In this document: positions 1 to 64,000 of the stretch, piece after piece
Numbering within the stretch: the stretch's first letter is position 1
Layout of the letters: each line of letters begins with the position of its first letter
Assembly: GCA_019058315.1 (NCBI GenBank)
Contig: JAHPZH010000002.1
Span: 1,197,910 to 1,261,909, forward strand
Length of the DNA: 64,000 nt
Direction: 5' to 3'
Origin: Candidatus Helarchaeota archaeon
GTDB lineage: Archaea; Asgardarchaeota; Lokiarchaeia; Helarchaeales; RDOG01
The notes under the pieces: generated by a model
What the model was told of the DNA's origin: nothing
The model's database searches: none
What the model saw: only the letters and a program-made list of their open reading frames with translations
Made by a program: the position numbers and the translations under genes

Positions 1-292
1 CTTTTTCAATTAATAATTTTGCAATTTCCGTATATCCTTTTCTTGCGGCTATCAGGAGTGGTGTATATTTTTTATATGGGCTCCCAAATGATTGTTCTTT
101 TGCTTCAATATCTACACCATATTCTAGTAATAGTTTAACAGATCGGAGATCATCATTAAAAATCGCACAATGCAATGGATTTTGCCCATGTTTATCAAAA
201 ATATCGTCTACTTTTAAGCCAGTTTTCAAAATCTCCTCAATTTGTTTGTATTTTCTACCTTTTATTGCTTTAAATATTTTATGGTCTTTCAT
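1..292 (-). CDS. Ankyrin-repeat protein (N-terminal part; runs off the window start; not in ORF track)
   Basis: Manual translation from ATG at 292: MKDHKIFKAIKGRKYKQIEEILKTGLKVDDIFDKHGQNPLHCAIFNDDLRSVKLLLEYGVDIEAKEQ...YTPLLIAARKGYTEIAKLLIEK. It matches the ankyrin consensus (G-TPLH-A...VKLLLE-GAD). Confidence 0.9.
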   Translation of the reverse strand, partial: MKDHKIFKAIKGRKYKQIEEILKTGLKVDDIFDKHGQNPLHCAIFNDDLRSVKLLLEYGVDIEAKEQSFGSPYKKYTPLLIAARKGYTEIAKLLIEK

Positions 293-475
293 TTTTAACC
301 CAAAGGACAATTTAATAATAAATCTGTTCTATTTCAATAAGAAGTTGGAGATTCTTTCACTTTTTTTTATCTTTTAGTAATTTCTTTAATAATTTTTTGA
401 TAAATACATATAATTTAATATTATATTACAGACTTAATAGATTACAATCATAAAGAATAAGGAGTGAGATAATTA

Positions 476-1135
476 ATGGATACAAAACTTAATAAAGAAA
501 TTACTAGAAAAATCGGTCCTCATGGTCGAGTAAGACTTTCTAAACCTCGAATTCCTCCTATGAGCGATGAGGAATATAATAAAAAGTTAGACAAGTTTGT
601 AGATGAATCCGTATGGACTAAAGAAGTACAATTTGTAGTAGACAAATTTAATTCATATAAGGGAATAATTATCAACGCTTTCAAGGCATTTATGGAGCAT
701 TCCGAATTCTATTTACGTAGTGCAATGTTAGGACATCATATTATATCTCAATCATCACTACCAGAGCGGGATCGGGAGATACTGATACTTCGAATAGGTT
801 GGTTATGTGGTGCAGAATATGTTTGGGCTCAGCATAAAATGATTGGTGCCATGAGTGGTCTTAGAATGAAGGAGATTCGACGTATTACAAAGGGGGCAGA
901 TGCTGAAGGTTGGGATCCATTCAATGCAACTTTAATCCGTGCAGTGGATGAATTTTATAGAGATTGTTTTATTAGTGAGACTACATGGAAGGCTCTTACA
1001 GAACATTATAATAAACAACAAATCATCGATTTAATTATCACTGTTGGATGGTATAACTCAATGTGTATGCTCCTTAATACGCTAGGAGTCCAGCTGGATG
1101 ACGGTTTTACGGGTTTTCCTAAGGAAAAAAAATAA
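476..1135 (+). CDS. Carboxymuconolactone decarboxylase / AhpD-like family protein
   Basis: LPERDREILILRIGWLCGAEYVWAQH motif; helical CMD fold; GGAGTGA RBS upstream. Confidence 0.85.
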   Translation: MDTKLNKEITRKIGPHGRVRLSKPRIPPMSDEEYNKKLDKFVDESVWTKEVQFVVDKFNSYKGIIINAFKAFMEHSEFYLRSAMLGHHIISQSSLPERDREILILRIGWLCGAEYVWAQHKMIGAMSGLRMKEIRRITKGADAEGWDPFNATLIRAVDEFYRDCFISETTWKALTEHYNKQQIIDLIITVGWYNSMCMLLNTLGVQLDDGFTGFPKEKK

Positions 1136-1256
1136 ATCTCAAAATATTTAATTATTCCTCTCTTAACCTTTCTTATTGTCCTCGAGATCCTTTTTATGAC
1201 TTTTTCATAAAGCAAGACATAACAAAAGTGGAAATTAATACTAAATTCGTTTTTTA

Positions 1257-1991
1257 TCAATATGTAGGAGGAGTTTCTTTTATTTTTTTCATTTTACTAG
1301 TTATTTTCTTAATAACTTTTTCATGAGATAAGACATAACCATATAATAATCCAAATGATTTTAAAGCTGCTTCGTGAATTTCGGGGGTCCATGCTGCACA
1401 ACAATCTTCCACAATAATGACTTGAAATCCATAATCAGAAGCTTCTCTTGCAGTCGAATGTACACAAAAGTTTGTTACTACTCCTGTTACAATAACTGTT
1501 TTAATCCCCATATTAATCAAGAAGCTATCAAGTCTTGTTGAGATGAATGTTCCACTTGTATTTTTTTGAAGCACTAAATCCTGATCTTTTGGTTTTAATT
1601 CATCAATAATATCCGAGCTGGGATGTGAGATAGGAGGAAATGTAACATCCCCAATAAGCTGTTTTGTATATTCATTGACGTCTCTAACCATTTTTGAAAG
1701 ATCACTTCCATTATTCATAAAACTAGCAAATTTCGTATAAATTACGGGAATATTAACTTCATGACAAAAATTAATCAAATTTTTTAGATTTGGTGTAACT
1801 AATTTTTCTACTCTATCTACAAAATAATCTAATATTCCTGGTGTAATGGTATTCATAGCTTTATAAGTAGTCCAATCTTTTCTTACTTGGTATTTTTGCA
1901 TATCAATAACTATTAAAGCTGTTTCTTCTGGTCTTATTTTTTCCATTAGGGATTTGCGAAATTTAATGAATTTATTGATTTTTTCTTCCAT
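1257..1991 (-). CDS. Cysteine hydrolase (isochorismatase family)
   Basis: ALIVIDMQ, QKNTSG and GVVTNFCVHSTAREA supply the Asp-Lys-Cys triad. Confidence 0.92.
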   Translation of the reverse strand: MEEKINKFIKFRKSLMEKIRPEETALIVIDMQKYQVRKDWTTYKAMNTITPGILDYFVDRVEKLVTPNLKNLINFCHEVNIPVIYTKFASFMNNGSDLSKMVRDVNEYTKQLIGDVTFPPISHPSSDIIDELKPKDQDLVLQKNTSGTFISTRLDSFLINMGIKTVIVTGVVTNFCVHSTAREASDYGFQVIIVEDCCAAWTPEIHEAALKSFGLLYGYVLSHEKVIKKITSKMKKIKETPPTY

Positions 1992-2088
1992 ATAATCACA
2001 ATCTTTTAAACTTGTTTAGAAATAATTAATCTAATATTTATCTAATTTGTTTATTATTTTTCTAAAAAGAATTAAAGGAAAATATGAG

Positions 2089-2427
2089 ATGAATAAAAAG
2101 GATAAATTAAAATACGATTTAGAAGAAGAAATTTCAAATAGTAAGAGATTACGAGTTTTTCGTCGTAAGGGGAAGGAATTAGTTGAAAAAGGACTAATGA
2201 GTCAAGAAGAGTATCAAAAAAAATTAAATAATATATTGGTAGAAGAAGCAGAACGAAGAAAAATCCTCGAAATTCTAAAGGAGGGGCAATCTACAATTAG
2301 TAAAATTTCAGATATTACAGGAATCAACTCTCAAAGAATAGTACAACATATTATTGCATTAATGAAAAATAGAAAAATAATAATCGTAGATGATAATGAG
2401 GAAGAATATATATATGGAATAACTTAA
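2089..2427 (+). CDS. Small winged-helix protein, resembling the C-terminal wHTH extension of some MvhD/FlpD proteins
   Basis: ERRKILEILKEGQSTISKISDITGINSQRIVQHIIALMKNRKI fits a wHTH pattern. ATG 2089 is preferred over TTG 2047. Confidence 0.6.
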   Translation: MNKKDKLKYDLEEEISNSKRLRVFRRKGKELVEKGLMSQEEYQKKLNNILVEEAERRKILEILKEGQSTISKISDITGINSQRIVQHIIALMKNRKIIIVDDNEEEYIYGIT

Positions 2428-2565
2428 AAATAAAAAAATTATTAATTTTTAAACAGTTTAAACTTAAAATCACTTATTATTGTCTTTAATATTACTTTTT
2501 GAATTAATATTTTATACCTAATTCGTATTATAAATTTACTAAATACAGTATTAGAGGGATTTCTT

Positions 2566-3765
2566 TTGTATTTGCTAAATTACCGAATCACACATCATTC
2601 AGCCAAAATTAACGAATTAGAATGCACCAGATTCAATGATTTTGATGGATTTTATGACGCTTTTTATAAAAACTCAAACATTATAGAAAGTCTAATATTA
2701 CAAACATGCAATAGAAACGAATTTTATTTCATTGTAAAGGACCTATCTAAAGCTATATACCAAATAGATCAAAAAATTCAATTGGCTGACAAGTTTGAAA
2801 AAGATTCTGGACTTTCAGTTTTAGAACATCTTTTCCAGGTTGCCGCAGGAATTGATTCTTTAGTTATTGGAGAAGATCAAATATTAAGTCAAATTAAAGA
2901 TTCTTTTAAAATTGCTCAAGAAAAGCAAGCAGTTGGTCCAGTTTTAAGCCACATTTTTCAAAAAGCAATGTCAATTGGCAAAAAGGTTCGTCATCAAACC
3001 GAAATAAATAAGGGTGCAGTTTCAATTGGTTCAATTGCGGTAGATTATTGTAAAAAAATCTTCGGAACAATTCAGAACCAAGTTATAACTGTCATTGGTG
3101 CGGGTAAAATTGCGACTTTAGTAGCTAAATCTTTATTGAGGCATAAAATAAAAGCTACATTTGTTTCTAATAGAACTTACTCAAGAGCTATTAGGTTAGC
3201 GAAAGAACTGGGTGGTCAAGCATTAAGGCTTGATGAGTTAAATAAAGCACTTAAAATATCAGATATTGTTATTCTTGCAACTTCAGCTCCACACCCAATA
3301 TTAACAAAAATTAGACTGAAAAACATAATGAAAACACGCAATGGAAAAGAATTAGTGATAATTGATATTTCTGTTCCCCGTAATATTGAAAATGGTCTTG
3401 AGATTAAAAATCTAAAAGTATACGATATTGATGAACTTAAATCACTTTCTGAAATAAATCGTCAAAAACGTTTACAAGCAATAAATGAAGCAAAAGAAAT
3501 TATTAAAAATACTCTTGAAATCGAAGAACGTTATTTTAGGCAACAATTTATAAAACCTCTCATTGCTTCAATATATAGCAACGCTGAAGAAATTCGGAAA
3601 AAAGAACTTGAGAAATTAATTAAAATATTAAAGAATCCAAGCTCAAACGATATTCAGAACCTTGATAATTTTTCTCGTGCATTAGTGAATAAAATTTTTG
3701 CAGATTTTTCATCATCAATTAAAACAGCAGCAGAAAGTTCGTTAATCTCTTCATTCATTATATAA
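2566..3765 (+). CDS. hemA: Glutamyl-tRNA reductase
   Basis: LQTCNRNE catalytic Cys, GIDSLVIGEDQILSQ, VIGAGKIA NADPH site, DISVPRNI. Confidence 0.96.
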   Translation: MYLLNYRITHHSAKINELECTRFNDFDGFYDAFYKNSNIIESLILQTCNRNEFYFIVKDLSKAIYQIDQKIQLADKFEKDSGLSVLEHLFQVAAGIDSLVIGEDQILSQIKDSFKIAQEKQAVGPVLSHIFQKAMSIGKKVRHQTEINKGAVSIGSIAVDYCKKIFGTIQNQVITVIGAGKIATLVAKSLLRHKIKATFVSNRTYSRAIRLAKELGGQALRLDELNKALKISDIVILATSAPHPILTKIRLKNIMKTRNGKELVIIDISVPRNIENGLEIKNLKVYDIDELKSLSEINRQKRLQAINEAKEIIKNTLEIEERYFRQQFIKPLIASIYSNAEEIRKKELEKLIKILKNPSSNDIQNLDNFSRALVNKIFADFSSSIKTAAESSLISSFII

Positions 3766-3788
3766 CTCAAAATAGTGAATTCTTTTCT

Positions 3789-4208
3789 TTAACGCTTAAT
3801 TTCTTGAAAAATCCTTGTAACTTCATCTTTTAAAATCTCGATAAATTCCAAATTTAATCTTTGATCCTTATGTTTTTTATAAAAATCATCAATTTTTTGA
3901 AGAATTAAACCCTTATATATTTCAATTTCAATTGTAATATCCCATGTTGTACTGGCTAAAGTTTCTGTAATTAGAACTAATCTACTTATTATGTCTTTAT
4001 AACTTGAAGCGTGTTCTTCTCGAATTGTATTTATCAAATTTTCAATTTTTAAATTCGCTCTAGGTCTTGTTCCTGCCATATCTTCTTCAATTAATCGTCT
4101 AATTACTACTGATAGAGGTTCTCCGTATTTATTTTTTGCAAATTTTTGCCATCGTTCCCTTTCTTTTTCGTCTTTCATTTTCATTGTAAATAAAACTGGC
4201 TTTTTCAA
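3789..4208 (-). CDS. Ribbon-helix-helix (CopG-like) DNA-binding protein with helical C-terminus
   Basis: The N-terminal VLFTMKM strand followed by KERERWQKFAK and PLSVVIRRLIEEDM helices fits RHH. Confidence 0.55.
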   Translation of the reverse strand: MKKPVLFTMKMKDEKERERWQKFAKNKYGEPLSVVIRRLIEEDMAGTRPRANLKIENLINTIREEHASSYKDIISRLVLITETLASTTWDITIEIEIYKGLILQKIDDFYKKHKDQRLNLEFIEILKDEVTRIFQEIKR

Positions 4209-4353
4209 TTAAATACGCCTGAATTTTAAAGTTATATGTAATAAAATTTTAAAATATTTTAATTTATTCAAAATCCTCTATATCTATTAGAATTTAATTC
4301 TAATTAATAAAAGAATAAATAAGATAAAAAAAGTAAAAAAAATAAAAGAGCTA

Positions 4354-4851
4354 TTATTTGATTTCTATTTTAGGTTTAATTGGTGTAGCGCCGCCCATAT
4401 TTGTTATTATTGGACAGTGAGAAAGGACTTTCTCCATCATTTCTTCGACCTTTTCTTTTGGTGCATCTGCCTTGATTCTTATTATAGGTTCAAGTTTATC
4501 ATATCCTGGAAGCATATTTTCGTCAATACCAAAAATAGCCCCAAGATTTATATGTCCTCTAGAGTAGACAGTCAATTTTTCGATTTTAATATCCATAATT
4601 TTCGCCCAAAATTTAGTCACCGCGACTATACATGCACCAACAGCTGTGAGAATTATTAACAATGGGGAAGGTCCTTCATTAGTTCCGTCCAATCCTGGAG
4701 GAGCATCAATTAATACTTTAAAGGGCTTTGCTCCCATTGTACATTCCACTTGCATACCCTCAGGTAGCATTTCACAGACGACATTGAAATTTTTTTCACC
4801 ATTATTAATGTCTGCCTTAATAGCATCATATGTTTCTTTAAAACCTGGCAT
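4354..4851 (-). CDS. OsmC/Ohr-family protein
   Basis: GTNEGPSPLLIILTAVGAC ... VLSHCPI two-Cys pattern; ATG 4851 has a GTGA RBS. Confidence 0.88.
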   Translation of the reverse strand: MPGFKETYDAIKADINNGEKNFNVVCEMLPEGMQVECTMGAKPFKVLIDAPPGLDGTNEGPSPLLIILTAVGACIVAVTKFWAKIMDIKIEKLTVYSRGHINLGAIFGIDENMLPGYDKLEPIIRIKADAPKEKVEEMMEKVLSHCPIITNMGGATPIKPKIEIK

Positions 4852-5109
4852 TTTAATCACTGAAATTTTTTTTATTGAGATAAGAAACATTGATGTAAAT
4901 TATTTAAAAAGATTACATTTTGAAACTATTATATAACTTTTTATTTATATTTTCAAATAAAAATTAAAATTAAGTTTTAAGTTCGAACCGTTTTAATTAA
5001 TTTTTATTTTGAATAAAATGTGGAAAAATTTAGGGGTAAGAGATATAAATTAAATTATTTTATATTATTGAAAATTATTTAGCAAATTGAGAGTATATGA
5101 GGATTAAAT

Positions 5110-6234
5110 ATGGTAAAAAATTGGAGACTGCTTGATCTTGGTGATATAGACTCACTGGATAGCCAAACTGTTTATGAAGCTGTAGCTATCGCTCGAAGCA
5201 AAGATTTAATTCCAGATACAATAATTTTTTGTAGCCCAAATTCACCAATTGTCTGTATAGGGTACCATCAAGAATTAGAAAAAGAAGTCAATTTAAAATA
5301 TTGCTTAAAAAATAATATTCCTGTCGTTCGCAGAATTCTAGGAGGTGGAGCTGTTTATCTAGATTCAAATCAACTTTTTTATCAGATTATTGTAAGTGAA
5401 AAAAATAAACAAATTCCAATAGGTATTAACAATTTATTTTTAACTTTATTAAAAGCTCCAATTCAAACTTACAATGATATTGGAATTCCTGCAGTTTTTA
5501 AGCCAATTAATGACATCGAAGTTCAGTCTAAAAAAATAAGTGGAAATGGGGCAGGTAAATTAGAAAATGTAAGTATTTTGACCGGAAATTTGATATTAGA
5601 TTTTAATTTTGATGAAATGGTTAAAATATTAAATGTCCCCAATGAAAAATTTAGAGATAAATTAGCTCAAAGTCTTAAAGAGAGATTAACAACTATAAAA
5701 AATGAAATTAAAACGATCCCAACTAAAAAAGTATTAAAAAAATCACTTAAAACTAATTTTGAAAAGAAGTTAGATATTATACTAGAGCCTGGAGAACTAA
5801 CGGATACAGAAAAACAATATATGAGAAATTTAAGAGAAAAATATACTTCAGAAAAATGGTTATATGGTCCTAAACTTCGTCATGCAGGTTTATTAGAAAA
5901 TTTCAATAAATTTACAAAAATTGAAAGAACAGTAAAAATTTCAAGCTCTGTGTACTTAGGTGAGGCGGTTTATAAATCTTCAGGCGGATTAATAAGAGTT
6001 ACCTTAGAAATTGAAAATGATTTCATTAAAGATATTCTAATATCTGGAGATTTTTGGTTATTTCCTACTTCAAAATTGTTTGATTTAGAGAAAGAATTAA
6101 TAGGAGTAAGAATTCGCAAAGAAGATCTAAAAGAGGTTTTAAATTCATTTTTCAAGCAAAATAAAATTCAATCTCCTGGAACAACAGTTGAGGACTTTGT
6201 TAAAACAATAATAATGGTTAAAGAAAACATATAA
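5110..6234 (+). CDS. lplA: Lipoate-protein ligase A (catalytic plus C-terminal domain)
   Basis: VVRRILGGGAVYLD, PINDI, KKISGNG; C-terminal KSSGGLIRV...ISGDF domain. Confidence 0.93.
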   Translation: MVKNWRLLDLGDIDSLDSQTVYEAVAIARSKDLIPDTIIFCSPNSPIVCIGYHQELEKEVNLKYCLKNNIPVVRRILGGGAVYLDSNQLFYQIIVSEKNKQIPIGINNLFLTLLKAPIQTYNDIGIPAVFKPINDIEVQSKKISGNGAGKLENVSILTGNLILDFNFDEMVKILNVPNEKFRDKLAQSLKERLTTIKNEIKTIPTKKVLKKSLKTNFEKKLDIILEPGELTDTEKQYMRNLREKYTSEKWLYGPKLRHAGLLENFNKFTKIERTVKISSSVYLGEAVYKSSGGLIRVTLEIENDFIKDILISGDFWLFPTSKLFDLEKELIGVRIRKEDLKEVLNSFFKQNKIQSPGTTVEDFVKTIIMVKENI

Positions 6235-6400
6235 TCAAACTTTTCATGTAAAAAAATAAATTATATTTCTATTAGTTATTATTTTCTTTTTAATCAATGT
6301 CAGAATTCAATTCTTTAAAGGTTAATAAAATACCTCAATAAACATTTAAGTCATTAAAATAGTGGTTAAATAGTGGAAATTAGTTTTGAGTTGATTTTAT

Positions 6401-6802
6401 ATGAGTGGCTTCTATTATAAAGTGGCTGCAAGAATTATGATGGCAATTATGGCATATGCTACTGAAGAAATTGCCAATGTAGATTCAGATTTTCAAAATT
6501 TGATCAAAAATGAAAATCTAATTGTTCAATGGGCGGTAAATAAAGATGGACCTGCTTCTTATTTCCAAATTGAAAATGGTAAATTTAATGCTATTCGTGA
6601 TCAAAGGCATCCTAAACCAGATATTACGATTTTAATCAAGGATGGAAAAACTGCAATAAAAGTCTTAAGAGGGTCTCCTGAAATTTTACAGGAACAAGTA
6701 GATGCAGGTAATGTAACAGTGAACGGAGATGAAGAAAAAATTGAACAATTAAAACCTATTTTAAACATTATACAAGAATATTTAAAGGATTTGAGGGAAT
6801 AA
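6401..6802 (+). CDS. SCP2 sterol/lipid-binding domain protein
   Basis: PKPDITILI...AGNVTVNGD SCP2 signature. Confidence 0.8.
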   Translation: MSGFYYKVAARIMMAIMAYATEEIANVDSDFQNLIKNENLIVQWAVNKDGPASYFQIENGKFNAIRDQRHPKPDITILIKDGKTAIKVLRGSPEILQEQVDAGNVTVNGDEEKIEQLKPILNIIQEYLKDLRE

Positions 6803-6803
6803 T

Positions 6804-7208
6804 ATGAGCGAAATATCAAAAAAAGATTTAATACAAGTGAAAACTTTATTATATTCCACTATTGTTTCTCTCGAGATCATTTCAGAAGAAGACGAAATGG
6901 TTCAAGGAGAATTCGGGGACATAGAAGCGGTTATACAATGGAAAATCGGAGATGTGGCTGCAGGATATATGGAAGTAAAGGATTCCAAAGTTAAAGCTCA
7001 TATGGATAAAGTTCACCCTGATCCTACAGTAATTATTACATTCACAGATCCTATAACTGCAAGAACTATTTTAAATGGCAGAGCTGATGCAACAAAGATG
7101 TTCATGAAAGGAAAATTATTAGTTGAAGGAGATACTAAAAAAGCAATGAAACTTTTGTCAGTAAATGAGCTTGTTGAAGATTACATTATGATTTTAACAA
7201 AAAAATAA
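6804..7208 (+). CDS. SCP2 sterol/lipid-binding domain protein
   Basis: PDPTVIITF...ADATKMFMKGKLLVEGDTKKAMKL, a classic SCP2 C-terminus; starts 1 nt after the previous stop. Confidence 0.88.
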   Translation: MSEISKKDLIQVKTLLYSTIVSLEIISEEDEMVQGEFGDIEAVIQWKIGDVAAGYMEVKDSKVKAHMDKVHPDPTVIITFTDPITARTILNGRADATKMFMKGKLLVEGDTKKAMKLLSVNELVEDYIMILTKK

Positions 7209-7229
7209 ATTAATTTTAAGAAATAGGTT

Positions 7230-7973
7230 TTAAGGCACGTTATAATAGGGTGCTTTTTTCATAAATCCAAGAACCATAATTGAAAAACCTGCCAACCAAA
7301 TTATCATAGCTGGCCAAGTCGCATCTGTATAAATTCCAGCTAGTCTAGTGCCCATTTGCCCGAGAAATGAGTGAATAAAATGTGCTATTAGAATTGTTGC
7401 CATACCCAAGCCAATTAGTAGAGGGTATATGTTTGGAAGTCTCTTATGGTAATGACAAAAGAAAAACGTAACAACGAACAAAAGATACATTGGTAGACCG
7501 ATAATGACTAGTAATATGTCCATTAACACGATATTAATAAATGCTGCTATAAGAATTGCAATTTCAGTGAAAACAATCCACCCTAAAACACTGAAAAAAA
7601 TCCCTTTTTTATGGGTTGGAAACCAAACAGCAAGTAGTATTGCAAAATTTAAACCATAAACTACCGTATTCAAATTTAAATCTATTAAATACGCAATTTG
7701 TCCGATAGGACTTTCAATTGACACAGCAGGATAAAATGCTACAAAAAATAATTCAATTGGCGTATAAACACACATTATAATCAATACGAGGGCAAAAATA
7801 AATGGCAAATCGGTATAATATTTTACTTTACCTTTAAACCATTGTCGAAGAAGTATAATTGCACCTATTGGATATAATATTAACCTTCCTATCAATAATA
7901 AAGTTACGAGAAATTGTCCAGTGCTTATCATGAAATCCCACATTTGAATTTTAATGGATCTTTTCAATTTCAA
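7230..7973 (-). CDS. Uncharacterised 7-TM membrane protein
   Basis: Seven hydrophobic segments by eye; no soluble domain. The true start may be ATG 7943. Confidence 0.75.
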   Translation of the reverse strand: MKLKRSIKIQMWDFMISTGQFLVTLLLIGRLILYPIGAIILLRQWFKGKVKYYTDLPFIFALVLIIMCVYTPIELFFVAFYPAVSIESPIGQIAYLIDLNLNTVVYGLNFAILLAVWFPTHKKGIFFSVLGWIVFTEIAILIAAFINIVLMDILLVIIGLPMYLLFVVTFFFCHYHKRLPNIYPLLIGLGMATILIAHFIHSFLGQMGTRLAGIYTDATWPAMIIWLAGFSIMVLGFMKKAPYYNVP

Positions 7974-8245
7974 TATTTAAAGTAATCAAATTAACGAAAA
8001 ATAAAATTAATATATACCAATTTCATTTTAGAATTTTAATAATATTAGCGTAATAGTAAAAATATCTTGGAATTTATAATAAAAAAATGATAAAAATATT
8101 AATCTATGATTCTAAAATCTAAAAATTCGAAATAATTGATGAATATGGAAATTAAAAAAAACAAGTATATACTAATCTAAAAATTTAAATTTGTATCTTT
8201 TATCGTATAGATAAGTTAAACTAATACCAATAAGATGAGAAAAAA

Positions 8246-9562
8246 ATGTCAAGAGAAATTAAAATTGAACCAGTTACCCGTTTGGAAGGTCACGGAAACG
8301 TTACACTTAAACTCGGACCTGGTGATAAAGTTGAAGACGTTCAATTTAATATCACATCAACAAGATTCTTTGAAAAATTCTTAGAAGGCCGACCCGCTGA
8401 ACATGCTCCTCGAATTGTTCCTCGAATTTGTGGTATTTGTCCAATTCCACACCATCTTTCGAGTGTAAAGGCAGTAGAAGCAGCATGGGGTATCACTCCT
8501 CCAAGACCTGCGGATAAATTAAGAGAACTCGAGATCAATGGTAAACAACTTTCAAGTCACGTTCTTCATATAGCTGCATTACAACTACCAGACTTACTTG
8601 CAGGACCGTTAGCTCCTCCCGAAAAAAGAAATGTCGTTGCTGTTATCAATGCTCTACCAGATATAGGAAAGGCAGTTTTAAGAGCAATGAGATATGGTCA
8701 AGATATTTGCGCAATTGTGGGAGGAAAATCAGTTCATCCTGTAACTGGAATTCCTGGAGGTATGACAAAGCCTTTAGCAGAAGATGACAGACAAAAACTA
8801 TTAAAGCAACTCCCAGAGATTGTAGAGATCGGTAAAACCTTAGTTGAGGTTGGAAGCAAACTTGTTAACGACTATATGCTGGTTATAAAGAATTTTGCAG
8901 TCACCCCAACATATTATATCGGAACTGTTAAACCTGATGGTGGTTTAACTATTTGGGACGGAAACATTCGCATAATGGACAAGGAAGGAAAGATTGCAGC
9001 AGAATTTCCAGCGAAAGATTATTTAAATTATTTTGGAGAATATGTTGCTCCTCATTCTATGGCTACACACATGTATCTTAAACAGGCGGGATATCCTGAA
9101 GGAATTTGGCGAGCTAATACTTTAGCACGAGTTAATGTGGCAGATAAAATGCAAACTCCATGGGCACAAGAGCTTTTTGAAGCTTTTAGAAGTACAGTTG
9201 GGCGACCTTGTCATATGACATTTGCTTATATCTGGGCAAGACTTATTGAGACTATCCAAGCTGTGGAAAAGATAAAAACATTGTTGGAAGATCCTGAGAT
9301 TGTATCAACAGATGTAAAATTAGCAGATGTTGAACCGAAAGCTGGTAATGGTGTAGGACAAACAGAAGCTCCAAGAGGTAATCTAATACACAATTATTGG
9401 ACAGATGATAACGGAATTATAACTAAAGCAAACCTTGTAGTGGCAACAAACAATAACATTGGTGGCATTGAATTAACCATAAAAACTGCAGCAAAGCAAA
9501 TTTTCGAAGATAAAATTGTTGAGTCAATAGCTGACAAATTACCCGAACCAATGATTAAGTAA
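8246..9562 (+). CDS. vhuA: Group 3 [NiFe(Se)] hydrogenase large subunit, N-terminal part (VhuA/MvhA type)
   Basis: TRLEGHG, RFFEKFLEGR, L1 motif RICGICPIPH, EAPRGNLIHNY, ANLVVATNNN. It ends without the C-terminal DPCxxCxxH motif. Confidence 0.93.
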   Translation: MSREIKIEPVTRLEGHGNVTLKLGPGDKVEDVQFNITSTRFFEKFLEGRPAEHAPRIVPRICGICPIPHHLSSVKAVEAAWGITPPRPADKLRELEINGKQLSSHVLHIAALQLPDLLAGPLAPPEKRNVVAVINALPDIGKAVLRAMRYGQDICAIVGGKSVHPVTGIPGGMTKPLAEDDRQKLLKQLPEIVEIGKTLVEVGSKLVNDYMLVIKNFAVTPTYYIGTVKPDGGLTIWDGNIRIMDKEGKIAAEFPAKDYLNYFGEYVAPHSMATHMYLKQAGYPEGIWRANTLARVNVADKMQTPWAQELFEAFRSTVGRPCHMTFAYIWARLIETIQAVEKIKTLLEDPEIVSTDVKLADVEPKAGNGVGQTEAPRGNLIHNYWTDDNGIITKANLVVATNNNIGGIELTIKTAAKQIFEDKIVESIADKLPEPMIK

Positions 9563-9574
9563 AAGGTGTAAATC

Positions 9575-9730
9575 ATGAATGAAGAAGAATTAATGGAAAG
9601 AAAATTAAACTTAATCGAAATGGTCATCCGCAATTTCGATTGCTGACTTTCGTGCGCTGCACATTTGATCGTCAAAAATGAGAAGGATGAAATAATTTTC
9701 GAGAAAGAGATTGTAATTGGTTCTGGGTGA
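9575..9730 (+). CDS. vhuU: Selenocysteine-containing hydrogenase subunit VhuU (51 aa; TGA 9644-9646 = Sec)
   Basis: AGGTG RBS then MNEEELMERKLNLIEMVIRNFDC-U-LSCAAHLIVKNEKDEIIFEKEIVIGSG*. It supplies the L2 motif missing from vhuA, with TGA exactly at the first Ni-ligand position. Confidence 0.93.
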
Positions 9731-9785
9731 AGTGTTGGCAAAAAACTGAAGTCAACACAGACAGACCCCGCAAGGGTCGAACCAA
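9717..9785 (+). promoter_or_regulatory. SECIS element (eukaryote/Lokiarchaeota-type kink-turn core) within a three-way junction
   Basis: GUGAA (9727-9731), stem GUGUUGGC/GUCAACAC, A-rich loop AAAAAACUGAA, then AGAC (9759-9762). Second hairpin GACCC-CGCAA-GGGUC; closing helix UUGGUUC/GAACCAA. Confidence 0.82.
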
Positions 9786-9788
9786 CTC

Positions 9789-9796
9789 TTTTTTTT
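9789..9796 (+). terminator. Oligo-T terminator of the vhuA-vhuU transcript
   Basis: T8 run directly after the SECIS structure, before the convergent amidohydrolase gene. Confidence 0.55.
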
Positions 9797-9837
9797 ATTA
9801 AAAATTATTGTTGAAATTGAATTAAATCGAAATAATT

Positions 9838-10725
9838 TTATGAATTCGTCTTTATTTTAAATAGTTCACAAGCTGTAGTGCCCATTAAAAAAATTCTATC
9901 CTCTTTAGTTATATTATCCCCACTAAAAAATCTAGTTATAGAAGGAAGTTTTATTTTTTTACATAGATTAGTCCATTCTTTAACTCTATTAATTGTGAAA
10001 GGCCAATAAGATCCAAACATTATACGTTTACGATTTCCGATCATAAATTTAATATGTAAAATATTCTGGGCAATTCCCAACTCTGGAATATCCATATTCA
10101 TCGGGGCATAATCTGTATATACGTTTTCATACTTGCGCATTATTGCTATTAATTCATACATAAATGGATAACCGAGTTGAGTGCATAAATTTACTTTCAG
10201 ATCCTGGAATTTATCAAGAACTTTTTCAATAAAATAAGGGTTCGAATTTTGAATTAAACATGGACTTGCAGTGAAACCAGTATGAATAGAGACTGGAATT
10301 TCGTTTTCTTCAGCTATTTTATAAAGAGGAAAGCAAATTTCCTCATCAGGTCGAAAGCCATTTCCTGGATATAATTTTAAGCCACACAGACCTGCATTTA
10401 ATCCTTTTTGAAATATATCAGATGCATTTTTATGACGGGGATCAACACCACATTGCCCTAAAAAAAGATCTGGATATTCGCTTATACATTTTGATACATA
10501 ATCATTATATTTTACTTGAGAAATCGAGGAACCATAAGAAAAATCATTAGTGGATATTATTGCTTTGTCTATTTCTGCTTGTTCCATTTCAACAATGTAT
10601 TCTTTTGGTGTTGCGTTATAAATTGGTTCAATATTATATATTTTACACATATTTTTTATAAAATTACGAGCATTTTGGGAAAGAAACTTTTTCATCCAAA
10701 AATTTATTTGTGCGTCTACAATCAA
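9838..10725 (-). CDS. Amidohydrolase_2 family metal-dependent hydrolase
   Basis: MIVDAQIN, GLKLYP, PLYKIAEENEIPVSIHTG, NVYTD, RIMFGSYWP. Several canonical metal His/Asp residues are substituted. Confidence 0.85.
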   Translation of the reverse strand: MIVDAQINFWMKKFLSQNARNFIKNMCKIYNIEPIYNATPKEYIVEMEQAEIDKAIISTNDFSYGSSISQVKYNDYVSKCISEYPDLFLGQCGVDPRHKNASDIFQKGLNAGLCGLKLYPGNGFRPDEEICFPLYKIAEENEIPVSIHTGFTASPCLIQNSNPYFIEKVLDKFQDLKVNLCTQLGYPFMYELIAIMRKYENVYTDYAPMNMDIPELGIAQNILHIKFMIGNRKRIMFGSYWPFTINRVKEWTNLCKKIKLPSITRFFSGDNITKEDRIFLMGTTACELFKIKTNS

Positions 10726-10820
10726 ATTTTACACCATCTTATTCCAAAATCAAAAAAAATATGATTAATTTATTTTTAAATAAGTAAGTAATTTTTTAAA
10801 CATGCAAATTTACTTTTCAC

Positions 10821-11642
10821 TTGCAGAAACCCAATGAGATGTTTAATTTGTTAAGAGCTTGTGCAATTCAGTTCGAACCTCGGTTAAACGATTTAGTAGG
10901 AAACAGAAAAAAAGTGGAAAATTTATTAAGAAATTCAATTAAAAAAACAAACTCTAAATTATATGTTCTTCCAGAACTTGCTTTTTCGGGTTATAATTTT
11001 CGAAATTTAGACGAGGTTGAGGAGACAAGTGAAATTATAAATAAATCAGAAAGTTGTGCAATGTTAAAAGAGATAGCTAATCAGTTTGATATCTCGATTG
11101 TAACCGGAATAAATGAACGAGAAAAAAATAGGTATTTCAATTCAGCAGTAGCTATAAATAAGAACGGAATTATTATGGTCTATCGTAAACTTCAATTATA
11201 TGCGAAAGAAAAAGAATTTTTTACTCCTGGAAATAAACCATTACAAATTTTTAGTATTGATAATGTTAAAATTGGAATTATGATTTGTTTTGATTGGTTC
11301 TTTCCCGAAATACCCCGCACATTGGCATTAAAAGGTGCACACGTTATATGTCATCCGATGAACGCAGTTATACCTGATGGAGCTTACATTGGAGATAATT
11401 TCCACTCAAAATGGAACAGAGTGTACATAATTTTAGCTAATAGAATTGGCGTAGAGGGAGATCTGACCTTTATCGGAAAAAGCAGGATTTCTGATCCCAC
11501 AGGAAATGTAATCGCGCAAGCAAATTCAGATACTGAAGAAATTATATGTGCTAATATTAATCCTAAATTAGCGGAAAACAAAAAATTAAACAAGTATAAT
11601 CATTTGATTAATGATCGTCGTACCGATTTTTATTTTAAATAA
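10821..11642 (+). CDS. Carbon-nitrogen hydrolase (nitrilase superfamily)
   Basis: VLPELAFSGY, YRKLQL and IMICFDWFFPE supply the Glu-Lys-Cys triad. Confidence 0.93.
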   Translation: MQKPNEMFNLLRACAIQFEPRLNDLVGNRKKVENLLRNSIKKTNSKLYVLPELAFSGYNFRNLDEVEETSEIINKSESCAMLKEIANQFDISIVTGINEREKNRYFNSAVAINKNGIIMVYRKLQLYAKEKEFFTPGNKPLQIFSIDNVKIGIMICFDWFFPEIPRTLALKGAHVICHPMNAVIPDGAYIGDNFHSKWNRVYIILANRIGVEGDLTFIGKSRISDPTGNVIAQANSDTEEIICANINPKLAENKKLNKYNHLINDRRTDFYFK

Positions 11643-11712
11643 TCAGATTTTAAACATAAAACTTATTTATTTAAATAAATAATCAGAGAATATAATTTAT
11701 GGGTGATTTTAT

Positions 11713-12372
11713 CTGAGCCAACTAGACAATAAAGATAAAAAACAGAAGCAATCTACAGATGAGCCAGGAATTATAGAAGAAATTCCTACTAAGACCTTTA
11801 TTATTCTTACAATTAATATGATCTTTTTAATTTTCGGTACTTTGTTGGCTGTATTTAGTTCTTATATCACCCAAACATTTGCAGATGCTTATCAATTTAT
11901 GAATGCATTAAGAAATATCTTTAATGTTATTTCTAGTAATATGCTCTCATATTATGGCACATTGCTTAATGAACTAACTCTGAAATCTTTAATTGATTTT
12001 TATTATGAATTAGCATCAAATCTATACAATATAGCTGTTTTCAACTATTTATATACTTATTTTTTATTAGTTGGTAACCCATCTTTTTTAACTACAATAT
12101 TTAACCTCCCTCCGAATGCCGCTATACCTGATGTAATTCTTGGTTTCAGTTTGACATTTTATTGTTCACTAAATTTAATTCAGACCATATTTAAAATATT
12201 TCCAAAAATTTCCAAACCATTTGTTCTTCAGATTCTATTTATAATAAATTCTATTTGTTTTGGAGTAATAATTGTTGGGATTATATTTTTGAATATTGTT
12301 ATAATAGCAATACCCGCTCTAATTATAATATTAACTTTTGCTTATGTTGCTCTGTGGTTACCAATTAAATAA
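11713..12372 (+). CDS. Uncharacterised membrane protein (probable CTG start at 11713; first ATG 11818)
   Basis: Multiple TM segments. The frame is open from a CTG just downstream of a GGGTGA RBS and encodes a hydrophilic N-tail before TM1. Confidence 0.65.
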   Translation: MSQLDNKDKKQKQSTDEPGIIEEIPTKTFIILTINMIFLIFGTLLAVFSSYITQTFADAYQFMNALRNIFNVISSNMLSYYGTLLNELTLKSLIDFYYELASNLYNIAVFNYLYTYFLLVGNPSFLTTIFNLPPNAAIPDVILGFSLTFYCSLNLIQTIFKIFPKISKPFVLQILFIINSICFGVIIVGIIFLNIVIIAIPALIIILTFAYVALWLPIK

Positions 12373-12415
12373 AATACATTCTATTTTTTAAGAATTTATC
12401 AGTTCCTTTTAAATT

Positions 12416-12946
12416 TCATTCATATAATAGTTCTGTAAAAACTTCTGTTAATTTATTTATAGCTATCTTAACTATATCAGAAATTCCTTTTTCATTAAAG
12501 ATATGTTCTGCTTGAATCCCAATTATAACTATTTCTAATTCTAGTAGAGAAGCATAAAGAAAATCCAGAAGAAGATTTTTTGACATAGAATGGGAAGAAA
12601 TTGAATACAAATGCATTTCTTCTTTTAGGATAAATTCAATAGTTCCTGGAGCTTTTTTAAGATCTGCAGCATCAAGTAAAATTAAATGCGTTGGGCTCCA
12701 TTCAAATATTTCATTGATGAATGTATGAGGCGCAGTTTCCCCCTCAACTAAAAAAACATCAAATTTTGATTTAAGATTTTTCGATATTTTCTTCAAATTC
12801 CGAACAACTTGTAATCCTGCGATATCATCATAGCGAAACTCGTTTCCTACCCCTACTATCGCGATACGTGAATTTGAATTGAATTTTTTATTTAATTCAT
12901 TTTGAATTATTTCACAATTTTCATCGATATGTCTATATTTCTCCAT
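12416..12946 (-). CDS. hycI: Hydrogenase maturation protease
   Basis: IVGVGNEFRYDDIAG, GETAP, LILLDAAD, SSHSM, IGIQ. Confidence 0.9.
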   Translation of the reverse strand: MEKYRHIDENCEIIQNELNKKFNSNSRIAIVGVGNEFRYDDIAGLQVVRNLKKISKNLKSKFDVFLVEGETAPHTFINEIFEWSPTHLILLDAADLKKAPGTIEFILKEEMHLYSISSHSMSKNLLLDFLYASLLELEIVIIGIQAEHIFNEKGISDIVKIAINKLTEVFTELLYE

Positions 12947-13055
12947 TTTGTAGTTCTCCAGTTCTGAGAAACAATGGTTTTAATAATTTTATTTTATTTA
13001 CTATTTGACAAATATTCTTTATGTTTTATTGATTAATTGAGATTCTGGTGATTTC

Positions 13056-14138
13056 TTGAACTTTAGAGACCCTCAAACTGCTAAAAAAATATCTGGTCAT
13101 ATAAAAAAAATTGCTCCAAATGATTACGAAATTAAATTTATGCATGTTTGTGGGACTCATGAACAAGTTGTTAGTCAGTATGGGTTGCGTTCTTTATTAC
13201 CCGAAAATGTGGAAATTATTGCAGGACCCGGTTGCCCAGTATGTGTTGTTCCTTCTCAAGAAATCGATGAAGCTATCTATTTAGCAAGAGAAGGTAAAAT
13301 ATTAACAACCTTCGGAGATATGAGTCGAGTACCTGGTACTGATTTATCATTACATGATTGTAGAAGTGAAGGCCACGATATTAGAATTGTTTATAGTCCT
13401 GAAGATGCAACTCAACTAGCTCGAGAAAATCCGGACAAGGAAATTGTATTTTTTGCTATAGGATTTGAAACAACCGCTGCTATCGTTGCAGCAGAAATAT
13501 TACGAAATCCCCCGAAAAACTTTTCTATAATTTGTGCACATAAAACCATTCCCGCAGCAATGCATTTGTTAATAGGATCGGGCGAGCTTCAGATTGATGG
13601 ATTCATACTACCCGGTCATGTTTCAACAATCATCGGTGCTATTCCCTTCGAAATTTTTCCTAGGGCTTTCAGAATGCCAGTTGTAATAGCAGGGTTTGAA
13701 CCAGTTGATGTTCTTATGTCAATAGCTTTGTTATTAGAACAAATTCGTGATAAAACGCCTAAAGTAGATAATGAATATTCAAGAGTTGTAAATTATGAGG
13801 GAAATATAAAAGCTCAAAAGATGATTAATGAAGTTTTTGAAATAGCAACTGTAAATTGGCGAGGTATTGGTCGAGTAGCTGAAGGTGGCTATATTTTACG
13901 AAATAAATTTGAAAAATATGATGCTAGAAAGAAATTTAATGTAAAAATTGAGAAATCAAGAGATATCCATCCTGGTTGTTCATGCCATCTAATAATGGTA
14001 GGTAAACTTACCCCAGATAAGTGTAAATTATTTGGAAATGAATGCACACCTAATCATCCTTACGGACCTTGTATGGTTAGTCATGAAGGTACGTGTAATA
14101 TATGGTTAAAATTCGGCGGTAAATTAAGATTTACTTAA
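13056..14138 (+). CDS. hypD: Hydrogenase maturation protein HypD
   Basis: MHVCGTHE, GPGCPVC, GFETT, PGHVST, C-terminal 4Fe-4S Cys cluster GPCMVSHEGTC. Confidence 0.97.
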   Translation: MNFRDPQTAKKISGHIKKIAPNDYEIKFMHVCGTHEQVVSQYGLRSLLPENVEIIAGPGCPVCVVPSQEIDEAIYLAREGKILTTFGDMSRVPGTDLSLHDCRSEGHDIRIVYSPEDATQLARENPDKEIVFFAIGFETTAAIVAAEILRNPPKNFSIICAHKTIPAAMHLLIGSGELQIDGFILPGHVSTIIGAIPFEIFPRAFRMPVVIAGFEPVDVLMSIALLLEQIRDKTPKVDNEYSRVVNYEGNIKAQKMINEVFEIATVNWRGIGRVAEGGYILRNKFEKYDARKKFNVKIEKSRDIHPGCSCHLIMVGKLTPDKCKLFGNECTPNHPYGPCMVSHEGTCNIWLKFGGKLRFT

Positions 14139-14320
14139 TTCTAATTAAGTTATCAAATATTTGACCAAAACTTAATATATAATCGAATAAAAAAAAGAAA
14201 TAGATTGAAATAATTATTTCAAAGTAAGTTCACAAAATTTTATTAAATCCACAAATTGTCATTTAATAAGAATAAATAAAAAATTATTTTTTAGATTAGA
14301 GAATTTTACTAGGGTTATCC

Positions 14321-14938
14321 ATGTTCAAAGCAAAAACTCAAGATGAAACTGAGTTAATTACTGAAATTACTAAAGAAGTATCACAAATATTTCTTGATAC
14401 TATTAATATTAGACAAATTCTAATTTTTCATAGAATAACAGGTACAACCCTTGTATCTAAAAGTTTTGTAGAAGCTGAAACTGACCCTGATCTAATAAGT
14501 GGATTTATAACTGCAATTTCGGCATTTGAGAAAGAATTGGTAGGAATTGCAGGAGGTTTAGAGGAATTAAAATATAAATTTATTAGATTTTTGTTAGATA
14601 TCCGGGAGTTATCTACTGCTTGCATTCTAGTATCTGGGGATTATAACCCCTCCATAAAATTAAGAAAAAATTTTAGTGAATTTCATGAAAGATTTGAGTT
14701 GGAATTTCGATCAGATTTAGAAAATTTCGATGGGTATGTAAAACCTTATAGAAATATTGCTCATCTTTTAGAAGATCATTTTGAAATCTCCTTATTTAGT
14801 CCACATAGACTACTTTCAAAAAAATATCATTCTAATTTGATTAAAATCATTCCTATACCCAAAGAACAGATAAATGAAATACGTAAATTACCAAATAATC
14901 AAATAGAAAAAGAAATTGACAATATAATAAAAAAATAG
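14321..14938 (+). CDS. Longin-domain protein (Asgard eukaryotic signature protein type)
   Basis: ILIFHRITGTTLVSKSF...DPDLISGFITAISAFEKEL...FHERFELEFRSDLENFDG longin pattern. Confidence 0.8.
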   Translation: MFKAKTQDETELITEITKEVSQIFLDTINIRQILIFHRITGTTLVSKSFVEAETDPDLISGFITAISAFEKELVGIAGGLEELKYKFIRFLLDIRELSTACILVSGDYNPSIKLRKNFSEFHERFELEFRSDLENFDGYVKPYRNIAHLLEDHFEISLFSPHRLLSKKYHSNLIKIIPIPKEQINEIRKLPNNQIEKEIDNIIKK

Positions 14939-14964
14939 CAAATCAATAAACAGAGAATATTAAT

Positions 14965-16086
14965 ATGGATGAAACTGACGTTAAACCGGAAGAAAATAAC
15001 GTAGTTGATATTTTAAATACTGCATATGAATCAATGAATCAAAAACAATTTAATAAAGCACTCACATTTTTCAATTTAGCCATTAAAAAATTAGAAGGTT
15101 TTTCAAAACAAAGCTCTTATTATGCTGAAAGACTGAATGAAGTAAATTTGATGGCGAAGAATTGTAAGACTGAAATTCGAAATGATTTGCTTGAAAAAGT
15201 AAAGATTTTAGTTGAAAAAAACAAAGTTCCTCTTATTCTTGAACATTATGAAATGATCATATTACTCACAAAAGAAATTGGTGATATTGAAAATTTAGAA
15301 AAATTTGAAAAAATTTATAATTCATATAAGCAAACATTCCAGGAAAAAGAAACCACTGAAATTAAAGAAATGATGGAAATCGCAAGTAATCTTAAAAATA
15401 AGGGTAAATTCGAAAAATCTCTAGAAATTTATAGAGATACTTTAGCAAAAGCTAAAATGATTGAGAATACAGATCTAGTTAAGTCATTAGAAAACCAATT
15501 AACTTTAATCCCTATTATCAAGCAAAGGGAAAGAAGAAAACTGACTTTGGAACAGGCAACAAAAGCTCTTGAAGAAGGAAGATACCGTGTTGCCATTAGT
15601 CATTACAAATTAGCTTCCAAGTATAGTGCTGAATTGGGGGAACATGATAAAGAAAAAGAATTTTTAGCAGAAGCGAAGAAAGTTGAAAAACTTAAGGGTA
15701 AATTAGAAAAACAAAGAAAAAAGGAAGATAGTAAAATAGAAGAAATTAATATAAAGGCAGACGTTTGTATAGACGAAGGTAATTATATTGAAGCAATTAA
15801 ACTATATCAAGAAGTAAGGGCTATCAGAGATTCAGTCGGAGAATTTGACGAACAATTAAATTCCATTATTAATACGATAAAGCTAAATTTTATAGAATAT
15901 TTCCTTGTAAAAAAAATTCCTGAACAAATCAGGGATATTTTAAAACTAGTGAATGAAATGATTGATGAGAATGGAAATTTTTCTCTAACTACATTATATA
16001 ATCGAGCTTCAAAGACTTTATTGATTCCTAAGGATGAAATAGCGTTAACAATATATATTCTACATAAATTACTAGTCTTTATATAA
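14965..16086 (+). CDS. TPR-like helical repeat protein with C-terminal winged-helix-like domain
   Basis: Repeated A..a...g.y..A...Y..A helix pairs; C-terminal NGNFSLTTLYNRASKTLLIPKDEIALTIYILHKLLVF. Confidence 0.7.
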   Translation: MDETDVKPEENNVVDILNTAYESMNQKQFNKALTFFNLAIKKLEGFSKQSSYYAERLNEVNLMAKNCKTEIRNDLLEKVKILVEKNKVPLILEHYEMIILLTKEIGDIENLEKFEKIYNSYKQTFQEKETTEIKEMMEIASNLKNKGKFEKSLEIYRDTLAKAKMIENTDLVKSLENQLTLIPIIKQRERRKLTLEQATKALEEGRYRVAISHYKLASKYSAELGEHDKEKEFLAEAKKVEKLKGKLEKQRKKEDSKIEEINIKADVCIDEGNYIEAIKLYQEVRAIRDSVGEFDEQLNSIINTIKLNFIEYFLVKKIPEQIRDILKLVNEMIDENGNFSLTTLYNRASKTLLIPKDEIALTIYILHKLLVFI

Positions 16087-16142
16087 AAATTTATGAAATT
16101 AAGAAAAAACTGAATAACTTTTCAGCAAGTTTGGATTTTTGA

Positions 16143-18461
16143 ATGAAATGCACAATTCATGTTAGCGGAATTGTCCAAGGTGTGGGGTTTAGACCTTTTA
16201 TTTATCGTCATGCTACTTTATTAAACCTATTAGGTTATGTATTAAATCTGGGAAATAGGGGAGTAAAGATTGAAGTTGAGGGGTCTAAAGAAAAAATAGA
16301 ACAATTTATAAAAGAAATAAAAGAAAATCATCCTCCAATAAGTAGAATCGATGATATAGAAATTCAATGGATAAAAGAAGAATCGGGATATAAAGAATTT
16401 AAAATACTAAAAAGTTTAAAATCATCTGGAGATTCGATTGTTTTACCACCAGATATTTCAATCTGTGATGATTGTTTAAATGACTTTAAAAATGAAAAAA
16501 ATTCTCGTTATTATCGATATCCTTTCATTGCATGTTCTATTTGTGGTCCAAGATATACAACAGTGACTGATTTACCATATGATCGACCATTTACTACAAT
16601 GATTGAATTTCCCTTCTGTAAAGATTGTAATATTGAGTATACCGACCCTAAATATCGGCGATACCACGCACAAACCTTTGCTTGCAATGTTTGTGGGCCT
16701 CATTTTAAACTTTACGATAAAAGTGGAACTATTATAGATGAAAAAGACCCATTTAAGAGAGTTGTAAATTTATTAAAAGAAAATTGTATTGTTGCACTAA
16801 TGGGAATTGGAGGAGTTCATTTAGTATCAAGAGCCATAGACGAAACTATATCAGAATTAAGGAGGAGAAAGAGAAAAAGAAAATATAAACCATTTGCTGT
16901 AATGTCCCCATCAATAGAAACCATTAAGACATTTGCATTAGTATCCCCCAAAGAAGAAGAATTATTAACCTCCTTTAGGAGACCAATCATTTTATTAGAA
17001 AAAAGCCCTAATTATTATTTATCACAAGAAATTTCCCCAGGTTTGACTAATATTGGGGTTTTTTTACCTTATTCTGGTATGCACTATCTTTTATTCGAAA
17101 ATAATGATTTCCCAGCTCTTATAATGACTAGTGGAAATATTTCTAATTTGCCGATGGCGACTGACCGTTTTAATGTATTGGAAGAATTGAAAGATATTGC
17201 TGATTATTTTTTATTGCATAATCGTAAGATTCATCAAAGAAGTGATGATTCAGTACTATTTGTACTAAATAATAAGGCAACGATTATTCGAAGATCCCGT
17301 GGTTTTGTACCCGAGCACATCGAACTTCCATTCTCTGCAGATGATATTAATCTCGTTGCTGTAGGACCAGAACTACATTCTACTGCATCGGTCTTAAAGA
17401 AGAACCGAATATATCCTTCACAACATATTGGAGATGTTAATAGTCTTGAAATTCTAGATTTTCTAGATGAATCAATCATACACTTAACTAATTTATTAAA
17501 AATGCAAAATATAGATGCATTTGTTTGTGATTATAACCCAGTCTTTCTATCCACTAAATTAGCACAAAAAAAAGCTAAAGAATATAGCGCCAGACTAATT
17601 CAAGTGCAACATCATCATGCTCACGCTGCTGCAATAATGGCGGAATATAAAATTAAACCTGACAATCAAATAATCGGAATGATTCTTGATGGAGTAGGGT
17701 ATGGAAAAGATGGAAAGGCATGGGGTGGCGAAATCTTTTTATCTAATTATGAAAATTTTGAGAGAATGGCTTATCTCGAATATCATCCAATGCCAGCCGG
17801 AGATCGATGTGTATATTATCCAGTTCGTATGTTATCTTCCATTTTATCTGAAAAATTAAGCACAGTAGAGATAAAAAATATAATTGAGAAAGAATATCTA
17901 GAAGGGCTACCCCATGGTAAAAATGAACTTGAGCTTTTATTGAAACAGATTAAATCAAAAACAAATCTAGCTTATACTTCAGGAACTGGCAGGATCCTTG
18001 ATGCTCTTGCCGCGTTATTAAAAATTTGTTTTGAACGAACTTATGAGGGCGAACCAGCTATAAGATTAGAACATTTTGCTAAATCAGGCAATCCAAAAGC
18101 GATTAAATTCAAAATCCCACTAAAAAATAATAAAGAAACAATTATTGAAACTTCAGATTTGATTTTACAAGCATTGGAGCATTATAAAAATGGGATTAAG
18201 CCTCAAGATATTGCCGCCTCTGCTCAATACTGCCTATCAAGCAAAATTGCTGAAATTGCAGTTAATTTGGCCAAAAAAGAACATATTAAACATGTTGGAT
18301 TAAGTGGAGGAGTAGCTTATAACAAAGCAATGACTGTTAATTTCAAAAAACGTATAGAGGAGCAAAATCTAGCTTTCTTACAACATGAGTTAATCCCGCC
18401 TGGGGATCCGGGGGTTAGTATCGGTCAAGCTATTATTGGAGCTCGCCTTTTAAAGATATAA
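16143..18461 (+). CDS. hypF: Carbamoyltransferase HypF
   Basis: GIVQGVGFRPF acylphosphatase domain, CxxC zinc fingers, QHHHAH, DGVGYG, PPGDPGVSIGQ. Confidence 0.97.
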   Translation: MKCTIHVSGIVQGVGFRPFIYRHATLLNLLGYVLNLGNRGVKIEVEGSKEKIEQFIKEIKENHPPISRIDDIEIQWIKEESGYKEFKILKSLKSSGDSIVLPPDISICDDCLNDFKNEKNSRYYRYPFIACSICGPRYTTVTDLPYDRPFTTMIEFPFCKDCNIEYTDPKYRRYHAQTFACNVCGPHFKLYDKSGTIIDEKDPFKRVVNLLKENCIVALMGIGGVHLVSRAIDETISELRRRKRKRKYKPFAVMSPSIETIKTFALVSPKEEELLTSFRRPIILLEKSPNYYLSQEISPGLTNIGVFLPYSGMHYLLFENNDFPALIMTSGNISNLPMATDRFNVLEELKDIADYFLLHNRKIHQRSDDSVLFVLNNKATIIRRSRGFVPEHIELPFSADDINLVAVGPELHSTASVLKKNRIYPSQHIGDVNSLEILDFLDESIIHLTNLLKMQNIDAFVCDYNPVFLSTKLAQKKAKEYSARLIQVQHHHAHAAAIMAEYKIKPDNQIIGMILDGVGYGKDGKAWGGEIFLSNYENFERMAYLEYHPMPAGDRCVYYPVRMLSSILSEKLSTVEIKNIIEKEYLEGLPHGKNELELLLKQIKSKTNLAYTSGTGRILDALAALLKICFERTYEGEPAIRLEHFAKSGNPKAIKFKIPLKNNKETIIETSDLILQALEHYKNGIKPQDIAASAQYCLSSKIAEIAVNLAKKEHIKHVGLSGGVAYNKAMTVNFKKRIEEQNLAFLQHELIPPGDPGVSIGQAIIGARLLKI

Positions 18462-18462
18462 T

Positions 18463-19500
18463 TCAACATACTCGAGGTATTGGTTCACCATATGGAACAT
18501 CTATAATTCGATGTCCACCAACTTCAGTTTTTAAAATCACATTTCCTGGTCGTTCTGCTTTTACTTCACCTATTATCGCCGCATTTTTTCCATATTTTGT
18601 GTTTTTAATTGCATTAAGTACTTTCTGTGCGTCTTCCGATGCGACTCCAATAAGGGCCTTTCCTTCACTTGTAATCTCGAAAGGATCCATTCCAAACATT
18701 TCACAAGCTGCGATAACTTCCTTTCTTATCGGTATTTTTTCCTCTTCTAGCCAAATACTCACTCTAGATTTCTTCGCAAATTCATTCATTGCTGCAGCAA
18801 CACCTCCTCTGGTAGGATCTTTCATAGCTGTGATTTTTCCTGCATTTATGGCTGCAGTGATGGTTTCTACTAAGGGTGCAGTATCTGATTTTAATGGAGT
18901 TTCAAATTTCATCCCTTCTCGTTTTGCTAGAATTGCGATACCATGATCGCCAATCGTTCCAGTTACGATTATTTTATTGCCTGGGCGGAGTCCTGAATCT
19001 AAAATTAATTTGTTTTTTTCAATAATACCCAGACCTGTAGTCGAGATTAATATTTGATCCAAATTTCCATGAGGAACTACCTTAACATCTCCAGCTATAA
19101 TCTTAACATTAGCCTCTTTTGCAGTTTCATTCATGGATTCTAAAACTTTTTTTAATTTTGATACTTCAAACCCTTCTTCCATTACTATTGTATCCGTTAT
19201 GGCTAAAGGACGTCCACCCATTACCAATACATCATTAACTGTACCCGAAATTGACAAACGACCTATATCACCACCTGGGTAGAATATTGGAGAAACTGCA
19301 TGAGCATCTGTAGTTAAGATTATTTCATAATCCTTCATTGGAATGGTTCCAGCATCATCTAATTCTTTAAGACCAATTCCATCTGGAACGTTTTTCTCTG
19401 TTATAATACCTGTAATGAATTCTATTAACTCTCCCATCACGGATCCTCCTGCACCGTGAGAAAGAGTAATTCTTTTATCCAATGGCATAGTAAAATTCAC
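18463..19500 (-). CDS. hypE: Carbamoyl dehydratase HypE
   Basis: HGAGG, GTVND, DPTRGG, C-terminal PRVC. Confidence 0.97.
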   Translation of the reverse strand: MNFTMPLDKRITLSHGAGGSVMGELIEFITGIITEKNVPDGIGLKELDDAGTIPMKDYEIILTTDAHAVSPIFYPGGDIGRLSISGTVNDVLVMGGRPLAITDTIVMEEGFEVSKLKKVLESMNETAKEANVKIIAGDVKVVPHGNLDQILISTTGLGIIEKNKLILDSGLRPGNKIIVTGTIGDHGIAILAKREGMKFETPLKSDTAPLVETITAAINAGKITAMKDPTRGGVAAAMNEFAKKSRVSIWLEEEKIPIRKEVIAACEMFGMDPFEITSEGKALIGVASEDAQKVLNAIKNTKYGKNAAIIGEVKAERPGNVILKTEVGGHRIIDVPYGEPIPRVC

Positions 19501-19545
19501 CTATTAATCTTCAAACCTCTAATCAATACATAAGTCAAATATTAT

Positions 19546-19854
19546 TTATATCAATTGAGAGGATTTTGAAAATACGAGATAAAAAAACCAAATTTGCGTA
19601 ATTGTAAAGAAAATAGCCCCGATTAAATTTAATGTATTTTCTTCTTGAACTTTTGATGGCATAAGTTTAAAGATTGATATATCTCTTGTTTCAGCCAAAA
19701 TATCATCAATTAGAAGAAAGATACCAATACCAAGGTATATAAAGGGCCATATTGGGATATCACGGTCAAATAAAAATAGAGATTCAATAATCAAAATCAC
19801 TCCTATCCAGAAGTGATGCAGAATATATTTTTTAAAGAAATTGATAATTGACAT
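19546..19854 (-). CDS. Small membrane protein (about 3 TM)
   Basis: HHFWIG...LLIDD hydrophobic segments; co-oriented between aor and hypE. Confidence 0.7.
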   Translation of the reverse strand: MSIINFFKKYILHHFWIGVILIIESLFLFDRDIPIWPFIYLGIGIFLLIDDILAETRDISIFKLMPSKVQEENTLNLIGAIFFTITQIWFFYLVFSKSSQLI

Positions 19855-19890
19855 TAAAATTAAATCTATGTAAATTAAAAAAATAAGAAA

Positions 19891-21660
19891 TTAAAGCCAT
19901 TCAGGTTTATCTAGATCAAGTTTCGAAAGTAATCTGTCCGTAGGAATTCCATCTATACTCCAGTTTCGACGCCTATAGTATGCTTCTAACTCCTCATCAA
20001 AATTTTTATTTTTTTCTAAAAATCTAGGCTGAATTGCATCATCTTTTCTTGATAATCCCGCCTCACGAATGCCATATAGTCTTTGGAGTGTAAATATTTT
20101 CTCACCAAGCATCCTAATTTCAATTGCTGAAAAATCCCATCCAGTTATTGCATTTAATATATCAATGATATCAGTAACGGTCATAAATCCTTGTGGCGCA
20201 ACACCAAATTTACATAATATTAAAGAATCGACAATAACGTTCCAATCTTGGTGTGTTTTTATAACATGTGCTTTGCTAGTTGTAATTTCTTGACCAAATT
20301 CTTTTATTGGCATAAATCTCGTAAAATGTGGTTGTCCTTGAAGGTGGTCCGCACCTCTTGAGCTTGTTGCATAAGCAAGATCCATTCCTAATCTCGGATC
20401 ATGTTGTGGAAGTTCTAATCCCTTTACATTCATTGCAAAATCTTTTGCTTTTCCTCCAATTTTTTCTGCTGCCTCTCTAATACCATTTGCTAAAGTGTCT
20501 CCTAATCCTTGCTTTTGAGCTATTTGCTTAAGTAAAGCAATTGCTTTTTTAGAGTCGCCCCATTTGAGTTCTTCAGAAATTAAACCCTCTTGATAGCATT
20601 CCATTGCAAAAGCTATAAGTCCTCCGCTTGAAATTGTATCTATTCCATAATCATTACATAACCAGTTTAACTCAATTAAATCTTCTAGATTTGAATTTAA
20701 TAGCATAGTACCTAGTGCACACATAGTTTCATATTCCGGACCGTGAACTAGTTCATCCCCTTTTCTTATAGTCCTCCCACATCCTATAATGCATCTATGA
20801 CAATAATATTGTTTTTCAAAATATTTTTTCCGCATCTCTTGAGCACTAATTTTTACATGATCTGCCCACCATCTGCTTTGCCAGTTTTGTATTCCTATAT
20901 TCATCATTAAGTGGGCTATCCCAAACATAGCACCAGTACCAAATTTCTTATAATTATCTATTAATATTTGATTGATGAAATCCTTGGATCTATCTGATGT
21001 TCTTTTAGTAAGCTCTTTAAGCTTTTCTGGATCATTTACTTCTGTTTTTTTATCTCCCTTTACCGTGATGATCTTCAGTTTTTTGGAGCCCATAACCGCT
21101 CCCATACCGGTCCGTCCCGCACTTCGTTCATCATTATCTATTATACTTGCAACTTTTACTAGATTTTCGCCAGCAGGTCCGATGGCGACAAATCTCTTGT
21201 CAATGTTCTTTTTTAAATGATAAATACCCTTACCCCAGTAATCTGAAGCATTGAGTAATTCAATATTTTCATTTTCAATTTTTATGTGTGTAGGTTTTTT
21301 CGCAATTCCTGAAATAATAATTCCATCAAAACCTGCTTTTTTTAATTCTGAACCCCAAAAACCGCCACAGCTAGCGAATCCCATTATTCCAGTTGCTGGC
21401 GATTTGGAAATAACTTCATAACGACCACTCATTACGGTATTTCCTGTAAGAGGACCTGTCATAAAAACTATTATGTTATCTGGACCTAAAGCATCACAAT
21501 TTCGAGGAGTTGAATCATATAGAATTTTTGTACCGACCCCTAATCCACCGATATAAGACTTTAAATCCTCTGATAATGCTTCCTGTTTTATTGATTCTTC
21601 GCTTAGGTTAATCCTTATTATTTTTCCTGCATAACCGTCCGACTTGCTCATTTCAATCAC
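19891..21660 (-). CDS. aor: Tungsten-dependent aldehyde:ferredoxin oxidoreductase family
   Basis: GYAGKIIRINLS, KSPATG, GRTGMGAVMGSKKLK, CHRCIIGC, GPEYET, DTIS, RGADH. Confidence 0.93.
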   Translation of the reverse strand: MIEMSKSDGYAGKIIRINLSEESIKQEALSEDLKSYIGGLGVGTKILYDSTPRNCDALGPDNIIVFMTGPLTGNTVMSGRYEVISKSPATGIMGFASCGGFWGSELKKAGFDGIIISGIAKKPTHIKIENENIELLNASDYWGKGIYHLKKNIDKRFVAIGPAGENLVKVASIIDNDERSAGRTGMGAVMGSKKLKIITVKGDKKTEVNDPEKLKELTKRTSDRSKDFINQILIDNYKKFGTGAMFGIAHLMMNIGIQNWQSRWWADHVKISAQEMRKKYFEKQYYCHRCIIGCGRTIRKGDELVHGPEYETMCALGTMLLNSNLEDLIELNWLCNDYGIDTISSGGLIAFAMECYQEGLISEELKWGDSKKAIALLKQIAQKQGLGDTLANGIREAAEKIGGKAKDFAMNVKGLELPQHDPRLGMDLAYATSSRGADHLQGQPHFTRFMPIKEFGQEITTSKAHVIKTHQDWNVIVDSLILCKFGVAPQGFMTVTDIIDILNAITGWDFSAIEIRMLGEKIFTLQRLYGIREAGLSRKDDAIQPRFLEKNKNFDEELEAYYRRRNWSIDGIPTDRLLSKLDLDKPEWL

Positions 21661-21666
21661 ATGGAA

Positions 21667-22818
21667 CTAAAAGAGTCCAGATAAATAATCATATAAGAAT
21701 TCCATTATATCGGGAAGCTCATATTTCTTCTTAATTATTCCGTTTTCTATCCAATACTTGATTACTTTAGGTATTTCAAAGAAAGGATTTATTTCTGGAT
21801 ACCAACCATTTGGGAAATAGGTGGTTGATTTTTCCAAGATTCGCCACTGATTTGCGTTTTTCTTTGTAATTTCTTTAGCTTTTTGGTTCGAAAAACGATG
21901 ATGAGTCATCATATAAGAAGGATCCATTGGCATTTCAAATCCGCCCATCTCAATTCCCATTTCCTCCATCATAGTACCCACTGGTTCCATTCCTTCTAAT
22001 GATGGCATATTTTCCATAAGTCTGTCAACTTGTCTCATCATATTCTTTATAAAATCTTTACCTATTGAACGCTTAGGATTATAGAATCTACCATGAGTTT
22101 CTTGAGCGGTTAAATCTGCCAGATCACGCATTGTAACAGGATAATCATCAGATACAATGTATGATTGCCCAAATTCTCCACGTTCCATTAATAATAATGT
22201 TGCAGGCGCAATATCGAGAGGATGGACCAAATTTAATTTAAAAGATCCCTTCTCAACTTGAACAAATAGAATACCCATCGCCGCTATCTCGACAATTTCT
22301 TTGAACATATATCGATTTCTCTCATCATAAATTAAAGCGGGTTCTATAATTATCGATTTATTTGGAAGTTTTTTTAATGTTAAGTCAAATTCTTCTGCTT
22401 TAGTTCTAGTATAAGAATCTTCAAGAACTCGGGGTTTTTCTTCAGTTATTGCAACATCATCTTCCGTTCCACCATGAAGTGCAGCTGTTGCGATAGTAAC
22501 CCAAACCTTGACTTTATCTCCTAATAAATTAATTAGATTTTCAGTTCCTTCTATATGAACTTTCTTATGAAGTTCTGTTGCAGTTATGTCTATAACACCA
22601 GCACAATGAATAACTCCATCAAGATCAATTTCTCCTAATGGTTTAATGGATTCCTTATCTGAAATATCTGCCTTTATGAATTTTTTATCTGGATAATCTG
22701 GCTCACGAATATCTGTATGATATACATCATAACCCCATTCACGTCCAATTTTTACAAGTGCCGCACCAAACGAACCTGCGCTACCAGTTACCAATATAGT
22801 TTTTCCCAATAATATCAT
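21667..22818 (-). CDS. NAD-dependent epimerase/dehydratase (extended SDR)
   Basis: LVTGSAGSFG Rossmann motif; YTRTK catalytic YxxxK. Confidence 0.85.
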   Translation of the reverse strand: MILLGKTILVTGSAGSFGAALVKIGREWGYDVYHTDIREPDYPDKKFIKADISDKESIKPLGEIDLDGVIHCAGVIDITATELHKKVHIEGTENLINLLGDKVKVWVTIATAALHGGTEDDVAITEEKPRVLEDSYTRTKAEEFDLTLKKLPNKSIIIEPALIYDERNRYMFKEIVEIAAMGILFVQVEKGSFKLNLVHPLDIAPATLLLMERGEFGQSYIVSDDYPVTMRDLADLTAQETHGRFYNPKRSIGKDFIKNMMRQVDRLMENMPSLEGMEPVGTMMEEMGIEMGGFEMPMDPSYMMTHHRFSNQKAKEITKKNANQWRILEKSTTYFPNGWYPEINPFFEIPKVIKYWIENGIIKKKYELPDIMEFLYDYLSGLF

Positions 22819-23094
22819 CTCACTTTAAATTTCTAAATATTCTATTATTTCTTTAAAATCAAATTAAATTTCATTAGAATTAGTATAAAAACTATTATTA
22901 TATTATATTTTACAAATAAAAATTATTTTATAAATTAAAAATATTTGTGAATCATTTTTCTAACTGTGTGAAGAATAAGTATCTTTTTACAAGAAAATTC
23001 TGATTTTTAATAAAAAAAGGAAAAAATAAATTATTGTGCTTCTTTCTTCTTATATTGACTATGTATGTTGCATTTACCTTTATTATTTCACTTA

Positions 23095-24723
23095 TTACCC
23101 CATGATAATTAATAGCAATATTAATAATAGTATAAAATTCCAATCTATTCCATCATCAGAAGGAACCGTATTATCAAATGTAACCTGTGAAGTAGAATTG
23201 TAAAAATTCGGACAGCCAGCATATGATACTTTGATTGGTATTAATGTATTGGGTAATGATGTTAAGTTATAGCTAATATAAGCCATTCCGTTAATGTCAG
23301 TATTATTGGACCCTAATGGATTCCAAGCTCCTCCGTAATATGCCTCAAATTGCAAAGTAACATTATATAGACTCCAATCATCTTGTTCTTTTATTTCTGC
23401 CATTATAGTCTCATTAGCTGTGGGATTTATTCCAAGAGGCAAGATGGTTATATTCGTAGGCTCCCTACAATTTTGTAGTGTAGGATCTCCAAATAGATTC
23501 GTTCCTTCGGTATAATTTTCCCATTGTTGCATCCAATTATTTCCCATCCACTGCCAATATGTTGGAAAAGGTTCTCTAAAACCTGTCGGATAGTTACTGG
23601 TTTTATAGCCTCTTAAATGCATTTCTCTCCATGCATCACCAATTGAATCTCCGCCCGAAAGATCCAAATAGAAGTCGTGTGTTCCATACCAAAATCCTCC
23701 TTCTCTTGCACATGAAATCGAAACTTGTCCATTTGTATTGCCGAATATGTACCATCCCCCAAGATAATTTAGGTAAGTAAAATTTCCAGCCTTGCAATTG
23801 TAAAGATTGAAAAATTCCGCATTTTTTTGAGTATTATTTATCTCCGACCAAGTAATCGTGAGTAGAGAAGGCTTAATTTGATGTGCATCTGGCCAACTAT
23901 GCACACAACCCCAAAACCATTCATAATCTAAAGTGAGGTTTGCAAGGTAGTTAGGTTTATCAGTTAGCGGAGGGATTATAGTATTGTTAAATAGAGTGCG
24001 ATTTGCAATAGGATATAACTCACCAAGGCAAGCATCAAGTTGAAATGAATAAGGAAATACTGCCCAATCATCATCCATCCATAAAAGTCCTCTTTGAGCT
24101 CCTCTAGAACCCACATTTCTTATTAAATGATTTCTGGCAAAATAATCTATATATAAGTTAACTTCATTTACTAATTTACTTGCATCTATCCTAGAAACCC
24201 AAATTTCGGGTCCCTTATTACTTGCCGTCGTATTTAAAGTATCTGCTGTGTTATTTCCGTCGAGATCTTGGAAATCACCGTCTAGATCCATATAATAATA
24301 ATCCCATGGGAATCTAAACCATTTTGGACCTGGACATAGATATACATGCTCATAGAAAAATGCCGGTACACTTCCAACTAAAATTGCACCTCTAAGTCCG
24401 ATATTTTGATAAGTATTATTGAGAAAATTTCGGACTTGAGAATGATTCCAGGAATTGGGAAATACTTTTAAAGACACGTTGCATTTAAGACCCGTTTTTA
24501 TGTCTTGCATAAATGTTAATAATTCGTTATAAATTGAATTATTTAATGTTGTATTTACTAGAATCATCACAGTATTGTCAGATATACCACCTTGACTCGT
24601 AGTTAAGTCTGAATTATCGTTTGTTTTTGGAATAGAGGAATATAATTGTATACTTTCTATATTCAACAGTGGAAGTAAAGTCATTGAAATCAGTAAGAAC
24701 GAAATGAGATATTTTCTATTCAT
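23095..24723 (-). CDS. Secreted, C-terminally membrane-anchored peptidase C25 (gingipain)-like protein
   Basis: Signal peptide; PEIWVSRI, CVHSWP (His), LYNCKAGNF (Cys), LFGDPTL; many NxS/T sequons; hydrophobic C-terminus. Confidence 0.75.
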   Translation of the reverse strand: MNRKYLISFLLISMTLLPLLNIESIQLYSSIPKTNDNSDLTTSQGGISDNTVMILVNTTLNNSIYNELLTFMQDIKTGLKCNVSLKVFPNSWNHSQVRNFLNNTYQNIGLRGAILVGSVPAFFYEHVYLCPGPKWFRFPWDYYYMDLDGDFQDLDGNNTADTLNTTASNKGPEIWVSRIDASKLVNEVNLYIDYFARNHLIRNVGSRGAQRGLLWMDDDWAVFPYSFQLDACLGELYPIANRTLFNNTIIPPLTDKPNYLANLTLDYEWFWGCVHSWPDAHQIKPSLLTITWSEINNTQKNAEFFNLYNCKAGNFTYLNYLGGWYIFGNTNGQVSISCAREGGFWYGTHDFYLDLSGGDSIGDAWREMHLRGYKTSNYPTGFREPFPTYWQWMGNNWMQQWENYTEGTNLFGDPTLQNCREPTNITILPLGINPTANETIMAEIKEQDDWSLYNVTLQFEAYYGGAWNPLGSNNTDINGMAYISYNLTSLPNTLIPIKVSYAGCPNFYNSTSQVTFDNTVPSDDGIDWNFILLLILLLIIMG

Positions 24724-24905
24724 AGATTTGTCTCCAAACTATTTAGAATACAATATATAATCGGTAGCTATATTAATGTTTCAATAGTTAAAAAATCTTC
24801 AAAGAAATAAAGTCTTAGAGAAAAATATAATGCCTTTTTAAAAATAGAAACAAAATATAATTGCAGAAAAACTAATTAAAATAAATTTGGCTAAAAATAA
24901 GATAA

Positions 24906-26048
24906 TTATCTTGTTATTATTAGGTTATCTAATTCTTCTAACATTTTTTTTATTTTAGGTTTTTCAAAATGTTTTCTGGCTGGCTCTAGAAGTGCGATTA
25001 ATTTATTTACGACTGCATTTTTTAAATCCATAGGATGTAATTGTTTCTCTAGAAACGCTTTTTCCAATTCGTCATAAGAATAATAAGTTATATCTCCACC
25101 AAATTTTTCAGGTCTTTCAATTAAAAGTTCTGATTTTTTCTCTCTGAAAATCAAGCGTTTAACCCAATCTAAAATTGGATTAAATTCTATTTCACCTTCT
25201 GGACAAAATGCGTTTTTGATTTTCCTTTTTATTTCTTTTGGTGAATCGTGTATAAATATACATGTATCGGGTTTAGATTTGCTCATTTTTAAAGAAGACC
25301 ATAATTCTTGTACCTGATCTTTGGGTATAGGCCAGATAGGTGGTTTTCCAAGACCAAGTATTAAAGGATGATGAACCGCTATAGGTTTTATTTTATTACC
25401 TTCCTCATCCATAAGTGGTTTTAATTTTAATTTTAAGGCTACCTCTCTAGCAATAACTTGTGCTTTTCTTTGGTCCGAACCAGCGTGAGGTAAAGAAACT
25501 CCTTGAATAAAAATGTCGGCTACTTGCATGGGTGGATAAAGTAATTTGGCGAAATCTAAAGAACCTCCTTCCTTTCTACCCATGATTGTAATAGATCTTT
25601 TAATCCTTGCAAGGGTTGTATTTTTACTAATTTCAATCATAGTTGCCCAAAAATCATCATTATTATGATATAATTCGGATCCTAATACAAATTTTAATTT
25701 ATCAGGATTTCCGCCTAAACATTCTAAGCTGGCTTTCATTCCCTCTTTAAAATAACCAACCCCGACTCTCTTTATTGTTTCCATATCTCCTCCAAGTTTA
25801 TCATTAATCCAACTATGCCAGTCTGCAAGAAAAATAGATACATCTACACCTGCATCCATAAAATCTTTAATTTTGTTCATACACATTATTCCAGTCCCTA
25901 AATGTATTTTTCCAGAGATTTCAAAGCCAATATAATGTTTAAAATGATGACCGGCATCTAAGAGAATTTTTAAATCTTTTTCAGTCAAAACTTCTTCAGT
26001 ATTCCTCGTAATTAGATCAAATTTTTTTTGCACATCCAATTTTATCAT
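24906..26048 (-). CDS. tyrS: Tyrosyl-tRNA synthetase (archaeal type)
   Basis: YIGFEISGKIHLG, LADWHSWIN, YPPMQVADI, DQRK, KMSKS, LHPMDLK. Confidence 0.97.
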   Translation of the reverse strand: MIKLDVQKKFDLITRNTEEVLTEKDLKILLDAGHHFKHYIGFEISGKIHLGTGIMCMNKIKDFMDAGVDVSIFLADWHSWINDKLGGDMETIKRVGVGYFKEGMKASLECLGGNPDKLKFVLGSELYHNNDDFWATMIEISKNTTLARIKRSITIMGRKEGGSLDFAKLLYPPMQVADIFIQGVSLPHAGSDQRKAQVIAREVALKLKLKPLMDEEGNKIKPIAVHHPLILGLGKPPIWPIPKDQVQELWSSLKMSKSKPDTCIFIHDSPKEIKRKIKNAFCPEGEIEFNPILDWVKRLIFREKKSELLIERPEKFGGDITYYSYDELEKAFLEKQLHPMDLKNAVVNKLIALLEPARKHFEKPKIKKMLEELDNLIITR

Positions 26049-26133
26049 CCCTTATAGCTTTATGAAATACAAAATTTATTCCTAGTATTATATTTCCAAT
26101 TTTCTAGGATATAATATAAGTATTTATAGAAGA

Positions 26134-26319
26134 TTAAATAATTGTATAAAAATCTGGCTTATCATGAGATATTTCCCATTCATATCCACAATATGCACAT
26201 TGAATTCTTCTTTTTTGTTGATTTTGCTCTAAGATTATTAAATTAGGTGGAGTTAAATATTTTGCACAATTAGGACATTGAACTGGTCCTCTTTCAATTG
26301 GAAAAATTACTCGTGCCAT
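26134..26319 (-). CDS. Small zinc-ribbon protein
   Basis: CPNC...CAYCGYEW; GTGA RBS. Confidence 0.75.
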   Translation of the reverse strand: MARVIFPIERGPVQCPNCAKYLTPPNLIILEQNQQKRRIQCAYCGYEWEISHDKPDFYTII

Positions 26320-26373
26320 AATATCACTTAAAAAAATAATAGTTAAAAGTTTTGGAAAAATTAAAAATAGATA

Positions 26374-26964
26374 TTATTCTTCTATCTTTTCTTTTATTTC
26401 ATATCGTTTTCTGTTTGTAAAAACTTGCATAATATCCCGATAGGATTGAACAGTTTTTTCTCTTAAATCCTTTGTTCTATCAACAAGATTATAGAAAACG
26501 AGTTCAGGTCGTCTTATATATTTTATAAAACTATTAAGTGGATCGAATGAAATCTCACTTTTCTTAGTTTCTGGGGTTACTAAACCATATTGGTTTCCAA
26601 TAATCTCATCTATTGGAAAATCATCAAAGTCAGAAATTTTCCCTGAAAAATATTTCAACTGTGTTTTATATTTTTCAATAAATTGTTCTCCAATAATTTT
26701 AAGAACATTTCGTGTTAATTCGCTGTCATCAGTTTTTGGGGTTATTCCTACCACAATAATTGGTGGGATTTTATAAAAAATAATCTTTGATTCATTAAGA
26801 ATTATTTCCTGGATTGATTCATTTTTAGTTTCTTGACTTAAATCTTCCATAGCTTTTAAAAAACCAACAAATATAATATCCTCTTTGACGGGGATTGAAG
26901 TATATTTCCTAATGAATAAGCTAATTCCCGAATCGTTATTAATAATGTGTATGCTCTCTAACAT
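26374..26964 (-). CDS. Longin-domain protein
   Basis: IHIINNDSGISLF...FVGFLKAMEDLSQE...LKIIGEQFIEKY...FSGKISDF. Confidence 0.8.
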   Translation of the reverse strand: MLESIHIINNDSGISLFIRKYTSIPVKEDIIFVGFLKAMEDLSQETKNESIQEIILNESKIIFYKIPPIIVVGITPKTDDSELTRNVLKIIGEQFIEKYKTQLKYFSGKISDFDDFPIDEIIGNQYGLVTPETKKSEISFDPLNSFIKYIRRPELVFYNLVDRTKDLREKTVQSYRDIMQVFTNRKRYEIKEKIEE

Positions 26965-27332
26965 GTTGTACCAAAACTTTAGAATTACTTTTTTATATTT
27001 TTATTTTCAAGATTTTTTGTTTTCTGTTAAAAATCTAGATTAATTTTTATAAAAAAAAGAAAAAGTTTATTACTTAAATATATTCTTATCGGTAAAACAG
27101 TTAATTCAAATAAGAAATCCACTATAAATTCATTTTTCTTTTGAGAATTTCATAAAAATATTTTTATTTTTCTCCATTTTTTTAGCGATACTTAAAATAT
27201 ACTGATAAAAATCAGAAGAAATTTTATACTCAATTGAAATTTACTTAATTTTTTCCGACATTTTTAAATAATTCAAAACATCTAATAATTATTTAATAAC
27301 AATTCTTGAAATAAATTTGAAAGTGCTCTCCT

Positions 27333-28088
27333 TTGTATTACGATATTTACATCTTAGAAAGTAAAGGCACTTGCGTTTATCACCAACAATTCTCCGAATT
27401 AAAAGACCGGAGGGTAGGTCCGGATTTAATTTCGGGATTTTTTTCTGCTATGTGCTTATTCTCAAAGGAATTAATTAATAAAAAGCCTGAAATAATGGAA
27501 ATTGAAGATGTAAGATTAGTTTTTAATGAATATAAAGATCATATTTTTGTAGCAATTATTGATGAAAATGAAAGCATCGCCCAAGTTCAAGAACTCCTTA
27601 GTAAAATAAGTCAAAAATTTTTTCAAAATTATGGTACTTACTTAGAAAAGTGGGATAGAGACGTTGAACTTTTTAGAGGTTTTGAAAAACAAGTTGAATT
27701 GATTATAATTAAAGCAGACATTGACAGGATAATGCTAATTGAAAAATTAGAGAATTTATTAGACTTAAAAGATGAAAAAATTGACGGAATATTAATCCTA
27801 ACGTCTAGAGGCGATGCAATGCTTTCAAGTATTACAAATGAAAAAATTAAACAATATATAGTAAAACTTATAGAAAATAATTGGAGATCGGGAATTCTTT
27901 CTGGCCAAATGATTATTAGAATGAATGATCAATATGTTCTTATTGAACAACTCTCTGATTTCCTTATGGGTGCTATATTGATGCAAAATCATATTTCGAT
28001 TGATCGTTCTAGAGAAATTTGTAAAGTATTATTTATAAATTTAAAAGAACAAGTAAAGAAAAAAATTGAGAGCGTATCTGAAATTTAA
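27333..28088 (+). CDS. Longin plus roadblock/profilin-like two-domain protein
   Basis: N-terminal PDLISGFFSAMCLFSKEL longin domain; C-terminal IDGILILTSRGDAMLSS roadblock-like pattern. Confidence 0.75.
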   Translation: MYYDIYILESKGTCVYHQQFSELKDRRVGPDLISGFFSAMCLFSKELINKKPEIMEIEDVRLVFNEYKDHIFVAIIDENESIAQVQELLSKISQKFFQNYGTYLEKWDRDVELFRGFEKQVELIIIKADIDRIMLIEKLENLLDLKDEKIDGILILTSRGDAMLSSITNEKIKQYIVKLIENNWRSGILSGQMIIRMNDQYVLIEQLSDFLMGAILMQNHISIDRSREICKVLFINLKEQVKKKIESVSEI

Positions 28089-28118
28089 TTTTGAAGTTTA
28101 TTTTAATTAATTTTGATT

Positions 28119-29243
28119 TTACAATTTTTTAATTACTTTTTTTCCTTTTTCTAACTCAATCACACCAGAATTTCTTATAATTTTTGCGTTTTCTCGTCTT
28201 TCCTCTTCAGTTTCCCAACAAACTAATTGACAAAAACCACAAGTTACTCGAAATTCTTCAGCAGGTTTTACTTCCTTAGAAAAACCCAATTGTGTATCTG
28301 TGGCAAGTCGCAGGACATTTTGAGCTTTTTCTCCTCCTGCTAATATATAGTTGACAAATGTTTGCTGCACTATCTTTTCGGCCTCTTTATCATCGTCAGG
28401 GATTTCAATCCTCCATGGAGACCATGTCGACCAACTCTTAAACTTAGATTGACCCGTAAATGCACCACAAGAAAGAATACATTTAGCTAAAGTATGTTTT
28501 TTACCAATAGTTTCTTCAATATCCCCAATTTTTACAGTTTGGGTTTCACTACTATCAAAAAATTGCGCTTGACATGCCGAAACACAGACCTTACATTTAC
28601 TACATGGATTAGTCTCTAAATAAGGATCAGGCTTTAACTTGGCATTTGTAACAACAGATCCGAGATATATTCTGGCTCCGTATTTTGGTGTCATTAAGTT
28701 TCCACTCCATCCCAACCTACCAAGACCACATGCAACACCTACATATCGATGAGATATTTTAGGAGTCAAATCCAAATTAAAAACTTTCATACCACCCCGC
28801 TTCATGGCTTGAATCATAGGATTTTCTGGTTCATTTTGTGCTAATTTAATCAATTGCTCTAATTGTTTGATTTGTTTCTTACCCCTTCTTTTAATCTTGC
28901 GATAATCCATATTAACTTCACAATTAACTGCTTCGTAACCTTTTGACTCCAAAAAATCCTTTATAGCATTTCCAATGTCTTCAATTTTATGGTATGTCTC
29001 TCCTTCAGTCAGACTCATCGCTTTTTGTGCTGAAAAGTCAGTTTTTTGTAAAAAATTACGAATTATTTTCTTATCTATTGGAACAATAAATCCGATTACT
29101 GATTCAGCATTCGGTAGTATATATGTAGGGTCAGAACAGTCTATTAACCTTTCTTTCGAAGTTATACCAACTGCTGCAGCTCCAGCTTTTTTTGCTACTT
29201 CTTTTATTTCATCTTCTAAACTTGTCTGTTTAAGTTCAGTCAA
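28119..29243 (-). CDS. QueG / reductive dehalogenase-like cobalamin and Fe-S protein
   Basis: GAAAVGI, SHRYVGVACGLGRLGWSGNLMTPKYGARIYLGSVVT, CSKCKVCVSAC, CILSC, CGFCQLVC. Confidence 0.85.
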   Translation of the reverse strand: MTELKQTSLEDEIKEVAKKAGAAAVGITSKERLIDCSDPTYILPNAESVIGFIVPIDKKIIRNFLQKTDFSAQKAMSLTEGETYHKIEDIGNAIKDFLESKGYEAVNCEVNMDYRKIKRRGKKQIKQLEQLIKLAQNEPENPMIQAMKRGGMKVFNLDLTPKISHRYVGVACGLGRLGWSGNLMTPKYGARIYLGSVVTNAKLKPDPYLETNPCSKCKVCVSACQAQFFDSSETQTVKIGDIEETIGKKHTLAKCILSCGAFTGQSKFKSWSTWSPWRIEIPDDDKEAEKIVQQTFVNYILAGGEKAQNVLRLATDTQLGFSKEVKPAEEFRVTCGFCQLVCWETEEERRENAKIIRNSGVIELEKGKKVIKKL

Positions 29244-29381
29244 ATTAAATCTCCTACTATTAAATTTTTAAGGAAAAATGAGTCTTAATGGTAAAATTGA
29301 TTTTAAATATAATAATATTTCATAGGAATTCTAATAAGTAAAAAGAAATTAGAAAAATAAAAAAAAAGGAAGGGGTTAAGT

Positions 29382-29603
29382 TTAAATGCTTTGTAATGCG
29401 ATTTTAATATCTTCTTTAGAAACAGTTTTTCTTTTTGCATGTTTTGTTAGTTCAAGTGCTTTTTTAGTAATGGTAATGGCTGTATCTTGTAGCCAATCCA
29501 TCAAAGCTGTGATAGCATCTGCGCTTACAATGTTTGCATCAGCTTCTACTTTCATTAATCTTCTTAAAGCAGTTTTGGTTATAACTTTAGCTTTTTTTGC
29601 CAT
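29382..29603 (-). CDS. Archaeal histone (HMf-like)
   Basis: TALRRLMK...IVSADA...HAKRKTVSKEDI histone fold. Confidence 0.93.
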   Translation of the reverse strand: MAKKAKVITKTALRRLMKVEADANIVSADAITALMDWLQDTAITITKKALELTKHAKRKTVSKEDIKIALQSI

Positions 29604-29994
29604 ATTTCAAACCTCAAAAAAATTATTTTTAATCAAAAATTATGGATTTTTTTAAGTCCAAAATTTTTTTAGTACAAAATCTTTTGTATAAGATTTGTCT
29701 AATGAGAAAAAAAGGCTAAACTCATATATAAATCATTCGATCTCAATTTTAGAATTTGGATTTCCGACAAATTTTTTAATGATATTTTTTTAGATGAAAT
29801 GATTTTTGTCGGTTTCTTCCTCATGAAACGCGGTTAAAAATATTATACCTAATATGACTAAAGTGATTCCCAATATTTGAAAAATTATTAATTTTTCATC
29901 AAATAACAAATTTATCCCTTAAAGAACTAATATCATCTAAATCAATAAACAATAATTGTTTAAAAATATGAAAGCTGTAATGTAAAATTTTAAA

Positions 29995-31128
29995 CTAATT
30001 TTCATTATTTTTTGGGGTTTGAAAGACTAAACAATAATGATGATGAACATTAGACACATAAACGCTGGGATATCCCCAAATTCCCATAAATTTTTGATCT
30101 TGACACCATATAAATTCTTGGCGAAGTTGTAGAAACTCAGTTAGTTTATATGCAATATCCCAAGCTATTGGTAGCATAATTCCATCCTTAGGGCGAACAT
30201 TTTGAATGATAATCATAATATATCCTTCAGGAACCATTAATTTAACAATTTGCTTAAAAATGCCCGATATTTCATCTAAATATCGATCATATTTTTCAAT
30301 ATTCCCCAAATCTCTTCTATCCTCGCTATATTTCTCATCAAATCCTTGACTAACTCTTTGTTTTAAAGTAGATTTTACACCACCTCTTGATTGTCCCAAT
30401 ATATTCCAATATGGGGGTGAGGTAATTACAAATTTTACCTTGGGATATTTCATCTCTTCCCAAACTCTAAAACATTCTCTACTATCCGAATTAAATATTT
30501 TATATACTCTTTTAACCTTTTTATCTTCTATAAATTTATCTAATGTTTGTGTACTTGAAATTGTCCTTTTTTGAGTGTATTCTGCATACTTTGGATTTAA
30601 TTCAATTCCCCAGCAGTTTCGTTTTAATTCCATACAAGCGACAAGAGTACTTCCAATCCCCATAAATGGATCAAATACCCAATCACCTTTTTTTGTAAAG
30701 AATTCAATAAAGTGCTTTGCAAGATCTGGGGGATAACTTGCTGGATGATCTTTTATTTCATCCGGAATATCTGATGGCTTACCATCTACAACCAACCAAC
30801 TCTTTGTATGTCTCAACCATTCCTTTCCAGTTAGATCATTCAACTTATTCTTTTTATTATAATCTCCCTTTACTTCACAATCAAATTCTATTTGTCTAGT
30901 GACTTTAGCCAATTGACGAAATACTTTAGCAGTATTAATAAAATTCCCATTCTGGTAAAATTCCTTAGCTTTTTGAATTAATTTTTGAACTTCAGGAATA
31001 TTTCTCTTTATAATTTCTGGTGAACCTTTTTTATAATTCGAATTATTATCAAAATTTTGTAAAACTTCGGGATCAATGTTCCAATTGGAAATTTTTTTCG
31101 AAATATCCCTTGATTTTAATTTTGTCAT
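29995..31128 (-). CDS. Site-specific DNA methyltransferase (N4-C/N6-A; motif I before SPPY)
   Basis: HPASYP, DPFMGIGST (motif I), ITSPPYW (motif IV); about 95-aa N-terminal extension. Confidence 0.9.
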   Translation of the reverse strand: MTKLKSRDISKKISNWNIDPEVLQNFDNNSNYKKGSPEIIKRNIPEVQKLIQKAKEFYQNGNFINTAKVFRQLAKVTRQIEFDCEVKGDYNKKNKLNDLTGKEWLRHTKSWLVVDGKPSDIPDEIKDHPASYPPDLAKHFIEFFTKKGDWVFDPFMGIGSTLVACMELKRNCWGIELNPKYAEYTQKRTISSTQTLDKFIEDKKVKRVYKIFNSDSRECFRVWEEMKYPKVKFVITSPPYWNILGQSRGGVKSTLKQRVSQGFDEKYSEDRRDLGNIEKYDRYLDEISGIFKQIVKLMVPEGYIMIIIQNVRPKDGIMLPIAWDIAYKLTEFLQLRQEFIWCQDQKFMGIWGYPSVYVSNVHHHYCLVFQTPKNNEN

Positions 31129-31245
31129 ATTGAAACGCCCTATAACGGATGAAAATCCATTAAATATACATATTTTTTTGAGAATTTTAATTTAAATATT
31201 TTAAAAATTTAATCAAAACAGAATAAGTTGATAAGGAATATTTAA

Positions 31246-33975
31246 ATGAAAAATGTCGCTATCCCTGAAAAAAATCTAACATCGAAAAAAATGGCATTTT
31301 GGATGGCGCATTTAACCAAAGAAATCAAAGAAAAAGTAATATTTCTTTTCAAAAAGGAAAATGAATCTGACTATCTCCATAAAATTTTCTTTCTATTACA
31401 AAGAAGGTTAATTAAGGACTTGAGCACAGACAAGTTCGCTGATATTTATGCCCAAGCTATAGTTTATGGTTTATTTTCAACTAGAGTGGCGCAAAGATAT
31501 GGTTTTTCAATAGAAAATGTATTTAAGATAATTCCAGAAACTGATCTGATATTAAAAAATCTCTTTCAGGATTTAACCAGAATTGGAGAAAATCAATCTT
31601 TAAGTCCGATTTTGGGTTTGCCTAATATAAAAAACTTGAGTAAATTATTAAATAAACAGAATATTGACGTTGTGATAGAAGAGTTTAGAAAAAATAGAAA
31701 TATAGAAGATCCAATAATTCATTTTTACGAATTATTTCTAAAAGAATACGCCCCTAAACAAAGATTTGGGAAAGGTGTTTTCTACACACCAGAACCAATT
31801 GTATCATTTATTGTTCGATCAGTTGATTACTTACTTAAAACTGAATTAGGTTGCCCAGATGGTTTATCTGATATAAAAATAAAATCCTATCAATTCGAAA
31901 AAAATACTAAAAGAGTTCCTAAGATTAAGATTCTTGATCCTGCAACAGGAACGGGAACATTTTTAAAAGGTGTAATTGAAGAAATTAAAAAAATGTTTGA
32001 TAAAAAGCATAAGGGGTTGAATAAAGAAGTTTTACAAGAAAATTGGAATGAGTATGTCTCTAATAATTTATTAACTCGGATTTTCGGATTTGAACTGATG
32101 CTGATACCATATATGGTAGCTCATCTAAAACTTGGATTAAAATTAAGTGAAACTGGTTATAAATTTAAATCAAATGGAAACCTGAGAATCTATCTAGCAA
32201 ATGCACTAGAAAATAAAAAAGATTATGATGGAGCTTTAAATTGTTCTATAATAATCGGAAATCCACCCTATTCAGGATTTCCTTCTAATAAGGGAAAATG
32301 GATAACAGACCTTGTTAGAGATTATTATTACGTTGATGGGAAACGTTTAGATGAAAAAAATCCAAAATGGCTACTTGATGATTATGTTAAATTTATCCGA
32401 TTTGGGCAATGGTGTATAAATCGAGCAGGATTCGGAATTTTAGCATTTATAACTAATCATGGATATTTAGATAATCCAACTTTTAGAGGAATGAGAGAAA
32501 ATCTAATGAAAGATTTTCCAATAATATATGTTTGTGATTTACATGGTAATAGTATAAAAAAAGAAGTAGGTCCAGATGGTTCAAATGATGAGTGTGTTTT
32601 TGATATAAAACAAGGAGTATGTATTAGTTTTTTTATTAAACCATTAAATAAAGTTAGCCAAAAACATGTTTATCATGTAGATGTATGGGGGTCAAGAGAA
32701 GATAAATTTAATTGGTTAAAAACCCAAAATATTAATAAAATTAAATGGAATAATCTCTCTCCAATAACTCCATTCTATTTATTCGTTCCACAACAGAAAG
32801 ATTTGTGGAAAGAATACCAAACAGGTATTAAGCTAACTGATATCTTTAAGATCTATTCTGCAGGAATTGCAACGGCTAGAGATCACTTTACAATTCAATG
32901 GACTAGAGAGGAACTGCTCGATATATTAAAAGATTTTATAAAATTATCCCACGAAAATGCAAGAAAAAAGTATAATTTAAGAAAAGATGTTAGAGATTGG
33001 AAAGTAAAATTTGCCCAAAAAGACGTTATTAAAACAAATATTGACCCAAATCTTATCGTTCCAATTCTATATAGACCTTTTGATATTAGATATACTTATT
33101 ATACCGGAAGATCCAGAGGCTTTCTTTGTATGCCTCGACCCGAAGTTATGCAAAATATGTTATTAGGGAATAATATTGGTATTTCTGTTTCCCGATCAGT
33201 TCGTGGAGCTCCATGGAGAGATGTTTTCGTATCTACAATTATTACTGAATTTGGCTTGATTGCTACACGTCCAGGCAATACCGCACCTCTTTTTCCATTA
33301 TACATTTATGAAAAGAAGAAGAACAAGATTTTACGTAGCTCTAATCTGACAAATAAAGCGATTTCTATATTTTCGAAAAAACTTGGAATGAAATTTACTT
33401 ATAAGGAAAGAAATAATATAAATAATTCTTTTAATTCTGAAGATATTTTTAATTATATCTATTCAATACTCCACTCCCAGAAATTTAGAAAAAGATATGC
33501 CGAGTTTCTAAAAATTGATTTTCCATATATTCCTATAACAAAAAATATTGAATTTTTTAAGCAGTTAACTAAATTAGGTGCCGATTTAGTAGCTCTTCAT
33601 ACACTAAATTCAAATTCACTCCCTTTAAAAGATATAGTTCATTTCATAGAAGGATCTAATGGAAAGCAAATGGGAAAATTTAATAGAGATTGTTATAAGA
33701 ATGGAAAAATATTCATTGATTTGAATAGAAAAAATGATGGTTCATATTTTAATGGTATTCCAGAAGATGTATGGAATTTCTTTATTGGTTCATATCAAGT
33801 TTGTTATAAATGGTTATATAATAAGAGCGTAAAAGGAAAGAAAAAAGGTAAACTTTTAACAAAAAATGATATTCAATCTTTTAAAAAAATAGTAATTGCA
33901 ATAAAAAATACAATTCAATTAAGGGAAAAAATCGATAAATTAATAGATGAATACGGTGGTTGGCCAATTAAATAA
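31246..33975 (+). CDS. Type ISP/IIG-like N6-adenine DNA methyltransferase with C-terminal specificity domain and no nuclease domain
   Basis: FYELFLKEY, GVFYTPEP, LDPATGTGTF, GNPPYS, YRPFD, IGSYQVCYKWL. Confidence 0.88.
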   Translation: MKNVAIPEKNLTSKKMAFWMAHLTKEIKEKVIFLFKKENESDYLHKIFFLLQRRLIKDLSTDKFADIYAQAIVYGLFSTRVAQRYGFSIENVFKIIPETDLILKNLFQDLTRIGENQSLSPILGLPNIKNLSKLLNKQNIDVVIEEFRKNRNIEDPIIHFYELFLKEYAPKQRFGKGVFYTPEPIVSFIVRSVDYLLKTELGCPDGLSDIKIKSYQFEKNTKRVPKIKILDPATGTGTFLKGVIEEIKKMFDKKHKGLNKEVLQENWNEYVSNNLLTRIFGFELMLIPYMVAHLKLGLKLSETGYKFKSNGNLRIYLANALENKKDYDGALNCSIIIGNPPYSGFPSNKGKWITDLVRDYYYVDGKRLDEKNPKWLLDDYVKFIRFGQWCINRAGFGILAFITNHGYLDNPTFRGMRENLMKDFPIIYVCDLHGNSIKKEVGPDGSNDECVFDIKQGVCISFFIKPLNKVSQKHVYHVDVWGSREDKFNWLKTQNINKIKWNNLSPITPFYLFVPQQKDLWKEYQTGIKLTDIFKIYSAGIATARDHFTIQWTREELLDILKDFIKLSHENARKKYNLRKDVRDWKVKFAQKDVIKTNIDPNLIVPILYRPFDIRYTYYTGRSRGFLCMPRPEVMQNMLLGNNIGISVSRSVRGAPWRDVFVSTIITEFGLIATRPGNTAPLFPLYIYEKKKNKILRSSNLTNKAISIFSKKLGMKFTYKERNNINNSFNSEDIFNYIYSILHSQKFRKRYAEFLKIDFPYIPITKNIEFFKQLTKLGADLVALHTLNSNSLPLKDIVHFIEGSNGKQMGKFNRDCYKNGKIFIDLNRKNDGSYFNGIPEDVWNFFIGSYQVCYKWLYNKSVKGKKKGKLLTKNDIQSFKKIVIAIKNTIQLREKIDKLIDEYGGWPIK

Positions 33976-34001
33976 AAAAGTAGAATTTCAGTGACTTAAA
34001 A

Positions 34002-35063
34002 TTGGATGTAAATAAAATAATCCATTATGATTCAAGAAAATTAGAGGAAATAATTGATCAAAAATCAATTGATTTCATTATGTTTTCCCCACCTTATTGG
34101 AATATAAGAAACTATGGTTATGAAGGTCAGATAGGATATAAACAGAGCTATAATGAATTTTTAGAAAGCATGAAACAAGTAGTAAAAAAATGTTATGATG
34201 TATTAAAAGATGGAAGATTCATGGCAATAATTACTGGAACGGTAGTATCTAACCAAGGAATGAAATTCTTGGCTGGAGATTTCATTAATTTATGCAAAAA
34301 TGTTGGTCTTATATTTCGCAAAGACATAATTTGGAATAAACCAAGAGGAACTACAAAATGGCAAAGAGGTGCAACATTATTTACGCAAAATCCATATCCT
34401 CTGAAATTTAACACTAATATAAGTCATGAATATATCCTAATATTTTCTAAGGGCGAGATTGAAATATTGGATTATAAAAAATTGGCAGTTATGCCATTTA
34501 CAAGGGATTTTGTCCGAGCTGTAAGTTATAGTGTATGGGATATTAAGCCAGTAAATTCACCAATAAAGGATGAGGGTCATGTTGCTCCTTATCCTGATGA
34601 ATTATGTGAGATCTTGATAGAATTATTCAGTATGCCTGAAGAAATTGTTTTGGATCCATTTTGTGGTTCTGGAACGACTTGTAAAGTAGCCAAAAAAATG
34701 GGACGTTTATTTATTGGGATTGATAAGTCTAAAAAATACTGTGAAATTGCGAGAAAAAATGTTGATAATGTAGAATTTAACTCATATAAATCTCCCAATA
34801 TAGCAAATGAAAATTATTTAGATATGTATTACAATACTCAACAATTAGAGGGAGAAATAATAAGCATTTTAGAAAAAAATTCACTCACAAAAGATGAATT
34901 ATTTAAAAATCTTCAAAGATATTGCACTTTTAATAAATTAAAGAATACATTAGCAAGATTAAATAAGAAAAATATTATCGAGTATAATCGCAAAAATAAA
35001 AAATGGGTGTTAATAGAGACTAGTAGTGAAAATAAAAAGAAGAATCTAGGGGATTATTTTTAG
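34002..35063 (+). CDS. Beta-class DNA methyltransferase (N4-C/N6-A) with C-terminal winged helix
   Basis: FSPPYW before HVAPYP and LDPFCGSGTT; C-terminal IISILEKNSLTKDELF...LARLNKKNIIEY wHTH. Confidence 0.9.
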   Translation: MDVNKIIHYDSRKLEEIIDQKSIDFIMFSPPYWNIRNYGYEGQIGYKQSYNEFLESMKQVVKKCYDVLKDGRFMAIITGTVVSNQGMKFLAGDFINLCKNVGLIFRKDIIWNKPRGTTKWQRGATLFTQNPYPLKFNTNISHEYILIFSKGEIEILDYKKLAVMPFTRDFVRAVSYSVWDIKPVNSPIKDEGHVAPYPDELCEILIELFSMPEEIVLDPFCGSGTTCKVAKKMGRLFIGIDKSKKYCEIARKNVDNVEFNSYKSPNIANENYLDMYYNTQQLEGEIISILEKNSLTKDELFKNLQRYCTFNKLKNTLARLNKKNIIEYNRKNKKWVLIETSSENKKKNLGDYF

Positions 35064-35332
35064 TTAAATGATATAAAAAACCTTTTTTCTATAAGATTAA
35101 GGTTTAATTAAATTGGATTTTATACTTATAAAGCATTTTTATTTATAAACCTTTTAAAAGGTATAAAAATATGTTGAACTCCTTTTGTTTTTAAAGTGAT
35201 TTCATATTTAAAGCCGACAAAAATAATATAAATGAGTTGTGCTGTTATAATAAAGTGTAGGGTATAATTTTTTGGATTTTATCAAAGAATTAAAATTAAA
35301 AAATTAACACCCAAAATTGGAAGTCGCAAGAA

Positions 35333-35671
35333 ATGAAAATTATGAATGTTTCAAATCCGCGACAGAGGAGCACTTCTGTGGTTGAATCTGATGAGATTAC
35401 TGTTGCTCCAGTTTTTAATATTGATGAAGCAAAAAGATTTGTTTCTTTCATTCAGAATTTTAAGAAAGAAAATGATTTAACTCAACTTTACATACGTATT
35501 CCTGGTAGTTGGCGAAGCGATGATGCAAGCCGGAAAATATTATTTGAGTATTTAAAAGAATCTCATGATTATGTGATAATTGAGACTTCTCCGGTCTTAA
35601 GAGCGTACTTTAAAACGGAATTAACAATTCGAGACGGTGATCCTAAAAAAATTCTAAAAGAGAGAAAATAA
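35333..35671 (+). CDS. Hypothetical protein
   Basis: Clean 112-codon ORF with its own AT-rich upstream region; no family recognised. Confidence 0.7.
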   Translation: MKIMNVSNPRQRSTSVVESDEITVAPVFNIDEAKRFVSFIQNFKKENDLTQLYIRIPGSWRSDDASRKILFEYLKESHDYVIIETSPVLRAYFKTELTIRDGDPKKILKERK

Positions 35672-35693
35672 TATAGGGTTACAATAAAATTTT

Positions 35694-37151
35694 TTAGAGT
35701 TTTTCAACAGTAGGTTTAGGAATAATTTTAAATCCATGAGCTGGAGCGTCATCTAATTTTTCTGGTAGAGTTATTGCTAAATCTTCCCCTATTTGTTTCC
35801 AGCTTAGTTTTTTAGTATTACTGAGTAAATAAATTTGTGCATTTTTTTCTATATGAAGTGATTTTATTAGGATTTTCTCGGTTTTTGGAGTATCTAAAAT
35901 GATTACATAAAGTATATTCTCCTTCTGTGTGAATCGGATATCAAGACCATCATCAGTTTTACCTTCCGCTCTTATCCATGGTCTTGTTTCAAATATTGCC
36001 TCACCATTAGTTTCAAGCCACTTCCCTAATCCTAAGAGCCGCTCAACTTGCATTTCTGCAATAGTACCGTCTGCCATAGGTCCAACATTCAATAATAGAT
36101 TTCCATTTTTACTAACAATATCTACAAACATTCTAACAAGTTCAACAACTGTTATATGCTCTTTTTCTCCCTCTTCTCGGTTAAATCCGAAGGAATATCC
36201 TATCCCACGACAAGATTCAAACTTATCTTTTTTAATTTTATGATATGTCGCATATTCAGGAGTTCTATAATCATAATGAGGTGGTTTAAGAACATCTGCA
36301 CCAGCACCATCAGACACTTCTTTAGCCGCTTGTGTAAATCTATCTAAGTTGTCTCTAATAAGTTCTCTCATTTTTTTAGTAATTTGAAACCAACGGTCAT
36401 TGACTACACCATCAGGTATTTTGTTATAAAAATATGCAATTACTTCATAAGGATTTGCATCTGGTGGATAGCTGATATCGTTCCATATAATTGAAGGTTC
36501 ATATAAATCAATTAATTCTAGAAAATGGTTTTTAATATATTCATTATATTCTGGATCAAGTGGTCCATTAGTCACAAAACTTAAAAAATCTTGGATTGGT
36601 TCTTCATTAAAGGTCCAATCTAACCCTCCTGAATAATAAAAACCCATGCGCATTCCTCTTTCTTTAACTGCTTTAGTAAGCTCCCCAACAATATTTCTCT
36701 TGGCAAAATGATTCTTTCTTTTTGGATTTGGATATTTACTTGGCCAAAGAAGAAATCCATCATGATGTTTGGTGCCAAGAACAACGTAGCGGGCTCCAAT
36801 TTTTTTGAATAAATCTGCCATTTTATTTGGATCCCATTTTTTTATGGCTTGATTAAATTCAGGTATAAAGTCAAAATAAGTAAAATCCTTGCCATATACT
36901 TTATTATGATGTTTTTGGGTTGGGCTATCCTTAATTTTCAATGTGTTAAAATACCACTCAGCATATGGATTATTTTTAAAATGATATGCCTGATCTTTCT
37001 TCATTGTTTCGCTTATACTCCCTTGCGAAGTAGGAGCAAAAGCTGGAACCGAATATATCCCCCAATGAATGAATATCCCCAGTTTGGCATCATGGAACCA
37101 AGCAGGAACTTTATGTTTACGGACGGATTTTAAATTAGGTTCATATTTCAT
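35694..37151 (-). CDS. Alpha-L-fucosidase (GH29)
   Basis: WFHDAKLGIFIHWG, YAEWY, KHHDGF, IWND nucleophile, VVNDRW, GNLLLNVGP; no signal peptide. Confidence 0.95.
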   Translation of the reverse strand: MKYEPNLKSVRKHKVPAWFHDAKLGIFIHWGIYSVPAFAPTSQGSISETMKKDQAYHFKNNPYAEWYFNTLKIKDSPTQKHHNKVYGKDFTYFDFIPEFNQAIKKWDPNKMADLFKKIGARYVVLGTKHHDGFLLWPSKYPNPKRKNHFAKRNIVGELTKAVKERGMRMGFYYSGGLDWTFNEEPIQDFLSFVTNGPLDPEYNEYIKNHFLELIDLYEPSIIWNDISYPPDANPYEVIAYFYNKIPDGVVNDRWFQITKKMRELIRDNLDRFTQAAKEVSDGAGADVLKPPHYDYRTPEYATYHKIKKDKFESCRGIGYSFGFNREEGEKEHITVVELVRMFVDIVSKNGNLLLNVGPMADGTIAEMQVERLLGLGKWLETNGEAIFETRPWIRAEGKTDDGLDIRFTQKENILYVIILDTPKTEKILIKSLHIEKNAQIYLLSNTKKLSWKQIGEDLAITLPEKLDDAPAHGFKIIPKPTVEKL

Positions 37152-37260
37152 TTTTAGGTCACCATATTCAACAATTAAAAATTTTAATTATCTAATAATA
37201 TTTACTTTTTTTAAATGAATAAAAAAAATCAAAAAATAATAAAAATTGGAGTAAATTAAT

Positions 37261-38280
37261 ATGCCAATTCCAAAAGCTTTGAAGCGTTATGCTGCCCAAA
37301 TTGGGTTTCCAAATTCGGAAACTATGGCTCGTATTTTTGAGATTCTTTTTGATGAAGAAGATGATTTAAAGATTGTCAAAGCATTATCCCGACCACGAAC
37401 AATGGAAAAATTAATCGAAAAATCTGGTTTGCCAGAGAAAAGAGTTAAGGAGTTAGTAGATAAATTAATGTCTCGTGGTGCTATCAGCCAACCTATGAAG
37501 GATCCTAACTTATATCGACTATATCCTGCCATGATTGAGCTTAGGGATGGTTCTTGTTTGAATCCAGATGCGCCTCAGGAACTTTTCGAACTCTGGGAAA
37601 AAATTGTTTATAAAGAACTTCCTCCACTTATATCCATGTTAGATAATCTTAAAATTCCGCCTATAGTGCGAGTAATCCCTATAGAAAGATCGGTAGAAGT
37701 GCAGAACTCTGTTTTAGATCCCGATTCAGCAAGAAAAATCTTCCGAGACGCGGAAATTGTCTCGGTTATGCCTTGTGTATGCCGTAAGGTAGCTCGTAAA
37801 AATAATCGAGGTCAAGACTGTCCTGCACCTGAAGATGCTGTCTGCATGCAAATAAACGGTTTTGCTAAAGCTGCCTTAAAAAGTGGGGTTGCTGAGCAGA
37901 TTAGTAATGAAGAAGCATTACGACGTATCAGTCTAGCAGAAGAAGCGGGCTTGGTTCATATGGTACGAAATAATATTAAGGAAGATATGTTTATGTGTAA
38001 TTGTTGTTCTTGTTGCTGCACAGGTCTATATATATCAAATCAAGTGGGATATCTTGAAGGTATAGCTCCTTCTCGTTTTAGAGTAAAGCTCAATGAAGAA
38101 GCTTGCGTGGGCTGTGGAACTTGTGAAACGAGATGCCAATTCCATGCAATCAGTGTAGATAATGTAGCTTCCATAAATCTTGAAAAATGCTATGGATGCG
38201 GAAACTGTGTCATTACTTGTCCCGAAGAAGCACTTGTCTTAGAGGAAATACGTCCTTTAGAGCATATCCGAGTGACATAA
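37261..38280 (+). CDS. 4Fe-4S dicluster protein with N-terminal wHTH and CNCCxCCC motif
   Basis: PCVCRK, AEEAGLVH, CNCCSCCC, two CxxCxxCxxxC ferredoxin motifs. Confidence 0.88.
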   Translation: MPIPKALKRYAAQIGFPNSETMARIFEILFDEEDDLKIVKALSRPRTMEKLIEKSGLPEKRVKELVDKLMSRGAISQPMKDPNLYRLYPAMIELRDGSCLNPDAPQELFELWEKIVYKELPPLISMLDNLKIPPIVRVIPIERSVEVQNSVLDPDSARKIFRDAEIVSVMPCVCRKVARKNNRGQDCPAPEDAVCMQINGFAKAALKSGVAEQISNEEALRRISLAEEAGLVHMVRNNIKEDMFMCNCCSCCCTGLYISNQVGYLEGIAPSRFRVKLNEEACVGCGTCETRCQFHAISVDNVASINLEKCYGCGNCVITCPEEALVLEEIRPLEHIRVT

Positions 38281-38282
38281 TA

Positions 38283-39425
38283 TTAGGATTTTTCAGGTTG
38301 AGGATCATTTATACGACCCATGAATAATATGCCACCATTTTGTTTATCTAAGATGAAAAATAGAAAAGGATGATCAGCTTTAAATGTGGGAGAAGGAGGA
38401 GGAAGCCCTCCTGTAGGAGCCATTACTATTGCCGTAATAGCAGCTGCTTCAGTCCCTTCTTCATCTACTTTAATATAAGCTTTATGAATGATAAGATCGA
38501 TATAAAAGTCCTTTTTACCAGTCATACCAGAAAAGTCTGCACCTTCCTTTAAAAAAGCCTCCCTCATACCTAAATTATTTAAATTACGATTCAATTTATA
38601 TTCTGTCTCAAATTCAAATTTTGGCACATAGACTAATACTGACTGCAATTTAGACTCCTTTAACATGTTATCTAATTGATCAATGGTGAGTTGTTTTTCA
38701 AAAAATTCGAGATCCCTATTTGTTTTAGGTAATAAGATGACCATTGAAAATCTTGTGTTTTTATATTTCATTTCAAGCAGCTGAAAATTAGATCCTTCCA
38801 AATAGTTGAATCCCTTATGTTCAAACATCATTGGGACATCTTTTTTCCTTCCATCTTTCAAGGTGAATGGAAGATCTTTCGTATTATTTTTTTTAAAGGG
38901 TATAAGCCAAAGACCCTTGAAATAAATTACGTTAATAAGGACCAACTTGGTATTCGGATCTAATGAATCTGCAACTTTATCTATTTTTCCTTTAGTTTGT
39001 TCCTGTACCCAAGCATTAATTTGCTGAATGGCACTACCAACTAGAAAATTAACTTCAAATATATTTTCTCCATAATTGTCCTTTATAGTATTCAAGTAAT
39101 CATCTAGGAGTTTTAATCCAATTGCTACCCAGATAGAATTAGCGATATGTAATTCCAGCCCATCTCCTTTATCTTGAAGCTTCAAACTATTTAGATAAAC
39201 CTTATAAATAGGATGTAGTAAATCATTTTTTAATGATAATTTAAAAACATTCTTAATTTCGTCTGCAGTTTTTTCTGCTGCCCCAGCATATGCCATAGTT
39301 ACACAAGCGTGAATACTAAAGGGGCTAAAGAACAAATTTTCATCTATCATTCTCAATTCGTGTAATAGATCGAGAGCAAAGGTATTAATACCATTCACAA
39401 TATCTTTAATTTCGTTTTTACTCAT
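38283..39425 (-). CDS. Serpin (inhibitory-type hinge)
   Basis: NLFFSPFSI, NVIYFKGLW, hinge DEEGTEAAAIT, FKADHPFLFFI, ILFMGRINDP. Confidence 0.96.
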   Translation of the reverse strand: MSKNEIKDIVNGINTFALDLLHELRMIDENLFFSPFSIHACVTMAYAGAAEKTADEIKNVFKLSLKNDLLHPIYKVYLNSLKLQDKGDGLELHIANSIWVAIGLKLLDDYLNTIKDNYGENIFEVNFLVGSAIQQINAWVQEQTKGKIDKVADSLDPNTKLVLINVIYFKGLWLIPFKKNNTKDLPFTLKDGRKKDVPMMFEHKGFNYLEGSNFQLLEMKYKNTRFSMVILLPKTNRDLEFFEKQLTIDQLDNMLKESKLQSVLVYVPKFEFETEYKLNRNLNNLGMREAFLKEGADFSGMTGKKDFYIDLIIHKAYIKVDEEGTEAAAITAIVMAPTGGLPPPSPTFKADHPFLFFILDKQNGGILFMGRINDPQPEKS

Positions 39426-39629
39426 TAAACTTCACTTAGAATTATTTATCACTATCAAATGTTATATGAATTAGTTTAAAATTGATTGAAGATTTTTTAT
39501 TTAAATATTTACTCTCAAATAATGTAATTTAATAATTTTATGAATAAATTGAAATTATACAAAGATTTATTTCACTAATTATATTTTTAAACTATAAGAA
39601 CAATTTGAATCCAAACAGAAGAGATTTTA

Positions 39630-42062
39630 ATGATTGAACTCGAATTCTTATACAGAATTTTAAAAGCAGTTATTATTCTCATTGTTTTAATAGTCATTAT
39701 TTATTTTTCTATCCCATTTTTCTTTGATTTATTCGTTTACTCTGATGCAACCTACAAATATTCAAAGGATGATTTTAAAGCATTAAAAAAGGGATTTGAA
39801 GCATCTCAAATTCCATCACAAAATAATATTCCAGAATTGAGAATCGACCCTCAAACTGGGGAATATTCAATTATTTTCGGAGAAAAAAGGCAACTTATTA
39901 ATGGTCTTGTAAAAATTCACACTCAAAAAAAGTGGTTTTCATCAGTTATAACTAAAAATGGAGAACAAGATCTCAAATTAAAAGATTTTTTACAAGAAAA
40001 AGGTAATGATGATTTAGGTGGATTTAAAAAATTTACTCTAGTTTGGGAATTGGATGGAAAATTATCATTTAACACGAGTTTTTATCAATATCCAAATCAA
40101 CCATTTATTATTTTTGAACAAGAATTTCCAGATAAAATAAAATCTACATCTATTGGAGATTTTAATAAACCAATAACTTTATTTCCCTGTTTTAAAAATG
40201 AAAGCCCGAATACAAATATTTTTACTTTTAAGAATTCTATATTTTGCCCTCCCTCAAAAAAATTAGATCATACATCCGCCCCAGTCATGTTTTATGATGA
40301 GGGGCTTAATTCTTTTATTTTATCATCGATGAATAATTTTCTTGTTGGAATGATAACTCAAAACGAGACTATTAATTGTGGGATAGCGGGAGAAGTAGAA
40401 TCTATTCCTAAAGATTTTAAATTTCGATTCCTCATGTATTTCGGAAAAGGAATTAACGAAACTTTTAAAAAATGGGGTGATATTCTTCTAAAATTTCATC
40501 ATGCAGAACGTAAATCTGCCTATGCAGATCCAATCGTTTCTTACTTGGGATATTGGACTGATAATGGGGCACATTATTATTATAAAAAGGAAAGAAGGAT
40601 GAATTACCAACAAACCTATGAAAAACTTTTAGAATATGTAAAAAAAGAAAAAATTCCATTTGGGTATTATCATTTTGATTCGTGGTTTTATTATAGAGCT
40701 TTTTCATGGATGCCTGCATATATTGGAATGCTTATATTAAACGGTGGAATAAAGAAATGGGAATTTAAAAAACATGAGTTCCCAGAGGGAATTGAGGAAC
40801 TCCAAAAAAAGTTAGGAAAACCCATTAGTTGTCATAGTCGTTTTTTTCATGGTAGATGTGTATATGCTAAGAAATTTAAATTTCATAAAGTAGGTCGAAT
40901 AATTAATACCTGGGGTTTGCCACTTGAATTTGAATTTTGGGATACGCTAATGAAAATGACAAAATCTTGGGGTATGGCACTTTATGAACAAGATTGGATG
41001 AATAACCAATTTAGAAAATTCAAATATTTAAGGAATGATGTTGAACACGCACGCAAATGGCTTCTGGACATGGGAAATGCTGCAGCAAAATATGGGATTA
41101 CAATTCAATATTGTATGGCTACCCCTGCTATGTTTATGCAGAGCATTGAGCTCCCGAACGTAACAAATGCTAGAATGAGTGGAGATTATAACGCAAGGTT
41201 TCGAAAAACCTCATCCTTTCCACATTTCACACAAACTTCTATATTAGGTTACGCTTTAGGTATTTGGCCCTCAAAAGACACATTTAGGTCCTCCTCCCAT
41301 CCTGGTCATTTTTATATAGAGAAATTTCCAGAATTGGAGACCCTAATGTGTATTTTAAGTGCTGGAGTCGTAGGTCCTGGGGATCCAGTTGGTCATTTAA
41401 ATCGTGAGCTTTTAATGAAAACTTGCAGAGAAGATGGTTTATTATTAAAACCAGATGGACCCTTAACTGCCGTCGATTTCATGTTTAAAAAACATTCAAC
41501 TTACTATATTTCAAGCACTTTGTCGAAGAAAGATGAACTTGAGTGGTATTACATATTAGTAATGAACCTATTTCCAAAGAGAGTCAAAAATAAAAACTTT
41601 AAATTAAAGGATCTTGGAATTCGAGGAAATTATATTTTATACGATTTTGATAAGAAAACGTTCCAAGAGATTTCTATTGATGCTCAAATTTTCCAATCGT
41701 TGAGAAAGAATGAACATAAATATTACATCTTAGCGCCACTCATTAATCGGGATATCGCAATTATCGGTAACCCTAAAAAATTTGTAACTTGTAGTAATAA
41801 GCAATTTCCTTCTATTAAACAAACAGATACTGAAATAATCGTTGAAATTGAAGATTTACCCTCCTCTAAAATCGAAATTTTAGTCTTTTCTAAGAAAAAA
41901 CCAAACCAAATATCAGATAATGAAGGAAAACTTCGCGAATTTTCCTCTAATTCTGAATTAGATTCCAACAATAGGGGTTGGTATTACAATTCTTTAAAAC
42001 TTATGATAAAAGTTCAATTAGATTCAGATGGAAAACAGATTATTATTCTAAAATGTGTATAA
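39630..42062 (+). CDS. Membrane-anchored putative glycoside hydrolase (clan GH-D / GH36-like TIM barrel)
   Basis: N-terminal TM anchor; GYWTDNGAHYYY, HFDSWFY, YEQDW, ARMSGDY, SAGVVGPGD, LLKPDGP. Confidence 0.6.
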   Translation: MIELEFLYRILKAVIILIVLIVIIYFSIPFFFDLFVYSDATYKYSKDDFKALKKGFEASQIPSQNNIPELRIDPQTGEYSIIFGEKRQLINGLVKIHTQKKWFSSVITKNGEQDLKLKDFLQEKGNDDLGGFKKFTLVWELDGKLSFNTSFYQYPNQPFIIFEQEFPDKIKSTSIGDFNKPITLFPCFKNESPNTNIFTFKNSIFCPPSKKLDHTSAPVMFYDEGLNSFILSSMNNFLVGMITQNETINCGIAGEVESIPKDFKFRFLMYFGKGINETFKKWGDILLKFHHAERKSAYADPIVSYLGYWTDNGAHYYYKKERRMNYQQTYEKLLEYVKKEKIPFGYYHFDSWFYYRAFSWMPAYIGMLILNGGIKKWEFKKHEFPEGIEELQKKLGKPISCHSRFFHGRCVYAKKFKFHKVGRIINTWGLPLEFEFWDTLMKMTKSWGMALYEQDWMNNQFRKFKYLRNDVEHARKWLLDMGNAAAKYGITIQYCMATPAMFMQSIELPNVTNARMSGDYNARFRKTSSFPHFTQTSILGYALGIWPSKDTFRSSSHPGHFYIEKFPELETLMCILSAGVVGPGDPVGHLNRELLMKTCREDGLLLKPDGPLTAVDFMFKKHSTYYISSTLSKKDELEWYYILVMNLFPKRVKNKNFKLKDLGIRGNYILYDFDKKTFQEISIDAQIFQSLRKNEHKYYILAPLINRDIAIIGNPKKFVTCSNKQFPSIKQTDTEIIVEIEDLPSSKIEILVFSKKKPNQISDNEGKLREFSSNSELDSNNRGWYYNSLKLMIKVQLDSDGKQIIILKCV

Positions 42063-42079
42063 AAAATGGGGTATCAAAA

Positions 42080-42781
42080 TTGGAAATAGATATCGAAAAA
42101 TGCACAGGATGTGGACAATGTGTTATGCTTTGTCCTGTCCAAGCAATTAAATTAATTGATAATAAAGCACACATCGATAAAGATCTTTGTGTAGAATGTT
42201 CTATTTGTTATAGAAATGCAGGATGTCCTGGTAAAGCAATTAAACCGAAACGTTTGAAATGGCCTAGATTAGTTCGAAATCCTTTTAGTGATGTTATTGC
42301 TACTCACAAATTAACAGGAGTTCCGGGGAGAGGAACTGAAGAAATGAAAACTAACGATATAACAAGTCGTTTTGGTGAAAATGAAATAGGAATATCAATT
42401 GAAATTGGAAGACCGGGAGTAGGAACTCGACTTAGGAATATTGAATTATTCAGTATTGAATTATCAAAAATTGGAGTAGATTATGAAGAAGCAAGTCCTG
42501 TCACTGCTCTCTTTGCCGATGATCATGGGTATATCAAGGAAGAAATAAAAAATGAAAGGGTGCTTTCGGCGATTATAGAATTTAAAGTGCCTATTAATAA
42601 AGCTACTCAAGTGTTTCAATTAATCAAAGAAGTAGAAAAAAAGATAGATACGGTATTTTCTGTTGGCGTTATTTCACGAGTTGCTGAAAATGGAACTATA
42701 CCTATCATAAATCTTTTATCTGAACAGGGATTTTCAATAAGACCAAATGCTAAAATAAATGTTGGATTAGGAAAACCTTAA
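42080..42781 (+). CDS. 2x[4Fe-4S] ferredoxin-domain protein of unknown function
   Basis: CTGCGQCVMLCP, CVECSIC...CP, GRGTEEMKTND. TTG 42080 avoids overlap with the upstream gene. Confidence 0.85.
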   Translation: MEIDIEKCTGCGQCVMLCPVQAIKLIDNKAHIDKDLCVECSICYRNAGCPGKAIKPKRLKWPRLVRNPFSDVIATHKLTGVPGRGTEEMKTNDITSRFGENEIGISIEIGRPGVGTRLRNIELFSIELSKIGVDYEEASPVTALFADDHGYIKEEIKNERVLSAIIEFKVPINKATQVFQLIKEVEKKIDTVFSVGVISRVAENGTIPIINLLSEQGFSIRPNAKINVGLGKP

Positions 42782-42802
42782 TTCTGAAGAGGTGAAAAGA
42801 TC

Positions 42803-43384
42803 ATGACTCATACTTTACATAGACAAGGAAATGAAGAAGCTCTAAAAAGTGATTATGCTATGCTCGCTATGGCAGCAGTAGGAATAAATGATAAAAAACC
42901 AGATACGCGAGATAAACTTGTTCGAATAGGAGAAATATTTCAGCAGCATAACCCCACAAATATTATGATGGAAAATATAAGGAGAGTTTCCCCAGCAATC
43001 ACAGCAGCTTTTACAAATATTGAAACTGTAAGAAAAATCTTAAAAACGTTAAAAAATGAGGATTTAGGCATTTCTATTGTTGTAAGTGGTTTAATTTCTG
43101 AGATTCAAAAAGTTGTGGAAGAAATTGGACTTAAAATGCATACAGTCCATCTTTCATTGGGTGTTTTTGGAAAAAAAGAACTTTTACCTTCAGAAAAAAT
43201 TTTAGAAATTACAACTATGTGCGGACACCACTGTGTATCTCCCCAGTCTGTAGAATCGTACGTAGATAAGATTAAAAAAGGGAAAACAACAATTGAAAAA
43301 GCTGCTGAAAAACTAGCAAAACCTTGTGTCTGTGGAATAGTAAACACTGAAAGAGTAAAAAATATTCTAAAAAAATTAATATAA
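42803..43384 (+). CDS. Conserved Cys/His-rich hypothetical protein, probable partner of the preceding Fe-S protein
   Basis: MTHTLHRQG, TTMCGHHCVS, PCVCGIVN; GAGGTGA RBS. Confidence 0.8.
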   Translation: MTHTLHRQGNEEALKSDYAMLAMAAVGINDKKPDTRDKLVRIGEIFQQHNPTNIMMENIRRVSPAITAAFTNIETVRKILKTLKNEDLGISIVVSGLISEIQKVVEEIGLKMHTVHLSLGVFGKKELLPSEKILEITTMCGHHCVSPQSVESYVDKIKKGKTTIEKAAEKLAKPCVCGIVNTERVKNILKKLI

Positions 43385-43414
43385 ATAAAATAAATTATTC
43401 TTTTATAATCTCAT

Positions 43415-43555
43415 TTACTTAAATAATTTCCCTAATTGGTCTGAAAAATTAAACATAGCGTCGGTCTTGAAAAATGCAAAATATACTATTGTAACTAGGA
43501 TGAGGAATAAATTTACTCCAATGAATAAGATTGTATAAGCCTTATAATTTTCCAT
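43415..43555 (-). CDS. 46-aa single-TM microprotein (not in ORF track)
   Basis: MENYKAYTILFIGVNLFLILVTIVYFAFFKTDAMFNFSDQLGKLFK*; AAGGA upstream; fills an otherwise empty gap. Confidence 0.55.
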   Translation of the reverse strand: MENYKAYTILFIGVNLFLILVTIVYFAFFKTDAMFNFSDQLGKLFK

Positions 43556-43740
43556 TTTTAATATTCCTTCTTCTTTACTTGTATAATATTATTTTTCAAT
43601 TTATATCTATTAATCTAACTGTTAGTAAGAATTATATATATAATTATTTATTTTAACATATTTTCTAGAATTTTAAAATTATTGTTAATTTTTCATCTTT
43701 ATTATATAATATTTCCTAGAATTTTAAGAAGGATCTTAAA

Positions 43741-45453
43741 ATGGACGAAAATATGGATGATAATATAATTAAAGAGGAAGTAAAACCAAAAATAGCTGAC
43801 GAACCTTCAAAAAAACTATCAAAAGAGGCAAGAAAAAAGCTTCGCGAAAAGAAAAGGGCTCAAACTGGTCCTTCAACTAAAATGACTTTATATCTTTGGT
43901 TTGTGCTCATTTTTGCTGGAGTTGTCACATTCTTCGATGGATGGTGTACTTTAGCAATTACTTTAGCTATGGGGGACGTCGGAATACAAGCTAATTTAAT
44001 TGAACAATTAACTAACCGCGGTCTATTCGACTATTTCGGCATTTCAAATAACCCTGTGATGATGGGTATAATTCTGAGCATAGCTGGCAGTGGAGTTGTT
44101 ATGGCAGTTTCATTTAAATATTTTGTGGATAAATATGGACGAAGACCTTTAACTCTTATCACTGCAGTTTGTTTTATTTCATTCTCCGCCTTAACTGGTT
44201 TAACTCCTCCTGGTGATACAGGCCTAATTATTTTTCTTATTTTAAGGATTCTGGCCAATTATTTCTTATCGGCTGATATCGTAACAATAATTATAGCAGA
44301 AGAAGCTCCAGATCATTTGAGAGGAAGATTAATTGGAGTAGTTTTAGCAACAAATACTGTCGGTGGTTTTATCTGTGGGATAATTCAAATGGTTGGAGTA
44401 ACAATAGAGCTACCTGGAGGTTACATTTTAAGTACTTGGCAGTCTTTATTTTTCTTATCCAGCCTTGGATTTATTTTCATAATTCCCATGTTCTTTTTCT
44501 TAAAAGAAACTTGGCGATTTGATGGTATGAAGAAATATGAGCAATGGCGAAAGAAAAGGGGGTTAGCCTCAAAAACTGGATGGGCTGTCCCTTTAAGAAG
44601 ACAATATGCGCGTGCCATGATCCTAGGCTGCATTATGGGTTTTCTTATTAACCTCATTTATTTCGCACAAGTCACATTTTTTGGAATTTACTTTGTGAAA
44701 GAATTAAACATGACTTCAAAATTTCTTGGTTTGGCATCGCTTCCATTAATGCTTTCTGCAGGAATTGGATACTATATAGCAGGCCCCTTAATGGATCGTT
44801 GGGGAAGAATTCCTACTATCCATAGATTCGGATGTACAACATTAGTTGGTGGCCTTATTTTTTCATGGCCCACGGTTTTTGTTGTTGGAGGCATTCCAAA
44901 TCCTTTACTTATGGCTCTCGTAATTGGTGGTGGAATGATGGGAATTCTATCACTTACAGTATTAATGACTGCAGCCGTACTTGTTCCGCTGGAAATGTTA
45001 CCAACTCATATTAGAAGTACTGCAATGGGTTGGATGGGAGCAATTGCAAGAGGTGCTATGATTGTATCTCCTTTCTTAATGATGTTCGGTTCTGAAACAT
45101 TAGGTGGTCTAGGACTTACCTATCAAGCCATGTTTGCACTTATGGGTATGCCCTTAACAACTCTATTGTTTTCAGCATATTTATTGGCTCCAGAGAGTAA
45201 AGGAAGAGTATTGGAAGAAATAGTTATGACAGAAATCTATACTAAACAGAAAAGAGTTGATAAAAAAGAATATAGGAGACCATATTATTATTTTGCAATG
45301 GGTATTACATCCTTCTTCTTTACAGGTTTAATTTACGGTAATACTGGTGATGGGATTTTTAAAAGTGTAATATTAATAGTAAGTATTTATAGCATAGTAT
45401 GTCTCGCTTGCTTCTTAATAGTGGTTTGGGCTCGTAATGTTATTTCAGAATAA
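43741..45453 (+). CDS. MFS transporter (paralog 1)
   Basis: VDKYGRRP and MDRWGRIP motif A, AEEAPDHLRG, EMLPTHIRST, APESKGR. Confidence 0.92.
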   Translation: MDENMDDNIIKEEVKPKIADEPSKKLSKEARKKLREKKRAQTGPSTKMTLYLWFVLIFAGVVTFFDGWCTLAITLAMGDVGIQANLIEQLTNRGLFDYFGISNNPVMMGIILSIAGSGVVMAVSFKYFVDKYGRRPLTLITAVCFISFSALTGLTPPGDTGLIIFLILRILANYFLSADIVTIIIAEEAPDHLRGRLIGVVLATNTVGGFICGIIQMVGVTIELPGGYILSTWQSLFFLSSLGFIFIIPMFFFLKETWRFDGMKKYEQWRKKRGLASKTGWAVPLRRQYARAMILGCIMGFLINLIYFAQVTFFGIYFVKELNMTSKFLGLASLPLMLSAGIGYYIAGPLMDRWGRIPTIHRFGCTTLVGGLIFSWPTVFVVGGIPNPLLMALVIGGGMMGILSLTVLMTAAVLVPLEMLPTHIRSTAMGWMGAIARGAMIVSPFLMMFGSETLGGLGLTYQAMFALMGMPLTTLLFSAYLLAPESKGRVLEEIVMTEIYTKQKRVDKKEYRRPYYYFAMGITSFFFTGLIYGNTGDGIFKSVILIVSIYSIVCLACFLIVVWARNVISE

Positions 45454-45483
45454 AAATGGTGTATATTAAATAATCAAAATCAA

Positions 45484-46623
45484 TTATTCAATTTTCTTTT
45501 TTTGATTTGATTCATAATCAAATAATTCTAGACCTTTAAACAATTCCTTATTTAACATTTCACCTTGTTCTTTTAGAAATGTATTCAATGCATTTTCAGG
45601 AATATCTGCAAAACTCATACCCAATTTAGCTTTACCGATAGGGTGTTTACGTCTAATCTTATCATATTCCTGTAATGTTTCCATTGAAAAACTGGAAGCA
45701 TCTACTGCATCAACCGCAATATCAGCTGCCATTGCACCAGAAATTGCTGCTGGAATTATGCCATGATATCCAACTGCATCCCCACAGAGCATTAATCCTG
45801 ATAAAACACCAGTTTTTAAAGCCTCACCGAGCAAAAAAGCGTATAATCCCCCTCTTAAACCAAATTCTTGAGCATTCTTAAGTCGTTTTTTTAATACTGG
45901 ATGATTTTTTTTAACGTTTAAATAATCTTGATATGTTCCAAATCCAACCAGAGCATGCCCTTCTTCATCTAAATTAGATACAAAAGCATTAGCAATATGT
46001 TTATCAAATATAGAGCCAAAAAATATTTCAATTACACCAGGCTCAACATCTTTCATATTTAAGAATTCAACTTGGATACCTGGATAATATTTTCGTTCCT
46101 TTTTCTTGTCATATTTTAAAATTCCAGATTTTTCTGCAATTCCCATCGGAATAGATTTACTACCATCACATCCTATAAGAAGATCAGAGTAAATTTTTTG
46201 AATTTTGCCTTTCCTTTTAGCCACTATTCCTATAATCTTTTCATCTTCTTTAATAAGATCAATTACCTTGGTTCCAATGCTTAATTGAGAACCCGCTTGA
46301 ACTGCTTTCTGCGCAAGAAATTGATCAAATTTCACTCGATCTACAAAATAACCACCATTAAATTTCATTTCATAAGCGAATTCACCTTTAGGAGTCCAAA
46401 CACGCCAGCGATCGACTTTAGTAATGATTTTATCCCTTCCAAATTCATTCACAAGTTTCTCAGTATATGGACATCCATTTAGCCAACCAGAGCAATGAAC
46501 AGGAAGTCCAATTGTTGAGTGTTCTTCGATTAATAAAACACTTAATCCTTTTTCCGCAGTCTTTCTCGCCGCTAAAGAACCAGCAGGTCCAGCACCTACG
46601 ATAATTACCTCAAAATTTTCCAT
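45484..46623 (-). CDS. Geranylgeranyl reductase-family FAD oxidoreductase
   Basis: VIIVGAGPAGS, PVHCSG, DRVKFDQFLA, GCDG, LCGDAVG. Confidence 0.85.
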   Translation of the reverse strand: MENFEVIIVGAGPAGSLAARKTAEKGLSVLLIEEHSTIGLPVHCSGWLNGCPYTEKLVNEFGRDKIITKVDRWRVWTPKGEFAYEMKFNGGYFVDRVKFDQFLAQKAVQAGSQLSIGTKVIDLIKEDEKIIGIVAKRKGKIQKIYSDLLIGCDGSKSIPMGIAEKSGILKYDKKKERKYYPGIQVEFLNMKDVEPGVIEIFFGSIFDKHIANAFVSNLDEEGHALVGFGTYQDYLNVKKNHPVLKKRLKNAQEFGLRGGLYAFLLGEALKTGVLSGLMLCGDAVGYHGIIPAAISGAMAADIAVDAVDASSFSMETLQEYDKIRRKHPIGKAKLGMSFADIPENALNTFLKEQGEMLNKELFKGLELFDYESNQKKKIE

Positions 46624-46721
46624 AATGCTCACAAATTCACTGATCTTCAAATTTAATAGAATTGATATTTAATCTAATTCCGAGATATAAACATTTAAAT
46701 ATGTATAATGTTAAATTTTAC

Positions 46722-46749
46722 TTGAATGTAAAAAATAGTTTACATTCAA
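46722..46749. promoter_or_regulatory. Palindromic operator upstream of the XRE operon
   Basis: Perfect 11-bp inverted repeat TTGAATGTAAA-N6-TTTACATTCAA, between a TTTAAATA TATA-like box and the RBS of the 46787 gene. Confidence 0.75.
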
Positions 46750-46786
46750 AAAATGTTTTACAAAATTAGGAGATGAATGAAGAAAA

Positions 46787-47647
46787 ATGTCTGAAAAATA
46801 TAAAATGGATCAAAAAATCGATAAATCATTGATAACTAAGGAAACTTTCAAAGCATTCATAATAGTAATCTCAATCTGTGCATTAGCATGTTTAATTGCA
46901 TCTTTCGTTATAGCTGGTGCATTTAACGATCCTGAAAACAATCCATTAGGTCATAATCTTCAATATATTTACATTCCAATTATATTAATTATAATTGGTA
47001 CAGTAGGTGTTTCATTACCATTTGTTGTAGTTGTTGTCACACGAGTTTACATGGGTAAGTATGTAAGCAGTTTTAAATACAAGTTGACCAATTCTGCAAT
47101 AGAGATTCGCCAAGGTGTGTTCACAAAGAATAAAGTCACCATACCTTATTCACGTGTTCAAAATATTAATGTCGTGAATGGTATCTTCGATAGAATTTTT
47201 GGACTTTATACCGTTTTAATAGAAACGGCTGGTATTTCAGGAGTACAAGCACAAGGAGGTAAAATCGGAAGACCTGAGGGTTATTTACCTGGATTAAAAA
47301 ATCCACATGAATTCGAAGCAGAATTAAAACAAATGTTAGACAAGTATAATGTGTTACCATCGGGATTAGAAGAAAAAATCTTCAAGCCTCAAGAATTAGC
47401 CTTTGATAATTTTATCTCTTATATACTTAGCAAAATGAGAGATAGAGATGATTTATTAAAAACGAATGTTAAAGACCTCAGGGAAAAACAAAAAATAACC
47501 TCAATAGAGCTTGCAGCAAAAATAGGAGTTAAAAACGAAACTATAGAACTTTTAGAAGCAGGAAGATACACGCCTTCATTAAGTTTGGCGTATAAAATTG
47601 CTAAAGAATTAAAATGCAAAATAGAAGACCTATTTCAATTCGATTAA
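46787..47647 (+). CDS. 2-TM + bacterial-type PH domain (bPH_2/YdbS-like) + C-terminal XRE HTH fusion
   Basis: Two TM helices; YKLT..AIEIRQGVF....TIPYSRVQNINV..GIFDRIFGLYTVLIETAG (bPH_2); VKDLREKQKITSIELAAKIGV...LEAGRYTPSLSLAYKIAKELKCKIEDLF (HTH_3). Confidence 0.88.
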   Translation: MSEKYKMDQKIDKSLITKETFKAFIIVISICALACLIASFVIAGAFNDPENNPLGHNLQYIYIPIILIIIGTVGVSLPFVVVVVTRVYMGKYVSSFKYKLTNSAIEIRQGVFTKNKVTIPYSRVQNINVVNGIFDRIFGLYTVLIETAGISGVQAQGGKIGRPEGYLPGLKNPHEFEAELKQMLDKYNVLPSGLEEKIFKPQELAFDNFISYILSKMRDRDDLLKTNVKDLREKQKITSIELAAKIGVKNETIELLEAGRYTPSLSLAYKIAKELKCKIEDLFQFD

Positions 47648-47687
47648 ATATTTTTTTAATATTTTAAAATAATAAAATGGTGCAATT

Positions 47688-48074
47688 GTGAGATTAAAAA
47701 CAAAATTAGTTTCCAAAATTAAGGAATTACGGGCGGAGAGTGACATTACTCAAGAAAAATTAGCTGAAGAAGTTGGTGTCACTCGCCAAACTATTTCCTA
47801 TTTGGAGAAAGGCGAATATAATCCCTCTCTAAAAATTGCTCATGATATTGCACAATATTTTGGAAAATCAGTGGATGATGTTTTTACATATGAAACAGTA
47901 TTAACTATTAAAAGAGAACAATTTAATCTCACTCTTGAACAATTAGCCACCCTGATTGGTATCAAAATTGAAGAATTAGAAAAATTAGTAAATGAGGAAT
48001 ATCAAAATCCTCCAGAATTTTTGAAAAAAATAGCAAAACAATTAAATTGTAAAATCGAGGATTTGGTTGAGTAA
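47688..48074 (+). CDS. Tandem double XRE/Cro HTH regulator
   Basis: IKELRAESDITQEKLAEEVGVTRQTISYLEKGEYNPSL plus a second KREQFNLTLEQLATLIGI...KIAKQLNCKIEDL. Confidence 0.92.
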   Translation: MRLKTKLVSKIKELRAESDITQEKLAEEVGVTRQTISYLEKGEYNPSLKIAHDIAQYFGKSVDDVFTYETVLTIKREQFNLTLEQLATLIGIKIEELEKLVNEEYQNPPEFLKKIAKQLNCKIEDLVE

Positions 48075-48105
48075 ATAGCTAATTATAAAAATAATTTAAC
48101 AGAAA

Positions 48106-49209
48106 GTGAATCATTTGGATAAACTAAATGAGTTTTTTGCCAAAAAATGGGCATTACCCCTATTATATTTTGTTTTAATTATTTTAAACGTGATCTTTCC
48201 TCCTATAACATCTAGAGGATATGCTGCTCAGGATACTGGAAGAGTAATATCAAGTTTATTAAATACCTCTATCATTCCTTATGTATGGTTAGCCCCTGTA
48301 TTTCATATTGCGACAATAATTTTAGTAATTATTATTTGGCGTCTAGGGGTCAAAGTAAGTAGAGTTTTTAGTTTATACATTGGTATAAATTATATTTTTA
48401 TAGGTCTTATCCAAAATTTTGGAGAAACATGGGAATTTGGTTTTGTTATATTAATCGGGACTATGATTACAGAATTCATAATAGGATTTTTATGGATATG
48501 GGATGCTTACGATCCTAAAACTGAAAGTAAATTTGAGAAACTTCCACTTTGGAGATATTGGACTATACCATTAGCGATTTTAGCATATTGGTGCCCAATT
48601 AACTCTACACAAAACATGGGACCCTATTTCAACCCACTATTTTTATTGATTTCGCCAGGGTATGGACTTACTTTTTGTATGACAACACCCGTGTTTCTAT
48701 GTATTTTAACCCTTTTCTATCCACATGTAAATAAACCCGCTCTTAAAATAACAGCTTGTGCTGGATTTATTATGGGAGTTTTGAATATGTTTAGTTTGCT
48801 CATCCCTTACACCTTTTGGATGGGTATATTGCATATTCCTTTATTGTCTATCTCAATTTATGTATTCATTTTACCTAAAATAATGAAAAATGAGCCAAAA
48901 ATTGTAAATCAAGAACTTGTAAAAATCCCCCATGTTCAAGGACGTCTTATTGGAGAAGTAAACATAGGTAAGTTAGAAGATTTTTTAATTGCAGAAAAAT
49001 CTACCGAAGGAGTAGAGGTAGGCGATATTGTTGAAATTATTGGGGGACCATTTAAAGGAGAAAAAGCAAAAATCACCCGAGTTGATACAACTGAAGATGT
49101 AGTTATTTTAGTATTATGTGAATCTACTCGCCCGATTCCAATTAAAGTTCATGCAGATTTTATTAAAAAGATAATCAGTAAAGAAAAAAGAAAGCCTGAA
49201 ATGAAATAA
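48106..49209 (+). CDS. Multi-pass membrane protein fused to an Spt5/NusG-type C-terminal KOW domain
   Basis: About 270 aa of TM helices, then IPHVQGRLIGEVNIGKLEDFL...VEVGDIVEIIGGPFKGEKAKITRVDTTEDVVILVLCESTRPIPIKVHADFIKKI. Confidence 0.85.
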   Translation: MNHLDKLNEFFAKKWALPLLYFVLIILNVIFPPITSRGYAAQDTGRVISSLLNTSIIPYVWLAPVFHIATIILVIIIWRLGVKVSRVFSLYIGINYIFIGLIQNFGETWEFGFVILIGTMITEFIIGFLWIWDAYDPKTESKFEKLPLWRYWTIPLAILAYWCPINSTQNMGPYFNPLFLLISPGYGLTFCMTTPVFLCILTLFYPHVNKPALKITACAGFIMGVLNMFSLLIPYTFWMGILHIPLLSISIYVFILPKIMKNEPKIVNQELVKIPHVQGRLIGEVNIGKLEDFLIAEKSTEGVEVGDIVEIIGGPFKGEKAKITRVDTTEDVVILVLCESTRPIPIKVHADFIKKIISKEKRKPEMK

Positions 49210-49243
49210 TTTATTAAAAATCCAGTAAGCATAAGGTCTGGTA

Positions 49244-50935
49244 ATGAAAAAAATTGATAAAATTTCTAATATTAATGAAAAAAAAGCTATTTTACATATT
49301 AAGAAAGAATATTATTTAGATGAAACAGATTTTGAAATTGATAAAGAGGGACGAGTAGTTAAACTTCGATTACTAGAAAAATGGTTTGAAATTGCACCTG
49401 AAATTATAGGAAAACTCACTCATTTAGAAGAATTAGACCTTCAAAATAATGATTATTTTTATCCCCCAGAAGATGTTGATTCAAAAATTGGAAATTTAGA
49501 AAATCTTACCAAATTAAAAAAATTAAACCTCCATTTTAATTATCTTAAAAAAATTGAAGGTTTAGCGAATCTCTCTAATTTAAGAGAATTAGATCTTCAT
49601 ATGAATAAAATTGTAAAAATAGAGAACTTAGAAAATCTTCATAATTTAAATCACTTATACCTCTCACATAATCATATTGAAAAAATAGAGGGTTTAGAAA
49701 ATCTCACTCAATTGAAAACTTTAGATTTCGCATATAATCCAATTAAAAAAATAGAAGGATTAGAGAATCTAACTCAACTACAAACTTTAGATTTTATGCA
49801 TAATAAGATAACAAAGATCGAAGGTTTGGAAAATCTCCATAAATTGGAAGATTTAAATTTGTTTGGGAGTGTTATAAAAAAGATAGAAGGCTTAGAGCAC
49901 CTTACTCAATTAAAAAAATTAGATTTATACGGAAAAGAGATTAAAAAGATAGAAGGGTTTGAATGTCTTATTAATTTAGAAACGTTGTATTTATATGGAA
50001 ATCAAATTGAAAAAATTGAGGGGCTTGAGACTCTTTCTAAATTACAGCATCTATCTTTTAATAAAAATAAGATAAAAAAGATTGAAGGTTTAGATAATTT
50101 ATTGGAATTAGAAGGAATAAATATTTCTGAAAATGAAATTATAAAGATCGAGGGATTAGATAATCTCATTAAATTACAAAAATTAGATCTTGCCAGTAAT
50201 AAGATAAAAGAAATTAATGGTTTAAATAAATTAAATCAAGTGGAAGAAATAGACCTTTCCAATAATCAAATCGAAAAAATAATTGGGCCATTAAACCTTT
50301 CTAATTTAAAAATACTAAAAATTAAAAATAATAAGATCAAGCAAATAGAAGGGTTAGAAGAACTAACACAATTAGAGGAATTAGATTTATGTGAAAACAA
50401 AATAACGAATATTATGGGGCTAGACAGACTCGTTCAATTGAAATATTTGAATCTGGATAACAATCTAATCTATATGCTTGAAGGGTTAGATAATCTATCA
50501 AATTTAGAAAGTTTACATATTTCAGACAATAAAATAACAAAGATAGAAGGTTTAGAAAAGCTTAACCAATTAAAAAAATTAATATTAAGCTCTAATCTCA
50601 TTTCTAAAATCGAAGGTTTAGAGAATCTTCCTCAATTAGAAACTTTAACTCTACATTTTAATCAAATTAGAAAGTTGGAAGGATTAGATAATCTTATCCA
50701 TTTAACAGATCTTACCCTTGATTACAATCCTTTGGATGCAGAAGACCAAAAAATAATTAAAGAAGATATAAAAAAAATAATTTCTCATTATAAAAAGAGA
50801 GAAATAAAAGGGCTTGTTAAGCAATTGGAATTATTAAAGGCACAGTCTGAAATAGACGGACTGAATTTAGAAGATTATATTATTTTAAAAAGGAAAATAG
50901 AAAAAATTAGTAAAAAAATAAAAGATTTTAAATAA
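49244..50935 (+). CDS. SDS22-like leucine-rich-repeat protein with C-terminal helical domain
   Basis: About 20 repeats of the 22-aa unit LENLTQLKTLDL..N.IKKIEG. Confidence 0.93.
   Translation: MKKIDKISNINEKKAILHIKKEYYLDETDFEIDKEGRVVKLRLLEKWFEIAPEIIGKLTHLEELDLQNNDYFYPPEDVDSKIGNLENLTKLKKLNLHFNYLKKIEGLANLSNLRELDLHMNKIVKIENLENLHNLNHLYLSHNHIEKIEGLENLTQLKTLDFAYNPIKKIEGLENLTQLQTLDFMHNKITKIEGLENLHKLEDLNLFGSVIKKIEGLEHLTQLKKLDLYGKEIKKIEGFECLINLETLYLYGNQIEKIEGLETLSKLQHLSFNKNKIKKIEGLDNLLELEGINISENEIIKIEGLDNLIKLQKLDLASNKIKEINGLNKLNQVEEIDLSNNQIEKIIGPLNLSNLKILKIKNNKIKQIEGLEELTQLEELDLCENKITNIMGLDRLVQLKYLNLDNNLIYMLEGLDNLSNLESLHISDNKITKIEGLEKLNQLKKLILSSNLISKIEGLENLPQLETLTLHFNQIRKLEGLDNLIHLTDLTLDYNPLDAEDQKIIKEDIKKIISHYKKREIKGLVKQLELLKAQSEIDGLNLEDYIILKRKIEKISKKIKDFK
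49480..50735 (+). repeat. 66-bp coding tandem repeat (LRR units)
   Basis: Recurring AAAAT(A/T/C)GA(A/G)GG(T/G/A)TTAGA(A/T/G)AATCT units at about 66-bp spacing. Confidence 0.8.
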
Positions 50936-51031
50936 TTGGTTTTTATATTTTATCAATTTGACTTTTTTTTAATTAAAACTAATGACTTAAATATGCTATT
51001 TGTTACTGTGTAGTACCTATGTCTAGCTGGA

Positions 51032-52738
51032 GTGCATGTGATGAAAGAAAAAGAAAAGACAAAAACTACCGATCTTGAAACTTTTAAAAAATTACCAAAG
51101 GATCAACGCAAGAAAATTCGAGAAAAAAGAAGAATCGAAGCTGGTTTGCCTACAAAAATGACTATATACCTCTGGTTTGTTCTCTTCTTTGCAAGTGTCG
51201 TTACATTTTTCGATGGATGGTGTACTCTCGCAATTACGCTGGCTATGGGAAGTTTTGCTGGAGGAGTAGATTTATTGGAACAATTACTTAATCCTGATCT
51301 TTTTACATATTTTGGATTAACATCTAGTCCGGTTATGATGGGAATTATTCTTTCTATAGCAGGAATTGGAGTCGTAGTTGCCGTTTCTTTTAAATATTTT
51401 GTTGATAAATATGGTCGTCGTCCATTAACTCTTATAACTGCAGTTCCGTTTATTACATTCTCAGTTTTAACTGCATTTGTTCCTCCTAGTAGAGAAGGGT
51501 TAATTTTATTTCTTATTTTAAGGATTTGTGCTAACTACTTTCTTTCAGCTGATGTGGTAACTATTATAATAGCGGAAGAATCTCCTAATCATTTGAGAGG
51601 TAGATTGGTTTCAATGGTTCTTGCAATGAATGCAGTTGGGGGGTTTGCTTGTGGAATGATTCAAGCGACGGGAATTAAAATTCCATTCTCTGGTGCTTGG
51701 GGACCAAGTTTAAGTACCTGGCAAAGTTTATTTTTCTTGACGAGTATTGGATATTTATTTATTATTCCACTATTTATCTTCTTAAAAGAAACTAAACGAT
51801 TTGTACAAATGAAAAAATATGAAGAATGGCGAGCAAAAAAAGGATTAAAAGCTAAATCTGGATGGTTTGCACCTTTACAAAAAAAATATGCACGGGGGAT
51901 GGCAACAGGAATGATCGTTGGATTTTTAGCACAATTAATATATTTTGCTCAAGTAACCTTCTTCGCACTCTATTTTGCTAAAGAACAGAATTTAACTCCA
52001 AAGGTGGTAGGAATTGTATCATTACCACTAATGCTTGCAGCAGGAGTAGGTTATTTTGTAGCTGGACCTATATTAGACCGATGGGGAAGACTTCCCACTA
52101 TATATAGATTTGGTTGCACAACTTTAGTAGGAGGTATGGTCTTTTCATGGCCTACAGTCTTTATTGTTGGTGACATTGCCAATCCGTTACTTATGGGCAT
52201 TGTTTTAGCTGGAGGTATGATGGGTATATTCTCTCTAACAATATTAGCTGCTGCAGGAACTATTCTTCCCATGGAAATGTTACCAACTCATATTCGAAGC
52301 ACTGCTATGGGTTGGATCGGTGCTATTTCAAGAGGTGCAACTATTGTGGCTCCTTTCTTAATGATGTATGGGGCGGAAGCATTGGGTGGATTAGGACTTA
52401 CTTATCAAGCTATGTTCGCACTCATGGGAATGCCATTGACAACAATACTGTTTACTGCCTTCCTATTAGCACCTGAAAGTAAGGGAAGAGATTTGGAGGA
52501 AATCGTAGCTACTGAAACTTACTCTAAAATGAAGAAAATATCTGAAAAAGAATACAGAAGACCTTATTACTACTTTGCAATAGCCATCTCTTCATTTTAT
52601 ATTACAGGATTAATTTACGGTAATACCTCTGATGCAAATTTCTTAAATGTATTCATTATCGCGACCTTCTACACGGCGTTATGCTTGGTTTGTTTCATAT
52701 TAGTTATTCTGGTCCGTAGAATAATTACAGAGAAGTAA
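51032..52738 (+). CDS. MFS transporter (paralog 2)
   Basis: Same motifs as the 43741 gene, with long identical peptides. Confidence 0.92.
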   Translation: MHVMKEKEKTKTTDLETFKKLPKDQRKKIREKRRIEAGLPTKMTIYLWFVLFFASVVTFFDGWCTLAITLAMGSFAGGVDLLEQLLNPDLFTYFGLTSSPVMMGIILSIAGIGVVVAVSFKYFVDKYGRRPLTLITAVPFITFSVLTAFVPPSREGLILFLILRICANYFLSADVVTIIIAEESPNHLRGRLVSMVLAMNAVGGFACGMIQATGIKIPFSGAWGPSLSTWQSLFFLTSIGYLFIIPLFIFLKETKRFVQMKKYEEWRAKKGLKAKSGWFAPLQKKYARGMATGMIVGFLAQLIYFAQVTFFALYFAKEQNLTPKVVGIVSLPLMLAAGVGYFVAGPILDRWGRLPTIYRFGCTTLVGGMVFSWPTVFIVGDIANPLLMGIVLAGGMMGIFSLTILAAAGTILPMEMLPTHIRSTAMGWIGAISRGATIVAPFLMMYGAEALGGLGLTYQAMFALMGMPLTTILFTAFLLAPESKGRDLEEIVATETYSKMKKISEKEYRRPYYYFAIAISSFYITGLIYGNTSDANFLNVFIIATFYTALCLVCFILVILVRRIITEK

Positions 52739-52844
52739 AATATGATTTTTTTAATAAATTTCTTTTTTTCTTTTAAATTATTTAATAAAAACAAGTAAGT
52801 AGGGACTATTTTTAAAATTTTTAGAATTAATATACTATAAAATA

Positions 52845-53321
52845 ATGAATAGCCTGATATTTAAAATGGAACATAAAAATAAACCTGAAAAAGAGCTATA
52901 TATAGAATTGGAAGAAAAAATAAAGAATATAAAAAGAGATAAAAGAGAATTAGCAATACAAATAAAAAATATGGAAACCTATTTAATAACATTATTTAAA
53001 AAATATGAATTAATCGAGGAGAAAATAGCAGCACGTAAATTAAAACTCGATGTAAAGGTCTTATCAAATTTAGAAGAAAAAACAGTGGATTTAGAGAAAG
53101 CAATTGAATTAACTAAAGAACAATATGAACAAACAAATCAAATTATAAATGAGTGTCAAAAAAAGTTAGAAGAAGCACGGGATGAAGGATTACAAGACCT
53201 TATTAAAAGAATTCAATTTCTTCAAGACAAAACTAAAATAAATGGACTTAAATTATCAGATCTAGAGGTTTTAAATAAAGAAATAGATGAAATTTATAAA
53301 AGAATAGAGAAAATTAAATAA
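52845..53321 (+). CDS. Coiled-coil protein with a C-terminal domain shared with the LRR protein
   Basis: Heptad-rich K/E sequence; the last 45 aa align without gaps to the LRR protein C-terminus. Confidence 0.75.
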   Translation: MNSLIFKMEHKNKPEKELYIELEEKIKNIKRDKRELAIQIKNMETYLITLFKKYELIEEKIAARKLKLDVKVLSNLEEKTVDLEKAIELTKEQYEQTNQIINECQKKLEEARDEGLQDLIKRIQFLQDKTKINGLKLSDLEVLNKEIDEIYKRIEKIK

Positions 53322-53333
53322 TTAATTCAAAAA

Positions 53334-56153
53334 TTGTTGATGTTTAAAATGAAATCCGATAATATAGTGATTGTACCGACCACCCACTGGGATAGAGAAT
53401 GGTATATTCCATTTAATGAGTTTAGGGCATATTTAGTGCTAATGATTGATAAGTTAATTGATATTCTTAATAACGATCCAAAGTTTAATAATTTTACATT
53501 AGATGGTCAGACAATTCCTTTAGAAGATTATTTAGAAGTAAGACCTGAAAAAGAAGACTTGATTAAGAAATTTGTTAAGGAAAGTCGACTTTCCATTGGT
53601 CCAATGTATATTTTGCCTGATGAATTTTTAATTAGTGGAGAATCTTTTATTAAAAATTTATTATTGGGGCATAAAATCTCCAGAAAATTCGGAAGAGTAA
53701 TGAAGGCAGGATATATTCCGGATCCATTTGGTCACATCGCCCAATTACCTCAAATATTAAGTGGCTTTGAAATACCTTCTGCATTATTCGCAAGGGGATT
53801 TGGAAATGAATTTAAAGAGAATAATTTAGATATGGAATTTATTTGGAATTCACCCGGAAACGCCGCATCGGTTATTGGAGTCCATTTAATAGGTGGCTAT
53901 TTTTCAGCAGCAGCTCTAAGTACGAAGATAAAGGAAGGTAAATATAAAAAAGCAATTGGTCAAATTAGAAGAGCTGTTAAACGATTTGAAGGATACACCT
54001 CAACGAGCATGGCTTTACTTAATAATGGATCAGATCATCTTTTTGCGCAACCGCATGTTCCAGAAATTGTAAAGCAATGGAACGAAGAATATCCTGAAAA
54101 ATTATTAGAAATAAATGATTTTGAATATTACATTAAAAAAGTATCAGAAAAAAATCCAAGATTAAAAATATTTCAAGGTGAATTACGGGGAGGAAAATAT
54201 ATGCCCCTTCTTTCTGGAGTTTTTTCGGCTAGAATGTGGATAAAACAGCAAAACACAGAAATAGAGTATTTGTATGAAAAATATACTGAACCTATATCTG
54301 CAATAACGTGGGCTCTTGATAAATACAATAGATTCAACTATCCAAAGGATTATATCTGGACAGGCTTGAAATGGTTATTAAAAAATCATCCTCATGATTC
54401 AATTTGTGGTTGTTCAATTGATGAAGTACATGATGAAATGAGAACAAGATTTCAGTGGTCAAAGCAAATAGGGAATGAAATTCTTAAAAATTCATTTATT
54501 TACCTTTCAGATTTAATAAAATTAGATACTTCAGATAAAAATAAGCATGCTGTTATAATTTACAACCCTCTTCCATGGAAGCGAAAAGATATTGCTTCAT
54601 TTGATTTAATTGTACGAAATCTAAAAGCTGGGAAGCATGATAATAAACCTATTAATAATATTAATTTAATTGATTCGGATGGAAATGAAATTGAATATCA
54701 ACAAGTCAGAATTAAAGAGCAACCAAGATATTTGGAGGAACAAAATTCAACAAATAGAATTAGTTTCATCGCAGATGTTCCAGCATTAGGTTATAAGGTA
54801 TTTTATATTGCACCTATAGAAACTGTGAAAGAATTCTCTACAGAAAATAACGACTTCAAATTAACAGAGAATTCACTAGAAAACGAATTTTACAAAATAG
54901 ATATTAAATTAAATGGACAAATTAACATTTTTGATAAAATAGATGGCATTTTATACGAAAATATTTGCCAATTCGAGGATGTTGGAGATTGGGGCGATGA
55001 ATACGATTATTCAGGACCCCATGGAGAGAGAAAAGATACCATATTTTCTACTAAAGATGCTATACACGTTAAGATAAAACCCTTTATAGACGGTCCTTCA
55101 GAAAAAGTAATCAAAATTGATCTAACACTATATTTACCCTCCTATTTATCTCCTGATCGTCTAACACGTGAAAAAAATCTTGTTAGAAATGATGCAAGTC
55201 TTTATATCTTTTTATATAAGGGGATAAACCGAATAGATTTCAAATTTGAAATTGAAAATGCTAGTAAAGACCATCGACTACGTATTTTATTTCCTTCTAA
55301 AATTAAATCAGAGAAAGTATATACAGATGGGCACTTTTATATCGTTCCTAGAGATGTAAATTTACCGAACGATGAAAATTGGGCGCAAAAAGCGTTACCT
55401 ACAAACCATCAAAAAGATTTTGTATGTGTTTTTGATAAAAACAAATGTTTCGCAGTTTTAAACAAAGGGTTACCCGAATACGAAGCAATAAAAGAAATTG
55501 ATGGCACAATAACTTTGGCTATAACGTTATTAAGGTGCATTGGGTGGCTTTCACGTGGTGATTTCGCAACAAGAGGAACTATTGCAGGTCCCGATCTAAA
55601 TACTCCTGAGGCTCAATGTCTGGGAAAGCATTCATTTGAATTTTCATTAACTATACAACATAAGAAAGGAGATTATCTGGATTCAGAAATTCATGTATTA
55701 GGAAAAGAATTTAACAATCCTCTAATGTCCATTATACCCGAGACCGTAAAAACCCCTATAAGGGCATTAAATAAGATTGTTCTAAGCCCAATAGCTGTAT
55801 TAGCAGTATTTAGAACTCCTCTTCGTAAAGAAATTGAAGAATTTTTACCGCCAACCTTAAGCTTTTTAGAAATTGATAATAAAAAAATCTTATTAAGCGC
55901 TTTAAAACAATCAGAAGCTGGAGATACATTAATTATTAGATTGTATAATTTATCTCCGAAGAAAGAATCATGTAATCTCAAATTTTTTGAAGGTATTTCA
56001 ATTAAAAATGTAGAAATTACCAATTTTCTAGAGGAAAAGCCAAAAAATGAAATAAAGGCAGATATTAAATTAATTAATAAGAATAATATAGATTTATCTT
56101 TAGAACCGTATGTTATAGTTACCATTAAAGTTAAAATCTTAAATAAAAATTAG
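53334..56153 (+). CDS. Alpha-mannosidase GH38 (MngB-like)
   Basis: THWDREW, LDGQT, PDEFLISGES, PDPFGH, NGSDH, HPHDSICGCSID, TLLRCIGWLS. Confidence 0.95.
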   Translation: MLMFKMKSDNIVIVPTTHWDREWYIPFNEFRAYLVLMIDKLIDILNNDPKFNNFTLDGQTIPLEDYLEVRPEKEDLIKKFVKESRLSIGPMYILPDEFLISGESFIKNLLLGHKISRKFGRVMKAGYIPDPFGHIAQLPQILSGFEIPSALFARGFGNEFKENNLDMEFIWNSPGNAASVIGVHLIGGYFSAAALSTKIKEGKYKKAIGQIRRAVKRFEGYTSTSMALLNNGSDHLFAQPHVPEIVKQWNEEYPEKLLEINDFEYYIKKVSEKNPRLKIFQGELRGGKYMPLLSGVFSARMWIKQQNTEIEYLYEKYTEPISAITWALDKYNRFNYPKDYIWTGLKWLLKNHPHDSICGCSIDEVHDEMRTRFQWSKQIGNEILKNSFIYLSDLIKLDTSDKNKHAVIIYNPLPWKRKDIASFDLIVRNLKAGKHDNKPINNINLIDSDGNEIEYQQVRIKEQPRYLEEQNSTNRISFIADVPALGYKVFYIAPIETVKEFSTENNDFKLTENSLENEFYKIDIKLNGQINIFDKIDGILYENICQFEDVGDWGDEYDYSGPHGERKDTIFSTKDAIHVKIKPFIDGPSEKVIKIDLTLYLPSYLSPDRLTREKNLVRNDASLYIFLYKGINRIDFKFEIENASKDHRLRILFPSKIKSEKVYTDGHFYIVPRDVNLPNDENWAQKALPTNHQKDFVCVFDKNKCFAVLNKGLPEYEAIKEIDGTITLAITLLRCIGWLSRGDFATRGTIAGPDLNTPEAQCLGKHSFEFSLTIQHKKGDYLDSEIHVLGKEFNNPLMSIIPETVKTPIRALNKIVLSPIAVLAVFRTPLRKEIEEFLPPTLSFLEIDNKKILLSALKQSEAGDTLIIRLYNLSPKKESCNLKFFEGISIKNVEITNFLEEKPKNEIKADIKLINKNNIDLSLEPYVIVTIKVKILNKN

Positions 56154-56360
56154 AAAAACCTCAATTTTTTTTCTTTTTTCTTTTTTTTGAAATCAATATT
56201 TTTTTAATTTTTTTATTGAAAGATCCGCAATCAACATCACACTTTTTTGAGAAAATCGAAAAACTTTTTAAAGGGATCACACAAGATTCTTATACTATCA
56301 TAAAACATTTGAAAAAATAAAAAAAATCAAAATATTAAAAAAAAATAGGAGTATAGAGAT

Positions 56361-56573
56361 TTGGGTCAAACCCGTGTAAAAGAAAATGGGGTATACAAAA
56401 TGAAAGTGATCAATGGAGGAGATGGGGTATTAACGGAGAAAGTTGGGCTAACAAACGAAATCTGCGAGAATCATGATATAATTACTTACCGAGGAATACG
56501 CGTATGCCAAAATTGTAAAACAGTTTTCGGCCCTTCCTTCAATTTAAATTCGTATAAAAAAGATTGCCAATAA
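56361..56573 (+). CDS. Small TFIIB-type zinc-ribbon protein
   Basis: CENHDIITYRGIRVCQNCKTVFG; GGAG RBS; BRE/TATA-like CGAAAAACTTTTTA upstream. Confidence 0.6.
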   Translation: MGQTRVKENGVYKMKVINGGDGVLTEKVGLTNEICENHDIITYRGIRVCQNCKTVFGPSFNLNSYKKDCQ

Positions 56574-56601
56574 AAGTAGTAAAATTTTTATTTTTCTTTT
56601 T

Positions 56602-58119
56602 TTAAACTATTTTCTTCTCGAGCTTATACTTATTTATTAGGAATTCAGCACATTTAAAACCACTATCTGCAGCTATTTGTGTCCCTATTCCATGAGTATC
56701 AGTTCCAGCACTATCACCGACTACAAATAGATTATCGATAGGTAACTGAGAGCTTATACGATATTTACCAGATTGGTCCTGTGTCAATGCAGTTCCTTCA
56801 ACAGAACAGTTACCTGTAAATATCGAAAAATTTGTTGTAACTTCAATTTTACCCGTTGTTGGAGACGGAGTAGAAACATCCATAAAAATCTTATGATCAT
56901 CAATTTCGGGGTGAAATTCTAAAATACTTTCATAATATTTCTTTATCCAAGGATCCCAATTTTGTTTTTCTCGAGTAGGTGGTCCAATGCTTCCACATAT
57001 AAGTAATTGCTTTCCTGGTGGTGCTAAATTCGAATCTATATTACTAGGTATGGGAACCATAAAAGCCGGTTTATCTGGAATTTCTCCTCTTTCCACTGCA
57101 TCGTATGCTTCATCTATAGATTTTAGTTGGGATGTGAAATCGTCTACATTGAATAAATGTACAGATGAAAAATTTGGAATAATTATTTTATCCAAAGCGA
57201 TTTTCAACACGATTGAGCTCCAAGATTCTTTCAAATTATTCACTTTATTTAAATAACTATTCTCAAAATATTTTGGTCCTACTAAAGTTTGAATTGTTTG
57301 TTTGATGTTTAAATTGCTAATTATAATTCTAGAATCTATCCTTGTTCCATCCTCCAGTTCAACCCCTGTCGCTCTATCATTTTCAATCACAATTTGTTTA
57401 ACTTTAGTATTTGTAAGCACGGTTCCACCGAATTTTTTAATACCTTCAACAAATGCACTGGGAATAGCGATACATCCACCAATGGGATATGAAGTATCAT
57501 TTTTAATCATCATTTCTTGATATGAACGTAGAAATTCACCAGCACTTGTGAGACGTGGGGGAATTACAAACATTAAACCATCAAACCAACTAAGAAAAGA
57601 TTTTATTCTATCCGATTCTGTCAAACTGTCAAGAAATGTATATAAACTAACTTTCTCATCTAGCATTTGGCGTATTTTTCTTTTAGAAATTCCTAACAAC
57701 TTAAATGATACTTTTAACATTTCTTCCTGCTCTTCAGAAGTAAATCCAAGCAGTTTTAAGTTTTCTTGGGCCTCTTCTGGTGAACGTTCCTCATTCTCAG
57801 AAACGCCCATTTTTATATAATCTGTATTTATTAATCGAATCGCAGAATTCGTAGCAATTCCAGTTGAGAACTTTAAATTCTGTAAACCACATCTTTTTAA
57901 TACTTTCCCAAAAATTCCCTTAAGTCCTACTGGAATTATATGACATGCTTGATCAATAATAAAACCTTCTTTATAATAAGAACTACATGCTCCTCCAACT
58001 TGGGCATTTTTTTCTAATATAAGTGTTTTGAAACCTGCTTGAGATAACAATGCTGCACAAATTGTTCCACCTATACCTGCTCCGATTACTATCACATCGA
58101 ACGATTCATCTTTAAACAT
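56602..58119 (-). CDS. Phytoene desaturase-like FAD-dependent oxidoreductase
   Basis: VIGAGIGG, LEKNAQVGGACSSY, YPIGG, LAPPGKQ, NLFVVGDS. Confidence 0.88.
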   Translation of the reverse strand: MFKDESFDVIVIGAGIGGTICAALLSQAGFKTLILEKNAQVGGACSSYYKEGFIIDQACHIIPVGLKGIFGKVLKRCGLQNLKFSTGIATNSAIRLINTDYIKMGVSENEERSPEEAQENLKLLGFTSEEQEEMLKVSFKLLGISKRKIRQMLDEKVSLYTFLDSLTESDRIKSFLSWFDGLMFVIPPRLTSAGEFLRSYQEMMIKNDTSYPIGGCIAIPSAFVEGIKKFGGTVLTNTKVKQIVIENDRATGVELEDGTRIDSRIIISNLNIKQTIQTLVGPKYFENSYLNKVNNLKESWSSIVLKIALDKIIIPNFSSVHLFNVDDFTSQLKSIDEAYDAVERGEIPDKPAFMVPIPSNIDSNLAPPGKQLLICGSIGPPTREKQNWDPWIKKYYESILEFHPEIDDHKIFMDVSTPSPTTGKIEVTTNFSIFTGNCSVEGTALTQDQSGKYRISSQLPIDNLFVVGDSAGTDTHGIGTQIAADSGFKCAEFLINKYKLEKKIV

Positions 58120-58130
58120 TAATTTCTCCT

Positions 58131-58628
58131 CTATAATTTTAGTTCTAACCTCATACTAACCATATCCCATATACCTTTATCAGCTTTTTCTAAAATTAAA
58201 CGTTCTTTAAACCCAATTTTTTTATAAAATGCAATTGTTCTGCCATAATTTTCATCAGCATGATGAGGAGCAACTGTTTCAACATCAATATATTTGCATT
58301 TTTTTTCTTTAGCATATAAAATAAGTTTTTCAACAAGTTTTTTGCCAATTCCTTTTCTATGGTATTTCTCAAGAACACCAATCCAACTTAATTCAAGCCC
58401 CTCTTCTTTTATTTTATAGGTAATAAACCCAACAACATTATCATTAACAATTGCAACGTATCCTCTTTGGTTAGGGAACTCCTTTTCCATTGTTTCAATT
58501 GCTTCTGGATCAAACCATTTCGATTCTTCTTTTTTATGCACTAGAGTTTCTGCGACTTTCAATGCTTGCTTTAAATTAATTTGGTCCATATTTTTGATTA
58601 TAATTTTATCCATTATCGTAACTTCCAT
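58131..58628 (-). CDS. GNAT acetyltransferase
   Basis: WIGVLEKYHRKGIGKKL, AFYKKIGF. Confidence 0.92.
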   Translation of the reverse strand: MEVTIMDKIIIKNMDQINLKQALKVAETLVHKKEESKWFDPEAIETMEKEFPNQRGYVAIVNDNVVGFITYKIKEEGLELSWIGVLEKYHRKGIGKKLVEKLILYAKEKKCKYIDVETVAPHHADENYGRTIAFYKKIGFKERLILEKADKGIWDMVSMRLELKL

Positions 58629-58797
58629 GAAAAAATGATAAAAAGATTTTCAGGCTTTCAGACGCTTAAACCAATCGGAGAAAAATGCTAAAAGTAATAT
58701 ATTGAGTATTATTTAAAAAAATTATAAATTTAATTGAAGGGCAAAAAAATAAGCCTAACTTAAATGAATTACTACCTATAAGAAGAGGTATTATTAA

Positions 58798-59454
58798 ATG
58801 GAAATTATTGAAAAATTCACCCTCCAAGGGCATACAGATAAAGTGACTTCGGTTACGGTTTCCCCCGACTCCAAGTATATTGTAAGCGGATCATGGGACG
58901 ATACCTTGAGGGTGTGGCAACTGGATACGGGAGTGCTTGTTCTCACTCTCCAAGGATATATGGAAGTAGTGGGTTCGGTCTCCCCCGATTCCAAGTACAT
59001 TGTAAGCGGATCAGCTAACAATACTGTAAACATCTGGCAGATGGATACGGGAGCGCTTGTTCGTACCCTCGAAGGGCATACAGATTGTGTGCTTTCGGTC
59101 GCAGTCTCCCCCGACTCCAAGTACATTGTAAGCGGGTCAACTGATTATACCGTGAGGGTGTGGAGGCTGGATACGGGAGTATTTGTTCGCACCCTCCAAG
59201 GGCATACAGATGGTGTGAATTCGGTTGCGATCTCCCCCGACTCCGAGTACATTGTAAGCGGGTCAACTGACAATACCGTGAGGGTGTGGCGATTTGATAC
59301 GGGAGCACTTGTTCACACCCTCCAAGGGCATAAAGATAATGTGATTTCGGTCGCGGTCTCCCCCGACTCCAAATACATTGTAAGCGGAGGATGGGATAAT
59401 TCCGTGAGGGTGTGGAGGTTTGTGATGTCTGAGGAGAAAGGAAACAAAAAATAA
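58798..59454 (+). CDS. WD40-repeat protein (5 highly similar repeats)
   Basis: GHTD.V.SVAVSPDSKYIVSGS.D.TVRVW repeated five times. Confidence 0.95.
   Translation: MEIIEKFTLQGHTDKVTSVTVSPDSKYIVSGSWDDTLRVWQLDTGVLVLTLQGYMEVVGSVSPDSKYIVSGSANNTVNIWQMDTGALVRTLEGHTDCVLSVAVSPDSKYIVSGSTDYTVRVWRLDTGVFVRTLQGHTDGVNSVAISPDSEYIVSGSTDNTVRVWRFDTGALVHTLQGHKDNVISVAVSPDSKYIVSGGWDNSVRVWRFVMSEEKGNKK
58819..59420 (+). repeat. Near-identical 126-bp tandem repeat (first interval 120 bp)
   Basis: The TCCCCCGA anchor occurs at 58861, 58981, 59107, 59233 and 59359. Confidence 0.92.
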
Positions 59455-59487
59455 AAGGCTAAGAGAAAAGAAATAGATCCAAAAAAA

Positions 59488-60561
59488 CTATGCTATTGGA
59501 TAATATCCATATGTTTCAATGGCTTTTGAAATTGCTAATATGTTTGGTAGTGGAACATTCCATGGTAAAGCACAGATTGGGCTAACCATGTATCTTCCTC
59601 CAGGTGCTAGATTAAGAATATTTTCTTTTACTTTTTCTTCGACATCTAAAGGTGTTCCAGTTAGTAATTCTTGACTTACATCTATTGTTGCTCCCATTAT
59701 AGTAACTTTGGGAAATTTTTTCTTAAAATCAACCCAATAATTGATGTCTAGCGGATGTGATCCATTTACAGCTATAAAATCAATTTCATTACAAATTTCT
59801 TTAAAGTAAGGTTTCATTCCGCAATTGTGAAGAATAAAAGGAACTCCTAATTCTTTTTGCAATCTATTAATAAATTGACCCTCGAATTTCATAGCATCCT
59901 CAAAACTCATCATAGTTTTATTAAATGAATATCCTGTATAAAAGATAGAAGGAATAGGACCAACTTCCTTAGTCCAATCATGATATAGATTTATTTGAGA
60001 TTGATAAATTTTTTCACATAGTTCCAATAATATTTCTGGATTTTCACGCATATCCTTAAATGCTTGAACTCCTCGTAACTGTTGAACAAGATTCCAAATA
60101 CCGAGACTTAATGCATGTCCAACTTTTCTTTTTTCACGCACTCGTTTTACAGCAGCAAAAGTAGTTTTCCATAATTTAATTTCTTTATGATCAGGAAGTT
60201 TTAAATTTTCAATATCTTCTACAGTTTGGCAGATTTTTCCTTGTTCGATAAAAATTGGGAGGTAATCGAACCATTTTATTACATTTTTTTTATCATTCGC
60301 CTCTGCAAAGGCTAATGCTTCACTTGGTCCTGCCCATGCAGTTGGGATATGTAAAGTATCAACGTTTAAAAATTCACTTGCCATTATAGTAGAATCTGCT
60401 AGGATTTTTGGAGAACTATATAATGTTCTGACATTAATTCCGGCTATACGAGTAATCATTTGTTCCATAATTAGAGCAAAATATGGAACTCTGTCAACTT
60501 TTCCAGCACCTAATAATGTATTTATGAATCTTTTACTTGAAGCTTTCCAATCATGTGACAT
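59488..60561 (-). CDS. MtaA/CmuA-like methyltransferase (uroporphyrinogen decarboxylase superfamily)
   Basis: DRVP, QQLRG, zinc motif ILHNCG...SPICAL, LLTGTPLDV; ATG 60561 abuts the corrinoid gene stop. Confidence 0.85.
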   Translation of the reverse strand: MSHDWKASSKRFINTLLGAGKVDRVPYFALIMEQMITRIAGINVRTLYSSPKILADSTIMASEFLNVDTLHIPTAWAGPSEALAFAEANDKKNVIKWFDYLPIFIEQGKICQTVEDIENLKLPDHKEIKLWKTTFAAVKRVREKRKVGHALSLGIWNLVQQLRGVQAFKDMRENPEILLELCEKIYQSQINLYHDWTKEVGPIPSIFYTGYSFNKTMMSFEDAMKFEGQFINRLQKELGVPFILHNCGMKPYFKEICNEIDFIAVNGSHPLDINYWVDFKKKFPKVTIMGATIDVSQELLTGTPLDVEEKVKENILNLAPGGRYMVSPICALPWNVPLPNILAISKAIETYGYYPIA

Positions 60562-60562
60562 A

Positions 60563-61228
60563 TTATAAACCCTCATTACTTTTTAACGTAACAAGTTTTT
60601 TTATTTTTCTAATCCCATCCCATCCATCAACGGCAAAGTCATCTGCGCCTATCATCTCACAAGATTTCTTTGATAAAATTCCTCCACCAATAATAATTTT
60701 AGATTTAATATTCTCTTCCTTAAGTAACATTACTGTTTCTTGCATTTTTGTTATGGTGGCAGTCAATAAACCACTTAATCCTATAACATCTGGATTTATT
60801 TCTTTTGCTTTTTCAACAAATTTAATTGGAGGAACGTCAGTTCCTAAATCAACAACATTATAACCTTGACCTTGTAATAGCGAATTTATTATATTCTTCC
60901 CAATAGAATGAATATCTCCCTCTGGGGTTCCTATTAATATAGTTCCTAAAGATTTTTGGCCATTACTTTTTTGTAAATGAGGTTTTAATAATTCTACAGC
61001 TGTAGTCATGACATCTGCAGATAACAATAATTCTGGAAGGTAAATCTCTGATTTTTCATATAAATTTCCAATTTCTTCAGCTCCCTTGGCTATCCCCTCA
61101 TTTAAAATTTCTTTAACATCTAATCCGGATTGTAATGCTTCTTTTATTGATTCAATTGCTTGGTCTTTATTTCCTTCCATAATCGATTTAATTAATGACT
61201 CTATATTATCTTGCATTATTTTTACCAT
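60563..61228 (-). CDS. Methyltransferase corrinoid (B12-binding) protein
   Basis: EIYLPELL, GDIHSIGKNI, DLGTDVP, GLSGLLT, IIGGG. Confidence 0.93.
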   Translation of the reverse strand: MVKIMQDNIESLIKSIMEGNKDQAIESIKEALQSGLDVKEILNEGIAKGAEEIGNLYEKSEIYLPELLLSADVMTTAVELLKPHLQKSNGQKSLGTILIGTPEGDIHSIGKNIINSLLQGQGYNVVDLGTDVPPIKFVEKAKEINPDVIGLSGLLTATITKMQETVMLLKEENIKSKIIIGGGILSKKSCEMIGADDFAVDGWDGIRKIKKLVTLKSNEGL

Positions 61229-61343
61229 CCAAATTACTAACTCGGTGAAGTGTTTTCAATATTAAATAAAAATTTAAGTGTTATTTTAAAAATTAATTGT
61301 TAGATGTAAAATATTGTTAAGAATTAAAATACTTTATACCAGT

Positions 61344-64000
61344 TTACTCCCTCTTTAACATATTTCTTAAAACTTTGTTTAATATTCCTCCATTTCTATA
61401 ATATTCTAGTTCAATTGACGAATCCAACCGAACTTTTACTTTAAATTTCTTATCTTCTTTATTTTTATCTTTAATTATTACTGTTGCTTCTCCCATAGGC
61501 TTAATTCTACTTATTCCAACTATGTCGAAATTCTCATGCCCCGTAAGTTCTAATATATTACAATTTTCTCCTTCTTTAAATTCAAGAGGTAAGACTCCCA
61601 TACCAATTAGGTTGCTCCGGTGTATTCTCTCGTAAGATTCAGCTATTACCGCCTTCACTCCTAATAATTGAGCTCCTTTGGCAGCCCAATCTCTAGAGCT
61701 TCCAGTGCCATACTCTCTTCCAGCTAGAACAATCAAAGGAACATTATTCTTTTTATAAAGCATTGCGGCATCATAAATAGGCATTTCTTCACCAGTTGGT
61801 AAATATAATGTCCAATTTCCTTCTTTATCCGGAACTAATTTATTTTTAAGGCGAATATTACCAAAGGTTCCTCGCATCATAACCTCATGATTCCCACGCC
61901 TTGACCCAAAAGAATTGAAATCTTTCGGTTCTACTCCTTTTGAAATTAAATAGTTACCAGCTGGGTCTTTGGGAGGTATGGCTCCTGCTGGTGAAATGTG
62001 ATCAGTTGTAATTGAATCACCTAATAATGCCAGAACTCGAGCACCTATTATATCTTCTATTTCTGGAGATTCAAGAGAGAATCCTACGAAGAAAGGTGGT
62101 TCCCGAATATATGTCGAATTGGGTTCCCAATTAAAAATTTTACTTTTCGGAATATTTAAATTAAGCCATAAAGAAGATCCCTCAAAAATTTTAGAGTATC
62201 GCTTCTTAAATATTTCTGGTTTTATAAAGTTGTTCAATACTTGTTGAATTTCTTCTTTTTTTGGCCAAATACTTCGTAGATAGACAGATTTACAATTTGG
62301 ATCCTCACCTATCGGCTCATTTATAATATCCATATCTACTGTGCCTGCTATAGCATATGCGACTACTAAAGGTGGGGAAGCGAGATAGTTAGCTTTAATT
62401 AATGGATTCAAACGCCCTTCAAAATTTCGATTTCCACTAATTATACCCGCAACAACTAGATTTTTCTCCATTATTGCTTTTGCTACTTTTTCTGGAAGAG
62501 GTCCACTATTACCTATACAAGTAGTACAACCGTATCCTACTAAATAAAAACCCAATTTTTCAAGATAAGGCAATAGATCTGATGCTCTAAGATAATCAAT
62601 AGCGACTGTCGAACCCGGAGCTAAACTTGTTTTTATGTGTGATTTAACTCTTAGTCCATGTTCAACTGCGTTTCTCGCTAAAATTCCAGCTCCTATTAAT
62701 AATGAAGGATTTGAGGTATTTGTACAAGAAGATATCGCGGCAATAGCTATTGAACCGTGTGTGAATTTCCGAAATCCTCCAATCAAATCCTGGTCCTCCA
62801 ATTTTACTCCAAATGTCTTTCCAACTGCTTCATGGAATTTTTCCTTCATTTTACTGAGAGGAATTCGATCTTGTGGTCTTTTAGGACCTGCTAGACTTGG
62901 TTCTACACTACCAAGATCTAAATCTAGAATCTCACTATAAAAAATGTCTAGTTCTTTATCTGTTGAAAAAAGGTCTTGTTCTTTGGTATACCATTCAATA
63001 AATTCTACATGCTCTTTTTCTCTCCCAGTTTGTAACAGGTATTGGAGAGTTTCTTTATCTGTAGGAAAGAAGCCCATCGTAGCTCCATATTCAGGTGCCA
63101 TATTAGAAATCAAAGCTCTATCTGGCAAGCTCAAATTACTTATACCTGGTCCAAAAAATTCAACAAATTTACCTACAACCCCTTGTTTTCTGAGCTTTTC
63201 AGTAATTGTAAGAACAATATCAGTAGCAGTTACACCGTCTTTAATTTCTCCACTAAGTCTAACCCCCACTACTTCTGGAATTTGCATATAATAAGGTTGA
63301 CCAAGCATAACTGCTTCTGCTTCAATGCCTCCAACACCCCATCCCAAAACTCCTAAGCTATTTATCATCGTTGTGTGGGAATCGGCTCCAAGAACGGTAT
63401 CTGGAAAGGCAACTTGTTCCCCATTTATATTCCTTACTTGAACGACGGATGCTAAATACTCTAGATTTATTTGATGAATAATCCCCTTACCAGGTGGGAC
63501 AACTTTAAAATTATCAAATGCGTTTTGTGACCAGCGTAAGAAGGTATATCGTTCACGATTCCTTTCAAATTCTCTTTTCTCATTATATTCTTTAGCAGAG
63601 GACTCTCCATAACAATCTACTTGAATGGAATGATCAATTATGAGATCTACTGGTATTAAGGGATTTATTTTATTAGGATCTCCGCCAAGTCTTTGCATAG
63701 CAGATCTCATAGCAGCTAGATCGACTATAGCAGGAACTCCAGTTAAATCTTGCAGAATTACTCGAGCGGGAATAAATGGTATCTCATTTTCGGACATCTT
63801 TCTCGGATCCCATCTAGCCACTAATTCAACGTCCTCTTTGGTGATAATCTTTCCATCTACTTGTCGAAGAATAGCTTCCAGTAATACTTTAATGGAGTAA
63901 GGTAGACGAGATATATCTGCTATTCCTAACTCTTTAAGCCTATTAATGCGATAGATCGTTATCTTTCTAGAACCAATCTCGATAACATCTCTAGCTTTAA
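61344..64000 (-). CDS. acnA: Aconitate hydratase A (5' end beyond the window)
   Basis: LQDLTGVPA, DHSIQVD, DSHTTM, CTTCIGNSG, GSSRDWAAKG. The frame stays open upstream of 63821 (...ISRLPYSIKVLLEAILR...) to the window edge. Confidence 0.96.
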   Translation of the reverse strand, partial: KARDVIEIGSRKITIYRINRLKELGIADISRLPYSIKVLLEAILRQVDGKIITKEDVELVARWDPRKMSENEIPFIPARVILQDLTGVPAIVDLAAMRSAMQRLGGDPNKINPLIPVDLIIDHSIQVDCYGESSAKEYNEKREFERNRERYTFLRWSQNAFDNFKVVPPGKGIIHQINLEYLASVVQVRNINGEQVAFPDTVLGADSHTTMINSLGVLGWGVGGIEAEAVMLGQPYYMQIPEVVGVRLSGEIKDGVTATDIVLTITEKLRKQGVVGKFVEFFGPGISNLSLPDRALISNMAPEYGATMGFFPTDKETLQYLLQTGREKEHVEFIEWYTKEQDLFSTDKELDIFYSEILDLDLGSVEPSLAGPKRPQDRIPLSKMKEKFHEAVGKTFGVKLEDQDLIGGFRKFTHGSIAIAAISSCTNTSNPSLLIGAGILARNAVEHGLRVKSHIKTSLAPGSTVAIDYLRASDLLPYLEKLGFYLVGYGCTTCIGNSGPLPEKVAKAIMEKNLVVAGIISGNRNFEGRLNPLIKANYLASPPLVVAYAIAGTVDMDIINEPIGEDPNCKSVYLRSIWPKKEEIQQVLNNFIKPEIFKKRYSKIFEGSSLWLNLNIPKSKIFNWEPNSTYIREPPFFVGFSLESPEIEDIIGARVLALLGDSITTDHISPAGAIPPKDPAGNYLISKGVEPKDFNSFGSRRGNHEVMMRGTFGNIRLKNKLVPDKEGNWTLYLPTGEEMPIYDAAMLYKKNNVPLIVLAGREYGTGSSRDWAAKGAQLLGVKAVIAESYERIHRSNLIGMGVLPLEFKEGENCNILELTGHENFDIVGISRIKPMGEATVIIKDKNKEDKKFKVKVRLDSSIELEYYRNGGILNKVLRNMLKRE

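Follow-up and report, generated by a model that had tools for sequence, protein, structure and literature searches.

A predicted vhuU SECIS element with a conserved third hairpin in an Asgard archaeon

The window analysed here is a stretch of 64,000 nucleotides from Candidatus Helarchaeota archaeon. Within it, positions 9717-9785 very likely form the SECIS of the vhuU gene of an Asgard archaeon, in which a eukaryote-like kink-turn core of the Loki type would sit on a three-way junction. We base this identification on the presence of a UGA-containing vhuU that follows vhuA, and on the finding that the features listed for such elements in 2016 are all present except for the loop-final G. As a representative of the Loki-type SECIS family known from the literature it is ordinary, with minor variants (GUGA, GA, and a loop ending in AA), and the use of the core UGA as the stop codon is also already published, in the main text of Mariotti 2016 (PMC4989117) and again in Huang 2024 (PMC11227280). 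The new point is a conserved and covarying third hairpin, denoted P3, which carries a conserved dinucleotide in its loop and stands where published models have a plain internal loop.

We were not able to find a paper linking a three-way junction with Asgard SECIS elements in a literature search. The main text of Mariotti 2016 describes a single stem-loop and mentions neither the closing helix (P1) nor P3 nor the junction, and its figures may draw P3 (PMC4989117). Neither "hairpin" nor "three-way" occurs in the text of Huang 2024 (PMC11227280), and a 2026 review likewise gives no account of three helices with a conserved P3 loop. Asgard SECIS elements are the main evidence on the origin of the eukaryotic selenocysteine system. 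A three-helix model could sharpen searches for the selenoprotein genes of Asgard archaea, also where gene callers overlook them. P3 would also provide a defined RNA surface as a candidate for the binding of EFSec, L7Ae or L30e, and it is a feature that any scheme of SECIS evolution between methanogens, Asgard archaea and eukaryotes must place or lose.

The vhuA-vhuU locus and the predicted fold

The element spans the end of a small selenoprotein gene and the beginning of its untranslated 3' region. The features of the locus are as follows, with the evidence for each in brackets.

8246-9562, + strand: vhuA, [NiFe(Se)] hydrogenase large subunit without the C-terminal Ni-binding motif (ORF list; Pfam PF00374, NiFeSe_Hases, E 1.8e-25)
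9575-9730, + strand: vhuU, a 51-codon selenoprotein gene with the detached C-terminal Ni-ligand motif D-C-U-x-x-C-x-x-H (translation with TGA read as U)
9644-9646, + strand: Sec codon UGA, residue 24 of VhuU (translation with TGA read as U)
9665-9727, + strand: the 21 codons after the His, a C-terminal extension and putative spacer between Sec codon and SECIS (length constant wherever the frame is intact)
9701-9709, + strand: 5' arm of an optional outer pairing, P0, with 9786-9794 (weakly suggested by the RNAfold minimum free energy fold of 9700-9810)
9717-9723, + strand: 5' arm of P1, UUGGUUC, within the last vhuU codons; C helix of the kink-turn (RNAfold; covariation)
9724-9731, + strand: 5' junction strand and kink-turn core, UGG-GUGA-A (sequence)
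9728-9730, + strand: vhuU stop codon UGA (sequence)
9732-9758, + strand: P2, 8 Watson-Crick pairs (9732-9739 with 9751-9758) enclosing an 11-nt A-rich loop, 9740-9750 (RNAfold)
9759-9763, + strand: 3' core strand A-G-A-C-A, with the conserved GAC motif (sequence, alignment)
9764-9778, + strand: P3 hairpin GACCC-CGCAA-GGGUC (9764-9768 with 9774-9778), in the non-bulged strand of the kink-turn (RNAfold)
9779-9785, + strand: 3' arm of P1, GAACCAA, paired with 9717-9723 (RNAfold, covariation, RNAalifold)
9789-9796, + strand: run of eight U, likely an archaeal transcription stop (sequence; function proposed from oligo-T termination)
9838-10725, - strand: the next gene after vhuU, convergent (ORF list)
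12416-12946: HycI-type maturation protease gene, near vhuU
13056-14138: hypD, near vhuU

In the window the Ni-ligand motif of VhuU reads D-C-U-L-S-C-A-A-H, and is followed by 21 residues ending in I-G-S-G and then by UGA. [NiFe] hydrogenases are cleaved at their C-terminus after the His, and the VhuU extension is expected to be cut off by a maturation protease. Transcription in archaea terminates at oligo-T, such as the U-run listed above. We found VhuA orthologues in 40 of 41 related genomes and orthologous vhuU reading frames in most of the fetched loci, nearly all of them ending in ..G-x-G-UGA. Among the matches listed, the closest named relative of the window VhuA comes from a Helarchaeota MAG (71% identity), and Thorarchaeota proteins are about 60% identical to it. 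The matches listed in a VhuA profile search of genome contigs were from Asgard archaea, Bathyarchaeia, Chloroflexota and others, with no Methanococcales in the 80 loci retained.

Among public sequencing runs, the whole stretch was present only in one sediment metagenome, which is its probable source. Two wetland metatranscriptomes share 6% of words with the stretch; at 80% likeness their matches come from relatives, reach portions of vhuA and the beginning of vhuU and contain nothing over 9682-9783, and they address expression of the element neither way.

RNAfold returned the three-helix fold both for positions 9700-9810 and for positions 9717-9796. In this fold the 5' arm of P1 is taken from the last four sense codons of vhuU, and the stop codon at 9728-9730 is at the same time the UGA of the SECIS core. 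An earlier note on this DNA, made from the sequence alone, had placed the stop in a GUGAA core facing AGAC (9759-9762), and this arrangement stands: with GUGA-A (9727-9731) opposite A-G-A-C, the tandem pairs G9729.A9761 and A9730.G9760 are possible, flanked by A9731.A9759. The 8-bp stem that it described is correct as a count of Watson-Crick pairs but omits the A.A position, which together with them makes up the published 9-position stem. The apical loop of P2 consists of six A followed by CUGAA, and P3, with 5 bp, branches off directly after GAC.

The 111-nt segment 9700-9810 is more stable than expected from its composition (z = -3.57; none of 200 shuffles reached its stability), and the bare 80-nt stretch is weaker in this respect (z = -1.85). 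Rfam contains no family that matches the window at gathering score, nor any that matches 9400-10000 at E <=10, apart from lncRNA-model noise. A further candidate SECIS at 59912-59985, proposed by our general covariance model (21.7 bits, E 0.6), was rejected as noise; it has no proper P2 and no UGA-containing reading frame upstream.

Conservation in vhuU and in other selenoprotein genes

The availability of many related genomes allows the fold to be followed through evolution. Orthologues of vhuU were located through the neighbouring VhuA protein, and the sample is therefore free of bias for any RNA feature. When 26 orthologous vhuU 3' ends were each folded alone, most gave the identical three-helix structure as their minimum free energy fold, and all of P1, P2 and P3 are conserved and covarying in 27 protein-anchored orthologues. 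Aligned with a covariance model, 28 elements have 93.3% of their cells paired, as against 28-46% when the partners are slid. Compensatory changes were found in 15 of the 21 pairs, distributed over P1 (3 pairs), P2 (9/9) and P3 (3/4). RNAalifold recovered P1, P2 and P3 unaided from this alignment; a plain MAFFT alignment gave P2 and a mis-registered P3 without P1, with four rows one column off, which the covariance-model alignment cures. The comparison across Asgard vhuU 3' regions that the earlier note had called for bears out the core, the closing helix UUGGUUC/GAACCAA with its coding 5' arm, and the second hairpin GACCC-CGCAA-GGGUC, all of which it had drawn.

Each part of the element has its own pattern of conservation. 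P1 covaries at synonymous third codon positions (GUU/GUA/GUC and GGC/GGU), with the partner change in the untranslated 3' arm. The core's T, G and A do not vary among 25 vhuU elements or among 44 mixed SECIS elements; in the 3' core strand the A is invariant and the C is mostly kept. The base before the UGA is G in the window alone among the 25 vhuU elements, and A otherwise. P3 is kept in all orthologues, and its loop contains GC in 27 of the 28 protein-anchored vhuU elements. Since vhuU elements hardly differ at the CCC/GGG of P3, covariation of this hairpin is thin there and becomes clear only in a wider set of SECIS elements. Thorarchaeota vhuU has the same junction with the CGCAA loop of the window and an extra outer helix; this P0-like helix was absent from f4, the largest family of relatives. 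Taken as sequence comparison, this evidence is decisive for the fold being more than chance.

Is P3 confined to vhuU? A regular expression for the core and P2 found six elements behind UGA-containing reading frames in this genome (vhuU, vhuD, hdrA and three others), and P3 and P1 are present in all six, with loops that include CGCAA, CGCAA, AUGCAA, UGCG and UUGCG. A general covariance model recognised elements in 24 of 25 related genomes, about 115 in total. We analysed 69 further elements from related genomes (68 non-vhuU and one vhuU), at least 45 of which follow a reading frame with an in-frame UGA within 700 nt. Their pairing reaches 91.2%, against 37-52% with slid partners, and 21 of 21 pairs covary in this set, which was picked by a model already containing P1 and P3. 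A central P3 pair, for example, is CG in 50 elements, GC in 8, UA in 8 and AU in 3.

Because that sample was ascertained with P1 and P3, we built a second model, restricted to the core and P2, and applied it to five previously unused genomes, from which 36 hits were analysed. A strict detector requiring a perfect P3 and P1 accepted 27 of the 36 hits, compared with 40 of 1800 shuffled flanks. By inspection P3 is also present in every hit that the detector rejected, mostly with a shorter or imperfect P1. Outside its own class the general model matches only two other Asgard families, which have the same junction with a P3 of GACCC-UGCAA-GGGUC or CCCC-UGCGA-GGGG. P3 is general, following nearly every Loki-type SECIS tested whatever the gene, and the predicted junction is a shared Asgard design (Loki, Hel and Thor lineages) that is not peculiar to vhuU.

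A protein or another RNA may contact P3, as the conserved GC of its loop suggests. Pairing of the loop GCAA with a UUGC near the Sec UGA was considered as one such contact and dropped, the same loop motif being found behind genes with different Sec contexts. We also tried VhuD as a second protein-anchored sample; its matches were mostly Cys-containing MvhD paralogues, at about 13 per genome, and this sample was dropped as well.

Spacing, the stop codon and the possible role of P3

The distance between the Sec codon and the element is strongly fixed. Of 43 vhuU genes sampled across the Loki, Hel and Thor lineages, 41 have their in-frame stop 84 nt past the Sec UGA, and in 40 this stop is UGA. 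The core UGA was placed at +84 in 37 vhuU genes, Thorarchaeota included, by a heuristic that chose a spurious earlier site in three genes and found no core in two. Judging from these sequences, the VhuU tail appears to act as a fixed 84-nt spacer between Sec codon and SECIS, a role that the earlier note had already assigned to the C-terminal extension. The fixed length of 21 codons could alternatively reflect recognition by the protease rather than spacing of the RNA.

The earlier note had also proposed that placing the stop inside the core may ensure that the first UGA is read as Sec and the second as stop. The layout and the argument that so near a UGA is not recoded both appear in the main text of the 2016 paper (PMC4989117) and again in Huang 2024 (PMC11227280), but the arrangement is not a requirement. 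One vhuU gene ends with TAA at +84 and has a complete junction 20 nt downstream; one genome (two records) has an in-frame TAA at +39 and still keeps the RNA and the core at +84. Among the reading frames adjacent to the 69 model-fitted elements, which were assigned crudely and all but one of which are genes other than vhuU, 28 end in TAA, 23 in TAG and 18 in the core UGA. The TAA and TAG stops (51/69) lie a few to some tens of nucleotides before the core, often 5-20 nt. Judging from these cases, the stop can lie outside the core, and the tail does not have to be translated in full.

Established SECIS function and ribosome footprints suggest the following mechanism. A ribosome on the Sec UGA (9644-9646) would leave the junction, 71-140 nt downstream, intact, since with the A site on the UGA at 9644 the mRNA channel would end about 55 nt short of P1. 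The intact junction would recruit EFSec (the Sec-specific elongation factor) with Sec-tRNA, and the 21 codons of the protease-removed tail would provide the fixed 84-nt spacer. Once the A site reached the UGA at 9728, P1, the core and half of P2 would be unwound, so that only release could follow. The topology makes it probable that P3 is stacked on P1 in the manner of a k-junction. Such stacking would stabilise the kink, or P3 would offer its conserved loop to a binding factor, or both, SBP2 not being detected; support of the k-junction kind would suit those vhuU elements that have a weak A.A at the second position. We propose tentatively, as something a little short of an even chance, that the Asgard Sec signal is an obligatory kink-turn three-way junction in which P3 is a required determinant of recognition or folding that replaces the missing SBP2. 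If true, an obligatory junction would revise the published two-helix models and the proposed path from the archaeal to the eukaryotic SECIS.

A different origin for P3 was suggested by the earlier note, which saw in it the apical part of a methanogen SECIS. On that reading P3 would be a methanogen-type module or relic joined to a eukaryote-type module, and the element an evolutionary intermediate with two Sec signals. The three consecutive G-C pairs of P3 and its loop of 5-6 nt are indeed like the apical part of the methanogen element (PMC11881835); P1 and P3, if coaxial, would resemble a basal and an apical stem interrupted at the junction, and in rare cases Huang 2024 found an eaSECIS-like structure located 3' of an eSECIS-like one (PMC11227280). 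However, measured against the published SECIS definition, on which our comparison rests, the GAA_A bulge is absent in the window, which has CAGA before CCC and U after GGG. GAA stands directly 5' of the P3 clamp in just 1 of 28 vhuU, 1 of 69 other and 1 of 14 named elements, whereas the bulge adenines are essential in methanogens (PMC11881835). The loop bases of the methanogen element are not conserved (PMC11881835), whereas the P3 loop keeps its GC. The main text of Mariotti 2016 further places AUGA and GAC/AAC on either side of the main stem of methanogen VhuD, which makes that stem the counterpart of P2 (PMC4989117), and the Asgard eaSECIS-like structures were judged non-functional by Huang 2024 (PMC11227280). 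The likeness to methanogens claimed for the second hairpin is not supported by this comparison, and we consider descent from a methanogen-type module quite improbable.

P3 might instead have no role in Sec insertion and form, with the 3' arm of P1 and the U-run, a terminator or a 3'-end protector that abuts the SECIS. In the window and its three closest relatives the U-run comes immediately after P1, vhuU is the last gene before a convergent gene, and a G+C-rich hairpin is a common stabiliser of mRNA 3' ends. But in f4 there is no U-run and the flank is A-rich, and yet P1 and P3 are kept and covarying. P1, which has coding sequence as its other arm, surrounds P3; SECIS elements of unrelated genes carry P3 at a constant position behind GAC, and the conserved GC of the P3 loop is unexpected for a stabilising hairpin. 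A terminator scan did not call the plus-strand P3 hairpin, because the U-run begins 10 nt after it. A terminator or stabiliser is thus an unlikely explanation of P3. One can also ask whether P1 and the core are conserved merely as a by-product of constraint on the C-terminus of the VhuU protein (..V/I-G-x-G-stop), as the tail has a fixed length and ends in ..IGSG or ..VGLG in nearly all orthologues. This tail is expected to be cleaved off, however, and has no known role beyond protease recognition. Synonymous changes in P1 have their partner changes in the untranslated arm, the RNA persists in a lineage whose translation ends at +39, and P1 is also present in SECIS elements lying wholly within 3'UTRs, including those of most other genes. 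Protein constraint is a highly improbable source of the pattern. These considerations leave the kink-turn three-way junction as our preferred reading of the element.

Comparison with known systems

The closest known system is the lokiSECIS. As described in the main text of Mariotti 2016, it consists of AUGA, a 9-bp stem, an 11-nt loop starting with A, and then GA (AA in VhuU); it is sited at the ends of Lokiarchaeota selenoprotein genes, and a GAC/AAC trinucleotide is noted (PMC4989117). For VhuU.1 the same text gives the core UGA as the stop codon, and holds that a UGA so near the SECIS is not recodable for structural reasons (PMC4989117). The window element shares with this VhuU.1, as described there, the gene, the place, the design and the core UGA as stop (PMC4989117). 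It also matches the 9-position stem (8 Watson-Crick pairs and the A.A), the 11-nt loop and its A-rich start, and it closes a gene that carries an in-frame UGA in place of a Cys codon, 84 nt upstream (PMC4989117). It differs from the main-text description in having GUGA rather than AUGA (by a synonymous change from GGA to GGG), GA rather than AA after the stem, and a loop that in the aligned register ends in AA (9749-9750) rather than in a G-final AG (PMC4989117); the loop would end in AG only if the C9739-G9751 pair were left open.

Huang 2024 describes the overlap of stop codon and AUGA, GUGA_GA variants, and a [U/C]GG_C[C/U][A/G] lower stem in frhA and vhuU, and accepts R before the UGA in eukaryotes and in Asgard selD (PMC11227280). 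Compared with the Asgard eSECIS-like type I defined there, the window has the core GA_[G/A]A, an upper stem within 7-15 bp (<=2 mismatches) and a loop within 8-20 nt, and the UGG/CCA of P1 matches the frhA/vhuU lower stem (PMC11227280). Where that model has a plain internal loop, however, the elements described here have the conserved hairpin P3 (PMC11227280). SBP2 was not detected in these organisms, according to Huang 2024 (PMC11227280) and the main text of Mariotti 2016 (PMC4989117).

With form 1 of the eukaryotic SECIS (Rfam SECIS_1) the window element has in common the RUGA...GA quartet, an apical loop with adenines left unpaired and a helix beneath the core, and both would act at a distance on an upstream UGA, with a minimum spacing. 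In contrast to the eukaryotic form, the helix in the window is shorter, a third helix leaves the 3' strand, the element overlaps coding sequence, and it has no Rfam match.

The methanogen SECIS was dissected by mutagenesis in Methanococcus maripaludis (Peiter 2025), which defined a basal stem, a GAA_A bulge with two essential adenines, an apical G-C clamp and a loop of free sequence (PMC11881835). It shares with the window element the location at the 3' end of the same hydrogenase gene family and a kink-turn-like motif between two helices, and P3 resembles its apical G-C clamp and small loop (PMC11881835). The methanogen element is a single interrupted hairpin, whereas a junction is predicted here; clamp and loop length are alike, but the loop bases are free in the methanogen and the GC is conserved in P3 (PMC11881835).

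The k-junction, in which stacking of a third helix on the C helix helps to hold the kink, was described in TPP riboswitches (Wang 2014, PMC4005666). Those are unrelated RNAs with another function and other linkers, and the likeness to them is topological only; within it the strand order is identical, running from the C helix through the loop, the G.A/A.G pairs, the NC helix and the third helix back to the C helix (PMC4005666). As modelled here, the topology of the Asgard SECIS is that of a k-junction.

SECIS elements elsewhere in the genome

Other three-helix SECIS elements (closing helix P1, kink-turn core with P2, and hairpin P3) were found in the genome to which the window belongs, each lying 3' of an unannotated UGA-containing ORF:

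Contig C10, 42101-42170, minus strand, three-helix SECIS
Contig C2, 185973-186050, minus strand, three-helix SECIS
Contig C3, 786868-786946, plus strand, three-helix SECIS
Contig C5, 241397-241479, plus strand, three-helix SECIS
Contig C2, 355584-355664, minus strand, three-helix SECIS

Among the products of these ORFs are a small membrane protein bearing U-P-L-C, a protein bearing F-S-U-C, proteins bearing S-I-G-U-G-G and S-A-I-U-G-T-G-G, and a ubiquitin-fold-like protein bearing G-C-U-U.

At window positions 59912-59985 the general SECIS model scored a weak match of 21.7 bits (E 0.6). This match is probably noise, since it lacks both a proper P2 and an upstream UGA-containing ORF.

Stop codons and gene order in vhuU relatives

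One orthologue (L008:2900-3060, G007:C49) carries an in-frame TAA 39 nt past the Sec codon (..HITVVDE-stop), and the L183 record is identical to it in sequence. The 45 nt beyond this early TAA are retained, with the entire SECIS still at the usual +84; the early stop may be a sequencing error, or a sign that translation of the tail is dispensable. Another vhuU, on the minus strand of G004:C208 (L012:1244-1400), has the motif D-N-U in place of D-C-U and ends in TAA at +84; its three-helix SECIS, with P1 arms GUCGGGU/ACCCGAC, lies 20 nt past this stop, wholly in the 3'UTR.

At L004:3248-3360 (G006:C82), about 290 nt 3' of vhuU, a relic that reads ..EIQTGSG-UGA bears a second full three-helix SECIS (53 bits). 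It lacks an ORF with Sec and appears to stem from duplication of the 3' end of vhuU. At two further loci (L252:164-1811, G031:C35; L251, G028:C100), hdrC-like (168 aa) and hdrB-like (295 aa) genes separate the large-subunit halves vhuA and vhuU, which are 1.6 kb apart.

Maturation genes and outer pairing

Two maturation genes are found 2.7 kb away from vhuU in the window:

12416-12946, minus strand, HycI-type hydrogenase maturation protease gene
13056-14138, plus strand, hypD

The HycI-type protease may be the enzyme that cleaves the 21-residue tail off VhuU.

In the MFE fold, P1 is surrounded by a further pairing, of GAGAAAGAG (9701-9709) with CUCUUUUUU (9786-9794). This outer pairing was not seen in the largest family of relatives (f4); Thorarchaeota vhuU has a G+C-rich equivalent, GAAGGAGC/GCUCCUUC.

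What the first reader, a model, noticed from the sequence alone, without database searches (positions are those of the whole stretch)
46700..50935. Candidate undescribed membrane-tethered transcription/signalling operon (PH-TM-XRE, double XRE, TM-Spt5 KOW, LRR)
Seen: four co-oriented genes with gaps of only about 30-40 nt sit behind a perfect 11-bp palindrome. Two of them fuse membrane domains to transcription modules (bPH_2 + XRE HTH; multi-TM + Spt5 KOW). One is a soluble tandem XRE and one is an LRR solenoid. Established: YdbS-like bPH_2 membrane proteins and small XRE regulators occur in envelope-stress and antimicrobial-peptide response loci, and XRE domains dimerise. Inference: the membrane-bound HTH could heterodimerise with and sequester the soluble repressor, while the KOW fusion acts at the elongation/translation level. 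That would be a membrane-to-gene relay with LRR sensing. I do not recognise this combination as a described system.
Basis: partly seen in the sequence, partly recalled or inferred. Interest (0 to 1): 0.8.

Follow-up and report, generated by a model that had tools for sequence, protein, structure and literature searches.

The report
Asgard regulator pair plus recent gene chimera
Two of the four genes are a conserved, uncharacterised Asgard-archaeal regulator pair with its own conserved DNA operator, but the eye-catching membrane–Spt5 KOW fusion and the LRR gene come from a recent 2.1-kb insertion found only in this lineage, so the four genes are not one ancient signalling system.

Summary
Four co-oriented genes lie at 46787-50935 with gaps of 40, 31 and 34 nt, behind a perfect 11-bp inverted repeat. 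The domain calls are correct.

The four-part relay does not hold.

1. g1 (2TM-bPH_2-XRE) and g2 (tandem XRE) form an Asgard-wide pair. They are adjacent in 69 of 75 species loci. The palindrome is their conserved operator: ATGTWA-N5-9-TWACAT occurs upstream of g1 in 27 of 75 loci, against 0.08 expected.

2. The genes downstream of the pair vary. An ABC ATPase plus ABC-2 permease follows in 28 of 75 loci. In this lineage an unnamed 8-TM protein and an MFS transporter follow instead.

3. Window 48903 to about 50975 is an insertion that the closest relative (L038) lacks.
- It joins codons about 57-156 of the genome's own spt5 (87% nt identity) in frame to the 3' end of the 8-TM gene, at a 13-nt microhomology.
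- It also adds one member of an LRR family with more than 40 loci in this genome.
- No other TM-KOW fusion was found among 5.8 billion proteins.
- The KOW copy evolves under relaxed constraint (17 nonsynonymous : 9 synonymous changes, against 0:12 in the parent gene).
- Its NGN remnant is predicted to be disordered.

The fusion is real: contigs from two studies span its junctions. The scan noted the same g1-g2 architecture before in another genome (e1-4703085).

The parts
46722..46749 (.). Operator: perfect 11-bp inverted repeat with a 6-nt spacer; the conserved core ATGTAAA-N6-TTTACAT is at 46726-46745. A further TTTTACA half-site-like element lies at 46756-46762.
   Evidence: the core motif is conserved upstream of g1 orthologues (27 of 75 loci against 0.08 by chance) and occurs once in the window
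46787..47647 (+). g1: N-in 2-TM hairpin, bPH_2 domain (aa 97-188), invariant helix (aa 201-216), C-terminal XRE HTH (aa 228-282)
   Evidence: 315 or more homologues, and every one that carries an organism name is an Asgard archaeon
47648..47687 (+). g1-g2 gap with a T7 run (47651-47657) and a TATA-like AT tract. This could be an archaeal terminator plus internal promoter, so co-transcription is not assured.
   Evidence: sequence read directly; inference
47688..48074 (+). g2: soluble tandem XRE. HTH1 is canonical and highly conserved. HTH2 is degenerate, and its last helix is nearly identical to the last helix of the g1 HTH.
   Evidence: adjacent to g1 in 69 of 75 loci
48106..48901 (+). g3, ancestral part: 8-TM protein of an unnamed family (distant DUF6064 likeness). 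It stands alone (250-340 aa) in all other genomes.
48889..48901 (+). Recombination junction: 13-nt microhomology between the native 3' end of the TM gene (...EPKIE-stop in L038) and spt5 (...EPQIVNQ). The window reads ...EPKI|VNQ.
   Evidence: alignment A6
48902..49209 (+). g3, acquired part: copy of the genome's own spt5 codons about 57-156 (last part of NGN plus KOW), followed by two further codons and a stop. It is 87% nt and 83% aa identical to the parent gene at G000:C5:1129272-1129910.
48903..50975 (+). Lineage-specific insertion (spt5 fragment plus LRR unit) relative to the collinear relative L038. The right edge is approximate.
   Evidence: no flanking direct repeats
49244..50935 (+). 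g4: cytoplasmic LRR protein built of 22-aa (66-nt) repeats with a C-terminal helical tail. It is one of more than 40 paralogous LRR loci in the genome.
51032..52738 (+). MFS transporter (MFS_b). In the relative L038 it follows the TM gene directly, so it is the probable downstream cargo.
45484..46650 (-). Geranylgeranyl-reductase-family FAD oxidoreductase, divergent from g1. It is a conserved neighbour in L038, L141 and L039.
43741..45453 (+). MFS transporter paralogue (MFS_a), also present in L141 and L038

Best explanation
The locus has an old core and a young add-on.

Old core: an Asgard-specific regulatory cassette.
- g1 is a 2-TM hairpin, a cytoplasmic bPH_2 domain, an invariant helix and an XRE HTH.
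- g2 is a soluble tandem XRE.
- A conserved ATGTAAA-N6-TTTACAT operator sits just upstream of g1.

Inferred mechanism: an HTH of the pair binds the operator and autoregulates the cassette, and whatever downstream genes are co-transcribed with it. The membrane-anchored bPH module senses a membrane or substrate state and changes how much g1 HTH or g2 is free to bind DNA. This may work through a g1-g2 contact via their homologous C-terminal helices.

The downstream cargo is membrane transport. It is an ABC-2 type exporter in about 37% of species. In this lineage it is an 8-TM protein of an unnamed family and probably the MFS transporter.

Young add-on: after the split from the nearest sequenced relative, a 2.1-kb insertion arrived.
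- An illegitimate crossover at a 13-nt microhomology fused about 100 codons of the genome's own spt5 (the tail of NGN plus KOW) in frame onto the 8-TM gene.
- One copy of a highly expanded LRR family landed behind it.

The resulting protein is a cytoplasm-facing KOW domain on a disordered tether of about 40 aa. It cannot act as Spt5 because the RNAP- and Spt4-binding half of NGN is missing. It is most likely a tolerated, weakly constrained by-product rather than a designed part of a relay.

Shown: the anatomy, conservation, operator, insertion, junction, parentage and relaxed constraint. Inferred: the regulatory logic, what is sensed, and the neutrality of the KOW tail.
For: g1-g2 pair:
- They are adjacent and co-oriented in 69 of 75 species-representative Asgard loci. 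An ABC ATPase follows within the next three co-oriented ORFs in 28 of 75, mostly together with a permease that matches Pfam ABC2_membrane_3 only weakly, below its cut-off.
- Both genes are under purifying selection against L038 (omega 0.14-0.15).

Operator:
- The motif occurs in 27 of 75 upstream regions against 0.08 expected (maximum 2 in 500 shuffles). It occurs once in the 64-kb window, at the palindrome.
- The near relatives L038, L039/L040 and L024 keep the same palindrome.

Possible g1-g2 contact:
- The last helix of g2 HTH2 is near-identical to that of the g1 HTH.
- Complex prediction with g1 (aa 90-286) and g2 gave weak support: score 0.55, best of 3 controls 0.00. The mark was reached by 58 of 80 solved complexes and 2 of 110 mismatched pairs. 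At 0.60 or under it was reached by only 7 of those 80 and by both mismatches that passed.
- The runs agree in at least 67% of contacts and the partner pLDDT is at least 86. My own alignments were used, and XRE dimers are common among solved structures, so the pass may reflect likeness.

Insertion:
- L038 is collinear with window 45199-48902 and 51038-52420 only.
- Its TM gene ends ...EPKIE-stop and an MFS gene follows.

Parentage of the KOW:
- It is 87% nt and 83% aa identical to the genome's own spt5, against 51-60% to the Spt5 of the relatives in its own order.
- dS of KOW against the parent is 0.44, below the dS of 0.59-0.61 between the window and L038 for the flanking genes.
- The junction lies at a microhomology.

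Uniqueness: among 54 hits in 5.8 billion proteins (201-643 aa), only the window's own protein joins the TM domain and KOW.

Constraint on the KOW copy:
- The copy's branch has 17 nonsynonymous and 9 synonymous changes, and the parent branch 0 and 12 (Fisher p = 2e-4).
- The copy does not differ significantly from neutral expectation (p = 0.10).

Structure: the TM domain has pLDDT above 90, residues 269-299 are below 50, and the KOW is near 80. Only profile positions 49-144 of 145 of TIGR00405 are matched.

LRR: at least 40 paralogous loci, the best 47-49% identical.

The fusion is not an assembly artefact:
- Independent Logan contigs of the source sample span 46600-49089 and 49063-52000 with no differences.
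- In a second study, a contig spans the TM|KOW junction (X3: 48789-48959) and others span KOW to LRR (X3, X4) and LRR to MFS (X2, X4).
Against: - The reading frame through the spt5 fragment is intact, and a 32-aa KOW core (aa 298-329) is unchanged. Omega of about 0.5 is below 1, though not significantly. The fusion persists in populations from two studies. Some function of the tethered KOW therefore cannot be excluded.
- There are no expression data. Co-transcription, autoregulation and the identity of the operator-binding HTH are untested.
- A T7 run directly after the g1 stop codon could terminate transcription.
- The operator motif was detected in only 27 of 75 loci. Other lineages carry different palindromes or none that I could detect.
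- The related species are not independent samples, so the enrichment statistic overstates the support.
- The 8-TM gene is next to g1-g2 in only about 4 assemblies and is absent from the otherwise syntenic L142. Its status as regulated cargo is therefore an inference.
Confidence: 0.72

Rival explanations
1. All four genes form one membrane-to-gene relay: the membrane-bound HTH sequesters the soluble repressor, the TM-KOW protein acts on elongation or translation, and the LRR protein is the sensor.
For: The genes are tightly packed and co-oriented. The operator is conserved. A g1-g2 contact has weak in-silico support: 0.55 against controls of 0.00, with the calibration caveats given.
Against: The KOW and LRR parts are absent from every other g1-g2 locus examined. 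They lie in a recent insertion. The KOW copy lacks the NGN half that binds RNAP and evolves under relaxed constraint. The LRR protein has no TM segment, signal peptide or output domain, and it belongs to a dispersed family of more than 40 loci.
Confidence: 0.05
2. The TM-KOW chimera is a young gene with a new function. Its membrane-tethered KOW domain would recruit or titrate a normal Spt5-KOW partner (ribosome, the termination factor aCPSF1/FttA, or RNA) at the membrane. This could couple local translation or termination to the 8-TM protein.
For: The fusion is in frame. The KOW core is unchanged over 32 residues, while synonymous differences from the parent gene have accumulated within it. 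Omega is about 0.5, which is below 1. The KOW is predicted to fold (pLDDT about 80) and to face the cytoplasm. The fusion is present in samples from two studies. Solved archaeal complexes show Spt5 KOW in the FttA pre-termination complex (PDB 9bct, listed).
Against: It is a singleton among 5.8 billion proteins. The constraint does not differ significantly from neutral (p = 0.10). Several charge-changing or hydrophobic substitutions lie just after the KOW core: E332V, E336V, F338C and H342R. The junction at a microhomology looks accidental. There are no expression data.
Confidence: 0.13
3. g1-g2 is not a transporter regulator. It is instead an XRE-type toxin-antitoxin, abortive-infection or mobile-element control module, in which the membrane bPH protein is the effector and g2 its controller.
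For: XRE HTHs of this type match antitoxin, C-protein and capH models. The downstream cargo varies from locus to locus.
Against: The PADLOC hits cover only the generic HTH, and no system-specific model matches g1, g3 or g4. The pair is single-copy, lies in the chromosome and is vertically conserved across Asgard lineages with omega of about 0.14. No integrase or transposase is nearby. The most frequent neighbour is an ABC exporter.
Confidence: 0.08

Closest known systems
YdbS/YdbT-type bPH_2 (PF03703) membrane proteins of Bacillota (B. subtilis ydbST; Enterococcus DdE/DdF)
   Same: g1 has the YdbS layout: an N-terminal 2-TM hairpin followed by one bPH_2 domain. As with DdE/DdF, which are encoded beside an ABC transporter and are needed for bacteriocin export (PMC8657885), the Asgard family often sits beside an ABC exporter.
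   Different: g1 carries an extra invariant helix and a C-terminal XRE HTH. There is no YdbT-like multi-bPH partner. The partner is instead a soluble tandem XRE. The family is confined to Asgard archaea in the collections searched.
Membrane-tethered one-component DNA-binding regulators and XRE-TM proteins (ToxR/CadC type; RodZ with HTH_25 plus TM). Comparison from general knowledge.
   Same: A cytoplasmic HTH is held at the membrane by TM helices, so a membrane signal could act on DNA binding without a phosphorelay.
   Different: Here the HTH is C-terminal to the anchor, and the sensor candidate is a cytoplasmic bPH domain rather than a periplasmic domain. A dedicated soluble paralogue (g2) always accompanies it.
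SinR/SinI/SlrR-type XRE circuits, in which a partner sharing the regulator's C-terminal helices titrates it. Comparison from general knowledge.
   Same: g1 and g2 share a near-identical terminal helix. A contact is weakly supported in silico. Together these suggest control by heteromer formation.
   Different: There is no sequence membership in those families. One partner is membrane-anchored, and g2 is a tandem (pseudo-dimeric) XRE.
Archaeal Spt5 (TIGR00405; NGN plus KOW)
   Same: g3 residues about 265-361 are a recent copy of this genome's spt5. The KOW fold matches solved Spt5: 4zn3_A, Z 9.9, rmsd 2.1 over 65 residues.
   Different: The first 48 or so profile positions, which form the RNAP- and Spt4-binding half of NGN, are missing, and the remnant is predicted to be disordered. 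The copy is fused to an 8-TM protein. The true spt5 lies 68 kb away in the usual FtsZ - spt5 - tmk - aIF5B neighbourhood; a secE gene between ftsZ and spt5 was seen in the relatives L051/L052 but was not checked in this genome.

Membership tests
bPH_2 (Pfam PF03703), YdbS-like | HMM match above the gathering score | tested here: met
   62.9 bits against a cut-off of 22, aa 95-152
bPH_2 (Pfam PF03703), YdbS-like | The domain is preceded by a 2-TM hairpin and folds as a beta-sandwich capped by a C-terminal helix | tested here: met
   TM segments at about 24-42 and 65-83 with a K-rich N-terminus. The AF2 model has strands at 97-170 and a helix at 173-188, pLDDT about 80.
YdbS/YdbT two-gene system | An adjacent YdbT-like protein with several bPH_2 domains | tested here: not met
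   No second bPH_2 protein is present in the locus. The partner is an XRE protein in 69 of 75 loci.
XRE / Cro-C1 HTH (Pfam HTH_3 PF01381) | HMM match above the gathering score | tested here: met
   g1 45.1 bits; g2 95.4 bits with two stretches
XRE / Cro-C1 HTH (Pfam HTH_3 PF01381) | Binding to a palindromic operator | not testable with these tools
   Only indirect evidence: a conserved palindrome upstream of g1
Transcription elongation factor Spt5 (TIGR00405) | A complete NGN domain that binds the RNAP clamp and Spt4 | tested here: not met
   Only profile positions 49-144 of 145 are matched. The alignment to the genome's own Spt5 starts at about residue 53. Residues 269-299 have pLDDT below 50.
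Transcription elongation factor Spt5 (TIGR00405) | KOW domain | tested here: met
   Pfam KOW 31.5 bits. Structural match to 4zn3_A: Z 9.9, rmsd 2.1, 65 residues aligned.
Leucine-rich repeat proteins (LRR_4/LRR_8) | Tandem LRR units above the gathering score | tested here: met
   LRR_4 248 bits with 13 stretches; 66-nt DNA periodicity
Operon (single transcription unit g1-g4) | Co-transcription | not testable with these tools
   No RNA data could be laid. The gaps are 31-40 nt, but the first contains a T7 run and all are AT-rich and TATA-like.
DUF6064 (PF19540), considered for the 8-TM domain | HMM match | tested here: inconclusive
   No Pfam hit at E of 5 or less for 8 family members. The only link is an Atlas structural neighbour cluster in which 11% of members carry DUF6064 (TM-score 0.50 by the query, 0.90 by the target).

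The most novel reading that the evidence does not exclude
The TM-KOW chimera is a newborn functional gene. A KOW domain copied from the essential elongation factor Spt5 is anchored to the cytoplasmic face of the membrane. There it captures a normal KOW partner (ribosome or the aCPSF1/FttA termination factor) and couples transcription or translation locally to the membrane. It would sit under the control of an Asgard-specific membrane-tethered XRE switch.
Probability: 0.1. Interest if true: 0.75.

Novelty: new variant of a known kind. Interest (0 to 1): 0.42.

Why it matters
1. The work defines an uncharacterised family found only in Asgard archaea in the collections searched. It is a membrane-anchored bPH-XRE protein with an obligatory soluble tandem-XRE partner, a defined operator motif and a frequent ABC-2 exporter cargo. 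This gives a concrete and testable handle on membrane-to-DNA signalling in the archaeal relatives of eukaryotes, where very few regulators have known sites.

2. It documents a datable, junction-resolved case of gene chimerism. Part of an essential transcription factor gene was copied and fused in frame to a membrane protein at a microhomology. This shows how striking domain architectures can arise by accident. It also warns against reading function from a singleton fusion or from tight gene spacing.

Tried and rejected
- RNA evidence: no RNA holder was listed by the look-up of sequencing runs, so expression and co-transcription could not be addressed.
- Read laying: parts of the stretch had no cover in X2-X4. 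No conclusion is drawn from those holes.
- Rfam: no family reached its gathering score in 43000-54000.
- Bacterial-type promoter and terminator scan: not above the shuffled expectation, and not suited to archaea.
- Fold of the 8-TM domain: Foldseek against the PDB and VIA-align wide returned only KOW-like matches, because the small KOW domain filled the lists. This is no evidence that the TM fold is new.
- Pfam on 8 TM-family members at E of 5 or less: nothing meaningful.
- Regulon search: the loose operator motif is not enriched genome-wide (21 sites against 32 for the reversed control). The stricter GAATGTA-N6-14-TACATTC pattern has one other site in the genome, with about 0.7 expected by my own estimate. 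No regulon is claimed.
- Mobile-element explanation for the insertion: no flanking direct repeats and no integrase or transposase ORF.
- Defence-system membership: PADLOC hits only the generic HTH.
- Literature: four full-text searches found no description of a bPH-XRE fusion or a membrane-Spt5 KOW fusion. The library is incomplete.
- First alignments that included whole Spt5 proteins were misaligned. They were replaced by A3.

Full report
**Observation.**
The window carries four co-oriented ORFs:
- g1, 46787-47647
- g2, 47688-48074
- g3, 48106-49209
- g4, 49244-50935

The gaps between them are 40, 31 and 34 nt. NCBIfam places the g3 tail on the Spt5 equivalog TIGR00405, but only on profile positions 49-144 of 145.

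The palindrome TTGAATGTAAA-N6-TTTACATTCAA lies at 46722-46749. By itself, a perfect 11-bp inverted repeat is not unusual at this base composition. One is seen in the window and 1.15 are expected per 64 kb.

**Organism.**
The window is G000:C5:1197910-1261909 of a 5.8-Mb, 12-contig genome. Its same-family relative G001 is a MAG titled Candidatus Helarchaeota (L060 = G001:C8). Homologues of g1 and g3 that carry an organism name are named Hel-, Hod-, Loki- or Promethearchaeota, with one Freyarchaeota. The genome is therefore an Asgard archaeon of the Lokiarchaeia/Helarchaeales group.

**The conserved core is g1 plus g2.**
- In 41 related genomes, g1 has full-length matches (44-60% identity) in most genera, and almost every match has an HTH hit 60-100 nt downstream.
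- In 14 fetched loci, 11 show a g2-like XRE gene directly downstream, and two more carry a short XRE-like ORF there. None has g3, g4, an MFS or a GGR homologue within about 6 kb.
- A scan of 185,579 species genomes used two peptides from the invariant g1 linker. It returned 80 loci. All that carry an organism name are Asgard, and the rest are titled only 'uncultured archaeon'.
- Of 75 loci with enough downstream sequence, 69 have a g2-type XRE gene next and co-oriented (median gap 71 nt). In 28, an ABC ATPase follows within the next three co-oriented ORFs, mostly with a permease of about 537 aa. That permease matches Pfam ABC2_membrane_3 only weakly (20.8 bits against a cut-off of 31.6).
- No g3-TM, KOW, LRR or MFS gene follows g1-g2 in any of these loci.
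- At least 315 g1 homologues exist in the 5.8-billion-protein collection. All 120 listed carry bPH_2, and nearly all also carry HTH_3.

**Anatomy of g1 and g2.**
g1 has these parts:
- A lysine-rich N-terminus and two TM helices. By the positive-inside rule both termini are cytoplasmic.
- A bPH beta-sandwich with its capping helix (aa 97-188).
- A short low-confidence linker.
- A helix at aa 201-216 whose residues are invariant across 41 homologues.
- The HTH at aa 228-282.

g2 has a canonical, highly conserved first HTH and a degenerate second one. The last helix of that second HTH is nearly identical to the last helix of the g1 HTH, and the likeness is visible even at the DNA level.

**The palindrome is the family's operator.**
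- The near relatives keep the same inverted repeat at the same place: L038 and L039/L040, and L024 with one mismatch.
- Across the 75 species loci, ATGTWA-N5-9-TWACAT occurs within 150 nt upstream of g1 in 27 loci. Only 0.08 are expected, with a maximum of 2 in 500 Markov shuffles.
- Single half-sites are enriched 4.5-fold.
- The motif occurs exactly once in the 64-kb window, at 46726.
- Related species are not independent, so the statistic is generous. However, the flanking sequences have diverged while the core has not.
- Genome-wide, the loose motif is not enriched (21 against 32 for the control). I therefore claim autoregulation of the cassette, not a regulon.

**Cargo in this lineage.**
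The TM part of g3 belongs to an unnamed family of stand-alone proteins of 250-340 aa, found in Asgard archaea and in bacteria. It has eight predicted TM helices and is modelled with pLDDT above 90.

It follows g1-g2 only in the closest assemblies:
- L038: GGR(-) | g1 | g2 | TM | MFS
- L141: MFS | GGR(-) | g1 | g2 | TM N-terminus, where the contig ends
- L039/L040: GH38(-) | g1 | g2 | TM | 191-aa gene | FAD oxidoreductase

The TM gene is missing from the otherwise syntenic L142. It stands in unrelated contexts in Freyarchaeota and in two unnamed metagenomic contigs. The TM gene is therefore lineage-specific cargo, like the ABC exporter elsewhere.

**KOW and LRR are a recent insertion.**
- L038 aligns collinearly with window 45199-48902 and again with 51038-52420. 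The 2.1 kb in between has no counterpart.
- The insertion starts with 311 nt that are 87% identical to the genome's own spt5, which lies 68 kb away at G000:C5:1129272-1129910. That gene encodes a 212-aa protein next to ftsZ, tmk and aIF5B.
- The g3 tail is 83% identical in protein to that Spt5. It is only 51-60% identical to the Spt5 of the relatives in its own order.
- The junction is resolved. The native TM gene ends ...EPKIE-stop in L038, spt5 reads ...EPQIVNQ, and the window reads ...EPKI|VNQ. The crossover lies in a 13-nt stretch that matches at 11 positions. This is the signature of illegitimate, microhomology-mediated recombination. It also explains why the fusion is in frame.
- The second piece of the insertion is the LRR unit. 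Homology to a paralogue begins 47 nt upstream of the LRR start codon, right at the end of the spt5 fragment.
- The LRR protein is one of more than 40 paralogous loci in the genome, the best 47-49% identical. It has no signal peptide or TM segment.
- No direct repeats flank the insertion.

**Age and constraint.**
- dS between the KOW copy and its parent is 0.44. This is less than the 0.59-0.61 between the window and L038 for the TM gene and MFS_b, so the event postdates that split.
- I polarised the changes with the Spt5 of a Helarchaeota MAG (L051). The copy's branch carries 17 nonsynonymous and 9 synonymous changes. The parent branch carries 0 and 12 (Fisher p = 2e-4).
- The copy's ratio (omega about 0.5) cannot be distinguished from neutral expectation (one-sided binomial p = 0.10).
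- For comparison, g1, g2 and the TM part have omega of 0.14-0.15.
- A 32-residue KOW core is unchanged, but E332V, E336V, F338C and H342R lie just behind it.
- AlphaFold2 models the NGN remnant (aa 269-299) as disordered and the KOW as folded. Structural neighbours of the tail are Spt5/NusG KOW domains.
- Without the N-terminal half of NGN, the protein cannot dock on RNAP as Spt5 does. This last point rests on established knowledge of Spt5/NusG.

**Uniqueness and reality of the fusion.**
Among proteins of 201-643 aa in the 5.8-billion collection, only the window's own protein joins this TM family to a KOW. The fusion is not an assembly artefact, as one search shows:
- Independent Logan contigs of the probable source run span 46600-49089 and 49063-52000 without a difference. 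They break only at the stretch shared with true spt5.
- In a different study, a contig from run X3 bridges the TM|KOW junction (48789-48959).
- In that same study, contigs bridge KOW to LRR (X3, X4) and LRR to MFS (X2, X4).

**Mechanism.**
What is shown:
- a membrane-anchored XRE protein;
- an obligatory soluble tandem-XRE partner;
- a conserved operator between the promoter region and g1;
- variable transporter cargo.

What is inferred: an HTH of the pair represses at the operator, and the bPH/TM module modulates this in response to a membrane or substrate cue. This may work by capturing g2 through the shared terminal helices, in the manner of SinR/SinI.

The one complex prediction gave weak support for a g1-g2 contact:
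- The score was 0.55, and the best of 3 controls was 0.00.
- The mark was reached by 58 of 80 solved complexes and 2 of 110 mismatched pairs.
- At 0.60 or under it was reached by only 7 of the 80 and by both mismatches that passed.
- The runs agree in at least 67% of contacts, and the partner pLDDT is at least 86.
- My own alignments were used. XRE dimers abound among solved structures, so the pass may reflect likeness rather than binding.

Bacterial bPH_2 proteins DdE/DdF are needed for bacteriocin export and are encoded beside an ABC transporter (PMC8657885). This parallels the frequent ABC exporter neighbour here. The parallel is an analogy, not a membership claim.

**Verdict.**
The four-gene relay is not supported: the KOW fusion and the LRR gene are recent, lineage-specific additions. 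The finding reduces to two things. One is a new Asgard variant of a membrane-tethered one-component regulator, now with a defined operator. The other is a well-documented young chimeric gene.

Noticed in passing
window 50798-50935 and 53184-53321: The last 43 or so residues of the LRR protein align with the C-terminus of the 158-aa coiled-coil protein two genes downstream (33% identity, E = 3e-6). The same tail also ends at least five other LRR paralogues in the genome. It looks like a shared C-terminal helical module of the LRR family.
   Followed up: partly
G000:C5:1129272-1129910 (L013 3273-3911, minus strand): The genuine Spt5 is 212 aa. It carries a Glu/Lys-rich C-terminal extension of about 55 aa after the KOW, ending in a conserved ...TKFVL. 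The Helarchaeota Spt5 in L051 has the same extension. The extension was not copied into g3.
   Followed up: no
G000:C11:759718-759744 (L140 6219-6245): The only other genomic match to GAATGTA-N6-14-TACATTC lies 34 nt upstream of a 1477-aa NTPase-like ORF. About 0.7 such sites are expected by chance (my own estimate), so it may mean nothing.
   Followed up: partly
window 46787-48074 compared with L038 1571-2876: Between the window and L038, g1 and g2 are far more diverged (dS 1.7 and 1.15) than the flanking TM and MFS genes (dS about 0.6). A different MAG (L141) has a closer g1 (74% aa against 63%). This hints at allelic replacement or recombination of the regulator pair.
   Followed up: no
window 43741-45453 and 51032-52738: Two paralogous MFS transporters (about 69% nt identity between copies) bracket the cassette. 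The same arrangement is seen in L141 and L038, so the duplication is older than the insertion.
   Followed up: partly
L038 2475-2876: The deposited gene call for the tandem XRE in this MAG is only 67 aa. The stop-to-stop frame, however, encodes a full g2 homologue of about 130 aa with a non-ATG start. The short call is probably an annotation artefact, not a broken gene.
   Followed up: yes

Follow-up and report, generated by a model that had tools for sequence, protein, structure and literature searches.

A membrane protein gene of a Helarchaeota archaeon carries an in-frame segment of spt5 that is probably young and of slight function

The window (the whole stretch of DNA analysed here, 64,000 nucleotides long) comes from a Helarchaeota genome of 5.79 Mb (12 contigs, ~30% GC), the proteins of which have their nearest named relatives in Helarchaeota. 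At 48106–49209 on the forward strand it carries an ORF that is open throughout, begins with a GTG start at 48106, and encodes a 367-residue product in which a multi-pass membrane protein is continued by a segment derived from the archaeal transcription factor Spt5. This gene and its neighbours are arranged as follows:

46787–47647, + strand: upstream gene for a membrane bPH_2 protein with a C-terminal XRE helix-turn-helix (domain match; adjoins unfused homologs of the membrane gene at loci L032 and L039)
47688–48074, + strand: upstream gene for a tandem XRE helix-turn-helix protein (domain match; adjoins an unfused homolog at L039 and L040)
48106–49209, + strand: chimeric ORF, a multi-pass membrane protein without family name plus an Spt5-derived tail (367 aa; a second copy of 364 aa is 84% identical)
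48106–48891, + strand: membrane domain, residues 1–262, ~8 helices (45 unfused homologs; AlphaFold; Lys/Arg loop pattern; dN/dS)
48892–48897, + strand: left joint, Glu-Pro codons common to the membrane gene end (GAG CCC AAA AT) and to native spt5 codons 54–55 (GAA CCA CAA AT)
48892–49011, + strand: C-terminal remnant of the NGN domain plus linker, residues 263–302 (TIGR00405 match; no confident fold prediction)
49012–49176, + strand: complete Spt5 KOW domain, residues 303–357 (Pfam KOW match; KOW model; Foldseek)
49192–49215, + strand: right joint, the second Glu-Pro of spt5 (codons 154–155), then the last two codons of the membrane gene, its stop and six bases (15-base comparison with the unfused gene end)
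49244–50935, + strand: downstream leucine-rich-repeat (LRR) gene (accompanies the fusion in both genomes; absent at the unfused locus L032)
51032–52738, + strand: MFS transporter gene (directly after the unfused membrane gene in L032; marks the shared gene order)

The Spt5-derived tail comprises 103 residues from E263 (nt 48892), behind ~261–262 residues of membrane protein. It matches the TIGR00405 Spt5 profile above the profile's cut-off (residues 265–361 against profile positions 49–144 of 145, E = 2.7e-21) and the Pfam KOW family (PF00467; residues 305–334, E = 1.4e-7, 31.5 bits against a cut-off of 22.3). These two HMM matches, together with the open frame, bear out an earlier note on this DNA, which had recognized the C-terminal half of Spt5 in frame after a transmembrane protein; the boundaries given there require revision. 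Homology had been placed from I274, after ~270 residues, but starts 11 codons earlier, after a membrane part of ~261 residues, and of the NGN domain half is absent (native residues 1–53); the piece that is kept, native residue 54 onward, exceeds the last NGN strand described in the note. The genome's intact spt5 (212 aa) is located elsewhere on the same contig (C5), in an ftsZ-secE-spt5-tmk-IF2 context; the tail shares 83% protein identity with it and 87% DNA identity over 311 nt. Judged by its sequence, the product of 48106–49209 is a chimera derived from Spt5 yet is no member of the Spt5 family, because the tail lacks a complete NGN domain (polymerase clamp and Spt4 binding).

An artefact of assembly or binning, a concern with a metagenome-derived genome of 6.6% contamination, is extremely improbable: the tail piece is 13% diverged from native spt5 and is hence no collapsed repeat, the joints are bridged by contigs in two studies, and the same joints occur in an independent Helarchaeota genome, GCA_013375355.1. 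Run X1, which may be the source sample, yielded a contig of 35,954 nt that reads through the left joint with 0 differences; the depth of this contig, 17.3, compares with 18.1–18.3 for the contigs carrying native spt5. In the second study, the left joint is bridged by a contig of run X4 (48805–49040) and the right joint by contigs of X2 and X3 (49045–49321 and 48976–49446), all of them 95–97% alike to the window and with no indels listed; L037 was left out as an independent allele, as it lies 1 base from L038 within the piece and its first 10 bases are adapter-like. The protein from GCA_013375355.1 (NVM05073.1, annotated in NCBI as transcription elongation factor Spt5) was found by cluster look-up, and its gene stands in the same order as in the window, including the LRR and MFS genes. 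As orthologous genes of the two genomes are 78–89% identical in DNA, with dS of 0.35–1.2, the genomes probably represent different species. The fusion is real and common to two species; misassembly, a possibility raised by the earlier note, is excluded by the contigs that span both joints, and the architecture is not unique to this genome.

Against these two fused copies stand 45 unfused membrane homologs. No other NGN-less KOW fusion was present among 92 longer and 79 shorter hits, no match spanning both halves was found in 60 related species genomes (incomplete), and a scan of JGI metagenome contigs did not recover a related locus; the membrane family occurs in two of six other genomes of the order (incomplete genomes), unfused in both. 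Limited literature searches found no report of a membrane–KOW or Asgard Spt5 fusion, or of a membrane-anchored NusG/Spt5 domain, and a scan of the genome's proteins turned up no distant chimera of any low-copy gene other than spt5. A contig from a close relative (P0056; ENA ERZ23498365, 202–453) contains an 83-residue gene with a hit to Spt5-NGN only, directly upstream of a full spt5.

The unfused members of the membrane family span 210–339 residues, none with a KOW hit. AlphaFold predicts the membrane domain as a helical bundle (pLDDT mostly >90), and Lys/Arg residues alternate between its loops, a pattern by which both ends of the domain are probably inside the cell and the C-terminus cytoplasmic. 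There is no Pfam model for the family: all 39 members tested failed to match DUF6064 (PF19540) at E up to 0.1, and the likeness to DUF6064, which serves as a lead only, is one of shape with a single cluster where 11% of the members have that domain. Fold searches of residues 1–261 against the PDB gave no clear match (best Z 5.7, a value that unrelated helical bundles also reach), and three ESM Atlas clusters of ‘hypothetical protein’ resemble the domain with TM-scores of 0.87–0.91 and feature scores of 0.96–0.97; the other members found of this cluster family have 210–339 residues and, unlike the chimera, no KOW. Four members of the membrane family (P0004, P0006, P0009 and P0010, one labelled Freyarchaeota) have ~47 mostly hydrophobic extra residues in the loop behind the fifth helix (family alignment columns 225–275).

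At locus L032 (GCA_048887025.1), the membrane gene is 85% identical, unfused and followed directly by the MFS gene; in a Helarchaeota relative at 55% identity, the bPH2-HTH, tandem HTH and unfused membrane genes occur together, and more distant members of the membrane family have unrelated neighbour genes. Because relatives at 85% and 55% identity keep the operon with an unfused gene, this distribution makes the operon the older element and the tail a late addition to it. We considered whether the genes form a conserved membrane-tethered transcription operon with the KOW domain as a part, and rejected the idea, as the other three genes occur without the tail. A sigma-70 promoter scan returned matches at chance level, the sigma-70 model being unsuited to archaea.

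The surroundings of the operon have a complex history of their own. The stretch at 45484–48074 is a mosaic, in which the bPH2-HTH gene groups this genome with L038 and the HTH gene groups L038 with L032 (dS 0.25); the HTH gene of L032 is a single-HTH version of 67 aa. Locus L032 is labelled Hodarchaeota, yet its contig is 80–86% DNA-identical to the window, possibly through mis-binning or mislabelling. Two paralogous MFS genes (43741–45453 and 51032–52738), ~70% alike in DNA, flank the operon, and the end of the LRR gene (50850–50935) resembles that of a 158-residue coiled-coil gene (~53237–53323) and other gene ends in the genome (72–75% in DNA).

Chimeric genes may be formed by microhomology-guided insertion or template switching, which leaves short homologies at the joints and restores the target gene's own end. 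The unfused membrane gene ends in Glu-Pro-Lys-Ile-Glu-stop, and native spt5 carries Glu-Pro twice, at codons 54 and 154, a spacing of exactly 100 codons; the spt5-derived part of the fusion begins at the former and ends at the latter. The 15 bases past the right joint match the unfused gene end at 13 positions in the second genome and at 12 in this one (of 4848 gene ends in this genome, 15, or 0.3%, match equally well at 13/15 and 64 at 12/15), and the stop codon that closes the chimera seems to be that of the membrane gene. Both marks of a microhomology insertion, short homology at each joint and the target's own sequence behind the insert, are thus in place. The Glu-Pro codons at both joints, 100 codons apart, together with the regained end of the membrane gene, point to a microhomology-guided in-frame insertion of a 300-bp spt5 segment. 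An internal segment of this length with Glu-Pro pairs at both ends would have been inserted at the near-terminal Glu-Pro of the membrane gene, with a double template switch, or the excision and re-integration of a small circle, as candidate repair routes; since both microhomologies are in frame, the chimera would have been in frame from birth. The earlier note's alternative suggestion of a recent chimera from a partial spt5 duplication is supported by the joints and now has a proposed mechanism. We found no paper on a chimeric gene made by microhomology in archaea.

In the native spt5 of the second genome the first site reads Ala-Pro, and the fused piece of that genome is closer to the native spt5 of this genome (dS 0.41) than to the one beside it in the second genome (dS 0.84); judging from both, the donor resembled this genome's spt5. 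The two fused pieces are closer to each other (dS 0.19) than are the membrane halves (dS 0.60; p = 4e-4), and it is only over the last ~17 membrane codons that the fused alleles form a group to the exclusion of L032. Both results suggest that, after its formation, the new allele was passed from one related species to another by homologous recombination; misbinning in the second genome may be an alternative. Comparison of the genome with itself revealed 29 short duplicated sequences, each diverged and in two copies; several repeat the 3′ end of a gene at a distance of a few kb or less. Diverged direct repeats of gene 3′ ends, 1–4 kb apart, are found on several contigs, for example at C1:101624-101794, C3:491713-491821, C5:9644-9764 and C11:456701-456997, and such 3′-end repeats suggest repeated single-crossover integration of sister-lineage DNA.

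In the AlphaFold model the KOW barrel has pLDDT of 68–81, and residues 266–298 (the NGN remnant) fall below 50. The best Foldseek matches of the KOW model are the archaeal Spt5 structures 9bct_G and 3p8b_B; separately, the linker and KOW match 9bct_G at E = 5.5e-19. Contact with polymerase is made by the NGN domain (10.1101/2024.01.05.574147), and since residues 1–53 are missing the tail should be unable to load on RNA polymerase. The phenylalanine of the KOW GPF motif, which is conserved in the uS10 contact (PMC8116511), is intact in the chimera. The earlier note took it as established that the KOW domain contacts uS10 and termination factors. This holds for FttA, the contact of which with the archaeal KOW has been shown in a termination complex (PMC11616081), but the uS10 contact has been shown for bacterial NusG and is only inferred (PMC8116511) or proposed (PMC8116511, PMC13681488) for archaea. 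Isolated Spt5 KOW cannot stimulate FttA termination (PMC11616081), a result that does not address binding or decoy action.

When the fused KOW was modelled together with the uS10 of this genome, the complex scored 0.39, against 0.00 for the best of three controls, with runs agreeing in at least 91% of contacts and a partner pLDDT of at least 65. In the benchmark for such models, the mark was reached by 51 of 78 solved pairs and 2 of 108 mismatched pairs, and scores of 0.60 or under included only 5 of those 78 solved pairs but all 4 mismatches that passed; the KOW–uS10 score may reflect likeness to the solved NusG–uS10 complex. The rps10 gene (uS10) has a second copy of its last 37 codons just behind the full gene (L050:1364-1477, − strand; G000:C10:98685-98798), which encodes the same residues although 14 of its 114 bases differ, each of them silently; a tRNA-like sequence, probably containing an intron, was noted nearby by eye, and ARAGORN found none.

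Across residues 266–358, every amino-acid difference between the tail and native Spt5 falls on the fusion branch. In branch codon models of both copies after their split, tail dN/dS was 0.27–0.35, compared with 0.005–0.02 for native Spt5 (p < 1e-6) and 0.13–0.15 for the membrane half (tail vs. membrane half, Fisher p = 0.02–0.12); by these estimates constraint on the tail is at least ten-fold below that on native Spt5. The tail value is nevertheless below 1 (p = 0.003–0.017, both copies), so that the comparison with spt5 proposed in the earlier note finds the tail not fully neutral, though p weakens to 0.04–0.125 when clustered changes at codons 336–338 are dropped, and a three-lineage test without the second copy did not reject neutrality (p = 0.29). 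Taken singly, the branches give the following values: in this genome tail dN/dS is 0.47–0.57 (p = 0.3–0.4 against 1), and in the second genome 0.09–0.13 (p = 0.007–0.04). Neither stops nor indels interrupt the frame in the two species and in related strains, and neutral simulation gave p ~0.01 for so few replacements combined with no stop (P(no stop) 0.04–0.09). A split estimate (KOW 0.12–0.20, NGN remnant ~1.8) was set aside, as replacement density is equal in the halves and the gap stems from few synonymous sites.

The KOW of this genome's copy carries K330E, E332V, E336V, F338C, H342R and Y352F, with residues 303–329 unaltered; this stretch, which contains the core KOW motif, was chosen post hoc and has 7 synonymous and 0 replacement differences between the copies. 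R278Q, K330E, E332V and E336V hit positions at which 39 Spt5 sequences show 87–95% conservation, and in the last hairpin both copies have changes at F338 and H342; changed sites are not significantly less conserved than random ones (p = 0.16), and beyond 2–3 shared derived residues the two copies have changed at different sites. We infer that the tail is losing its conserved surface residues by drift, most quickly in the lineage of this genome.

We lean, with some but no great assurance, towards the tail being a young, tolerated passenger under weak general selection. The membrane domain would keep its old job in the bPH2-HTH / HTH / membrane operon, and the tail would extend into the cytoplasm, its NGN remnant floppy and its KOW barrel still folded, without engaging polymerase; the selection would be for a foldable, non-sticky tail and possibly also for translation up to the next gene. 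FttA polarity is a sub-idea behind this reading, on which a literature search found no direct paper. Counting against the passenger reading are the frame kept open in two species and related strains, the simulation result, the constraint on the second genome's branch, the stretch at 303–329 with 0 replacements and the weakly supportive uS10 model; moreover, a useful allele would have passed more readily from one species to another. That the tail is instead wholly neutral junk, its frame open by luck, agrees with this genome's branch, which is indistinguishable from neutral, and with the weakening of p once codons 336–338 are left aside; the joint p of ~0.01, the low probability of escaping a stop, the lack of indels and the constrained second branch make it decidedly unlikely.

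The earlier note's other suggestion, a membrane anchor or decoy for ribosomes or expressomes, is poorly supported. Retention of native partners by the KOW domain, which would tether ribosomes (uS10) or the termination nuclease FttA to the membrane or be a decoy for them, is consistent with the domain being complete, predicted to fold and probably cytoplasmic, with the intact GPF phenylalanine (PMC8116511), with purifying selection across the two copies, and with the uS10 complex model, itself perhaps a mere likeness given that NusG–uS10 is a solved complex. The at least ten-fold drop in constraint, the loss of K330, E332, E336 and F338 in this copy (F338 and H342 being changed in both), the tail-less state of most relatives with the same operon, and the only proposed status of the archaeal KOW–uS10 contact (PMC8116511, PMC13681488) leave it unlikely. 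The related idea of a newly evolved tether, in which the captured KOW holds ribosomes (uS10) or FttA at the membrane usefully enough to spread between species, we likewise regard as decidedly unlikely. Co-option of the tail for a new partner (e.g. the LRR protein, the operon's XRE regulators or nucleic acid), with adaptive surface changes, could account for the LRR gene accompanying the fusion in both genomes but missing at the unfused locus, for a fold core left unaltered while surface charges flip, and for the HTH domains in two upstream genes. However, the few derived residues that the two species share are outnumbered by changes at different sites, these are mostly simple Glu/Lys transitions as expected from drift, and the HTH genes predate the tail; such co-option we consider very doubtful.

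Taken together, the fusion is real, narrow in range, well explained in origin and probably slight in function. It offers a snapshot of gene birth in an Asgard lineage, with the donor and the unfused allele readable alongside both joints and two descendants that are diverging. It is also an annotation trap: since it passes the TIGR00405 cut-off and NVM05073.1 bears the label Spt5 in NCBI, it could distort marker-gene trees. Were the KOW still to bind uS10 or FttA, the fusion would be a natural probe of the unproven archaeal link between transcription and translation; because of the selection data, working binding of either partner is unlikely.

Among known systems, archaeal Spt5 (TIGR00405; PDB 9BCT, 3P8B, 4ZN1) is the closest: the linker and KOW of the chimera are a direct copy of it, with a like predicted fold, but the chimera, which is not the Spt5 of the cell, lacks the first 53 NGN residues and the acidic tail, is membrane-bound and is evolving far faster. 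The housekeeping context of archaeal Spt5 (beside secE) and its strong purifying selection are both found for the native gene and neither for the chimeric tail. Like RfaH, LoaP and UpxY, the chimera is a second NusG/Spt5-derived gene besides the housekeeping one; those proteins keep the polymerase-binding site and act on elongating polymerase (PMC7819879), whereas the chimera has lost half of that domain and, unlike them, is confined to two known species. Profiles of specialised NusG paralogs gave only weak scores in its KOW region, far below cut-offs. Compared with other microhomology chimeras, this one has taken its insert from the gene of a universal core transcription factor and carries it within that of a membrane protein; a young chimeric gene is a known kind of thing, and the pairing of spt5 as donor with a membrane protein as recipient is new.
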